Shown here piece by piece: positions 1 through 64,000 of a stretch of 64,000 nucleotides of DNA. The notes below the pieces were generated by a model. It was not told where the DNA came from and did not search any database. It saw nothing but the letters and a program-made list of their open reading frames with translations. Position 1 is the stretch's first letter. Each line of letters opens with the position of its first letter. Position numbers and translations under genes: made by a program. The stretch comes from Trichosphaerium sp. ATCC 40318 (lineage: Eukaryota; Protista; Tubulinea). Where the stretch lies: NCBI GenBank assembly GCA_038496445.1, contig JALMLS010000527.1, forward strand, positions 11,147 to 75,146, given 5' to 3'.

Positions 1-224
1 ACTTTGTAACAAATACCGAAAAAACCCACTAAAATTGGAATCAGTCAGCTGACTTTGCTGGCTTGTTCACAAATTCCATGATCGCATCAAAGTATATCCT
101 GCACTTGTAGGCATGATTAAAACGTATATGGCGTTTCTCAAAAAAAAATAAAACAAGGACACTGAGTCACTTGACCAGGAAAAATTTGTTACGCGTAACT
201 TTTTTTTTTGTTACGCGTAATGAG

Positions 225-350
225 TTAAAGGTGTTCATACAATAAGTATTAACGATTGTCGACATGTGACGGATGAAAGTCTTGGAAGATGCTCACACAA
301 TTTATCACAATTCAGTGATAGATGAAGATATAAAATTGCTTGTGGAATGA
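225..350 (+). pseudogene. Decayed fragment of the 21-aa LRR family
   Basis: Reads KGVHTISINDCRHVTDESL, then in a shifted frame AHTIYHNSVIDEDIKLL*. Both match the GVHTIxLxxxxVTDEGIK repeat of the intact LRR genes in this window. Confidence 0.7.
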
Positions 351-1111
351 TCTTCGCAGTCGCTTTGGGTAATTGTAAAAGACCACTTCTTGTGCTATAT
401 CTTAAGCGCGCACTACTGCGCATTTGATAAAAATATAAAACGCAGGTGAGTTTCAAATAGACAGATAACATATGTTATCCAAGTTTTTCGTTGTAAAAAA
501 CCCCCCTAAAATAGGTAATGAGCTGCAATTCAGCGCCTAATAATATAGTTGAGATAATTTTAAGGTATTCGTGTTCGTTGAAGTATTAGGTTGACATGTA
601 ATTTGTTCACGGAGCCACTAGTTATTTCGCTTATCATTTTCTAGTTACTATTAAACGTGGCGCAATGCGTCAAAAGAGATTCATCATAAACGTCACAAAC
701 TTGAAAAAACAGCTTGAATTTGGTGTATCAAAAATCGTATTACGTGCTACTGAAGCGCAGGAATTGTTCAATTGTTCACTAAACGCTGACCTGACCGGGT
801 AATTATAATTTGCCCGTATCATGCGATTTATCTTCTACAACGCTACGTGGTATTTACAAGATTCGTATTGAGTGCTACATATACACAAGTTTTGTTCGAA
901 TTCGCATTAATCCATGCGTTGTCAGGACGGTTATTTTTAATTTGCCCGAAAAATGTGATTTATTCTCACATTCTACTATACGTTGACATGTTACCTGTAG
1001 TGCACTAATATGTTTTGGCAATAGACGCACACTTAGTCACAAAAAGCGAACGAATTCGTTTAAGGCAATATTGGCATAGCTACTTCCAAATTTAGTTAAT
1101 CGCAGTTCACC

Positions 1112-2066
1112 ATGCACCTTCTCCTTATTCTTGCTTCAATATGTGTAGTAGCAGCGTCCATTCCTAACCTTCCGGTTGACGGGCATTTTGATGTATTTAA
1201 ACCAGGACCAACACCACCATGGATGCCACCTCTGAACGCCAATATAACGTTTAGACAACTTACTACAGACGATGGTGTAGTTATGACGAAAGAATTAGAG
1301 ACTATACTAGATGACCCTAGATATACCCTACAGATATTTAAAGATGGCCAGGTAACACATAAACATTTAATTTGTGTACTTCTTTCTTTCGAGGCGCGAC
1401 AGGTCTTGCGTTTATCAGCATGCTGTCTCGCAACTAGAGATGGTATGGAAAACGAAATTGTGCTAAAGCAGGCGACATTTTCACTTTGAAATTTTTTTAC
1501 CACGGTACTTGTAGAGCAACAAAAAATAGTAGTCGCTACAGAAATTACGTTATTTTTGTTTACAACAGCACAATGACAAGCCGTCGCAATGGCGATATTA
1601 GCCGTTTCCCATACCATCTCTAACAGAACCCTCTTCAATCAACAAATATTCCAACCTTTTCTAAAGCATTGTAGTTGACGGCATACTATTGGAGTCCATC
1701 TAGATATATCGATTGCATAAAGAAAGTAACAGACACAGAATTAAGATCATGGGAAAATCTTGGCGGCTCTCGCTATACTTCTAAAGGTCCAGTATGCACA
1801 TGGGATTTTGTGGGTACAGAAGGTAAGTACAACCTTAGCCTTAGCAGTGTTCGAAATTTTGACACGTGCTCTTTAGGCAATGTAAAATCCTTGAAGGGTT
1901 TTTGTCGATCAATTGATGGAGGCGATTTTCCAATCACAAGGAACTTCCCTGGACTTCCTTCGGTTTCTGACTTTGAGGTATACTTTTTTCTCTTGGAAAC
2001 AATAACGTTAACTCCTCCTATTAGGTTCCTGAGAAATGTAAAAACACAAAAGTAACAGTGGAATAA
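1112..2066 (+). CDS. Secreted protein, possibly ependymin-related (EPDR/LolA fold); multi-exon, possibly disrupted
   Basis: Signal peptide MHLLLILASICVVAAS and GT-AG introns. The spliced C-terminus PSVSDFEVPEKC resembles the ependymin F-x-x-P-x-x-C tail. The middle exon has an in-frame TGA at 1574 in my best model. Confidence 0.45.
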
Positions 2067-2538
2067 ATAAGGTTAAAATGTAATTGTAGTTCTTGTTGAG
2101 TTAAAAGAGATCTTTACCCTTCACTGTTGTTCACGTGATATAACTAATACAATAGGTACAACGTCAGGTTTAAGTGACTTGAATTTACATTCCAAGTTGG
2201 CGTTGTTTCAAGGCTTTAGATAGCCGTGTGCTCAAAAATTTTGTGCTTTCTGGTTTTGATTGACATAGCAAAGTTCCAAACGAATACATGTTCGAAAAAA
2301 GCTTGTGCTACTCGAATAAATAAATTCAAATAGTTTGGCCCATTGTGTTTTTGATAAAATTTCGGTACGTTCTTTTAGATCTTCGCTGGATTGACAACAC
2401 AACAGCCAAAATCATGAAAGTCAAAGCAGTTCCCACATTTCCAAATGATTTGATTGAAAACCGTGATAAGTAATAGAATTCTTATTTACAACATCCTCTA
2501 CAATTGCAACAACTCTCTAAATCGTACAATACCTTGTC

Positions 2539-3316
2539 ATGGGAGAGCCTTCACCAAAAAAGGTACCGAATAAACTCTCATTTACAACTTGTGCTTTGTT
2601 CTAATTTCCAAAAATTATAGAGAAACACCTCCAAATATACACTTGTCAAAGATAGTAACCTCTTGTACGCTCTTCCCCTAGAGCTGCAACTGGATATTAT
2701 CGATCTAGATACAGAAGTATATTTAAAGTGGCCTCTGTTATCAAGATTCGCTGCAACAACCACCAGATTCGATGATAACATGCAAAAGCACGGGAAATGG
2801 CTTCGCCATAGATACATTAAGATTGATAATACAGTCGTAAAATCGTACCTCTTGGTTCAAGAGTTATGGAATCACAATGAGCTTAGCGGAACGTATCAAA
2901 CTTGGCATACCAATGGCCAACTCAAGGAGAAATTAAACTTTGTGAATGGCACAGAACAAGGAAAATACAAGGCATGGCATGATAATGGCCAACTAGAATA
3001 TGTGGTGTTTATGCGCAATGGTGAGGAACACGGAGAGTACAAAGAATGGAATGAAAAGGGTGACCCCATTGCAGCGGGACTCTATGTTGACGGTATCAAG
3101 CAGGGAACTTACAAAACCTGGAGCTACTTTTCTGGTACTGTACAAGAGAGCTATTACGAAAAAGATATACTGAAGTGCACATTGCAGAAGAAAGAGAGCG
3201 AAGATCATAAAATTGAGCATATTTATTCGTATGCAAATGATCAGGTTTCTGCCGTAATTTCAAGAGTGGAAAGAGATGGTACTCGTATTGAATTAGGCAA
3301 ACTAGGTCCTGTGTAG
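2539..3316 (+). CDS. F-box-like + MORN-variant (YwqK-like) repeat protein, copy 1
   Basis: Exon 1 MGEPSPKK, intron 2563-2620 (GTACCG..TAG), in frame with ORF 2663-3316. Contains LPLELQLDII and GxYxxWHxNGQL repeats. Confidence 0.85.
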
Positions 3317-3593
3317 GCAGAGCAGTTTCTTGTATCTAGAGATATAACGGCGCATAAAATAAAAACTTTGTTCGGTGAAGTCGGCTGTAGGGAGAAAAGC
3401 TAATACCTAAAGTATGGGTTGTTCTGCTCGTCTGTGTACATTATTATGATCACGTTGAAATGCAGCACAGGTTTCGTGTCACAATAGTAGAGACAATCTC
3501 AAACTTGCGCAAAATCTGTGTCGTGAAAAGCTAGTAAGTTTTATTGTGCTTGTTTCGTGAAAATACTTAATTTAATAAGCATTCGTTGATTAT

Positions 3594-5190
3594 TCAGTAT
3601 TCAAAGAGGTGTGGTATAGATTTATCAAACTGTCCCAATGAATAGTGTACAAATTCATTCTCATACGTAACGATAGAAGCCATGAAATTAAGGTGGCGGT
3701 ACTTTGGATAGCTAGGCCACTTACGTCCAGTCCTTCTTTTATCAACATACTTAAGGGTTTTTAGAGACAGAATAGCTTCGTCAGTGAGATGGTCACAATT
3801 CCTAATACCGAGTGTATGCACACCTATTAACGATCTAATACCTTCATCCGTAACTGATGTACTATTAAGATTAATAGCATGAACTCCTGCTAGTTTTTTA
3901 ATACCAATGTCTGTGACCAATGTGCGAGTGAGGTCGATTGTATGAACACCTGCAAGTGATTTGATTCCTTCATCTGTCACTTGAGTACCTCCAAGGTGAA
4001 TGGCATGAACACCCGCCAGAGTTTTAACACCTTCGTCTGTTACATTGGCACCCTGAAGGAAAATAGTATGAACGCCTTGTAGTGCTTTGATACCTTCATC
4101 TGTAACTGCAGTGCCATTTAGATAGATGGTATGAACTCCTGCAAGTTCCTTTACGCCTTCATCTGTCACCTTTGTATTATTAAGGAAGATAGTATGAACA
4201 CCTTTTAATGGTTTAATACCATCATCTGTAACCACAGTTTCATTAAGATATATTGTGTGTACTCCTGCAAGTGACTTAATACCTTTATCTGTCACTGCTG
4301 TGTAAGAAAGGTTAATGGAATGAACACCTTTTAATGACTTGATGCCTTCATCTGTCACGTTTTTGCAGTTTAAAAGATCAATGGTATGAACTCCTGCAAG
4401 TGCTTTGAGTCCTTCATCTGCAACTTTGGTGAGAGTAAGGTCAATTGTATGAACTCCTTTCAATGCCTTTATGCCTTCATCTGTAACATTGTTGCAACGA
4501 AAAAGAGAAATAAAATGCACTCCTTCAAGATATTTCAGATCACAGTCGTTGATAGCTCCCCAACCTCTGTATGTCAACTTACGGTTTCTTCTGAATGAAG
4601 TATCAATGTGTTTACATCCAGACAATAATGAATATAATGTATTGTTTTCAACATTCATCACAATGGCACTATTGTTCATGATACCTTTGTACTGTCTGAT
4701 CTTTAATATGTCTGGAATATCGTAAATATAGACTCTTTCATATCCAACAACCTGATGGATGATATCAGCCATCACACGACATGACTGAGCTACAGCAAAT
4801 CTTGATTTTGCTTCTGTATGACTTAAAATCGTAGAAATAATTTCTGGGAAATTGATGATATTCACAACCTTCTTCTGTGACCTCATTCCGCTATTGTTTG
4901 TTTTTAACAAGAAAACTTGAATTTAGAACGTACAGTCTTGTTTGTTTGTGTTTTGGTAGTGATACATCATGTCCTGTGCGCTGTTTGGTTCTTTTAACAT
5001 CAGGATCTATGTTTTTGAAGAGGTAATCGTCTAGTTGTTGCGCAAGCCTTGCATTTGCAGCGTTTAAGATAATTTCAAGTTGATTTGTGAATAGTTGTCG
5101 TTGGTTTGCAATGATTGTGCCAAACTCTTCTGCATAATTATTACAATAGTACGTGATAGCTTGATCTACTGAAACGCCTGAGAAATTCAT
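3594..5190 (-). CDS. N-terminal helical domain + F-box + 12 LRR (21-22 aa) protein, copy A
   Basis: ORFs 4891-5190 and 3594-4910 are joined in frame by a 43-nt GTACGT..TAG intron (4891-4933). F-box-like FPEIISTILSH..AVAQSCR and LAGVHTIDLxxTxVTDEGIKA repeats. Confidence 0.88.
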
Positions 5191-5444
5191 CTGTTGCTTT
5201 CCGTAGTAAAAAGGTACAATTCACACAAAGGCATACTTAAGCATACATTTATGACTTAACCAAGACTTCAAGCAAGAGTCAATAGCAGCCCTATACCTTA
5301 CAGTAACGATGGAAATGCCATTTTATTTAGAACCTGTACGATCATGTTAGTGATAGGTAACAAGGCAATAACCTTTGTAATTCGTAATTTGTTTCACCTG
5401 TGCAATCTTTTTATTTTATTTACAATGTCTATTGCATTAGTTTT

Positions 5445-8400
5445 CTACCGTCTTGATTGACGAGAACCAGGTTTATTGGGTGGTTGCGGCCTAAACGGAG
5501 ACTGATGCACATTATGATGTCTTTGATTCATTAATGGATTTGGAATAAAATGTCCATTTGGAGCCGTATTCGGAGACCTGTGTGGCGGCATGTTTGGCAT
5601 GTTTGGAGGCATGTGTGGCGACCTATGAGGCGCCATGTGTGGCTGCATATGTGGTGGCATATGTGGTGGCATTTGTGGTGGCATGTGCGGTGGCATTTGT
5701 GGCATTGGCATAGCTGAGTATGGAATATGTCCGTGCTGGGGTGGTGTCATCATAGGTGGTCTTTGTTGGTGTAAGGGCATAGGATGATGCATTGGAGGAG
5801 GCATGCCACGACCTGGTGGACCAGGTCTGAAAGGAGAAGCTCCATGATTTGTATTTCGGTAATTACGTATTGGAGTTACTTGAGGTGAATTAAGATTTGG
5901 AAGCCTAGGTACTTGAAAATTATTTAAAAGTGGGTTCCTTATTACAGGTGAACTTCCCAAGCTATTATGCCTTCGCACAACCGATGATGGACTCTGGTAT
6001 CTACCCAATGGCGACTCACTATAAAATCGTCCCCAATGATTAGGTGTACGTCTACTGAGTGGTGTACTGTAGCCAGATCTTTGTAGGTAAGGAGAAGGCG
6101 TTTGTTTGTCTGCATATTTTTGGGTGTAAAATTTGTGTGCAGTGACTGGTGTGCTTGGTACTGAAGGTGCTGGAGATTCTGGTCCTTTGTACTTGAAGCT
6201 ATAGTCAGTCTCAACTTTGAATCCATGTTTTTCAATAAATGCTATCCAATTACTCCAATGTTCATCTGAAGAAAGAGTCTTACTGTCACCTGGAAGTATC
6301 AAATTTAGTTCTCCTGCTAAACAAAATATTCAATGTTGTGCGTACCAACAACAATTAGACCACGTTTAGCACGTGTCAAAGATACATTCAAACGTCTCCA
6401 ATCTTTAAGAAATCCAACAGTTTTCTACATTAATTCAGGGTTAGTTACAGGCAGGACAAGGTTGGTTATATAAAGGTGGCAATACCTTTTCGTTTGCTCT
6501 AACAGTTGATATAACAATAATATCTTTTTCTTGTCCTTGAAAGGAATCTACAGTTGCTATATTCACTACAAAGACATAATGAGTTGCAACTCGAAGTGGG
6601 TGTAAAACAGAAATGTTCAAAGAGGTCCTAACGATGTACGTACATCCTCCTGCAAGTTGTGTTTTACCATGTTCACCTTCATCGTCTCTATCATTAACCC
6701 TTTTCTCTAAAAAGTATTTATCTGCTTTGAACCTACTCCGTAAAAGCTTTGCTTGTCCTCTATAAGGTGTAATAACACCTTAAGTATCTAGTAAGTAAAA
6801 CGTTGTACATCAATCTATAAGTGTGAAAACGTTGATCGTTCTAAACGTACCAATATCAGAACGTGCAACTTCATTATTTTTCAGCAGCTCCCTTACTATT
6901 TGCACTACACGATTTGCTTCTTCTTTATTTGTAATGGACTTTCCACGACCCAAAGATAGCTCAACTGTTTCTGCCTAAAAAAAGTAAATTTTTTGGATTT
7001 GTTAGTCTCGACGACGCACCAAGTCAATGAATACAATAGGTTTTCCGCGAGGAAATCCAAGAGGTACAGGGCGTTCAGCTTTGCTAATTTTTAATTTAGT
7101 AAAGAGTAAATGCAGTCAATCATAAGGAAAACATGAAAGAAGTTTAACGTTTTTTTAAGTGTCCACGCACGTGACGCCATCTGTAATATTTCCTTCATAA
7201 AACTCCTTTGATGGAAACGCAGCTATACTAGGGTGCATCCTATTTACCACAACATAAGTTCATAACCAAATACCCAATAATAAACATACCTGTACTGAAC
7301 ATTCATCATGATTGGCTTAACACCATCTTCAACTAACCTGCCAAAAAGCGATTTGGCTAATCCTCCATCCTGAGCCTTACGACTTCTCACTGTGGGTGGT
7401 AACTATTAAAAATTTAGTCATTGTCATTGCACTTTAGGACAGTGGATAGTACTTGATGGTGATCACCAAACATGACAAGCTTTTGTGCTTCATGAGATAA
7501 AGGAACAAGTGCAGCCGGTTCAATACATTGCGCTGCTTCATCCATTACCACCACTGGAAAGTACATTGATTCTAGAACGTGACTACCAGCTCCAATAGCT
7601 GTAGAGCAAATAACTTCAGCCTCCCTTAAGATATCTCTTGTGATTGCCTTTGAAGTCGTATTGATTTCAGCTTTTCTCTTTCTCTTTTGATCTAGAATGT
7701 TTCGTTAATTTCTTTGAAAAACACGAGCTAGTACGTGCCATAAGTAAATACAGATTGTGACTGATCATAAGTATCACGAAGCTTCATTAATTTTTTATAT
7801 CTAGGATCTTCTTTTACCAAGGCATCGAGCGTTACGCCTTGTACCTCAGGACTTGCCTTGATAATAATTAAGTAATCTGTGAATTTGAGGCTAAAAGTGT
7901 ACCTTTACAGCGCTACCTACACGGACTGCCTTAACGCCCATGGTCAATAAACCTTCAAGTATATTGTCTGTTGCAACATTGGTAAATGCACAAACAAGTA
8001 TAGGTACATTTGCTTCTTTGTACTTATCGACTAGAAGCCTCAGTATTACTGTAGCCACATGCTTACAATAATGTGAGTAAGAAAGTAATCGTACTATCTC
8101 TCGGTACCGTTTTACCAGTTCCAGGAGGACCTTGCACAAGTACAACAGCGTTGTTGAATACTGTAAGATGATTAGACTAGAATTAGAGGAATGTAACTAT
8201 TATCACCTTTCTCTATAACTTCGTGTTGGCTCTTATTAAGTCGGAACATTGATAAGTCTTCTTCTCTGCGTTACTGTTAATGGTTGAACCGAATATGTTG
8301 ACACGTACGATAACTTATGTAGAGACTTCAACTTAGATGGCTTGGTGGCTGTACTACGTTTTAATTTTGTGTTTATTATCAAGTTAGCGATTGGGTTAAC

Positions 8401-9417
8401 CTTGGCTTGTAATAGAAGTAAGAAGAACATAAAAAAAATTTGTAGTGTACAAATGTCTGGATGAAATTCTTTCGGTATATGTTCAAGATTCATTAAATCT
8501 GATACCCTATCAACCTTGCTTGATGTTGTATGCAATGCATCGATAATACGCTTATGTGCTAGCAGATAACATAAGCAAAAGAAGTGTTGATTCTGATAAA
8601 AAAGAAAAACTTACAAACTGTGCTTCCTCCTTTGTCCATTCGCCATTTATCTTTACTAACATCTAGAACCTCAATATCTTGAACCTCTACCTCTATCTTA
8701 TCATTTGTTCTTCCAACAATAAGGCCTTCAAATTCAGCATTATCATATTTTCGTGAAACTTGCACCTGAACAAAGTTAATGGTTTTTAGGAACTTGAAAC
8801 TTTACAACGTACCATGTCTCCCACAGAGAAGGAATTGTATGGTAATTCCAATCCGGTACTATTGGTAAACTGTATAGATGAATTTCCATAAATATCACCA
8901 CTAGATCGTGCTATACTGTAGTGAGTAATCGAATAAAGTGGACTTCCTATAACCTTTAAGATCAAATAACGCCAACCCATCATTCTTTAATTGTGCCATC
9001 GACATTGCACGTGTTGCTTGCAACTCCTTAAGTTCTTCTTGCAACTCAAGTGTTAAGAGTTTTGTAAACTTTGTTTTATATGACTTGAGGTACAACGTGA
9101 GAAAAAAGTCCAACAATGAAAAACAAACATAAACGCAAAAAAAGTTGAGAATTTTGACAAGTCACTGCACATGTGTCACTATCAAAAATAGCTCTATTGC
9201 GTACCTTGCTTCTATTAACGGTTCTTGAGGATACAACCATGGGTAACCCGGCTGATTTTTTTTGCGTAGGTTTTGTGTTCCTGGTACTTAACAGATTCAT
9301 CATACGCTCTGCTTTCTTGGCGCGTTTTGAAGCAGTGACAGCGCGGTTGTTTTTTTGATACTGCTTTCGTTTCCTGCTGTTGTTGTTATTGTTCTTACGC
9401 CTTGTGGTACTATACAT
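5445..9417 (-). CDS. Superfamily 1 UPF1/SMUBP2-like helicase with Pro/Met/His-rich C-terminal tail
   Basis: Spliced motifs VQGPPGTGKT, AFTNVATDN, VVMDEAAQ, GDHHQLPP, QYRMHP, ATVDSFQGQEKD and RLNVSLTRAK. Confidence 0.93.
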
Positions 9418-9606
9418 GTCAACAATGATGGCGATAGAGAACGTACGGCTTCATTTTGTACAGTTTCGTGTTAAATACAACGCGCCAAAACAGTTACTAT
9501 TATTTACGCTAGAGTTAGCTTATTTACTATCTAATATTTGAATTCTGCAACGCTATTGCGCTCTTAAGGCATAATACTGCTTACTTATCCATTAACGGAC
9601 GTCAAA

Positions 9607-10828
9607 ATGGCGGCAGCCGTAAATGCGGCCGTTAGAGCCGCTGCTAGCATGAATACAATAATGATAAAAGGAAAACGTTACTATCAATCACTTGACGGCC
9701 CTAGCGAGCCTTTGCCGTCTGTTACAACAGTGTTGTCAACGATAAATAAGTACGAACATTGTTTAGTGACTTTAATAAGTGTTGTGAAGAGGCCCAGGAT
9801 TATTGCGGTGGAATAAAGGACTGGTTGCAACTGGTTTCAGAAAAGAACTCATTAAACACACAGAGTTCAACACCGAGCCACTCGATTACAATGACGACGA
9901 AGGTGCGGCTTCCACACTGTATTTTACGCTCGAAAACGGCGCTTTAAACAAAAATTATTACAAATGTCACCAACCAAACTTAAACTCACGCAATTGCATC
10001 TCTACGCGTATTTATTAACACCAATTAGTTATGCAACCGATAATCAGGTACATACTTTTTATTTATAACGTAAATGTGTTGCAAGCACTTACTTGACAAA
10101 AGAGCCGCATGTAATCACCCTTCAGAAACATTAGAGGCGTTTTCAGATTTTGGAACAAAGTCACATGACATTTTTGAAGGTAAGCGTTTGTTTCTTGTAA
10201 GATATGCCTAATTTGCTTTGAAGCAATTTTAAAGGGAGAAGAGATTGGAGAACTTGAACCTATGTTAATGCCTGTACGATTAATGACTCTGAAAGTTAAA
10301 AAACTAATTAAGAAATCAAAGGTTTACAACGGATTTAAATCTTGGGCAGCAAAATATAAAATTGGGCCACAGATCATCAGTACAGAGAAACGACTAGTCT
10401 CATTGCGTTATAAATATGCTGGTGCAGTAGATGCAATCGGTAAATTATCAAATGGTGACTTGATAGTGTTTGGTAAACTCAATCTTTTTTTTTCTTTTTT
10501 GTTTTTTTGACAAATGAACCTTAGATTGGAAGACATCCAATAGCATTCATTTAGAACATGCTCTTCAAGTTTCTGCATATGCAAAGGCTTATGAAGAAAT
10601 GACAGGCGAAAAAATATCAGCTGGTTACATAGTGCGATTTGATCGTGCTACGCCTACATATGAAATGAAGAAAATCAATGATCTGGAAGCAGCCTTCAAA
10701 ACCTTTAGGGTACTTTGACGAACTTCTCTTTTGCTTGTTATTATACTAATGGATATCTAAAGGCGGCTCGTATGATTTTTGAGGTGTCTCGTAACCCAGA
10801 GCGAGTAATTGATCTCGAACAAAAATAA
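9607..10828 (+). CDS. PD-(D/E)XK exonuclease, MGME1/Cas4-like
   Basis: Spliced motifs LPSVTTVL, GTKSHDIFE, EKRLVS..YAGAVDAI, DWKTS and LQVSAYAKAY, with about 6 short introns. Confidence 0.85.
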
Positions 10829-11122
10829 ACAGAAAAAAAAAACCACAATGTAGACGTAAATAAATGATCAGCAAACTACAAACACGGCATAAATGCTTTT
10901 TTAAGGAACCTTTACCTTTACGGCACAATCCCCCGAAGTGCAGTTAGTTAAAAATATCAAACGCGTTTTTATTGAATGAAGTATGAATATGATGTCGTAC
11001 TAAGTCAAAAAACAATACTATGCCATCAACAGTGTCTGAGCACTCGTAAATTCTCGAAGGTACTGGTACAACAGAAATTGCAACGGATTTAATATACAAA
11101 TATAGCTACGCAACTAATTACT

Positions 11123-14100
11123 ATGGGTGACGCGTTGAGAGACAGTGGAGCAAATTCTCTAAATAAAAAGCTTAATCAGCTCAAAGAACACGGCATTAAA
11201 CTATTCAAAGCCAATAACTACACCAACGCATTAAAGTGCTTTGATAAAGTACTTCAATATCGTAGTGATGACACAGAAGCGCTCACGAACAAGGGACAAA
11301 CACTGTATCACTCGCAGAAATACAAAGAAGCCATTGCGTGTTTTGACGCCGTTTTGGTTAGCCATCAAAGTTTAATTCAACTGACGCTCATTCTCGACAA
11401 TAGAAATTAGTCCCAAATGATACTGACGCACTCAATAACAAAGGAAATACATTGTGCCAACTTGGTGAATACGGTAGCGCGTTAAAATGCTATGAACAGG
11501 TACGCACGAGTCTGTACATACCTCCAGCTTCCTAAAACCATTAGGTCCTAATTGTTGAACCAAACCATTCCCAAGCACTAAAAAATCGAAATATTGGTTT
11601 ACGCGCTCAAGGTACGTATTACGGACAACGTACAACTAAACTCCGAATACAGGCAAAGAATTAGTGACAGCTCTACAAGAATGTGAAGAAGAATTACAAG
11701 AAACCAGTGCGTACTAAGGGCATTAAAAGCAACAATATTGTAGTAACATTGCGTCTATCTAGATGATAAAGCAGATAAACTAGACAAAGAAATAGCAGTT
11801 CTTAAACAAAGATATCAACAGTTAAAGCGCTCAGCTTCTCAAAATAATAATAATTCTGCAACAAATAATAGTAAGCTTTCACGCATAACGAAACGGTACT
11901 CACCTCTATTTTAGGTCAACGTGCGACATCCAATCCGGTACATTAAAGAATTCCTTTCAACTCTTAACGTATAGTAACGCTTTAATAGAATACTGTTGAA
12001 GATAGAGAACGCGAACAAATTCAGAGTACATCCATTTGGGGAAGAAATATCTTGCTTACCCTTTTCGTTAGAAAACCTGAATTCATTCCGTAATCGGTTA
12101 GATGACCTTGATAAGACAAAACGAGAACTAGAAGCAAAAGAACGAGAGCTACAAGAGAAGCAAGAAGCGTTACTTCAACAAGAGAGTGAGATTATAGATA
12201 AGAAGACTAAGCATAAATTACGAAGGCAACAAACATTAAAAGAGCTTATGGATGCCCGATTAGAAGTACAAAAAGAAAAAGCTGCTTTAGAGAAGGAGAG
12301 GTCTCGTGTACAGCAGGTATACCACTGTAAAGGCACCAATGTACTTACTTCCTATAACAGCGCATAGAAGTCGAGCGTAAAAAGCTGTCAGATAGATTAG
12401 AGAGCCTTGCGACAAAGGAACAACGTTTGGGTGGGTTTTTATTATGAAAAGTTGTCACGTGACTTTAATTAATTTGTTTTGAAAAGAGGGAGAGCGAAAG
12501 AAACTTCAGAATGAACGTGAAGTACTCGAAAAGTTAATAGAGCAACGACAGCGTGAATCCGTTAATGAATCTATGGAGAAGCTTAATCAAGCTATAAAGA
12601 AGAAGAATCTTGCAAAGATACGCAAGTTGCTTCAAGGCGGTATGGTTTTTATTTCTTTTCACAATTCCTTTACTGAGTTTTTGCCTAGGTGCCGATAGAA
12701 CAGAAAGAGATGATTTAGGCGCAACGCCTTTACATCACGCCGCAAAAACTGGAAAGCTTAGTATAGTTGAGATATTACTCGACCCATCTTATGGCGGTAT
12801 TGATCCTCCATTTGTTGGTTCGTATTTAGAAAAAAAGAAGATCTACAGCAGAAGTTTACAATTAAAAAATTATCTGATTTGACGGTTTTAGGCATAAAGG
12901 ATAAAGAAGGGAAAACGGCCATAGATTGGGCCAATGATAGTGGTGCTCCTAAGCGTGTAAGTATTTCGTAGATGATTTTTTTTGTATTGTTGTTGGGATT
13001 ACAATCTTACACGTTTAGGTTCGTGAATTGCTTCAACGCAAAGAACAGGAAGAAAAGGTAGCGCCCTTTATAAAACGGTCTATATTTTTTTTCATTGTTT
13101 ACGATCAGGTTGAAGCCGAAAGTCGTGAACAATTCCTTGTTGAAGACCTTTACAAGAGCGAACTACGATACCAGCAAATATACAGTGCATGTATGGCGCG
13201 TACGTCTATTTTATTGAGAAACAAAAAGCATGCAGTGACCAAGAAGAATCAAACTAAAACCTACAATTTGCTTACCTGATGAGCTTTATTTAGCAACAAC
13301 TGCTTGGTCTATGATTGAGAAAAAGAACATTGCTGAGATATATTACCGTTACAAGCACTTTTACCATCCGTTCTTGAAGACAACAAAGCTTTTTAAGGCA
13401 CGTGGGTTTTTTTAATTTTTATCAATTTTATTAACTTCTCACGTGTCTAGTCTGTTACTTTTGACATCACTGCGTATACCAATGATGGCACAGAGCCAAA
13501 GCGTTTGCGCTCTGAAGAGTCCAGAGTGCGTTTTTATGAACAAGGACAATCAACCATCAAAAACAACAAATTCTGATGAGGTTTTATTGTAGTATGCAAA
13601 CAAGGCGACAAAATTACACAAAGTTGAAGTTCCAAAATTTGAGCGTGATCACGTGTTCCCTTTCAAGAATTTACACGATTATATCTTGGTATGTTGAGGA
13701 AGAGCAACCACCTTTTTGTATTTTTTTTTGGTGATTTTTGATTGTAGGGCATTGTCAACTTGTCTACAAATGAAGTCAATACTCTACTACAAAAGATATC
13801 ATCCACAGATATGCTAAATATTTTTGATAAAAACTCTTTGTCTTATGAATCTCTAAACGAACTTATAAAGAATTGGGGTGACTCTAAGAAGGTACAAACA
13901 TCTCCTTTACTATTTTTTTCTCATCAAGTTTTTTTCGTCTTTCTTTTTATTTAAAACAACATCTGCCCGCAGTTTATTTATTGTATTAGACTTGTAAGGA
14001 AGTCAAAAAACTTGATGAGCTTTATAAAGAAAATAACATGAAGCTTCAATCACTATTATACGTTGCAGAATTTTATGTTCTTACATCTCGACGTGCGAAG

Positions 14101-14758
14101 ATTATGCTTAATATTCTTGACTACACTCCTCAAGGTACATCATATAATCCTAAACAATTTAATTTAAGACTGACACGTTTTATTACCCACCAGCTTTGGA
14201 ACGATTTGTTGGATTTGCAGCTGATATTGGTACGTTTTTATAAGCTTTCAAAAAAGTTGATGTTTCCTCTTGTTTTGTTTTGATGTTTGATTTAGAAGCA
14301 CGTGTTCAGTCTAAAAATAAAATATATGATACGGCATTACAATGCCTCACTGGCGCAAGTGCTAAGAAAGTTCATGATTGTGTATTACATATGAACGTGC
14401 TACCATTGCTCACTGAGGTAAGCATCAATCACACTTAATATGTTATTCTTCTGTATCGGTTTTAGTTAAAACTTTTTGTTGTTTTCTTTCTTTTTCTTAC
14501 AAGTTATTTTAGATCATTAAAGCCTTGGAGGCTGTTAAGGAAGAAAAATCTGGCAGTCTGTTTGATAATACTTCTTCTGTAAAGAAACTAACAAAGAGTG
14601 TTCATGGTGCACTTAAGAACTTGGTAGAGACTCATTGTGGTAAAATTCGTTTGACACCTGTTGCTGAAAGTGATACTCTTGATTTTAAAAGACGTGTTAA
14701 AGCTATAGATATGTATAAAAAAGTTTTAGAAGAGCAGATTAGTAGATGGAAACCTTAA
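11123..14758 (+). CDS. TPR + coiled-coil + ankyrin repeat protein with a possible degenerate DH-like C-terminal region
   Basis: TPR helices (ALTNKGQTLY..YKEAIACFD), an E/K/R coiled coil, ankyrin repeats (GATPLHHAAKTG, GKTAIDWA) and REQFLVEDLYKSELRY. Many introns; the start is uncertain. Confidence 0.75.
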
Positions 14759-15154
14759 AAAATGATATACCTTTGTAATGCAATTGTAGAGTAGTTGAAT
14801 AAAAAATGTACAATAGTGATTGTAATTTTATTGTTACTAACAAGGTTTGACTTAACTCTTCCGGGATAATCCTTGTTTTATTTCGCGTAAAGAAATCTGT
14901 ACTGGTGTTCACACACATTGACCTTGCGATTGTGTAAAACGAGGGTCCATACTATTGGTAATCGTGATGGCTTAACAGACAACTTTTCGTTAACTGAATA
15001 TCAGTAAAACTTAAGGTTATCATCCAACTTCACCAAGTTTTGAGGGAAAATACTGATATTCTGTACGATATGGAAAATAATAAGGTATTCCACATAAATA
15101 AAACACACAATTATAATTGACAAAAAGTAGAACCAATCAGATGTTTGCTATCTT

Positions 15155-15754
15155 ATGGACATTCCAGTGGAATTACAGCTCGATATCATTGATTTAGACC
15201 CTAAATTGTATTTAAAGTGGCCGCTTCTATCCAAACAAGCGGCAATGGTAACAAGGTTTGATGAAGAGTTGAAGAAACACGGGAAATGGGTTAAATACTA
15301 CATAAGCCAGTATTTTTCTAAAAAAATATACATCTTGTGCCAAGAGCATTGGGTCCATGGTGTGATGAATGGAGAACATAAAAAGTGGTATGATACTGGC
15401 CAATTACTTGAAGTATCTAATTTCATCGATGGTAACGTCTACGGAGAGTACAAGAAATGGCATTTAAATGGATACCAGAGTATAGCATGCACTTTCATTG
15501 ACAATAAAATGGAAGGAGTTTACAAGCAGTGGCACCATAATGGCGTACTAGAGATGGAATGTTATTTTGTTAATAATAAACTGAATGGAGAATGTAAGAA
15601 ATGGTGCATCAATGGTAAGTTAGTAGAGCAATGTCATTATGTAAATGGAAAGAAACATGGCTTATGTAAGACATGGGTTCAAAACGGGACTGTCAGACAT
15701 GAAGAACAATACACATATATGCATGGTAATCAGAAAACGTGTAATATCACGTGA
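15155..15754 (+). CDS. F-box-like + MORN-variant repeat protein, copy 2 (intronless)
   Basis: The N-terminal domain MDIPVELQLDIIDLDPKLYLKWPLLSK..TRFD..KHGKW is shared with the 2539 and 32806 genes. About 5 GEYKKWHxNG repeats. Confidence 0.88.
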   Translation: MDIPVELQLDIIDLDPKLYLKWPLLSKQAAMVTRFDEELKKHGKWVKYYISQYFSKKIYILCQEHWVHGVMNGEHKKWYDTGQLLEVSNFIDGNVYGEYKKWHLNGYQSIACTFIDNKMEGVYKQWHHNGVLEMECYFVNNKLNGECKKWCINGKLVEQCHYVNGKKHGLCKTWVQNGTVRHEEQYTYMHGNQKTCNIT

Positions 15755-15785
15755 TCATCTTCTAAAATAAAGATATCAAGGTCTA

Positions 15786-16172
15786 TTCTATTAGAACAAT
15801 TTCTTGCAGAGCGTATGGAAAGTCAGTACGCTGCGCCTTTCTTTTTTTTTCGCAAAGAAATATATTACACCTTGGCGTGGCGGTGGATTCTGGCTTTATG
15901 CTTGAACTCATCGGTGCTTCCGAGGACGAAGAACAAATATGGCATAAATGCCACAAAGAGGTACACTGATCCCATAGGAAGTACTACGAGAAGAATCGTA
16001 GAAGGAGCTAGACAGTACAAACAATAAGTTGCAATAAACGTGACCTATGGTAAGTTTTTGTAACTTCTTTCATTGCTTAAACCAGACAAAAGTACTGTCA
16101 TTTTGTCCATGGCTGAGGATGGTTGTTCACGTAAAAGAACTTCGAATAGGAATATAAATTGCTAAATTGTTC
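15786..16172 (+). repeat. Truncated duplicate of the 3' end and downstream flank of the gene at 60625-61766
   Basis: Colinear nucleotide similarity to 61540-61898, including the shared tract GTAACTTCTTTCATTGCTTAAACCAGACAA. Contains frameshifts and a stop. Confidence 0.9.
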
Positions 16173-16266
16173 AGAGTACTTTTTTTTATTTCAGAAATAT
16201 TTTCAACGATTGCACTACGTGCAGTTGGTTACAAAATCAAAAATAGGTATTTTTTAAAAGATGTAA

Positions 16267-19200
16267 TTACTGAATCTTCTTTCCAGCAAGTGTCATGTAG
16301 GAAACTCTCTTCTTAAAAAAGTCTTCACGAGCCAATTTCCTATTGAAAAAAAAATGGTTAGAAATCGCATTATGTAGCACTAAACTCGTTTAAGTATTAA
16401 CAATAAACTTACTTGAGATCGTGTCCTGGTGCATCAGGGATTAATACACCAATACCCCAACGTAACAAGAACAAAATATTCTACAAAACAAAATAAGTCA
16501 CAATCAAACAAAAACAAAAAAAAACCAAAAAAACAGAACGCTTTGACTTGCAACAAAAAAGAAATACTAGTATTAGCTATCTAACTGTCTAGTAGTAATA
16601 CCTCATAAAGTAAAGCAGCAACAAGTGCGTTCTTTCCTGTCACACCAGACGTGAAAGCTAGGAAAAGTATGTTAACAACATAAGCCTTTAAAAAAAGTGA
16701 GAAAAGAAAAAGAGTTTACCGATAAGACCCATGTTTGTAACGACAGCAACGAAACCCATTACTTCTAATACATTTTGCCATGTACCTATATCCTTTGCAC
16801 CTTCGTACATTGGACGCTTTGTAGATGCCAGAAAGGTGTAAGCATCAGTTCTAATCTCCCACTAATTTCATAGTTAGTTAATTAGCTACAAGTTCTGTCT
16901 TATCGTACAAGGTTACTAACAAGCGCAGCAAGAGGAGCTAGAGGGAAGGCAGCAGCAAAGAGAGTGACATAACCAAACTATAAAACAAAATTAAGAGGTT
17001 GTAAACCAATGTTGGGATGAAAAAAAACGAGCTGTTAACATACCTCTATGACCTTTTCATTGTACTGATCGAGAGTACCGTAGTTATCTGCAAGGTTACG
17101 TTGCTTTTTCAAAGTGCTAATACCATGATAAGTTGATATTCATGAAAGTTACTGTAGTAGCTGAAACAGTAATAGAAAAAAAAGGTTTCCTAGTTTTTTT
17201 TTGTTGTTTTCATTGCTTAAAAGCTTACTTGTAGAGTGCGCTCTCTGTATCTTCTAGATAGCTCTTTTTCTTGAACCACTTACTAAAGTTACTTGTAATG
17301 AATGGCGTCAATACTTCCAATAAGTTGGTAAAGCAAATACGCGTCAAGAAAATTGAAGCTACGCAAAAGTTAGGTTAGATTTCCATTTGGACAAAAAAAC
17401 CACTGGTTCGTACCTAGTGCTAATGCGAGCTCTGTGAAACAATCTGGTGTACATACTTGAGTGTGCTTGTATCCCAAGAACTCCCATTTGAAGTTTTTAA
17501 GGAAGGCAACATAAAATAACCAGAAGTATGCGTTGACGAATTGCAAGACGAAATACTTTACAATCTAGAAAGAAAAAAAAAGTTAGCAACTGAAACTTGT
17601 CAAGCGTCTGTCTGTTAAATGTTTTGAACAGGCCAAATGCGTACCAAGCTATCTTCGTAATCAGTATCTGTTCTGTGGTTTTCCCAGTCATTAAGGCGTT
17701 TGGCAAGGTTCTTAAATATACCCTCTACAATGACAAGTACAACACCGTAAATCTGTTTTGTTGAAAAGAAAATTAGTTCGTTGTCAGACATCTAGCTAGA
17801 GCTATTGTGATTAAACGTACTATATTACCAGCCATAGATCCCCAAACATAAACTTGGAGTGTCTCGTAAAGTAGAATCAAACCAAAATTAGCTAGTAAGA
17901 GAAGAGCAATCTAGGAATCCAAAAGTTAAAAAAAAAAAAGAGATGTCGATTGTTTACCATTAATACGATTGCTGGACCAATAACAAAAATAGCTTTGAGG
18001 TATCTAGAGCGTCCTGTTGGTAAAATAATTAGTACTAATCACTTAGATAATATAAAGGAACAGAAGGCAAAACACTGTTGTAGGAAGAAGTACTGTACCG
18101 GTAGAATAAAAGTTAACAATATTGGATAAATCAGGATCAGGATTTTTAGACAGATCTATCCATTGACCTTTCCAGTAACGTCCGTTTGATCTTACACCAA
18201 CAAAGTCAGGTCTTTGTCTTTCCTAGAACGAGACATTAAAAATACAATTCTTTCGGCTTGTTCACGTACTTTTTCTTCAAACGCAGTTGCATGCCATCTA
18301 ATCATAAGACTCTATTTTAGCTTGTTAGCTACACTTAAACAGCCCTACAAAATGGTGGTTATAGTGTACCATTTCTTTACGCTTCCAGAACTCTGTGAAC
18401 AGAGTAGCCCAGAGTGAAATATAAACAGCATACGCTTCAGAAAATTAGGAAAAATGATACCAGAAAAAACAATTCAAAATGTGTGTACCAATTGCCGCCC
18501 AACTATCGAACCCAATCTTTAACTCAATCTACGCAAAAGTGTCAGTAATCGAGACCGAAATTTACAAAATGGGCATACCAAGAATACGATAATACCAACA
18601 GCACTTGCATACCATAACCAAGTTGTCTCAAAACCTATTAACAAACAGAGTAAGTCTTTTTAGTTTTGGGCAACTCTGTAAGACAGTGTCGTACCCAACC
18701 AAGCGAAGTACAAGGCTAGCTTTTCTCCAAAATAGTAACGAATGTTGTCTAGAGGCTGCTCAGAGCAGCAGTGTTTCGCCCAAGATTTTTGTAGTTTGTG
18801 AACTTTATCCTTCTCGTGAAGAGGGAAGAAAGAGCTGATAGCTCCTCTAAGAATAAAACTACGGATGTCTAAACGAAAAAAATAAGTCTTCGAGAAGTCG
18901 AGTCTACAAAAATTAAATGTAAGTGCTCACTGATATCAGCACCGCCTACTGTCTCAGGTGCTTGAACTAAATGTTGAATGATATGAATTCTCTGAGATGT
19001 TCTGAATACTTCTCCATTGTTGTAGAGAGCAAATATATCACTTTGATCTCTTGAGTAAGGCAAGTTACCACCGCCATATTCTTTCTAGAGAATAACGAAT
19101 ATCAGCTACGCGTTCTTGTTTAAAAAGTGCCCAAAAAAGGGTTACCTTGATTCGCTTCTCTAGGCTCATGTGCTCAGCGTGTTCTTCGAGAACATCGCTA

Positions 19201-19752
19201 TCTGCAGTAACCAAGTAGTAATCTTCCATGACGCCAGGTGGCGTGTCGATTTTAAGAAGCTTGACATACGTCAGTTTTTATTTACGTTTTACCGAAAAAA
19301 AGAAAACCAAAGAGTTGACGTACGCGGAGTCCAATGTCTTTCATACGCTTCAAAATATCTCTTTGCGCCTTCTGGGTATCTCTAATCTTTTGAAGAGCCT
19401 TATCATTACTTCTACCCAGCCAATCCTTCGCGCGAGAAACTGTCTTACGTGGTAGTACTAACAGGAATTCTGCGGTTGGTTCTGGATCGTCTCCGCATAA
19501 AACGTCGAACTTCTAAGGCGAGTACAATAAATACGTCGGAGTTTGCGTTAATTTGTGCGTACGCCATCATCTTCGTCCGATGACTCTTCTTTGGTAGCGT
19601 CATACCCTTCTTTGTCAGATGATAGAAGAGGCTAATCGCAATTAGTACATATACATAGGCTATGTAAGGAGACGCTTGCAGACCTCATTTAGTTTTACCA
19701 ATTCTTCTCCTTCAGAGCTTACCTCGTCTTCGGCAGCGTTACCCACTTGCAT
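16267..19752 (-). CDS. Anoctamin/TMEM16 family protein
   Basis: Spliced motifs FRTSQRIHII, QPLDNIRYYFGEKLALYFAWLG, DWENHRT, QFGYVTLFAAAFPLAPLAA, EIRTDA and IGTWQNV. Confidence 0.92.
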
Positions 19753-19836
19753 TGTGGAGATGCTCACACTATTAAAGGTGTCTAAGTAAGCAAGTTTGAC
19801 TTTTTAAGAATGGTACATATTTTCTAGAATAAGTAA

Positions 19837-22306
19837 ATGGCTGACAGTCCTCAACACGCGACGAAGAGGCTACAAAATGAATTTTCTTCGTTTCGCTCTG
19901 TTCGTTTAACGTATTCAATGTAAATATAGCTCATGAAAGCTTATTAGGGGTCAGGTTACGAATGCTACTTAGTTGATAATGATTTAACACATTGGAATGT
20001 AAAACTATTCAATAAGTTCAATGGCAGCGCCTTAGAACTTGATTTATTTTGTTATAGCCAATTCTTCGATGTAGTACGTCAAATGACAAGTATTACGCCA
20101 ATTCTAACCAATAAAATAGAATTACATCTTGCTTGACTTGCAATTCCCTCAAGACTACCCTCATTCGCCACCAAAGGTACTACATTGCTACAAATAACCC
20201 TTGTAAGCAATCCAAGAAAAAAAAACCGTCTGAAAAACGTTTTTTCAAAGGTCAGAGTATTGTATCCGCGATTTCAGCCAGGAACAGGTTAGTACGTTAT
20301 TATTTTAAACTACTTACTCTTTTCAGGAAATGTACGTTAGCAATACAAAGCTTTCACATGTGTGACTACGCAACAGGTAACTCTTGGGGGAGTTGTAAAA
20401 TGTGCCATTGTAGAAAACAATAATTGGACACCAGGTACGCTATTTTTTTCTTGAATTTTTTTTATAAGTCTTACCTTGTAAACAGTGAACACCGCATGGT
20501 CCCTTTTGCCTGATATAAAGTCTTGTTTTATTACCGGCAATGGTAGATTGGTTATGCATCGTTCGTTTTACACAGCAGAAGAAGCACAATCGAGTACAGA
20601 AGGGTGAGATTTTAACTACTTTGATTTTTGTATAACACAACTTTAACTGGTTCAGGTTTTATGAAAGTTATAATACAGAACCGTCTATACTCCCTGGGAA
20701 AAGTGCGTTCATTTGCTATTATACTGACCGAAAACTTAATAAATTAGTTCTACTCCCACCTTCAGCTCTACAAAAAATCGCAAACTTAAAGGATGTGACA
20801 TATCCACTAATTTTTGAAATATCAGACGTAGCACACGCACGTGTAACTCATTTGGGTAAACCATTTAAATTACACCAAATACATCATGTATCAACGAAAT
20901 TCCATAGGTGTTTTGGAATTTGAAGCGTCTGAAGGTGTTGTAGGACTACCTGCTTGGGTAAGTAATTTTAAGGGTTTTTTTGCACAATTTTTTAAATGTA
21001 GTGTAGTGCTTGAAGACTCTTGGAATGAATATTGGCGAAAAAGTTAATATAAGACTTGTTTCTCTACCTAAAGGAACTTATGTAAAACTACGTGTTGCTG
21101 AGCCAGAATTCTTCACGCTTAATGACAACCCGAAAATAATGTACGTTATGTAAAAACAAAAACTTCACTATAGTTTGAATTAACCGGTTTCAAATAAGTC
21201 TTGAATCAGAGCTTCGTAAATTTGCTGCGTTGACAATTGGTGATGTTATTGAAGTTGACCATGAAGGAAATAGATATACTGTTGAGGTTCTAGAGACCCA
21301 ACCTGCTCCTTCGATGGATATACACGAGTCAGATATTTTATTGGACTTGGAAGGTGATATGTCAACTGATGTAATTGATAAGTTACAAAAAGAAGCAACA
21401 GACCAAGTCCTCACTGAAGATAAAGGTTCTATTACTGACAAAAACATTGAAGAATCAAGTAAGCCAGAAGAACCCAGCGAAGATATTGATGGAACGGAAT
21501 GTACTAACTGGTACGAATTGATGAGGATTGCTTTTCTTTTTAGTAACATTGTTGTTAAATTTTATGCTAGTGGTAAGATTGTACCAAAAGCTTCATACCA
21601 GCGTCATACAATATTCTGCGAACGTAATAATGTGGTTTGCGATAAATGCGGTAAAGTAGTCAACAAGGCTAAACTAAAAGAACACAACGAAGAATATCAC
21701 GTGGAGGTACCAAACTTTCTGTTTTGAAAAACTTTATTAAACAACAGAGCTCATATGAGTTGAGACAATTTTTTCTTTCGCATCAGCTAAAGAAGTAAAT
21801 TCTAAGGTACCTTGTGGAAAATGTGGAAAGAAAATAGAAAAATATAAATTGGAGTATCATACTAAGAGGGAATGTCGTAAGAAGCTTGTAAGATGCAAAT
21901 ACTGTAAAGTTACAAAACCTTTATGCGAGATGAAAGCACATTTAAATTATTGTGGATCCAGGACAGAAGAATGTCAAATATGCAAAAAGAGGATAATGCT
22001 GAGAGGTAACAGTATTTTCTTATTTTTTTCTTCTTTCTTTTTCACAAACCGAAAGAGCCTTGTTTTTAAAAAGAATTGAACCAGAAGTGCAGTTACCATT
22101 TTTATGCTATTGACCAAAAATTCAACGAAACTTGACACAGACAATGGTTTTTTTGGAATAAACTTTTTTTTTGACTCTTCTCTTTAGATATGACAAAACA
22201 CACTGCTTCTTGTACTGTGGCTTCAACAAACCCGCCAAATGAACCAAGGCAAGGGTGGTTCGTTTCAATGATAAAAAAGACTTTCATGGGCGAGAGGACT
22301 ACGTGA
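19837..22306 (+). CDS. Fusion of UBE2Q-like E2 domain + UFD1 domain + TRAF/XAF1-type zinc fingers
   Basis: Spliced: ATKRLQNEF..NDLTHWNVKLF..ILLDLQFPQDYPHSPPKVRVLYPRF..GNVTLGG, then KILLPPSAL..THLGVLEFEASEG..LPKGTYVKL..LESELRKFAALTIGD, then C/H zinc fingers. Confidence 0.85.
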
Positions 22307-22512
22307 AAACAAAGAACCACATAATAATACCCAAACTGTAAAAAATACCCTAATGTACAAAGTCGTTTCAAACTACGAAACAGAAATAATAAAGATATTG
22401 ATACGTAATACAGTCGTTTGTAACGACTATAACCTTGCAATGGCTGGCACTTGAACATGTGACTATGCTGGCAACAAGTACTTTGTTTTTAAAAAAAAGC
22501 AAAAAGGTCAAT

Positions 22513-23740
22513 TTATTTAAGGTGTAACAATACGTTAGATCCACCTTTTTGAGAAGGAAGGTACGTGATATTTTTTGCTTTTGCTAGTGTTTCTAAGTAC
22601 ATACGTAAGAGAGTTTAAACCAAAATATCAAATCAAAAATGAACCAAGTACAAAAAAAGGTAAAACAAAAAAACCTGGTTAACTTTACCTGCGATTTCTC
22701 TGGCTGCCTCTATCCGTCTTAGTTCAACGAGTGCAGGACCACATTTCTTTGTCGCCTCAGTGATAAGTCTAGCAGCTTCACTCTCTCCTTCAGCTTTAAT
22801 AATAGCCTAAAGTCTCTTTTTTAGCTTCAAAAAAAATAAAATATGACAATTATCACTTACAGCTTGACGCTCTTGTTCAGACCTCTCAACATCAAATTTT
22901 GCTTTCTCTGCTTTTTGTTGCTCAACTAGTTTCATCTCAATTGCTTTTGTAAATTGGTCAGTAAACGCAACACCAGTCTAAAAATCACGTGAGCATGAAG
23001 AACAAAAATGCAAGATTGTACAATAGAGACATCATCCAATAGAATGTTGAACCTTTTAGCTCTGTCTTTGAATGCTTCTCTGATCTCTCTTGATACAGCT
23101 TCTCTTTGTGTAATAAGCTCAGTAGCGTCATACTGTGCCATGACGGCCTTTGACACTTCTCTGCCAAGAGGTAGGACCTGTATACAGTCAAAAAAATAAT
23201 GGCAACGGTTGTATCGAAAAACTTTTCAAAAAACGCACTCTTTCTGCAAAATCACTACCAATGTCACTGTAAAGAGCAGGTAGGAACTTGATATCAGGTC
23301 GATAGAGTACTCTCATATTGACTTTGACGGTTTGGGCGTCTGTACAACAAAACAATTACTTGGTGGGTTTTTGGCGATTGAAATTAACGTACCCTTTGTT
23401 TGCGTCTCAGATCGCATGGACTTAGGTGTAGCGCGAACGTCTATAAGAATTGGTCGTTGTAACAATGGTATGTAGAAATGAAGCCTCTCATTCTTGACAT
23501 CCTCTGCAACACCCTTGTCTCCAAGGAATGGTAAGGCCAATTCATTAAAGATGAGGCCACGGTAGCCAGGTGGTACTATATTGCGGTATAAGCAATAACA
23601 CACGTTAAATTGACGTAATTTAGTACTTTCTGTACTACCTACGTACCTGTGTACGAGCAAGCTTTGAATGCTAGTCCAGCGAACGATATAGCGCCTATAG
23701 CTACTCCAACGGCTCTTCCGAAGCTGTTAACTAACGCCAT
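22513..23740 (-). CDS. PHB: Prohibitin (SPFH domain)
   Basis: [44 protein letters not shown] and [16 protein letters not shown]1 versus PHB2 not resolved. Confidence 0.93.
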
Positions 23741-23868
23741 GAGTATGAACTTACTTGTGTAAGGTTGACTTACGATGTAACTTAAAAAGACCTTTTCGTT
23801 GGCGCTACTGGTCCATCATAAGAGTAACCAACTTACTTTGGAGGCCTTCGGCGAATATAAACAATAAA

Positions 23869-25074
23869 ATGGCGTCAAACAACACAAGTTCTCTAAGCAG
23901 TTACTACGCTCAAGAGACGCGCGTTTCTAAGTATTGGAGAGGTATTAGGCTTATAATTACATTATCCTCACAAAAGGTGTAGATAAATACGAGAAAGACG
24001 CTGCAAAATACTGGGATAAGTAAGGAATGCTTTCTTCCATGTTTACCAGCGTTATTAAATCTAAAAAGGTTTTATCGTAACAACCAAGATAATTTCTTCA
24101 AAGATAGGCATTGGATAATGAGGGAGTTTTCTGAGGTGCGAAACTAATAATAATTGAAGCAAACGTACGTTTCAGAAATGGTAATAACGTAGCTCTGTTA
24201 TTTAGCTGAAAGAAGGATCAAACACAAAACTTGTTGAGGTTGGTTGTGGTGTTGGTAATACAATTTTTCCCTTAGTAGATGCACTATCGGATATTGCATA
24301 TATCTATGGTGTTGATTTTTCAAAAAAAGCAATTGACATCGTTAAGGTAAGTCAGAAAATGACATGTGTCAAAAGTCAATGAAAACAATCAGATTTTTAA
24401 TTTGACTCTTTTTTGCCTTAGGCTAATCCTAATTACAATGAAGAGAAGTCATGTAAAGCGTTTGTCTGTGATATTTCTAGAGACCCTTTGCCTGAAGAAA
24501 TAGGATCAGAGGGGAACAAGATAGATTTTGTGCGCATTTTGTCTGTTAATTGCTGGGTTTTCTCGCTTTGTTTCTACAATATTGATGAACGGTATCTAGG
24601 CACTTTTAATATTCATGCTAAGCGCTGTTTCACCTGAACGAATGCCAACAGTATTACAACACATACATAAAGGTAAAGTGAACATCAGTTGGTATGGTGT
24701 GTTAAAAAATTATCTTCAGTTTTAAAGCCAGGAGGTGTTGTAATGTTTCGTGATTATGGAGTCGGAGACATGGCACAGACACGTTTTGAAAAAAAGAAAC
24801 AGACAAATGAATTAAGCGAGAATTTCTATGTAAGAGGTGATGGAACAAGGGCATACTTCTTTTCAACAGGTAACAAACAAGCTAAACATTTTGGATTGGT
24901 TTTTGACAGTTTTCCTCTTTTTTAGATGAATTAAATACTCTATTCACTTCAAATGGGTTTGAAGTATTAGAATGTGATTACGTTAAGCGTGACGTTGAAA
25001 ACAAAAAGTTGGAGACAAAAATGCACCGTGTTTGGCTACAAGCTAAATATAAAAAGGCTACTACCAATGAATGA
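23869..25074 (+). CDS. METTL6: tRNA m3C methyltransferase, METTL6/METTL2 family
   Basis: [61 protein letters not shown] and [10 protein letters not shown]. Confidence 0.9.
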
Positions 25075-25216
25075 AACGACGACTATTGAGCAAGGGCGTG
25101 TAAATAATATAAACTGAATAAGTGAGATTTGATAGACCTTTTTCGCGGTTTTGTGAAATTGTATGAAAATTCGATAAGTCTTCGTTATTCTTATGTAGTT
25201 TTGTTTAAACTGCACC

Positions 25217-27569
25217 ATGGCCGAAAGGGAGGACGGAGAAGTATCTGATGACGGAGAATCCGTTCAATTAGAGTTACTCGGCATACTAGATGATACACCT
25301 ACCAAGGCATTGCCCCTCTTTCACCTTTACGTATTTATGGTAGAAATTAGAAGCGTAAACACGAAGGCGACGATGAACGCGATGCAAAGAAGAGTAAAAC
25401 AGGCCATGTACCTCTAAAGAAGCGTACACTAGAAAACTACGAAGAGTACTAGCTTCTTGGCCCTTTTTGCGTATTAACGACTCAAAAAAAAGGGGAAAAG
25501 AAATAAGCGCTGGTGATCTGCACTCCGACTCTGAGTCTGTATCATTCTCTGAGGAGGAAGACTCGCTAAGCGAATATGATGAAATTACTATGTATAAAGA
25601 TGACGAAGATAGGCGCCAGTACGCTTAGTTGTCATGTACTGGCGTTTTAAATTTATTTTTATTAAAGGTTAGAATTACTACCTCAAATGGAGCGCGAAAG
25701 TATTCTTTTCGATCGTAGAGAACGTCTAGCGCGAAGAAGAACACTAGCAAAGCTAAGTGACAAAAAAGGCCGCAAACAGCAATCAAGGACTAGAACAGCT
25801 GCAACGCGTAGAAAACGTAATTAAATTGTATCCCAGTTAATATAAATGACATATAAATAGGTGATAAGGATCAGAAGCACAAACGGGCTGCTCTGGCAGA
25901 AATGGCACTGAAAAGGAACCAAAGCAAATCGCGTCCTGCTCCTGAACTACGTAACTCACCGCCTGAACCTCAAGAAGACAAAAGCAACGATAGAGACAGA
26001 GATAGATCATGGGACAGGTCTTATGAGAGGTCAGATAGACAATATGAAAGGCAATACGATAGACAATATGATAGACAATATGAAAGGCGTATAAGTATGA
26101 ATTCTGACGCTTCTGATGAGTACAACGATAATGGTAATTTTTTTTTCCTTTTGACAATCTCAATTGTATTTTTCTTTGTTTGATTGAAGTGTTGTTTGGA
26201 GTCTTATAATTTTTGTGTATAGCTGATAGTCAGGGTGGCACCACGTTGAAGGATATTGCGCCTATAGTAGTTAGTCGTACACAACTCGCAAAGTGGGTTG
26301 GTGAGCCATATTGGAAGGATGTTATAACTGGATTGTATGTTAGGATTGGCGTTGGGAGAAGAAATAAAGACAGTGTTTACCGTCTTGCTGAGATTCAGGT
26401 ACGAGAGATTTATTACCTTTCAATTTATTAATACAGCGCATAGGGAGAAAGAACTGTGGATAAACACTATCGATTACCAGGAACTGGTAAATCAACAAAC
26501 GTTGAACTTGAATTGAAAATTGCCAATTCAAGAAAATTCTTCAAGATTCTTTATGTTAGTAATAGCCCGCTCACTGATGCAGAATTTAATGAATTTCAAC
26601 TCGAAATGAAAAGAAAGAACCTAGAGAATGAGATTCCAAGTAAATCAAAGATAGAGAGAAGAATGAAACAGGTCAAGAAGGCAGAAAACTTTGTCTATAC
26701 AGATGTACGCTCTTGAACAAAGGGTTTTTTTTTTCAATTATTATCACGTGCTCACGTGTCTAAAACAATTTTAGGATGTTATAAATAGTATGATTAAAGC
26801 ACATACATCTACACCACAACCAAGAAACTTAGTTCGTGAGAAACAGGTACGCTTTAAACGAGAATCATTCTGGAAACTCAAACTGTTTATCTCTAACTTT
26901 GTTTTGTGGAAAAGTCATTGGAGTTAAAATTGGGTGTTGCTATGGAAACAAATGATGAAGAAAATATACGTATTATACGATCTAAGCTTGCTGAAATCGA
27001 AAAATACGATGAAGAGCAACGTCAGAGAGTCAGAGATAAGAATCGCACTTTAAACAAACTGAATAGACGTAACAGAGATATAAACTTTGCAAAACTATTC
27101 CAAGAACCTACACAAATACGATCATCAAAACCTGGTACGTTGTAACAAATACTTAAGCGAGAAAAATTAATCAATCGTTTTTATCAACTATTTTTGTCTT
27201 AACGGTTTAAACTATTTTTGTGTTTTCTCTAACAGTTTAAAAGGTGAGCTTGATCCCTTTGCAAGACGTTCTACAAAACCTCAACATTGGATGGCACGGG
27301 CAGATCAAGAGGATAAGGATGAGAAGGATGAGGTTGAAGATGAAGTAGAGGCCATCGCTGATTCGCCTGTTATACGAAAAGTAACTAATAAGTTCGCTGC
27401 TGTTAAAGAGAGTATAAGTTTGAATTTATCTTTGGAGGATGCGAACAAGGCAAAATCTTCATCAAAGGTTTCTCTTTCATTAAAACCTAGAGTACAAACA
27501 CAGCCATCTAATACTGCGAAAAAGAAGCTCAGCCTTGCTGATTATTTGAAAAAAAAGAAAGGAATGTAA
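25217..27569 (+). CDS. RTF1: Paf1 complex subunit RTF1 (Plus3 domain)
   Basis: YKDDEDRR..LPQMERESILFDR, Plus3 VSRTQLAKW..GLYVRIGVG..YRLAEI..YVSNSPLTDAEF, and LDPFARRSTKP. Confidence 0.9.
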
Positions 27570-27640
27570 ATAAAATGAAATAAATAGGTTGTAATAATGG
27601 GTCCAGATAAAGAACAGATAAAGGCTTTTATTTAATCAAG

Positions 27641-28003
27641 TTACGCGACAGTAAGATGTTTTTTACCCAAGTCTTCCCACTCATCTCCTGTGTTATCAGT
27701 AACGGTTCCTACAATACCGACTTTTAAAGCTACTTTATATACTAACTCATCATGAGCTTTTCGACATCCTCCTCTTCCTGATAGAAAGGCTCCAGCATTG
27801 TTATTGCTCGTTCCACTTATGTTACACATCCGCGAATGAACAACTTTTGAATCCAGGATAATACAGTCTTTGTAATCCTCGTACGCCTTTTTCTTTGCTT
27901 CGTCTATTGCCCATCCTTCCATTCTTTCCTTGCTTTTATGGTTTACTCCATCGCATACAATTGTTCCCTGTTTCCTTACAATAATAGCCGTGTAATGTGA
28001 CAT
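27641..28003 (-). CDS. Intronless hypothetical protein (about 120 aa)
   Basis: Open frame with protein-like composition, lying convergent to RTF1. Alternative start at 28078. No family recognised. Confidence 0.6.
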   Translation of the reverse strand: MSHYTAIIVRKQGTIVCDGVNHKSKERMEGWAIDEAKKKAYEDYKDCIILDSKVVHSRMCNISGTSNNNAGAFLSGRGGCRKAHDELVYKVALKVGIVGTVTDNTGDEWEDLGKKHLTVA

Positions 28004-28556
28004 GAGTTGCGTATGTTGTTTAATGTAGAGAATCTGCGAGTTCCTTTGTCTACGGTACCAGAGGAACTTGTGTGTCATTCAATGAATTTTCAGCGTTACT
28101 TTATTGGCTGTAAGTGGAACTACATACGTATGGTATCATACGATGGACAAAAGTAGTTGAAATATCAACAACTTTTCATTTACTTTCCGCGGGTTTTAAC
28201 GGTTCTGAGATTTTTCTGGCTACTCCTTTATGTCTATTAGGCAATCTTTTGTACTTAATTTTACTACGCGTTGTGTCTTATTAATAATAAACTAGCACGT
28301 GATTGTTTGCAGTCAATCTTCCTACATGTTTTTCTCTAGTTTTCTGCATCAAGTGCATCGCTTGGAATATCATTTTTCTATCTGTTGTACGAGGCTTGCG
28401 CCAATAAATTTTGCAGGGTTTTAGTAGTGCCGTTAGATTTTATAATGCTGTTTTCTTGACATTGTTTGACAAGTGGAATTATGTCTTTGTAGACTTCTTT
28501 TAATAGCACCATATCACGTAGTTATAACGTGATCTTTTATTGTTAGTTTGGTAGTG

Positions 28557-29845
28557 ATGTCTGGTTGTTGTTTCGATTTCTTTACATCTTTTCTTTCAAA
28601 TTCACTAATAGTTGACGGAAATCGCTATACAAAACAAAGGTATGCCTTGTCAATAGTTTTTAGGCTAATGTATTTTTATTTGTAGAAAGATAGGTGAAGG
28701 AGGCTTCGCAGTTGTCCATTTAGTACTATCAGAGGCTGATAATAGATTATATGCCGCCAAAGTGTGCCTGATTCATGATGAAGAGCAAAAAAAGGTAACG
28801 TAGCAGTTACTGGGTAAATTCTCCACGTTAACACCCACAAGCAAGCAATGAAGGAAATTAAAGTATTAGAAAAAATACAGCACAAGAATATTCTACGCAT
28901 GGTGGGATACTCTGTTTCTCTACAGTACGCCGTTAGAAGTATTTCTCTAGTGACGTTTCATTAGTCCATCAATCCCAGAAAGTGAACAGATAATAATCAT
29001 CACAGAATATCACGAAAGAGTATTACAAAGCGTAATAGACAAGAAATTTGCTCAATCGGCAACAATGTCAGAAGTACTCATTTTGAGATTATTCAAAGGC
29101 ATTTGTGATGGTTTAGCAGCAATGCACAAAGCCGGATACGCGCACAGAGACATAAAACCGGACAGTATCCCAACAAGTCAATCCACCTTCATAGTTTTTT
29201 TCTCTCGTAATCGTTGTTCTTCTTCACTTTCTTATACGTTTTAATGTCAACTGAAGGCGAAGCTATTCTTATTGATTTTGGGTCAGCATGTAAAGCGCAA
29301 GTACGTAGTTGTCTAAAATATCGTGATTACGCCTCTCGTTAACTGCGTATTAAAACAAACAGGTGACAGTAAACTTGACAGGAAAAGAGAGGATGAGATT
29401 TTTAGAACAAGCCGTTGAACTAACAACGCCATCATATCGCGCACCTGAGGTACTACAGTTATTAGTATTAAAACATTAATCTCGTGTAAACTAATGTGAT
29501 GATTAGCTTTTTGATGTTGGGTTGGTTATTAATGATGATGATATGGCAGCAACATCAAGCGATGAGTTACAAGTCAATCTACAAAAAGCTGATATTTGGG
29601 CCTTGGGTTGTATGTTGTATGCTATGGCGTTTTTAGAGAACCCATTTGATGATGCTGTTAAACGAGGAGGTACAGTTCAAATGGCTGTAGTTAATGGACG
29701 ATATCCTATACCTGAAGATCATGGTTATAGTAAAGGATTTATGGAATTGATAGCGTTCATGCTTAACACTGATTATAACCAAAGACCTTTGATTTCTGAT
29801 GTTATGAAACGTGTACATAGTGTGGCAGAGGCACTAAGCGAATGA
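28557..29845 (+). CDS. STK16: NAK-family Ser/Thr kinase, STK16/Env7-like
   Basis: N-terminus MSGCC, IGEGGFAVV, HRDIKPD(N), LIDFGSA, TTPSYRAPELF and DIWALGCMLYAMAFLENPF. Confidence 0.88.
29165..29235 (+). other. Probable U12-type (minor spliceosome) intron with GT-AT termini
   Basis: Donor GTATCC, pyrimidine tract TTCTTCAC near the 3' end, and a ...CTTAT|AC junction that restores HRDIKPDNVLM. Confidence 0.65.
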
Positions 29846-30047
29846 TAACGTTGGTTGCGATGATTGAAGGCTGTCAATAAAGCAAATTTTTCTCGATTCG
29901 AGAAGGCTCAAGGTCGCTTGCTGAAAAAAAATGTGTTATCTCAAAGGGCGCAGATGGTGCTTGAGTAATTTTTTACGCATATGCAAAGTATTTACTGCGT
30001 TTCAGACACTTGTTGTGGTACAGTGTATTGATTCAGTGTTTTTCCGT

Positions 30048-30430
30048 TTATTCTTCCGCTTTTGCGTCAATGGTGATGCCATGAAGTTTTGTGAGTTCCT
30101 CTTTGAGTGCTTTGTTGACTTCACGGTGCATTTGTACTGTAGCCGTTATTATTATTGCATTATACTATTCTACGCACCCATAGTCTTTCCTTTGAATTTT
30201 GGGCTTGTTATTTCGATCTTAAAGAAGTTGTTGGTTGCCGACATGCTTTGGACTGTTAAAGTCTTACAAGGGCCAAATGAAGCCTTAAGCTTATCTGCGA
30301 CGCTCTCAGGAGTAGTCAAACCTGTATCTGAGCATGACACATCAAAGGTTCGTTTAGTTGTGTGGTAGCGAGATACCGGGCGTCGTACGGTTTGTACGCG
30401 AACTCTTGATGTGGCAAACGTGCGCAACAT
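30048..30430 (-). CDS. BolA family protein with probable mitochondrial presequence
   Basis: FFKIEITSPKFKGKTM joined across one intron to VQMHREVNKALKEELTKLHGITI. Arg-rich N-terminus. Confidence 0.88.
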
Positions 30431-30488
30431 TTTTAACTGTGTTGACTTGGAAGGAATTTATGCAAAGTTGGTCTTCATGTAAATCCTT

Positions 30489-30881
30489 TTATTTATTCTG
30501 GTTTTGTTCTGTGTTTTCAACTGGTAACGTTGGCGTATATGTAGCCTAAACTAGTGGCTCAGGACTGAATACGCAAGTGGATTGCAGCACCAACCCATGT
30601 TGTCAAAAACATAGTTCTTGGATTACAGTATTATTCCTCTAGCTTCTGTAATGGCAATAATAATGTTAACTACGACGGTTCCTGCTCCAAATCGACCACA
30701 TATGCTTGCTAACAGGTGGACTGTTGCTTTAAGGCAGTGTTAATATGTACATTGGTAAGGATCTTCCTAAGCCAAAAAAGAAAATATAAAAGGTCCAGGC
30801 CCGTAGGCGTAGTAGTGCTACCATACACAATTCGAGAGGCGTACTCCTCTCGCTGGGATTCGAACCAAGAAGAAAAGTCAT
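30489..30881 (-). CDS. Putative small spliced protein
   Basis: ATG at 30881 (MTFLLGSNPSER), a GTACGC donor and several AG acceptors. Exon structure not fully resolved. Confidence 0.3.
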
Positions 30882-31453
30882 GTTACTGCTGGATCTGAAA
30901 TAAATAGTGGTGCAGATTGTTAAAAAACACGAGCAAAACAAAAGGGAAAAAAAAAGTGGTTATGACAACATAGCATATTAATGCTTCACAAAAACTTTCG
31001 AGCCTCTATTCGTCTACTAAAAAAGTAACCTATTCACGCTAACAGTATGTTCATTGAAATACACAAAGTTGCAAAAATACAGTCCTAATTCGCGAATAAA
31101 ACTACGAAAATTACAGGAATTTTAGTTGGGCTGTCACATTTTTTGTGGCAACCCAAGGTGGTAAAACGATAGATCATAAGTTTGGTTCTGTAAGTGAGCG
31201 AATGAAACCTGTACATGAAAGACATACGCCAATCCCAGTGTACGGGAGAAATAGGTGGGTCCATAGGATATTAATAGCTTCATACAATTTTGCCATCACG
31301 TGTAAGTGATAAAGTCAATACGTAGTCAAATTCCCTTACCAATAACGATAAAAGCGTGCCCGTGGTGACCGTACCTATGTCTGATGCTACTGAAACGTAA
31401 AACCTTATTGAAATAACGTTAGTTAATTGTTCAGCTAATCTTAGCCTAGAGAT

Positions 31454-32347
31454 ATGCAAAACATCCTATATTTACCAAATGAAATACTGGCTCATGTTTT
31501 AACACAAATACAAACTTCTAGATTTGCAGCAGCTCAAAGTTGTTCTACCTTCGCATCACTCATTCACAACGTAGTTGGGTACACGCACATTATAATATCA
31601 AACGTTAAAACAGCGAAAACAATCAGCAAATATCCAGGAATACTTAAACAAACAAGAGTTAAGGTGAAAGCCACACGTGCAGAATATCTGTGGGGCAATA
31701 ATTTAGAAACAAATGAAAGTGTTAATGCGCTTGCAGGTGTCCGTACTATTGACCTTAGCTATACCAACGTGACAGATGAAGGTGTAAAAGCACTTTCAGG
31801 CGTTCATTGTATAAATCTTCGTAGAACAAAAGTATCAGATATGGGATTAAAAACTTTGGTAGGTGTACATACTATTGATCTTAGATATTGTCGCCATGTG
31901 ACTGATGAAGGAATCAAATTTCTGGCTGGTGTTCATACTATTGACCTTGATAGTACTCAAGTAACAGATAAAGGTGTTAAAGAACTTGCAGGCGTTCACT
32001 CCATTAATCTTTGTAAAACAAGTGTAACAGATGAAGGCATTAAAGTACTGGGAGGTGTGCATACTGTTGATCTCTCTTATACAAAAGTAACAGACGAAGG
32101 TTTAAAATCACTGGCAGGTGTTTATACCATTGATCTTTGTTCCACTTTAGTTACTGACAAAGGCATTAAAGCTCTTTCAGGCGTGTATAAAATTTTTCTT
32201 ATATGCACAAGAGTTACAGATGAGGGTATCAAGGCACTAATGGGGTCTCATACCATTGATCTACGGCAAACAAGAACAACGGTTGAAGGTATTAACGTGC
32301 TGAAAGGTTCTAGAGTTTATCATGGCTTTTCTATTTATGAATTTTAA
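31454..32347 (+). CDS. F-box + 9 LRR protein, copy B (intronless, no leader exon)
   Basis: F-box ILYLPNEILAHVL..AAAQSC and LAGVHTIDLxxTxVTDEGIK repeats. Confidence 0.9.
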   Translation: MQNILYLPNEILAHVLTQIQTSRFAAAQSCSTFASLIHNVVGYTHIIISNVKTAKTISKYPGILKQTRVKVKATRAEYLWGNNLETNESVNALAGVRTIDLSYTNVTDEGVKALSGVHCINLRRTKVSDMGLKTLVGVHTIDLRYCRHVTDEGIKFLAGVHTIDLDSTQVTDKGVKELAGVHSINLCKTSVTDEGIKVLGGVHTVDLSYTKVTDEGLKSLAGVYTIDLCSTLVTDKGIKALSGVYKIFLICTRVTDEGIKALMGSHTIDLRQTRTTVEGINVLKGSRVYHGFSIYEF

Positions 32348-32805
32348 CAGCAATGCACACTTTACATCTACGACAATATGAATAACTCATCTTACCTACA
32401 GAACATTGTATATTCTGTATGAGTAGGATTTCGACTTAACACAAAGCAATCGGGTTGAGCTGAAGTAAAACAAAATATCCCTTGCGATACAAGCCCATGC
32501 TACATTGTAACTCCAATAAACGTTGCTAGTTTACTTGTAAAAAGTTGTCAAAGTCATAGTGTTCATTACTCAAAAACTTACGATTGAAATCTAACTTCAT
32601 TCTAGAACTGAATAAATATAGTTTGTTTGCACCACACAATCCAAGCAGGTAATCGGGATTTTGTTTCAAAAGGCTGAAGTCAAAGATGTTCTCAGTTTAA
32701 CAGGAATCATGATTGATTGATAGAGCGTGATAAGTTACATATTTTTACTTAACCTTCAACTGTTGCAACACCTCTTGAAACCTCCAACAACACAAATATA
32801 CGCAC

Positions 32806-34557
32806 ATGGAACCTTCAACTGAGAAAAAGGTACGTCAAATAACTCTTCAACCTTTTCACCTTTGGTTTTGTTCTAATCAAACGATAAATAGGTTAAACCC
32901 ACTTACGAAACATACGTGGAAGAGGAGAAGCATCCAATACGACTTCCAGCAGTTTTGCAACGAAAAATTATCAAAATGGAACCAGATCTTTATTTAAAAT
33001 GGCCTCTGATTTCTAAAACCGCGGCGATGGCGACCAGATTCGATGCTAACTTCAGGAAACACGGAGAGTGGGACCGACATAGAATTTTGCTCGTGATTGA
33101 TAACACAATCGTAAAAACGGAAATTGTAAAAGAGCAATATTGGACACATGGCATACTATACACCCCCCAACCAGAATGCCGTAAGTTACTTGAACTTCCT
33201 GGCGAACTGCAACTAGCTATCGCCGATGTAGACTACGAGATTAATATAAAATGGGCGCTCTTGTCAAAAGAGGCAGCGATGAACACGAGGTTTGATAGTG
33301 ACCTGAGGACACGCGGTAAATGGAAACGCTACCTCCTTTGTAACTACGATAACTATTCAAAGGCTAATCCACGTCTTTTAATACAAGAGCATCGGCAGTG
33401 CAATCTGCTCCATGGCTTACAAGAGATGTGGCACTACAATGGCCTACCGAGACAGACGGGCAGTTATGACAACAATAGTCGCGAGGGGGAGTTCAAAATT
33501 TGGTATGAGCATGGCCAACTTAACGAGCAGTGTCACTACGTAAATCATAAACGCGAGGGCGACTATAAATCGTGGCATGCGAATGGCAACTTGAGCGAGC
33601 AATGTCATTATGTAAATGATAAACGCGAAGGCGAGCGCAAAACTTGGTTTGATAGTGAGGATGGTGATCTATGGACGATATCCAATTACTCCAACGGCGT
33701 GTATGATGGAGAGTACAAAGAGTGGCACCTAAATCGTAAGCTTGAAGTGCATTGCTATTACAAAGCGGGAAATCTACAAGGGGAAAGCAAAAAGTGGTAC
33801 AATGATGGTCAACTACAGGAGCATTGTTACTACTCAAACAATGTACACGTGGGTGAATACAAACGTTGGTACATTAATGGCCAAATGGAGGAGCATAGCG
33901 TCTATAAAAACGGACAACGAGAAGGAGATTATACAATTTGGTACAGAAATGGCCAGAACAGAGTTATGTCATTGCCTAAATGATACAACCAGCACACGCA
34001 TTTCTTGGCATTCCAACGGCCAGACAGAGGAGCGATACACGTTAGTGAACGGTATGAAGCATGGAGAGTACCAAAGGTGGTTTTCCAATGGCCGCTTGAA
34101 TGAGGTTAGTAGCTACGAAAATGGGGAAAAAGAAGGAGAGTACAAAAGCTGGGACTACAATGGCCAATTGCGTGAGCATGGCGATTATGTAGCTGGTGAA
34201 CGAGAATATTACAAGAGTTGGTACAGCAATGGCCAATTGGAAGAGCATGAGTTTAATGGGGAGACAAAAATATGGTTTAAAAGTGGTCAATTGATGGAGA
34301 ATTACATTCACGCCAATGATGAGTATGATGTAGAGTACAAAAGGTGGTATGAAAATGCGCAATTGCAAGAGCATGGTCATTACGTAAATGGTGAGTATCA
34401 CGGAGAGTGGAAAAAGTGGTGGGCCAATGGTAATAAATATTCAGTGTATAATTATATCAATGGCAAGCGTGAGGGAAAGTGCACACTATGGTTTAGTGAT
34501 GGCAGAACAGAAAAGGAGATGTATTACAAAAATGACATTCTCCACTGCGCAAAGTAA
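32806..34557 (+). CDS. Double F-box-like + long MORN-variant array, copy 3; frameshift near 33957
   Basis: Exon 1 MEPSTEKK, intron 32830-32891. Two tandem LPxxLQxxI..KWxLxSK..TRFD domains. The MORN array continues in the +1 frame to 34557. Confidence 0.82.
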
Positions 34558-34675
34558 TACTGCTCAATTCGATTGGCCTTTTGTACAATATTTACCTTAA
34601 TAAAATATGGATTTTGTTGCTTTATTGTATTTGTGAGGCAAGTGCTTAAAAATTCTAAGTTGGAAAGTAATGCTG

Positions 34676-36246
34676 CTAGAGGTAAGGTATACCTATACGG
34701 CACAGTCCCAAAGAGTATTCTATAAAACAATCACGATAGTCAACACGGCTAATACATGCTCTTCTAAGACGACGATCAGTATCCCTAGAAAATCTAGGAG
34801 TGGAGGTAGACTTTTCAACATATCGAAGGCCTTTTAGTGATAGAAAAGCATCGTTAGTAATATGATCACAGTTTTTAAGACCAATTATATAAACACCTGA
34901 CAACGCTTTTACTCCTTCGTCTGTAATTGAAGTACCATCAAGATTAATGGCATGCACCCCTACAAGTGCTTTGATGCCTTCATCTGTCACTCTAGTACGA
35001 GCAAGATCAATAGCATGAACACCTGCAAGTGCTTTTATACCTTCATCTGTCACCAAAGTATCTCCAAGGTGAATTGTATGAACCCCTGCGAGTGCTTTTA
35101 CACCTTCATCTGTAACTGAAGTATTATTGTTAAGGAAAATGGTATGAACACCTGCGAGTGCTTTGACTCCTTCATCTCCTACTGAAGTATTTCTAAGGAA
35201 AACAATATGAGCACCTCTCAATGCTTTAATACCTTCACTGGTCACTGAAGTTCTATCGAGGTAAATGGTATGTACTCCTCCAAGCTCTTTTAAACCTTCA
35301 TCTGTGACATGAGTGCCAGTGAGTTTAATAGTATGAACACCCTTTAATGACTTGATGCCTTCATCTGTCACGTTATTGCAGTTTAAAAGATCAATTGTAT
35401 GAACTCCTGCAAGGGCTTTGATTCCTTCATCTGTCACCAATGTGGAAGTAAGATCAATTGCATGTACACCTTTTAGTGCCTTGAGGCCACTGTCTGTGAT
35501 ATTGATACAACGATAAAGAGAAATAGAATGTACTCCTGCAAGTGATTTAAGATCACAATCATTGATAACTCCATATTTTACATTATATAACTCTGGGTTT
35601 CTTTTGAACGAAGTATCAATGTATTTACATCCAGATAACAATGAATATAATGTATTGTTTTCAACATTCATCACAATGACGCTATTTTTCATGATACCTT
35701 TGTACTGTCTGACCTTTAAGATGTCTGGGATATCGTAAATATAGACTCTTTCATATCCAACAACCTGATGGATGATATCAGCCATCAAACGACATGACTG
35801 AGCAACAGCAAATCTTGATTTCGCATCTGTATGACTTAAAATCGTAGATATAACTTCTGGTGGGAAATTGATGATGTTCACTACTTTATGTGAACTTGTT
35901 TGTGTTCTTTTAAACTGTTAGCACAAACTATTTACAGTTTCAAAACGCACTTTCTCTTTTGCTTGTGTTTTGGTAGCGATAGGTCGTCGAAATGTGTCAC
36001 AGGTATAATAGTTGCATTGTTGGAATGTACTGGAGGCTGTTTGGATGAGATAGCGCTTGTATCAATACTTTTAGAGAGATATTGGTCGAGTTGGTGTAAA
36101 AGGTTCTTGTTTGCAATGTTTAAGATATTTTCAAGCTGGTTTATGAACACTTTGCGTTGTTTTGTGGTGATTTTACTAAACTGATCTTTGTGGCTGTTGT
36201 GATAGTACGTGATTGCTTGATCTACTGAAATACCTGGTAAGCTCAT
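34676..36246 (-). CDS. N-terminal helical domain + F-box + 11 LRR protein, copy C
   Basis: Exon 1 MSLPGISVDQAITYY.. is joined in frame by intron 35907-35950 (GTGCGT..CTAAC..AAG) to ORF 34676-35881. Paralog of 3594-5190. Confidence 0.88.
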
Positions 36247-36800
36247 CGTTTGAGGTGTTTGATTGTTAAAAGAAGAAAGTACAAAAATAGAAATCAAGTT
36301 CGCTGTTAAGTACAGTTACATCTTGATAAAAGTAAAACCACTGTAACCTACCCTACAATGTACGCCAAGCAAAATATTGCAGTGTTGGTCTACGAAGTGT
36401 AACTGTCGCCAAGCCACATTTTTACAAACTAGTTGAGTCTTTTTCCTTGCACATAAATGCGTTAGTAGGGACTCGCAACTACAGTCAAGAGACTCATTGT
36501 ATCTAAGTACATGACAATATTGTGACACTTGCAACTCAGTCAGCGACTCATTATATCTAAGGGGAATGTTATAACACGGAAGTGTAAAGATGACTAGTTC
36601 GAATCTACAAATTGCTCTAATTCATTCCAGTCGCGTGGATAACGTCTGTTTAGGCGATTTGATCCACTATTAGCTGTTTTTTGTCACAATAAAATGACCG
36701 TTGGAAAATTTTTTTGTTTGACGAGAAAAACGAAAGTCTACAAATTTCGTTGTCAAATACTCGATCAACTGTATTTCGCGGTAGTCCACGCGTAATCACA

Positions 36801-39800
36801 AGTACGTTTCATTCGCGTTATCTAAACTCAATTATTTAATTTTCGATTGCTTTTTTTTCAAAACAGTGCTTAAACGATTCTCTTATACTCAATAGTGGCG
36901 GGAATACCAAGCGAAGAGCTCTTTGGAGATTTCCTACAAAAAGGTTTTGTAGACAAGACAGCCGTACTTACATACGAACCAAAGGAGAAAAAGGATGGTA
37001 TTAAGGTATGTTTACCATTGGTTTTGTGTTTTGCAAGTTGCTTTTTTCCTTACCACTTATTACGTATTTAGTTTCTAGTTGATGGACCAAAACACGAAGA
37101 ACCAGAGGTTTTTGATAACGGCGATGGTTCTTGGGATATCGGTACGTAATATGCCTTTTTTGGTTAATGTTGTCCCAATTGCAATATAAAACGCAAACAA
37201 ACAAACCTTATTTACGGAAATGTAGAGTGGACGCCAAAAGAGGCTGGAGACTTCTCAATCGTGGTAGTTGCAGATGGTGAAACAATCCCTGGTTGCCCGT
37301 TTATTTGTTCTGTCGCAGCTTGTACGCGACACAAATCCTTCAACGTAACACGAGCTTTCTGACTTTTTTTCTCCATAGCTGAAGAAGAAGCAATTGCAAA
37401 TCAAGGCGCTCTATCTGTAACAACAAAAGCATCCATTTTTGGGCCTGGCACGTGGGGAGAGAGTTTGACTGGCGATGGAGAAGCTCAATCTATCACTCTA
37501 GTACCACAGACAGCAGACGGTACAGTGTTTATAAATCAAGGCTTCTTGCTAATAAAAAAATAGGTGAAGCGATTTCATTGCAAGAAAAAGACTTAAACGT
37601 ACTTATTACAGGACCAGAAGGTGTATCTACAGAGGTATTCGATAACGGTGATGACTCATGGGACGTTGAGTTTGAGGTACTTCAAAATTAATCAAACAGT
37701 CTCTACTCATCTAACAATATTGCAAAGGCACCAAAGACAGAAGGCACATACAATCTTGTTTGCACATATCAAGGGAAGCCTTTATACGATCCAATACCTC
37801 TTGCTATTGGACCATCCAAACCTGCACCATCAGACAAGTTGTATTGTTTAATTGAAGGAAACAATCCCATTCATGATATTGATCGCGTTGCGTACACGAT
37901 CACATTCAAAGAAGAAGTAAAGGAAGAAGATATTTCAGTAACACTAGCAGCAGGTTCGTTCACTTTTTCTTTTTTTATTTGCTGAATACTCGTGTTGTTT
38001 ACATGTTACCCCCTAGGCGACATTAAAGTCATTGTTGAGCTTTATCCTATTGAAGCAGAAGACTTGGATGATGGCGTTGCAGCAGCTTATGATGTAGAGT
38101 TTGAACTAAAGGAAGAAGGATCGTATACCATGGATTTTGTAGTTCGCGGTGAAACAGTTGATGGATCTCCAATTAAGTTCGTCACCAAAGGTTACAAAGA
38201 AAACGCTAAAGAGTAAGTAATTACGAAATTAACAAGTACTAAGAGTATTATAGAGCAAAACCTGAAGTAGTAACGCCAGAGGTTGATGCTAAAGCAGAAG
38301 AAACAGCAGATGAAGAATCTGCTCCTGTTGAAGAAAACGTAGCAGAGGAAGAAGATGAGGAAGAAAAACGTGCAGAAGCTGAAGCTGAAGCTGCACGTAA
38401 AGCAAAAGAAGAGGAAGATCAGAAGGTTGCTGAGGAAGAAGCTGCACGTAAAGCTGCAGAAGAAGAGGCTGCAAAAAAAGCCGCTGAGGAAGAAGCTGAA
38501 CAAAAAGCAGAGCAAGAACGCATTGCAAAGGAAGCAGAAGAGGCTGCACAGAAGGCTGCAGAGGAAGCACAAAAGAATGAACCTTATCATCCTAACTGCA
38601 CCATTGAAGGTGACGGTCTTGATGCAGAAAAAATTAAGATAGGAAGTAAGAAATGGCCTTGCTTTAGTGTCACGTTCAAGAACAAAAACGGTACGATTCC
38701 TCAACAGATTCCTCCTTTTAATACTTTTTAAGGCGATGTTGTTAAAGTTCCAAAGCAATCAATACGAACTAGTGTCGATGGTCCTCTTTCACCTGAAACA
38801 CGTGTATTTGAGAACGGTAATGGGACATATGATGTTGAGTGGTGCCCAAAAGTACGATCTTGTGGATTTTTCTGTTTTGCTCTTATCTAAATGGTTTATT
38901 AGTGCCCTGGTAAACACTCTGTATTTGTACAATGGGGTGGCAAGAATGTTGGCGATAGCCCATTTGAGATTGAAGTCATTGATTGGCTAAAACGAAAGCT
39001 AGAAGAACAGAAAAAAAAGGAAGCAGAAGAGGCCGAACAAAAGGCCGCTGAGGAAGAGGCTGCACGTAAAGCCGCTGAAGAAGAAGCTGCTAAAAAAGCT
39101 GCTGAGGAAGAAGCAGCAAAAAAAGCTGCTGAAGAAGAAGCAGCTCGTAAAGCTGAGGAGGAAGAAGCTGCCAAAAAGGCCGCTGAGGAAGAGGCTACAC
39201 GTAAAGCCGCTGAAGAAGAAGCTGCTAAAAAAGCTGCTGAAGAAGAAGCTGCACGTAAGGCTGCAGAAGAAGAGGAAGCAAAGAAAGCACGAAAAGCAGA
39301 AGAAGAGGCTGCCAACAAAGCTGCTGAGGAAGAAGCTGCACGTAAAGCCGCTGAAGAAGAAGCAGCAAAAAAAGCTGCTGAAGAAGAAGCTGCTCGTAAA
39401 GCTGAGGAGGAAGAAGCTGCACGTAAAGCTGCTGAGGAAGAAGCTGCACAAAAAGCAGAACTCCAACGTAAAGAAGAAGCAGAGCAAAAAAAGAAGCAAG
39501 AGCTAGAAACTCAAAAGGCTGAAGAAGAGAAGAAACAAGCTGCCGAAGCAAATAAACCAATAGTATTGGAAACAACAACAAGGTACACCAATCATTTTTT
39601 ACAAAAGTCCTCGTTAACGCGACTTGTGTAGTGTCCAAGAAACCAAACCTCAAGAATTTGATAAATTCGTATTAGACGAAGAAATGCACTCAATACAAGA
39701 GCGTATTGATTACAACAAACGGGTACCTTTAACCTCTTTTTTTATTTCGCGTTGTGACCCTAATAAACTCTATAGATGTCACTAAAAGCAACAGCATCTG

Positions 39801-42333
39801 AGCCAGTAGTGCTAAACACTAAGTTCGTTGGTGGTACGTTTTTTATTTATGTAACAACAAAATATTTGTGGTATTTATTCCTTTTAGCTACTTCAGGAGG
39901 CGCCCAACCATCATTCTCCAAACCAGCTGCATCTCCATCACCAGCTGCATCGTCACCAAAGCCTGTATTTAGAGCAAAGCTAAAAGGAGCAGCATTAAAG
40001 GAGGCTGTACTCAGCCAAACAAACACATTCAAAATATTTGTAACTACGAATGGCGCTCCAGTTACACCAGATGCAATAAACACAGCCCAAATCAAAGTGA
40101 TCCTCACAAACGGCTATGTGAAATCCTATGGTACCTCTCTTATTTCTTTTGATTTATAGTTTTCGTACCCACAATGTTAGAGAACTAACTCCTTTACAGG
40201 TAACGTTGAAGCTGTGGGTAATGGTGAGTTTAATGCTCATTATACCCCACAATCAACTGGAACGTACATGCTTCAAGTGGAACTAAAGGGCAAACCAATT
40301 TTGGGAAAACAGCTACCTATTAATGTAGTGTTCAAGAGAACAACAGGTATATCAGCACCAAGAGTAGCTCAACCTCGTCCAACAGCATCAACTACAACCC
40401 CACAATTACAAGCAAGACAAAAAGCATGGGAACAAACAAAGAAACAAACTCCAATAAACCCAGCTGATAAGTCTACGCAACAAACAGCACCTACACAACC
40501 TACACAACAAGCAAAAGCGTCTACACCTAGTACGTGAAATACTAACGCATTACAGGAGTACTAAATCATCGTAGCAAATGAACGCAGCGCTCCTCTTTCT
40601 CTTGCAGAAAGAATGCAAGCATTCCAAAAACCAAAACAAAACCAACCACAAGCAAAAACCAAGGTACACATAAGCAGCTCATAGGTTTCGTCTGTTTAAC
40701 ACTTCTCCAGGCAAATAACCCTCCACCACCAACATATGGTGGCATTTTTGTAGCCAGCAAGCCTGGATCATCAACATCAGCAAGTGGAGCAAAACCAAGT
40801 ACAATTATACCCAAAAAAACAGATACAAAGTGGTGTTAACTCTGTTTTAGTTGTTTCAAGGATTTCCCCTGAGATTGAAGCAGCTCTTAGAGATCGTGGT
40901 GTAACATCTCCTACATTAGGACAACTTGGGTACTATCACAGACAACATTACGCCTATCTATGCGCTAATTCATTCAATAAGAAAATACTTGGAAAAACAT
41001 AACGTTGACTTTGATGCACTACAATTTTACGATCCACAAGAGATCAACGCTGCATTTAAAGAGGTGAATATAGCACCAAACCAAAGAGCAATGATAATTG
41101 GTATCATCAACAAACACTTAAAAGGTAACTCCAAGCGATAAAAGACCACTATAAACCTAGCTCATGCCTTTCCTTAGCTGGTAAACCAGCTCCTTCTGCT
41201 TCAGCAGAAACACCTACATACAACTCTATCAACAAAGAACCAGCGAAACCAAAAGCAGCCGCTTCAGCGACTCCTCAACTACCTCCTCCAGTTGACCTCA
41301 AATGCAGGATTATTGGTACGTCCAAGACTTTTTTTTGCCATACTAAAGACTAGTGATTAACGACTACGTTAAGGTATTAAAAGAGAATCAGAACTTGGTG
41401 ATGGTGTATCATTCACATTAACATTGTCAGATAAAAGTGACACAGCAACAGACTTACCTCTGGATGTCATACGTGTATCTGTAACTCTTCCTACTGGTTC
41501 TGATGAATCAGGTACGACACTTCTAACACAACAAAATCATCCTATCTTTTTGTTGTCTTAGTGTTATAACGTTAGTAATTACTCTCTTAGCAAACATTGA
41601 ACGTGTTGGTGCAGGTCAATACGATGTAACCTATAAACCAGCTAGTTCAGGAAAGCATTTGATGCAAGTATACCTAAGGTAAGTGTACACAAGCTGGTAA
41701 GTTCCGTTTTGTTAATTATTTACTAAGGGATAATCCTACTTTACCTAACCCATTCCAAATCACTATTGTCGACTCTAATGTACCAGCAAAAATGCCAGAA
41801 ACGTGGGACACCGTGATTTGTAATGTCCTTATTCAGAGTAGGTCACAAACGCGGAATGAAGGAGATACATCTCCAATAACATCAGCACGAAGCACTGATT
41901 CTGGTATGACAAACATTTAACTTTTATAGCTTTTTTGTAAGTATACTAAATAATGACTGTTATTGTTATAGTCTCTTCTTCAAAGTCAAAGAAGCTAAAG
42001 AAGCAAAAGAGTGGTAAGAAGCTAAAGAAAGAAGGTACGACTCATTCTCTTTGGTTTGTTTCTTTTTTGAAATAGACTATTATTGTTATCACGTGGTGTT
42101 AACACGTCATTGTTTTAGTGAAAGTCAAGGATAAAAAACAAAAAGACAAAGAGCCAAAGAAAGAAGCAAAGAAGGAGAAGGAAGGAAAGAAGGATAAAAA
42201 GAAGGATTCAAAGGATAAGAAAAAGCCAAAAAAAGATCCAAAGAAAGAAAAGGAAGCAAAGAGAGAAAAATCAAAGTCACTAAGAAAGAAAAAATCAAAG
42301 AAGCATGTTAACAAGGAAGGTATAAATAAATAA
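36801..42333 (+). CDS. Large filamin/ABP280-repeat protein with charged helical spacers and Lys-rich tail
   Basis: Repeated [17 protein letters not shown] / [13 protein letters not shown] / [16 protein letters not shown] motifs across many exons. Confidence 0.85.
38999..39550 (+). repeat. Coding 27-bp minisatellite (EEEAARKAA)n, probable single alpha helix
   Basis: Tandem GCTGARGAAGARGCTGCACGTAAA-like units. A shorter related tract lies at about 38345-38575. Confidence 0.9.
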
Positions 42334-42765
42334 CAAATTTTCACAAAAAAAAAACAAGACTTTGATTGTAGACTTGCTTGTACGCTTAATATAAATCTTC
42401 AAAAATGAATCAAAGTTCATAGCTCCACATCATACGGTAACATACAATCGAACCACAGTAAAAAACAGCGGTTAAGTTGTACTTCTACTGTTATCGCTGG
42501 CGGGTCTGTAGTTGGTGCCTCAGTTGTTGAGTGACTAAGGTTGGAGCTTCAGGCAAGTACCGCGCATACTATTAGTGACAAATACTTATTTATGTTCACT
42601 ACTATGCCACGCCAATTACTTTCATATTTTTCCTTGTTTTGTGCGGTGAACAGCTGTACAAAACCGGTTACCAAAAAAGCTCAAAGCGTCATCACGTGCC
42701 TTAAAAAAACGTGCTCTTTCGTATTGTTCAAAAAACCACATTCCTCCTTAGTACAACACCTTATC

Positions 42766-44559
42766 ATGAGTTTGAGACTTGAAACATCGGATTACATACA
42801 TCTACTCAGTAGAAAAGGTAAATCGCTTAAATCAAACCCACTTCGTTCTCTAGATGCCATATGTAAAGCAGACGCTGAAATGGTGAGCCTTTTAGCCAAA
42901 TAAAGTTTATACCTTAAAACCAATTTCTCTATAGATTAACCTTGGGGGCGGGCTACCTCAGCCAAGTGCTATACCTATCGAGGGTATAACGATCAAATTG
43001 AAGTCAGGTAAAGCCGGGAGAACGAAAAATCATTTGTGATGTCAGTTAACAACTCGTAGGTGAATCTTTTGATGTTTCTTCACCTATGGTTGCGAAAGGT
43101 GTAAACTATTCCACAACTGTAAGTAAAATGTCTAACAAGTGTCAAAGTACTAACTGTTCTCCGTAAAGAAAGGCATACTTGAGTTAACAGACTACCTCAT
43201 TGAGTACCAAAAAGAGCTACATAGTCCACATGGCAACTGGGACGTTTGCACACTTGCTGGTAGATACACATTTTCGTAGACTTCAAAGTCACCCTTAATA
43301 GGAAGTAAGGATGGTATCAACAAAATCATGAGAATTTTTACAGAACCAGGAGACACCATACTATGTGCAGAACCACTTTATGCGTTAAGTTCTATTCATG
43401 TTTACTATCATTTTTATTATACTTTCATAGAGAGCTTATTTTAGCCATTAGTGGAGCAAAGGCTACACGAGATCAATGTATTTGGCATGGTATCCCTACA
43501 GATGAGCATGGTATTCAAACAGAGACATTACGGAAGACGCTTGATAATTGGTCTAAAGACGACAATAAACCAAAGGTTTTGTTTGTTTTTGTCTTTCATC
43601 ATAACGCTGATTTTTAGGTTCTTTACATAGTACCAACAGGTCAAAATCCTACAGGGAGTATTTTATCGTATAAAAGACGTCAAGAATTATTGAAAATAGC
43701 TTCAGATCATAATCTAATAATCATTGAAGATGATCCTTATTGGTTCGTAGAATTTTCTTATTTACACTTTGGAAAAGAGTCTCACAATAATATTAGGTAT
43801 GTTTGTCTTGGAACCGAACAGCCAATTGAAAGCTTGTTATCTATGGATACAGAAGGTCGAGTATTAAGGCTGGACTCTTTTAGCAAATTTTTAGCACCTG
43901 GACTACGCCTTGGTTGGATTACAGGCCCAAAGTTTTTGGTTGATTTAATAGAACTAGTGAATCAAGCAGATGTTATTCATCCTTCTGGTATTTTCTTCGT
44001 TTTAAACACATCTGTTTTCCTTAGTTGTAATACCTATTTATATTAGGTGTCAGTCAAGCCATTGCGTTATCAATACTACAATATTGGGGAAAGGAAGGCA
44101 TAGCAAAGCATTCTGAGCATATAAGAAAATTATATACTGCGAAAAGAGATGCTTTGATTTCTGCATGTGACGAGTACCTCAAAGGCTTAGCAACGTGGGA
44201 TGTTCCTAAAGGAGGAATGTTCGTGTGGTTAAATTTAATTGGTGTTGAAGACACTGAGGAACTTGTACGCAAAGAAGCAGTAGCATCAAAGGTAAGCCGT
44301 TTTAATACAAAAAAGATTGTCTCAACGTTTTAGGTACTGCTCATGTGGGGATCACCTTACATGGCTTCAGGGCGAAAATCATCATGTATACGGGTGTCAT
44401 ATTCTATGGCATCTATAGAGGTGCGAGTTTGTTTCATGTGAATATTGTATTTATAGTGTATTTCTTTTCCTGTTGATCACGTGATTTGTTATTTAGGATA
44501 TGAAAGAAGGTATAAAGAGACTTGCAAGTATTCTAAAAGAAAGGAAAAAGTTAAAATAA
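42766..44559 (+). CDS. PLP-dependent class I aminotransferase, AADAT/Aro8-like
   Basis: INLGGGLP, YIVPTGQNPTG, IIEDDPY, RLDSFSKFLAPGLRLGW and VPKGGMFVW. Confidence 0.93.
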
Positions 44560-44775
44560 AGCAGAGTAATGAGCCTAGTTTGTTAGGAAACAACAAACAC
44601 CACATGACTAAAAAGCTGTTAACGAGAAGCTAAAAATAAATTCTGTACCCTTACCAATGTGGCTTATGTTGTAGCGTTATGTAACTTTTTCCTTTGTGAT
44701 GATAAAAATTGTAGTTTATTTCTATTTTACACAAACCGTTGTCACAAGGGGTTTTTTTCAGGCTTCGATTTAGGG

Positions 44776-45596
44776 TCACATGTATTTGTATCGGTTAACT
44801 ATTGCTTCATTAACACTATACAACCCGGTCCATCTAGTCTCTACTGCTTTTGTGCGTTGATTTTGATGTGTTGCACCAAAAACTGAGCTTGAAGGAGCTC
44901 TTGATGAAGTACTCTTGAGAGTTTCTTGCTTAGATAGCCAAGCTTTTACATACGGCCTAGCATGCCAATTTCCTTTGTCATCAGAAGAAAACATGAAATA
45001 AGATTCTATACTCATCAAAGACAAGAGGGAAGAGTTTACCCAATGCTCCAAAATGCCTATAAGTTTATCTCTCATAATTTCTTCTGAGTTACTTCTACCA
45101 TCCCATAGATCATAACAGTGCCCAACTGCCTTTGAAACAAGAGCCCTTTCATCACTTTTATCCTGCAAGCTATTAATAACAGTTCGCGTGGCAACACAAA
45201 AAAAACCAGAAGTGCACTTCTAGGAGTTGTGGGTTACCTTAACAATGCGTGGTAAATAGTAATCCAATTCCATTAAAAAAGTCGTGCCAGTACGAGATGC
45301 CTCGTACTTTTTAAGGATCGTCGATAGTATTTTATTATTCTTGCTTGGTTGTGTATTGCATATCTATAGCGTTATAAGCAAACTCATGCGGAAAAAAAAA
45401 ATGGGGTACGTACTTTGTATTTTAATTTTTCTGTGATATTTTTGGGTTTTCCACAGTGTGGTAGCGATGATAGTACGAACTTGCACGTTATTGAGAGGCT
45501 GTAGTGTTCGTATGATGATCTTTCAAAATACTGAAGTATGTAGTACCAAATTTCTACAGGTAACAGTGTATACGCGTGTTCCATGTCGTGTTGCAT
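44776..45596 (-). CDS. F-box-like protein
   Basis: N-terminus LLPVEIWYYILQYF..LSITCK, two introns, unrecognised C-terminal region. Confidence 0.65.
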
Positions 45597-45777
45597 TAAA
45601 TAACAATATTATTGGGGTTTAGGTTAACACCAGCAGCAAGTTGCAGTCTTCAATTAAGTGAACTGAATGTTGTTTACTTTACTAACTTTTTTTCCGCAAA
45701 AAAAACGTGTTTAGTACAACATTCTCCGCTCCATTTTCTCTAGTCGCCGGTAATTTTTTCTGTACTTACTCTGAAGC

Positions 45778-46335
45778 ATGCAATACGTGATTTTTGCGCT
45801 TTGTGTATTATGTATAGGCGTTACAAGCGGAAAATATACTGTCCGCTCTTTACTTCAAACCACAGCGGCTCCGACTACTGCCAACGTGACTGTTAATGAA
45901 ACTATACCTTGCGGCCAATTAACTTGTATTGCTGGCGCCGAAACATGCTGTAAAAATGGTTTAGTATCAACATGCATACCCGTTGGGTTCGCTTGTTGCG
46001 GGTGCCAAGGCGTACGCTTACAATTTCACACGTGTAACCATATTAACCAAACCAAGGTTAAATGTTGCGCTTGCGAGCTTGTTGGTGATTCTGGTGATGG
46101 TGACGAACGAGAATGTGTTGCTGGATGTAATTTAGAAGATTGTTCTGACTGCTGCATCAGTACGTACCTATAAGTACTTCTCATACGCTAACAACTATCA
46201 GGACGCGAACCTGATGACGTTGATGACGACGACGAAGACAGTGACACTACGATAGTGCTAATCAACAATGGTGTGAGTCTTCACATTGCACTACACGCCA
46301 CAATTTTAACTGTTTTGGCCATTCTCTGTCTATAA
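45778..46335 (+). CDS. Secreted cysteine-rich protein, probably GPI-anchored
   Basis: Signal peptide, CG..C..CC..C..CC pattern, acidic spacer and hydrophobic C-terminal tail. Confidence 0.75.
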
Positions 46336-46486
46336 CGCCTTTTTTGTACAAAATAGAAAGTTTTCTCCTAGTCGCCATTGTAACTAACTCAAATACAACC
46401 AAACAAAGAAATAGTACGTGAAAAGCATTTCGCGTTTTAAAAATACATTAAAAATCAGATTGCGTTTACACCAAATCTACAATTTT

Positions 46487-48063
46487 CTACAACACACCAG
46501 CGTCACTATTCTCAACAGACGATTCATCTGCTTCATTAAATAATATTTGTGACTTTGCACTATTAGATTGCGTCTAGAGATAGATGTAAGCATCAGTATA
46601 AGTAAATACCTTTTGTCAAATAGTTTGGTTTTTTTTTTGTAGATTGTATTCAAATTGTAGCAATGTACCTTTTGCAATGCTGACGTCCATGAGTGTTGGT
46701 TTGTTAGCGATGTAAATGCTATAAACCACGCCTTATCAACTTGTTGATTATAAATCTTTACGCAATGCTTCATACTACGTAATCGCGTTGCTTCTATAGA
46801 ACTACCATCCAATGGTATGTTTTTACACGTTTTTTTCCTTTGTCTATCACGAACAGACCAACAATTTAATCTACCATCGCTAAGTTCTACTTGTTGTAGC
46901 TTCCACCTCTTTGAACCCCAAAATCGACTTTTAACTAATAAATGTAAATTCTCCAACTTTTTCTCTTTAAGTCTTCTCCCAGTCTTAGGGCTTCCTCTAG
47001 CGGAAAGGCTTTCTGTCAACTTTGTAAGTTCCTTAGATTGCCTATTTAACTTTTGCTCTTGCTTAAGAGCTGCATCTCTAAGAGATCTAAGCTCTGCTCC
47101 TTGTCTCGATGATCTCTTGCTCCTACTGGAGCTTTTTGGGCTAGATATCTTATTAAGCCCTGTGTCTAGCGACAGTGTACGCTTGTTTGTCAATCCAGAA
47201 GCCGACGCCTAGAAAAACAGAGCGGTCAGCTTGTAAGCGTTTGTTTGCATCGTACACGACGTCTAGCTCTTCGTTTTTCGGTTGGCATATCTTGAACTTG
47301 TATTTCTCTTGGACTTAAAGAACTTCTTCGTTTGCCTGGTATTGGGACACCTGTTTGCATGTCTACAACTGGTCCTCGTTCAATTCTTCTTTTTGACAAC
47401 ACTTCACTATCTGAATGATATTTTAAACGCTTTGAATCGCGAATAGAATCTTCGCTATCAGAATGCTCAGCCTACAAGAAAAGAATGGCAAAATTAGCTG
47501 AAGAGGTGACAGATGAAGGATTTTTCGGCTTTGTTATTCTCTTACCTCTCCAATTTCAACAGTGAGCGGATTCATTGCGAAGTCAGCAATAGTTACAGCA
47601 ATTTGGTAATCTCCTGGACTTAGCGGAGTCCAGCGTACAATAACCGTTCCATCCTTTCTGGCGCGTTTTCTAGACGGTACCTACATGTATTTAAGCCTTT
47701 TGAGCCAATTTTTGTCACTCTGTACCGCTGCATCAGGACCACTTATAGCCACACGCACTTCATCCAGTTTATATACCTCTGCAGGGTCCTTTTGAGTAAT
47801 TTTAATTACCTGCGGAATTCCGACCTAAAATTACAACGTTTGCTTAATTTCTCTTCGCTACTGGCGTACTCTTTGCGAGCCGTCGTCAAGTTGTATCCCA
47901 AATACTTTTTTTCCTTTTGCACAATTAGAAATATTACTACCTAAAATAAACCAGCGGGCTTGCAATACGTACCTTGTGCATTTGATAAGAAATGGTATCC
48001 AGCAAACGATACAGTATTCTTACGAATGTGCGCAAGGGACGTTGGGGAGTCTTTACTACTCAT
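46487..48063 (-). CDS. Filamin-repeat + coiled-coil + PH domain protein
   Basis: Filamin fold RVAISGP..DGTVIVRWTPLSPGDYQIAV and PH domain LLVKSRFWGSKRWK..IPLDGSSI..WTSALQK. Confidence 0.78.
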
Positions 48064-48206
48064 TGTATGTCACTGGGTACATGCTACAGTACAGTACGCT
48101 AGAGTACAGCTTAACGAGCATTGATAAGTTTGCCTGTGTATTTCTGAACAGTTTTCCCACCTCGCACTGTGATCATCACCTCGCCTGTTTTGAGGTATTG
48201 AGATGA

Positions 48207-50727
48207 ATGGCAGCTAACAACAACAAAGAATATACAACGGCGTACGGCGTACGAATTAAATTAGTTCTACTAGCCGATGGCGCTGTTGGGAAAACGTGTA
48301 AGTGTAGTTTTACCTCTAGTTATAGTATTTTTTCTCAAATGATTATCTACTGATCAAAACAAGGCTTGTGTACAAGGTTTTGCAAGGATTACTTCTCCAC
48401 AACCTATGATCCAACGTTAAGAAACCAGTACAAGTAAGGAAGGTAAATACCGATCGGGTTAATGTTGTTTTACATAGAACAACACTGAACGTTAGCGAAA
48501 ATGACACGACTTCCACCAAAGGACCAAAAACGTACTGAAAAGTGCCCAAGATGCAACCTAATCTGTTTTTAGCGCTGTGAGCTTGTCAATGGTTGATACA
48601 GCGGGCCAAACTGATTATGGTATTACTTACAAACCTTATCAAGCAATTAACGGTATTATTTTAGCTCATGTCCGAGAACGCGAAATACAATTTAGCGAAG
48701 GACTCATTGTAGTATTTGATGTGACGCGAAGGTTCAGCTTTGAGGCTGCCGAGGGGATACTGACAATGATAGAAAGATCCGACAGTACGGCAACCCAACA
48801 CGGCCTTTTGACACTCGTAAATATCTATTGTAGAAGCGAACTATCCTTGCATTCTGGTAGGTAATCAAATTGATCGGGAAGATAGAAGAGAAGTGTCAAC
48901 AATTGAAGGCAAAACTCTCGCAACGAAATATAAGGCTCAGTTCATTGAAACATCTGCAAAAGAAAACACCAATGTTGCTGAAATGTTTTCAACAATATCT
49001 AGGAGCGTGCTTAGATTCAAAGCGGTACACAAATAAGAAAGATATTTAAACACATGTCAAAAAAAAACTGATTTTTTTTTTCTTCAATAGGCGAAGACAA
49101 CTACTGACAAGAGACCGAAGTTAAACATTTCGTACTTGGGAAGGCGGACACTGCCAAAATCATCGTTAAAGTATATCAGTAATATTACAACGCTACATGT
49201 AGCAAAGAACAGAATAACATTGGAAAACTTGATTAAGATTACACAAAAAATGACTCAACTGACAGACTTGGATATATCTTGCAATGCACTCACGAGATGT
49301 CCTCCACTCAACAACTTAGTTGATCTACGTAAATTAAATATAAGCTGTAACATGATACCAGTAGTACCACGGGGTTTGAATGCTCTACAACAGCTGGAGT
49401 ACTTAGATGTTTCATCTAATGTTCTAACTAAATTTGACCCTGTGGTTCTCAAGTTACCTTTCTTGCGTGTATTTGATATACGGTATAACAACTTACAACT
49501 TGAATACATGGAAGACGAACTGGCACAATTTATTCGCAATCGTGGTAAATTAGAGCGCAACAGTCCACTCATAATTGGTACTGAGGCAATATGCAAATAA
49601 CTAAATGCTAACATCTTTTAGACGAATTGAATGCAGCTACTGATTTGCTATTGAAAGGTACTGAATCTGACCAGATTAGAGCAGCACGCTACTTGGCTGA
49701 AAACGCAGGAAATGGTAAGGACGAAGCCTGTTTTTTTAATTCAAATCTTATTTATTGTTTCCAAGGTATTGCACGTGACTTAGTCACTAAAAAAGGTGGT
49801 ATATCTGCTCTAGTTGCACTATTACGGTCTGACAAAAAGAAATCACAAAGAATTGCAGCAAAAACATTACATCAGTTTGCACAGCATGGAGGTACCAAAC
49901 CCAAAAATAACGCAATGTAAGTGCTGGCTTTACAACTTTTTAGAGGTCTACCAAAATGAGATTGTTACTGCTGGTGGTCTGGGACGTTTAGTTGTACTTT
50001 TGGACTCAGTAGACTCCAAGCGCATTACTCAACGAGCGCTCAGTATACTTACATTGCTAGCTTCTCATAACGGTACAAAAAATCGCTTAAAGTGCTTGAT
50101 CAAACTTACTCGATTGTAGAGAAAAATCGGGATCGTATTGACTTCCTTGGGGGAGTCAAGCGTCTAGAGAATGTTAAGAAGGCATCTACAGATTATACAA
50201 ATGCCATGGCACGAGAACTTCTAGATATGATAAAACAATCAAAGGCAAAAGAAAACTTGACAATAGTAGATCCTAGTCAAGTTTCAAACAGGCAAAGACG
50301 TAACACAGTAGCTGTTAATGATATAGATCTATCTTTTGTTGTACCTGTAGAACAAAAAGCAGTAACACATCGCAAAAAAGAAGCAGTTTCAAGCAAAAAA
50401 ACAGGTACTCCTCGTTTACAACAAAGAGAAAGAAATTACGAGATTTTATTCGACGTCAATGGTGAAAAAATCCGAGATTACGAATCAGAGTACTACAAGT
50501 TGAAGGCAAGATTGAAGGTAATAGAGCAAGCTCTCTTCGAATCACAAAAAGATTTTAAACAAGAACAAAAGAAGAACGTCATTTACAAGCAACAACTACG
50601 CGAGAGTGAGGCTGCAAATGAGCATTTGAGAGTAAAATTAAGACAAGCTACATCAAATTCTTATCCTAAAAGAACAGCTGTCAGTGCGAATGACCTGCCA
50701 TCAATTAGAAACACTCTACAAACATAA
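48207..50727 (+). CDS. Ras-like GTPase fused to LRR, armadillo repeats and coiled coil
   Basis: G1 ADGAVGKT, YDPT, DTAGQ, NQID and ETSAK. In-frame splice into LRRs (LTDLDISCNAL), then ARM repeats (GGISALVALL). Confidence 0.85.
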
Positions 50728-51126
50728 CCCAAGCGAGAAAAGAAACTTGTTAAACAGCGTTGTAAATAAAAGTCTATTTTCACAAAGTTTTACGTAACAC
50801 TTCCCTCTAACGTTTTCAGGCACTACAGGCCTAAAATTTGCTTTAGGCAAAGCAACGCGTGCTGAGAATCCAAAATTGGTCGAGTAGTTTGTCTTTTGGT
50901 GTTGCACGTAAAAGAGCGACTAAGGGCCGGGCAAATAGCGCAAGTTTCTTTTGAAACCACGACGGTAAAAGAATTGTCCAAAACAGTCACACCAAGTACA
51001 CCAAGTACCTCAATAGTTGGGAACGCGTTGTAACGCTCTGCGTTTCCATGATTGCCAATTAAACAATTAGTAATCCCGGACTGCATTACTTTCACTCAAA
51101 CAAACTCGTTTTAACGCTCAGAGGGC

Positions 51127-53791
<2,665 letters not shown>

Positions 53792-54033
53792 GACAACCCA
53801 AAGAAAATGCGAGAGTGCAACCCATTCGAATATTTCAGATTTTTTGCACAAGCCAAAAAAGAGGAAAAAAGTTTTCTTTTTTAGGCTGGCATCAACTATT
53901 AGTTTGTATGTAGTGACCATGTAAAATAACAGAGGCGAATGCCAAATATCTTGTGTCGTTTGTTGCGGGTGGTTGGTTAGCCCTGGTAGATTTCGTCCAG
54001 GGCACACATTTTGTACTTTTTTAACCTTCAAAC

Positions 54034-55982
<1,949 letters not shown>

Positions 55983-56271
55983 ACCACGCTCTTTTTGTTT
56001 CACTTTGTGACAACAAAAAAAAAGTTTTGATTGTTGAGACGTGTGTTTTTTACTCTCTCAGCGTAATAAAGAACTCTCTTCTTTTTTTACTGGTTTGACT
56101 CACAACCTTCTATTATTGCGCTCTCTTTCTCTATTGATTATGTGGATTCCTAAAGACGCTTGTAAAGCGAAATCGGGTTATCTATTTCTCCATTAGACTA
56201 AAACTCTGTACTACATACTCGGTCCCTTTTTTTTTGTATTGTTTTTTCAAAACGTGTCAAATATTTTTTAG

Positions 56272-59242
56272 ATGGCCGAGTCTAACAGCAAGAGAAGTTC
56301 GGGTAGATCCACGCCAACTCTCCATTCAACCTACTCGCCGATTTCGCCAAATGAGCCAAATAATAGACAGTGGAACTATAATAGTGTTAAAGAGTATAAT
56401 CCATGGTTCTCTCGTCACTTACTACCCCAAAAACCACAAAAAGTAAGTGTTTAGTTTCGGCCAACTTTTTAAATCATTGGTTTATTACACAGTTGAACAA
56501 GTATCTTACGCTTTGTTTTTGTAATTTATTTTGTTATTGCAGAAAGTAATTAGCGACAAAAGCGATGATAGTCCCCCTAGTGCGATAGAAAGTGCAGTAA
56601 TGCGCCTGTACGATAATAAAACGTACAAATAAACTTGTATAGGCAATCACGTGACTGTGGTGCTTAGGTTGGCCGATGCTGAATTCGTGGTTGGCGAAGA
56701 TCAAGTGCATTTCACTACACATCGTCTTATACTAGCTATGAGAAGTGAGGTAAGTTTATTCGTGAAGGAGAAAACTCAAAAACTCAAACAAATAAAAAAA
56801 AAACCGAAACATTTACTGGTCTAGGTTTTTGAGCGTATGCTTTATGGTGGTATGATTGAATCGGAAAAACCTCAAGTGGCTATAGAAATACCCGATGTTT
56901 GTCCAGAGGCATTTGAGCTATTACTGCGGTTCATATACACTAACGTTGTTGTTTTGAAAGAATCAAATGGTACGCTGTTTGGGACAAATTAAAACTTTTT
57001 TGGTTTTTTTTTGTCTGTCACGTGATATTTATTCTGTGTAGTAATGGAAACCTTATACGCTGCAAAAAAATATCAGTTGCTTGAATTGGAAAGATTGTGT
57101 CTAGAATTTCTGGATAAAAGTTTGTCGGTTGAAGTGGTACGCTTGTTTTAATCAACTTTTTCATCTTTTGATTTGAAAGCACTTGTTTTTTTTTTCTATC
57201 GTCTAAAGTTCGCTTTCAGAACAATGTAGGTAACAAAATATATCAGACAAGCGCATGATTTAGGGCAGTCTCAAATAGTTGATTGTTGCATTAAATATAT
57301 TACAGTACGCCTAATACATTGCTATTTTTCTAGTGGTTTTATGAACCTAATATTTGAGGTAGATTAACGGACCTGCTGTTTTTGAGACTGAGGGATTCTA
57401 CCAGCTTCCAAGGGTTAGTGTATTTCTTACTTATAAAACTAAAGATACCTAGGAATGCCTGGCACTAATTGTAACGGACAACTCGCTATTTTTCGAAGAG
57501 GTAATTAGAGTGTTGTTTTAACTCTAATTTTTTTACATAGATTGAATTATTCGATGCAATTATCAGATGGGCAAAAGGTCAATGCAAAGAACAAGTATGG
57601 GTTTTAGAAATCGTATTTTTTTAATTATACAAATAGAACTTGCCCACACAAACAAGCAATATTCGAGATGTCCTTGATGGCGTAAGCAATCATCAATTTT
57701 CAAAAAAAGATGGTTAATTCGTGTCCTTAGATTCTGGAGCATGTTCGATTTCCTCTTATGACGATGAGTCAGGCACGTGATTTTTAATTTTTTTATGTGG
57801 AATTGAATGCAATCTTACGTATTCTTTGTTAATAGTTGTCTATTGATATCAATCAGTCTGGTATCTTAACAGCTGAGGAACTTAAAAATGTTTTTTGTAA
57901 CAAAGCAAGTGGAGGTGTTGTTAGTACAACTTTTAACTCAACAACGAGAATGTTTGGTCGTAAGGACGTTGGGGTACTACTTTGTTCTATCAGCTATGGA
58001 AACAACTTACAAAACTGAATAGAAAATGAAATTCTTGATACTAGCAGCCGAAGCAACAGACGTACTACAACTTTTTTTTTTTGGTAAAGAAAACCTGATT
58101 AACTTATTTTTACCGTAGGATTACATAGGTGAGAACAAATTCAGAAAAGAATTATTTCATAGCCAAACTTTTATGTAACTTTTTTGTTTTTCAGAGGATG
58201 TAAAGGCTTGCCTCAACCAGGAGGAACAAGGTAAACATATCACTTATTTTTCTACAAAGCAAAAACATGTTCGCTTATTAAATACTAGTGATCGTACACG
58301 TAGTCCCAGGTGAGTGCTTAAAAGGGTCCTAAAAGATCGTCAATTGTCTTTAAACCCACTGCTACCTTTTTTTGGTGACCACTCACAAGTGATATTGCAG
58401 TTAATTCTCAGCGTGTTGTCGACTATAGCCAGTACAATGCAATCTTGACATGGTCTAATTATAGCTACTATAACACAGAAGAGGTTGGTGATCAACTAGC
58501 AGATTATATAGACAATGGTGGCGGAGTAGTGGTCGCAGCATTTGCAACAGTACGTTGTTGTAGCACTCAGCAGACTTGCTTTTTGAACTTTTTTCATTTA
58601 TGGCTTAACGTTAGTTCTAGAATAAGTCAGGACTTGGTCTTTCAGGTAGATTCACCTCTGAGGCATATCACGCACTTCTACCTGTACGAAGCGTTGTAAT
58701 TTAAACTTATAAACCGTTCATTAACGAAAAAAATAGGGTTCTCAAATTAATGGCAAGCGTTGTACTTTAGGCAAAAAAATCCTTCCAGGTCATCCTACGT
58801 ACGGACAAAACAAAATATTTTAGTACTAATATCTCCGCGCTAAAGGATGATTGGTGTTAATAGCTTTGATGGCGGTAAAGATTCATACAGGTGTGCTACT
58901 GAAGAAAAAACTACCAGATTTGTTTTTTTTCCTATGTTGTATTGACCTACTGGTTGTTGATTTGTGTTTAGGTCGAACTGTAAATTGAGTGAAGGAAGTG
59001 TCCTTGTATCTACTTGGGATGATGGAACACCACTGGTGGCTGTAAAGCAGATAGGAAAAGGTAAAAGAAAAGTACTCAAATGAACGGTTAAAGTAATCCT
59101 TTTTTTCTTTTAAGGTTGGAGTGCAACAACTAATTTCTTTCCTCCTTCATCTCGTGTCTGCTCAACCTTTTGGAATGTAAACAGCGATGGTGCTCTTATT
59201 CTTTTGAATACACTCGTCTTCGTTGCACGATGCACGAGTTAA
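56272..59242 (+). CDS. BTB/POZ-BACK protein with a C-terminal class I GATase-like domain
   Basis: FVVG..HRLILAMRSEVFERMLYG, ETLYAAKKYQL and VRFPLM. C-terminal GDQLADYIDNGGGVVVAAF..WDDGTPLVA..NFFPPS. Confidence 0.85.
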
Positions 59243-60244
59243 ATACCCTTGTCTATTGTTGTAAATAAAAACTGTTTCTTGTACTTTTCTTGGTCAAGTG
59301 TAGCTTCCAGACGCGTTGTATCATTAAGGTTTGCAAGGAAGCTATTGTCTTGGCTTACACTGAATGGTTTCATTGCAGGGTACAAAAAAGAAAGCAATGG
59401 CCGACAGTAAGATGTATTAGAGTAGTTTATTGTTTCTCAGGTTACATTTGAAGCACACAGAGGATCTGACAGTGCCTTGAACAAGCGTCAAGGTAAGAGC
59501 CAGGCAGTGATATGGCTCTGACAAATACCAAAAAAAATTCATTGTTTTACCAATGTCTTAGGCAAGGTGCTAATGTGTCTCTGTGTTACGGAGATCCTTG
59601 CCTGTTAGCGTCTGTTGAACTCCATCTACTGTTCGAAAGTAGGATGGCGCTGCCCTGGAATTAGTTTGTACCAGGTTAATACTTTAGACTAATACCGTAA
59701 CAATGGTAGCAGCAGTCAACATGTATAGACGCCCTCTCCACTCAACGTGAAGTAGCGGACACTACAACCATAGTTATTAAGTATGGAAGGCTGATTAATT
59801 TCCACTAATAAAAGTTTAGACTTCGATTTAAATACCGCTACAAAATATCCTGAAAAAAAAAGTGGTTTTGGAGAAACTGCGCCAAACTGCTTCTAACGCC
59901 ACAGCGCACCTTTAGAAACAGCTTTGATCAAACTTTAATTTTTACTCGACCGGTGCGAAGCGTACGAATATACCAAATGCGCCTAAACACTCTTTAGCCC
60001 CTTACATACGCAATTGCACAACACACAGCTCCTTTACGAGCAATGTGCACTTGTGCACTCGTTTTGTTATCTGAAAATTCTAACGAGGAAGCATCTCAGC
60101 TGTGGCTATGAGCGGGAAACTCTGTTTAGAGCGTTCTCGTCCTGTATGTACGTTAAATCCACTTTAAAACACTTTAAAATCAATAAGAGTACCATTTTTC
60201 GGACTTTTCCGCTTGAAATAGTCGTTTAGGAAGGTGTGCGATTC

Positions 60245-60507
60245 AAAAAAACGTGATCGCACCGTTTCAGCTTTTCTTTCTTTATTTTTGTTTAAAACCT
60301 CATCTTATATTTGTAACAGACCTTCATACAGCGTCAGCGGTGCTTTAAACCTTTTTTGCTTTTGCTTCGGCCGAAAAAACGTGATCGAAGCCTTTTAAAA
60401 AGCTTAAAACCACTCTACAATTGTGTGAATAATATAAACAAGTTGTATGACGTCGCTCTCGAAGTTTTAATACCCTTTCAGTACTTTTTCGGTCGAAAAA
60501 CGTGATC
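60245..60507 (+). promoter_or_regulatory. Three spaced copies of AAAAACGTGATC upstream of an F-box gene
   Basis: CGTGATC at 60252, 60380 and 60501, each preceded by an A-run. Function is inferred only from position. Confidence 0.45.
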
Positions 60508-60624
60508 TATTTGCATAAATTAATACAAGCGAGAATGACCATGACTGACAAACAGCTGTGAGATATTTTGCAATTGCACAGCACTCAACAACGCACACAT
60601 TATCCAGCCAACGTATTCTACAAA

Positions 60625-61766
60625 ATGCAAAGGTCACTAAAGAGACAAAACAGCCGTTCATTTATTGGGTACTACTCCCTTGACACGCTGCCAGACTCAG
60701 TAATAGAGACCTTACTGCGGTGTCTACACAGTAGACGGCGAATTCGAGTCACATGCAAGAAGTTCCGAGATATGACCTTGCAGGTGTTACAAAAGCAACT
60801 ACTCGAACACCTCAAAAGGCTTGCCGAGCATGCGCAGAGTGCCACTGAGCATCTACGTCTCAGAAAGGTTCCACAAGAGGAAAAGAATTACCACAACGCA
60901 AACTTGCGTCGTAATATCGTCAACGATACGCAAACGCGGCCTGTGTTAGTCTGGAACGTTGGTAAGTAAAGCTTTTTTTTGGTTTTTTTTCACTTGTTTT
61001 TTTTTCCTTGGCTAAGTTTAGAATTTAGGAACAAACAGCGGAGTTGTATCGCTACCTCAACTTCCGCGTAATGTTTTGAAGAAATGGTAGTGAAGTTTCT
61101 GCGAACAGTACCAAATGGCGACGAGTGCTGGTTCACGTGGAAATTACCAAACTACCTTAGAACTAAAGCGTTTCAGCTGAAATGCTTTGTTCCTGTTGAA
61201 CACCACACAGGCATGTTTGTTTAGTGGCTTTTTTTTTTGCTTTAAATTAGCGGTTTTCTCTGCAATTGTGAAAACTCGATTTTTTTTTTGGCTTTTTTTC
61301 CTCGCTTTGACTCTGTTGTAATTTCTAATTTCTTGTAGACGCTCTAAAAAATATGGCGTTATACAAAAGAGCGTATAACGAGGGTTGTTTCCTTAACGCT
61401 GCGCGTCAGTTAGCTGGTATACTGACGCTAGAAGACATTGGTGGCTTTCTGGTCTCAGACTTTTACGCCATGTTAAAGATAGGCAGGGTTGCCTTATTTA
61501 AAAAGAACGTCTCTTTAGATGTTCTATATAAACATCTTGTTCTATTGGAACAGTTTCTTGCGGAGCGTATTGAAGGTCAGTACGCTACACCGTTCTTTTT
61601 CCGCCAAGGAAATATATTCCATCTTGGGGTGGTGGTGGATTCTGGCTTTCCGAGGAGGAAGAAAAAATATGGCATAAATGCCACAAGGAATACATTGAAC
61701 CCGACAAGGAGTACTATGAGAAGAATCGTAGAAAGAGAGCTAGACAGTATAAACAATAACTTGTAA
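60625..61766 (+). pseudogene. F-box-like gene, probably disrupted
   Basis: SLDTLPDSVIETLL..RVTCKKFR, with introns at about 60962-61028 and 61211-61338. A frameshift near 61075 and a 22-nt deletion relative to the 15.9 kb copy. Confidence 0.6.
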
Positions 61767-62010
61767 TAAACGTGACCTTTAATAAGTTATTGTAACTTCT
61801 TTCATTGCTTAAACCAGACAAGAGTACTGTAATTTTGTCCATGGCTCACTGAGGAGGGTTGTCCACGCAAAAGAACTTTGTTTGTTGTTAAATTGTTCGT
61901 CTTCTTTTTTTTTTCTTCCTCCGTGTTTTGCTCTGACTTTCATGTTTTTCTTTAATTGTAATGTACGCAAATTCTTCATGCTTGAAACAAAGAGGACTTA
62001 GTCTTATTTG

Positions 62011-63061
62011 TTAAGTTAAATAGGTTCGTAAAAGCACCTCTAAGTGAGCTCTTATATACTTTTGTAATTTTATTGTACCGTGCCTCTGAATATAGCAACT
62101 TGCTGGTTCATAAATAATTCCATTATTTTGTCTTTTGTTTGTTTTGGTTAACAGAACTCTAGTTTGCATGTCTTTATTGTTACGTACTGAAGTAATCCTA
62201 TTAGCCATTTCCCATTCTCATCTCTAGTTATATGGCTTATTTCGTTAAGTACAGCTTGCTCTGAACGCAAAGCTTCAACTTGTAGCAAAAAATCAGTTTT
62301 GTTTTGATGAAGCTCGCACACTTTGTTTGCTTTTAACTCTTTCTACTTCCCTCTTTCGCTACAAAGTATAAATTTTCTGCTACAAAATACTGACAAACAA
62401 ACCTTTAATCCCCTTTTCCTCACGGAGGTCCTCTGCCTAAACCAATCCTGAAAAACAATAGAGATTGTATGAGTACCTATTCCTATATTCTGTAACGGCA
62501 TCAGCCTGTTCACCTCCATCGATGCAGTCTTTTACAGTTAACATTAAGGCGTAACTATATTTCTTTTTTGGCACCTGTAGGTTCCCAAGTTGGCTCGTCA
62601 TAGCCCTTCCATTTTAAAAGAAATTCAGTTTTCCCCTAAGCCATGTTTGTATCTTTTTTTGGAATTAAACGTGACAACGCACCTGTTTTTTACGTTCACC
62701 TAGTATAGATTCAATCTCGTACTCTTCAATATACGAGCCGCTTTCTTCGTCTACATCGGATAGTTGACGATCATTGGTGGATCCAGAACTACATTGAAGC
62801 GTTCCACTGTTTTGTAGGTCAAATTGTACCTCGTGTGACAGGAGTTTATCTTTTTTATGCTGTACAATAGGCGAGGGACTCTTTGGACTTTGTTTCTGGA
62901 ACTTTAGGATCTCAGTTTGTTCTATTGTAGTAAGAAAGCGTATGGGATGGTTCTATAGGCGTATAAAGCATAAAAACTGCGAGACTCCAAAAAAAAATAA
63001 CGGAAAAAATAACCGAGTGGTTTTATCTTATACCTGATGTTTCTTCGTGATACTGATCCAT
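62011..63061 (-). CDS. Chromodomain protein with probable chromo-shadow domain (HP1-like)
   Basis: EEYEIESILGER..GKTEFLLKWKGYDEPTWEP, and a shadow-like C-terminus EISHITRDENGKWLIGLL..IYEPAS. Confidence 0.8.
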
Positions 63062-63318
63062 ATGGATAACTAAAACACTACGTTTAACCAGTGGGTAGTG
63101 TGCACTAGACAATAAAACGACTTTTTGGCTGGCAAAACCTCGGCACGTAAAAGTAAAACAAAATGACAGACGTCCCATACTATGACCGCAAGTCCCATAG
63201 AGTTAATTTCTTTACCCTTGGAGTATAACAAAGATGTCATCCTTTTTAAAACTTATTGTAAAGTGGGCGAGAAGTCACGTGATCACTTTGTTCAAAAATA
63301 CAATGTTTTTATTTTACA

Positions 63319-64000
63319 CTACTTTGCATTCCGCGCAGCACTTGTTTTTACGCTATTTTTTAAGGATGCTATCTGGTTTTCAAGATCTATAACCAAATCC
63401 GAACACTTTGGTCTACGAACTGGAGAAGCAACCTAAAAAAACAACTTAGAAACTCAAACTTTAGAAAAAAATTATTTAGTGCTTACCCATGAAGTATAAA
63501 TAAGTTTTCTAAAATTCTCTGGTGTGCTTTTAGGAAAAGTAGGTCTCAAATCCTTAGTAATAATAGCGTCAATAATCTCATGCTTTTTGAACTCCTCACG
63601 ATAAACTCTTGAACCAACAACAGAAAATCCGTGCTGCGCTAAAAAAAAAGTATCTTTAGCTTTTTTCTTGTTTTTTTCTCGTTTTAACGTTGTGAATTGT
63701 TACGTACCAAGCTCTTCCACTAATAGAGCTTTTACAGTATTTTTGCATCAGATAACTTTATTCTTATATAATCTTTTATCTCTTCTTCTGTTTTACCTTC
63801 ACCTTTTAACCGAGAAGAAATACTTTGTTCTAACACAACTTCATCATTAAATTGTTCCTCTGTCCATGTTTCTTCTGTTTTAATTACAAACTGAAGATAC
63901 TCAGCAAAAGGCGTCTTCCTTGCAGCTAGCTCCCAGCAAACCATAGCAAGACTAAAGAACAATGAGATGATAACAATCAATACAAAATCTAACCTGTAAA
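63319..64000 (-). CDS. C-terminal part of a TKL/Roco-type protein kinase (truncated by window edge)
   Basis: SLAMVCWELAARKTPF..DLRPTFPKSTPENFRKLIYTSW..PVRRP. A 1-nt homopolymer frameshift at 63740-63744. Confidence 0.85.

Follow-up and report, generated by a model that had tools for sequence, protein, structure and literature searches.

In the 64,000-nt stretch of Trichosphaerium sp. DNA that we analysed (the window), two blocks lie 30 kb apart, and in each of them a MORN-repeat gene on the + strand sits tail-to-tail with a helical-domain/F-box/LRR gene on the - strand. The best reading, to which we give a probability of about 0.6, is that the blocks arose by one old local duplication followed by birth and death inside hugely expanded, giant-virus-related gene families, that their products are receptors of SCF ubiquitin ligases, and that the pairing was inherited.

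A convergent MORN/LRR block is present twice

Gene models derived from the sequence place the convergent MORN(+)/LRR(-) pair at both positions given in an earlier note on this DNA, with copy A at 2539-5190 and copy B at 32806-36246. MORN-A (2539..3316, + strand) consists of exon 1 at 2539-2562, encoding MGEPSPKK, a phase-0 intron of 58 nt (2563-2620), and exon 2 at 2621-3316. Its partner LRR-A (3594..5190, - strand) has a first exon encoding the helical N-domain (5190-4934), a 43-nt phase-2 intron (4933-4891), and a second exon at 4890-3594. In copy B, MORN-B (32806..33983, + strand) begins with exon 1 at 32806-32829 (MEPSTEKK), followed by a 62-nt intron (32830-32891) and an exon 2 that starts at 32892, while LRR-B (34676..36246, - strand) is divided into exon 1 (36246-35951), a 44-nt phase-2 intron (35950-35907), and exon 2 (35906-34676). 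As had been claimed, the introns occupy homologous positions in both MORN-A/MORN-B and LRR-A/LRR-B, and their phases correspond as well.

Both copies had also been said to follow a + strand LRR gene. In copy B this gene (LRRup, 31454..32347, + strand) is an intact F-box/LRR gene of 297 aa without the helical N-domain. Its counterpart in copy A is a remnant (228..350, + strand), recognised by six-frame translation and by a tblastx match to 31862-31915; the remnant is real and consists of two LRR units of 21 residues, both degenerate, whose reading frames differ, with a frameshift between them.

The region upstream of the MORN genes is conserved as well, in agreement with the earlier note. The motif TGATTGA..CGTGATAAGT..TTGCAAC is located at 2451..2510 (+ strand), ~77 nt before the ATG of MORN-A, and its equivalent at MORN-B, found by pattern search and by the similarity of the 5' region, is located at 32710..32769 (+ strand). 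The composite motif occurs only at these two MORN promoters in the pattern search, with 0 occurrences expected by chance. Of the 182 positions between -100 and the 3' end of intron 1, 135 are identical in the two copies (z = 15 versus shuffles). Because gene order and orientation, intron positions and phases, the MORN 5' region, and the helical N-domain, which is rare and present in both large LRR genes, are all common to the two blocks, we conclude that the blocks share common descent and that the block was duplicated as a unit.

MORN-B is nevertheless not the clean second copy that had been described. It contains two tandem N-domains ahead of its MORN_2 repeats, and its frame is lost near 33950, with a stop at 33981-33983. 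The repeat array continues in another frame at 33985..34557 (+ strand), where 190 open codons encode intact MORN_2 repeats (56 bits). The change of frame stems either from a frameshift that occurred recently or from an error in the assembly. We rejected a tiny intron that would restore the frame, since the sole GT..AG candidate is 21 nt long, a multiple of three. A mobile element was likewise rejected as an explanation for the two blocks, which have neither flanking repeats nor similarity outside the genes. A scan of the window for Rfam families gave no RNA family match.

The LRR genes encode FBXL-like proteins

LRR-A specifies a product of 517 aa, in which the helical N-domain is followed by an F-box and then by about 13-16 LRR units of 21-22 residues; the LRR-B product (508 aa) has one unit fewer. 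The repeats belong to the LRR_6/RNI-like group, scoring 70-77 bits on LRR_6, for which the cut-off is 23.4 (LRR-A, 77 bits). The curated F-box model PF00646 recognises LRR-B (22.8 bits, cut-off 20.5), while LRRup and LRR-A score 18.1 and 14.3 bits on the F-box-like model, both below its cut-off. When compared with the PDB, the family profile gave weak matches to the F-boxes of AnkB, FBXW7, and FBXO22 (E 0.1-0.4).

The predicted structure of LRR-A (pLDDT 79) combines an F-box fold with a repeat domain on its C-terminal side, the arrangement known from SKP1 complexes of solved structure. Its top PDB match, and the best solved match over the whole model, is FBXL2 in complex with SKP1 (6o60_C; E 5e-15, TM 0.59/0.65), followed by FBXL17; ribonuclease inhibitor, NLRP, and internalin were also matched. 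LRR-A thus resembles the FBXL receptors of SCF (human FBXL2, FBXL17, Skp2), in which an N-terminal three-helix F-box directly precedes the LRR solenoid. The differences are nonetheless considerable: sequence identity to FBXL2 is only 17%, the amoeba LRR unit has 21-22 residues with a conserved GVH motif whereas that of FBXL proteins has about 26, and the amoeba genes carry an extra helical N-domain of ~60 residues, on its own exon, without known relative. Searches with this domain returned nothing credible (Atlas score 0.74); the sole PDB match was a chemoreceptor at E 0.009, which we took as chance.

Variability among the LRR units peaks at positions 6, 8, 9, and 11, and we infer that these positions lie on the concave face, as they would in a receptor. 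Family members are expressed in a related organism, in which the MMETSP transcripts P0001-P0003 run straight across the LRR splice junction. The genome annotation, in the part available to us, lists a Skp1-modifying glycosyltransferase (PMC10521059), which only suggests that SKP1 is present.

The MORN genes probably carry a cryptic F-box

The MORN-A product has 239 aa, with a predicted F-box-like three-helix N-domain followed by MORN_2 repeats (Pfam MORN_2, 34 bits). A third member of the family, MORN3 (15155..15754, + strand), has the same N-domain and no adjoining LRR partner. All three MORN genes score 34-64 bits on MORN_2 (PF07661; cut-off 29.6), and 47 of 52 family members match this model.

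The earlier note had called the MORN gene F-box-like, a description that holds at the level of the predicted fold but not at that of sequence. None of the 52 family members matched a Pfam F-box at E <= 0.1, hhalign gave a probability of 0.3% for the MORN N-domain against the F-box of the LRR genes, and a PDB sequence search with the N-domain found no match. The AF2 model of the MORN-A N-domain, on the other hand, reaches a pLDDT of 88.5, and when it was compared with 48,161 PDB chains, ~18 of the 24 chains at Z >= 2 were F-box domains of SKP1 complexes, including Cdc4, AnkB, FBXL17, Fbw7, cyclin F, and Skp2, with a best Z of only 3.6. Foldseek E-values with the same model were above 1. An LP motif in the domain is almost invariant, L and P each being conserved in at least 90%. 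Judging from the predicted fold, the family probably carries a cryptic F-box. That both genes encode SCF adaptors, as had been proposed, is therefore plausible, with support from Pfam and from the FBXL2-SKP1 match for the LRR gene and from the predicted fold for the MORN gene.

Automatic annotation names the amoeba MORN genes after the bacterial "YwqK family antitoxin" proteins, which have the same PF07661 repeats. These bacterial proteins, however, lack the F-box-like N-domain, and the amoeba genes lack a toxin-antitoxin context; the name is an annotation artefact. A profile of the N-domain matched only 49 proteins among 1.84 billion representatives, and all 20 matches whose source was checked were protist transcripts (MMETSP, or JGI contigs of ~1-2 kb), except for one ENA metagenome contig. 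This exhaustive profile search found no viral protein or contig. The members of the family in public data are almost all MMETSP transcripts; a distant one is encoded on a metagenomic contig (L003) that has no LRR gene, and a word-based protein search with the MORN repeats gave only five unnamed matches.

The duplication is old and the large LRR genes are under purifying selection

Between LRR-A and LRR-B, dS is about 1 and dN/dS about 0.3, while dS is saturated between the MORN N-domains of the two copies. No DNA similarity was detected in the intergenic and flanking sequences of the copies, which are unalignable. Because dS is about 1 and the flanking and intergenic DNA cannot be aligned, the duplication is old. 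One tract departs from this level of divergence: the F-box/linker segment of LRR-A (4576..4847, - strand) is 93% identical in DNA to 35589-35860, with a dS of about 0.13 versus about 1 in the rest of the gene, reflecting either homogenisation by gene conversion or unusual constraint. Two observations count against the preferred reading. The MORN 5' region is non-coding and yet conserved, at a divergence that has saturated synonymous sites, and a tree of low resolution does not place the MORN N-domains of copies A and B as sisters, so that a simple single duplication requires many unsampled copies or later replacement.

The degradation seen in both blocks raises the question of whether the genes are decaying, unexpressed duplicates without present function. 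Consistent with this, MORN-B has the frameshift and the domain duplication, the LRR gene upstream in copy A is wrecked, and, if the window corresponds to scaffold 00231 of the published assembly, TRSP19987, TRSP20000, and TRSP20002 are marked as undetected in the transcriptome in the portion of the published table available (PMC10521059). However, the reading frames of LRR-A, LRR-B, LRRup, and MORN-A are intact over 239-517 codons, a dN/dS of about 0.3 has been maintained across a dS of about 1, and members of these families are represented among the MMETSP transcripts of a related organism. Both large LRR genes are shown to be intact and under purifying selection, and we regard general decay as quite unlikely.

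Both families are related to those of giant viruses

About 1,570 giant-virus-like genes have been reported from Trichosphaerium sp., and F-box and MORN are the domains found most often in them (Tekle 2023; PMC10521059). The authors class such genes as viral transfers, and so the suggestion that these are domesticated viral genes is an already published reading. In the parts of their tables available, Hyperionvirus, Tupanvirus, Catovirus, Pithovirus, and Harvfovirus are the names listed as best matches for hundreds of genes (PMC10521059). Both families are massively expanded in Trichosphaerium and are shared with Klosneuvirus-type giant viruses.

Our searches bore out the abundance of relatives in giant viruses, and the closest relatives outside the lineage are viral for both genes. 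For the LRR gene, the nearest named relatives are proteins of Hyperionvirus (A0A3G5A7S5), Tupanvirus, Catovirus, Pithovirus (LCPAC101), and Harvfovirus, Klosneuvirus-like and other giant viruses, which have the same F-box/LRR architecture and the same short LRR type; the Hyperionvirus protein is 36% identical to LRR-A over about 390 residues (Foldseek E 1.7e-27). For the MORN gene, the nearest ESM Atlas clusters are F-box plus MORN/MORN_2 proteins of Nucleocytoviricota (score 0.94, 176 shared features), in which 72% of members have MORN_2 and 10-19% a Pfam F-box, whereas the amoeba N-domain escapes the Pfam F-box models in 52 of 52 members. Scans of viral contigs with the MORN N-domain alignment, one MORN protein, and LRR-B confirmed nothing. 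Two LRR matches from NCBI, P0043 and P0009, were rejected as Harvfovirus, both being bacterial MAG proteins.

These affinities, together with the published classification as viral transfers, would fit blocks that are not resident host genes but endogenised fragments of the genome of a giant virus, either inert or inserted recently. Yet the genes are each interrupted, at a conserved site, by a spliceosomal intron, which sets the amoeba genes apart from the viral F-box/LRR genes, as does their position among host genes: UFD1, a PH-domain gene, and a PI3/4-kinase, all of them ordinary eukaryotic genes, lie nearby. The GC content of the blocks is that of their surroundings, viral hallmark genes were not seen, the dN/dS ratio is about 0.3, and the MORN N-domain profile finds protist transcripts almost exclusively and no viral contig. 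Endogenised virus is thus the least probable of the explanations we weighed, and we consider it very unlikely.

Pairing of the two families

Pairing is not obligatory even within the window, given the orphan MORN3 and the extra, unpaired LRRup. As to pairing elsewhere in the genome, for which the earlier note had called, the result was mixed. By annotation names, the available part of the published Trichosphaerium gene table contains several further MORN/LRR-type adjacencies, at TRSP10581/10582, 11220/11221, and 11227-11229, and more numerous solitary MORN genes; in three arbitrarily chosen parts of that table, an LRR-type gene adjoins about 2-3 of 9 MORN-type loci (PMC10521059). The further adjacencies exceed random placement and could reflect selection for the pair. 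Of the "co-duplicating module" proposed earlier, the copying of the block as a unit stands, but within the window it amounts to a single old duplication accompanied by one MORN gene and one LRR gene that lack a partner.

We therefore weighed the possibility that the convergent pair is a selected functional unit, in which two SCF receptors cooperate, for example as a paired sensor or as mutual regulators, and which multiplies as one module while the amoeba and its giant viruses or intracellular bacteria are locked in an arms race. The arrangement has been retained in both copies despite a dS of about 1, the MORN regulatory region is conserved, the gene table holds more adjacencies in the part available, the variable concave-face positions of the LRRs would suit diversifying recognition, and giant viruses have homologues of both families. 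Against this, neighbours remain adjacent after a block duplication even without selection, most of the sampled MORN-type loci lack an LRR-type neighbour, unpaired genes of both kinds occur in the same window, and rearrangement and a frameshift have affected MORN-B but not LRR-B, its intact partner. A functional unit is thus unlikely, although it is the strongest of the alternatives. A more elaborate version, which we consider as improbable as general decay, makes the pair a two-receptor unit under selection in a ubiquitin-based defence of the amoeba. The unit would be amplified block by block, and its repeat surfaces would have diversified in an arms race with giant viruses carrying decoy copies of these receptors; conservation of the MORN 5' region and homogenisation of the LRR F-box/linker would then keep the pair co-regulated and on the same SKP1.

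Under the preferred reading of an old duplication with inherited pairing, an ancestral block LRR(+) - MORN(+) - LRR(-) of ~4-5 kb would have been copied once, long ago, within this chromosome region, after which both copies would have evolved by birth and death. As the sequence shows, the upstream LRR gene has decayed to a remnant in copy A, and in copy B the MORN gene has acquired its second N-domain and its frameshift. The products would serve SKP1-CUL1 (SCF) ubiquitin ligases as substrate receptors. One would be FBXL-like, combining short LRRs of 21 residues with a helical N-domain specific to the lineage; the other would be a small protein with a putative cryptic F-box followed by MORN_2 beta-hairpin repeats. 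The tail-to-tail order would be a legacy of the ancestral block, and nothing seen here demonstrates selection for pairing. Such a history would resemble that of the birth-and-death F-box superfamilies of plants and nematodes, with their large expansions in particular lineages, their duplicates of both tandem and segmental origin, their pseudogene remnants, and the variability of their ligand-facing positions, but in Amoebozoa, on other repeat scaffolds, and in families shared with giant viruses.

Implications

For the present, the two blocks are an ordinary segmental duplication of old date and no proven new two-gene system, in families whose expansion has already been published (PMC10521059). 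The analysis provides exact models of genes from two very large amoeba families shared with giant viruses, and it shows that a small block of several genes is the unit in which at least one subfamily spreads. Were the pairing to prove functional, amoebae would probably possess a recognition system based on ubiquitin.

A three-gene block is present twice

Using each part of the cassette as a tblastn query against the window, we detected three MORN loci, all on the + strand (2621-3313, 15140-15751 and 32910-34551), three F-box/LRR loci (3597-4910 -, 31454-32344 + and 34679-35896 -) and two copies of the helical N-terminal domain (4894-5190 - and 35935-36297 -). The DNA is eukaryotic, with ~38% GC and very short introns. 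Four gene models were read from the sequence, and the convergent MORN / F-box-LRR arrangement described in the earlier note is indeed present twice. In copy A, MORN-A (+) comprises exon 1 at 2539-2562 (MGEPSPKK), a 58-nt phase-0 intron and exon 2 at 2621-3316, while LRR-A (-) comprises exon 1 at 5190-4934, a 43-nt phase-2 intron (GTACGT..TAG) and exon 2 at 4890-3594, encoding 517 aa. In copy B, MORN-B (+) has exon 1 at 32806-32829 (MEPSTEKK), a 62-nt intron and exon 2 from 32892, and LRR-B (-) has exon 1 at 36246-35951, a 44-nt phase-2 intron and exon 2 at 35906-34676, encoding 508 aa. Once spliced, each LRR gene reads without interruption from its ATG to its stop codon, and the predicted splice is supported by three transcripts of a related organism (P0001-P0003), which encode the helical domain, F-box and LRRs in a single frame.

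The block had been described as a two-gene cassette with an LRR gene upstream of each copy. The duplication and the upstream genes are real: a remnant at 228-350, in which two degenerate LRR units lie out of frame with each other, pairs by tblastx with the intact LRR gene at 31454-32347 (+). The duplicated unit, however, has three genes: LRR(+), MORN(+) and LRR(-). The window also has an orphan MORN gene at 15155-15754, the third of its family, with no LRR gene beside it. Immediately downstream of this orphan lies a fragment (15780-16180) of a ~400-nt sequence that is repeated at ~85% identity at 61530-61930; the latter copy forms the 3' end of a gene in which an ORF further upstream (60568-60969) contains an F-box-like motif (LDTLPDSVIETLLRCL...). 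Immediately upstream of LRR-A is a Pro/Met/His-rich ORF (5445-6302, -; MPPHMPPQMPPH repeats), and an SF1-type helicase motif comes next, near 6441-6620. At 38348-39510, overlapping - strand ORFs contain a long 27-nt tandem array of at least 18 units in register, probably encoding a low-complexity repeat protein.

The duplication is old

LRR-A and LRR-B are 65% identical as proteins, with 48% identity between their helical domains, and the MORN N-domains are ~47% identical (41/87 aligned residues). Across most of the LRR gene dS is ~1, with dN/dS ~0.3, and dS for the MORN N-domain is saturated. MORN-B is rearranged, with two N-domains in tandem; its frame is lost near 33950 and the repeat array resumes in another frame for 190 open codons, to 34557, reflecting either a frameshift of recent origin or an error in the assembly. 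In a weakly resolved N-domain tree of 51 sequences the two cassette MORN genes are not sisters, which fits an old event together with many unsampled paralogues. We conclude that the duplication of this small block of F-box receptor genes is real and old.

DNA similarity between the copies is confined to coding sequence, apart from the MORN 5' region, where 135 of 182 positions match between -100 and the 3' boundary of intron 1 (z = 15 vs shuffles). Similarity did not exceed that of shuffled sequence further upstream of MORN, in the tail-to-tail spacer, in the LRR upstream region or in the LRR intron, and tblastx found nothing credible shared outside the block. The composite motif TGATTGA..TTGCAAC, previously noted upstream of both MORN genes, matches nothing in the window but the promoters of these two genes, with none expected by chance.

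One tract of the LRR genes departs from this divergence. The F-box/linker (4576-4847 vs 35589-35860) is 93% identical in DNA, and dS there drops to ~0.13 vs ~1 elsewhere, which suggests either gene conversion between paralogues or unusual constraint at the nucleotide level.

The LRR genes encode F-box proteins and the MORN genes a probable cryptic F-box

The LRR genes match Pfam LRR_6 (70-77 bits). Their Pfam F-box match is weak, with LRR-B exceeding the curated cut-off, and a profile built from the family weakly matches the F-boxes of AnkB, FBXW7 and FBXO22. The model of LRR-A exon 2 (pLDDT 79) has as its best solved match FBXL2 in complex with SKP1 (E 5e-15), followed by FBXL17. No recognisable relatives of the helical N-domain were found. 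The LRR unit has 21-22 residues (GVHTIDLxxTxVTDEGIKALA), and variability clusters at unit positions 6, 8, 9 and 11, on the beta strand and just past it. In LRR-A (3597-4889, -) almost all 21-residue units begin with GVH, which would line the solenoid with a ladder of histidines; we know of no described example of such an LRR class.

The MORN genes match MORN_2 above cut-off. That their N-domain (consensus LLxLPxELQxxIxxxDxxxYxKWPLLSKxTAxTxRFDxxLxKHGKW) is F-box-like, as earlier proposed, finds backing in predicted fold but not in sequence: in none of 52 members did the N-domain match Pfam, a PDB sequence search gave no match, and profiles revealed no similarity to the F-box of the LRR genes. 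Searching 1.84 billion representatives exhaustively with the N-domain profile returned only 49 proteins, and those aligned all have the N-domain + MORN_2 layout. For 20 of the 49 the source was looked up, and 19 are protist transcript records, i.e., MMETSP entries or ~1-2 kb JGI records resembling JGI copies of MMETSP transcripts. The N-domain model from a 51-sequence alignment (pLDDT 88.5) is confident and shows three short helices that run directly into the first hairpin. Foldseek returned nothing significant with this model, with Arabidopsis F-box proteins repeatedly among the top matches. A structural search against all representatives gave only 24 chains at Z >= 2 (best Z 3.6), and ~18 of these are F-box domains from SKP1 complexes (Cdc4, AnkB, FBXL17, Fbw7, cyclin F, FBXL2, beta-TrCP, Skp2, COI1 and others). 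The modelled fold thus gives good, though not conclusive, support for the N-domain as a probable cryptic F-box.

The block consists of resident genes, and its pairing need not be functional

The proteins closest to the cassette genes are MMETSP transcripts. Among viral proteins, the one that LRR-A matches best in structure comes from Hyperionvirus (36% identity, E 1.7e-27), and F-box/LRR proteins of Tupanvirus, Catovirus, Pithovirus LCPAC101 and Harvfovirus come next. In the ESM Atlas, the clusters nearest to the MORN gene are MORN_2 clusters from Nucleocytoviricota, and a Pfam F-box occurs in some of them. Because the cassette genes have introns, host-like composition and ordinary host genes around them, they are resident genes of a family common to amoeba and viruses. 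A compact 5716-nt Logan contig (SRR28401850) looks like a giant-virus fragment; its genes lie on the same strand, and an F-box/LRR_6 gene that shares 40% identity with LRR-B adjoins DUF723 and OrfB_IS605/TnpB-like genes.

The draft genome of Trichosphaerium sp., a marine amoeba, has 37.69% GC, a mean intron of 75 nt and ~1,570 giant-virus-like gene models, in which F-box and MORN are the commonest domains (PMC10521059). In the portions of its tables consulted, the virus names met among the matches of LRR-A label hundreds of genes, Harvfovirus8_11 at least 182 times in Table S3. There, scaffold 00231 carries in order TRSP19987 (best match Harvfovirus8_11, one intron), TRSP19993 (UFD1), TRSP20000 (F-box protein, Indivirus) and TRSP20002 (Harvfovirus36_1, one intron), which fits the order LRR-A, UFD1, upstream LRR gene, (MORN-B), LRR-B in the window. 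The window probably belongs to this genome. TRSP19987, TRSP20000 and TRSP20002 are marked as undetected in the authors' transcriptome in these portions (PMC10521059).

The two genes had also been proposed to co-duplicate as a pair. Both window pairs trace to one event and therefore count as a single observation. Further adjacencies, judged from annotation names alone, appear in parts of the published tables (PMC10521059): TRSP10581 (YwqK-type MORN) with TRSP10582 (Harvfovirus8_11-like, 503 aa), TRSP11220 with TRSP11221 (MORN/LRR-type), and TRSP11227-11229 (viral-like 456 aa, 201 aa, and F-box/LRR 284 aa), a trio that mirrors the three-gene block. In three arbitrarily picked table parts, an LRR-type neighbour occurred at ~2-3 of nine MORN-type loci, the others being solitary or ambiguous. 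The pairing thus recurs above random placement, yet it is not the rule. Segmental duplication spreading one block explains this recurrence without functional coupling, and since it suffices, we assign a low probability to the pair being a functionally coupled module.

The large expansion of both families in this amoeba and their kinship with viruses were already known (PMC10521059). This analysis adds exact gene models, the structure of the block, the conserved MORN 5' region, the low-dS F-box/linker tract and a probable cryptic F-box in the MORN family.
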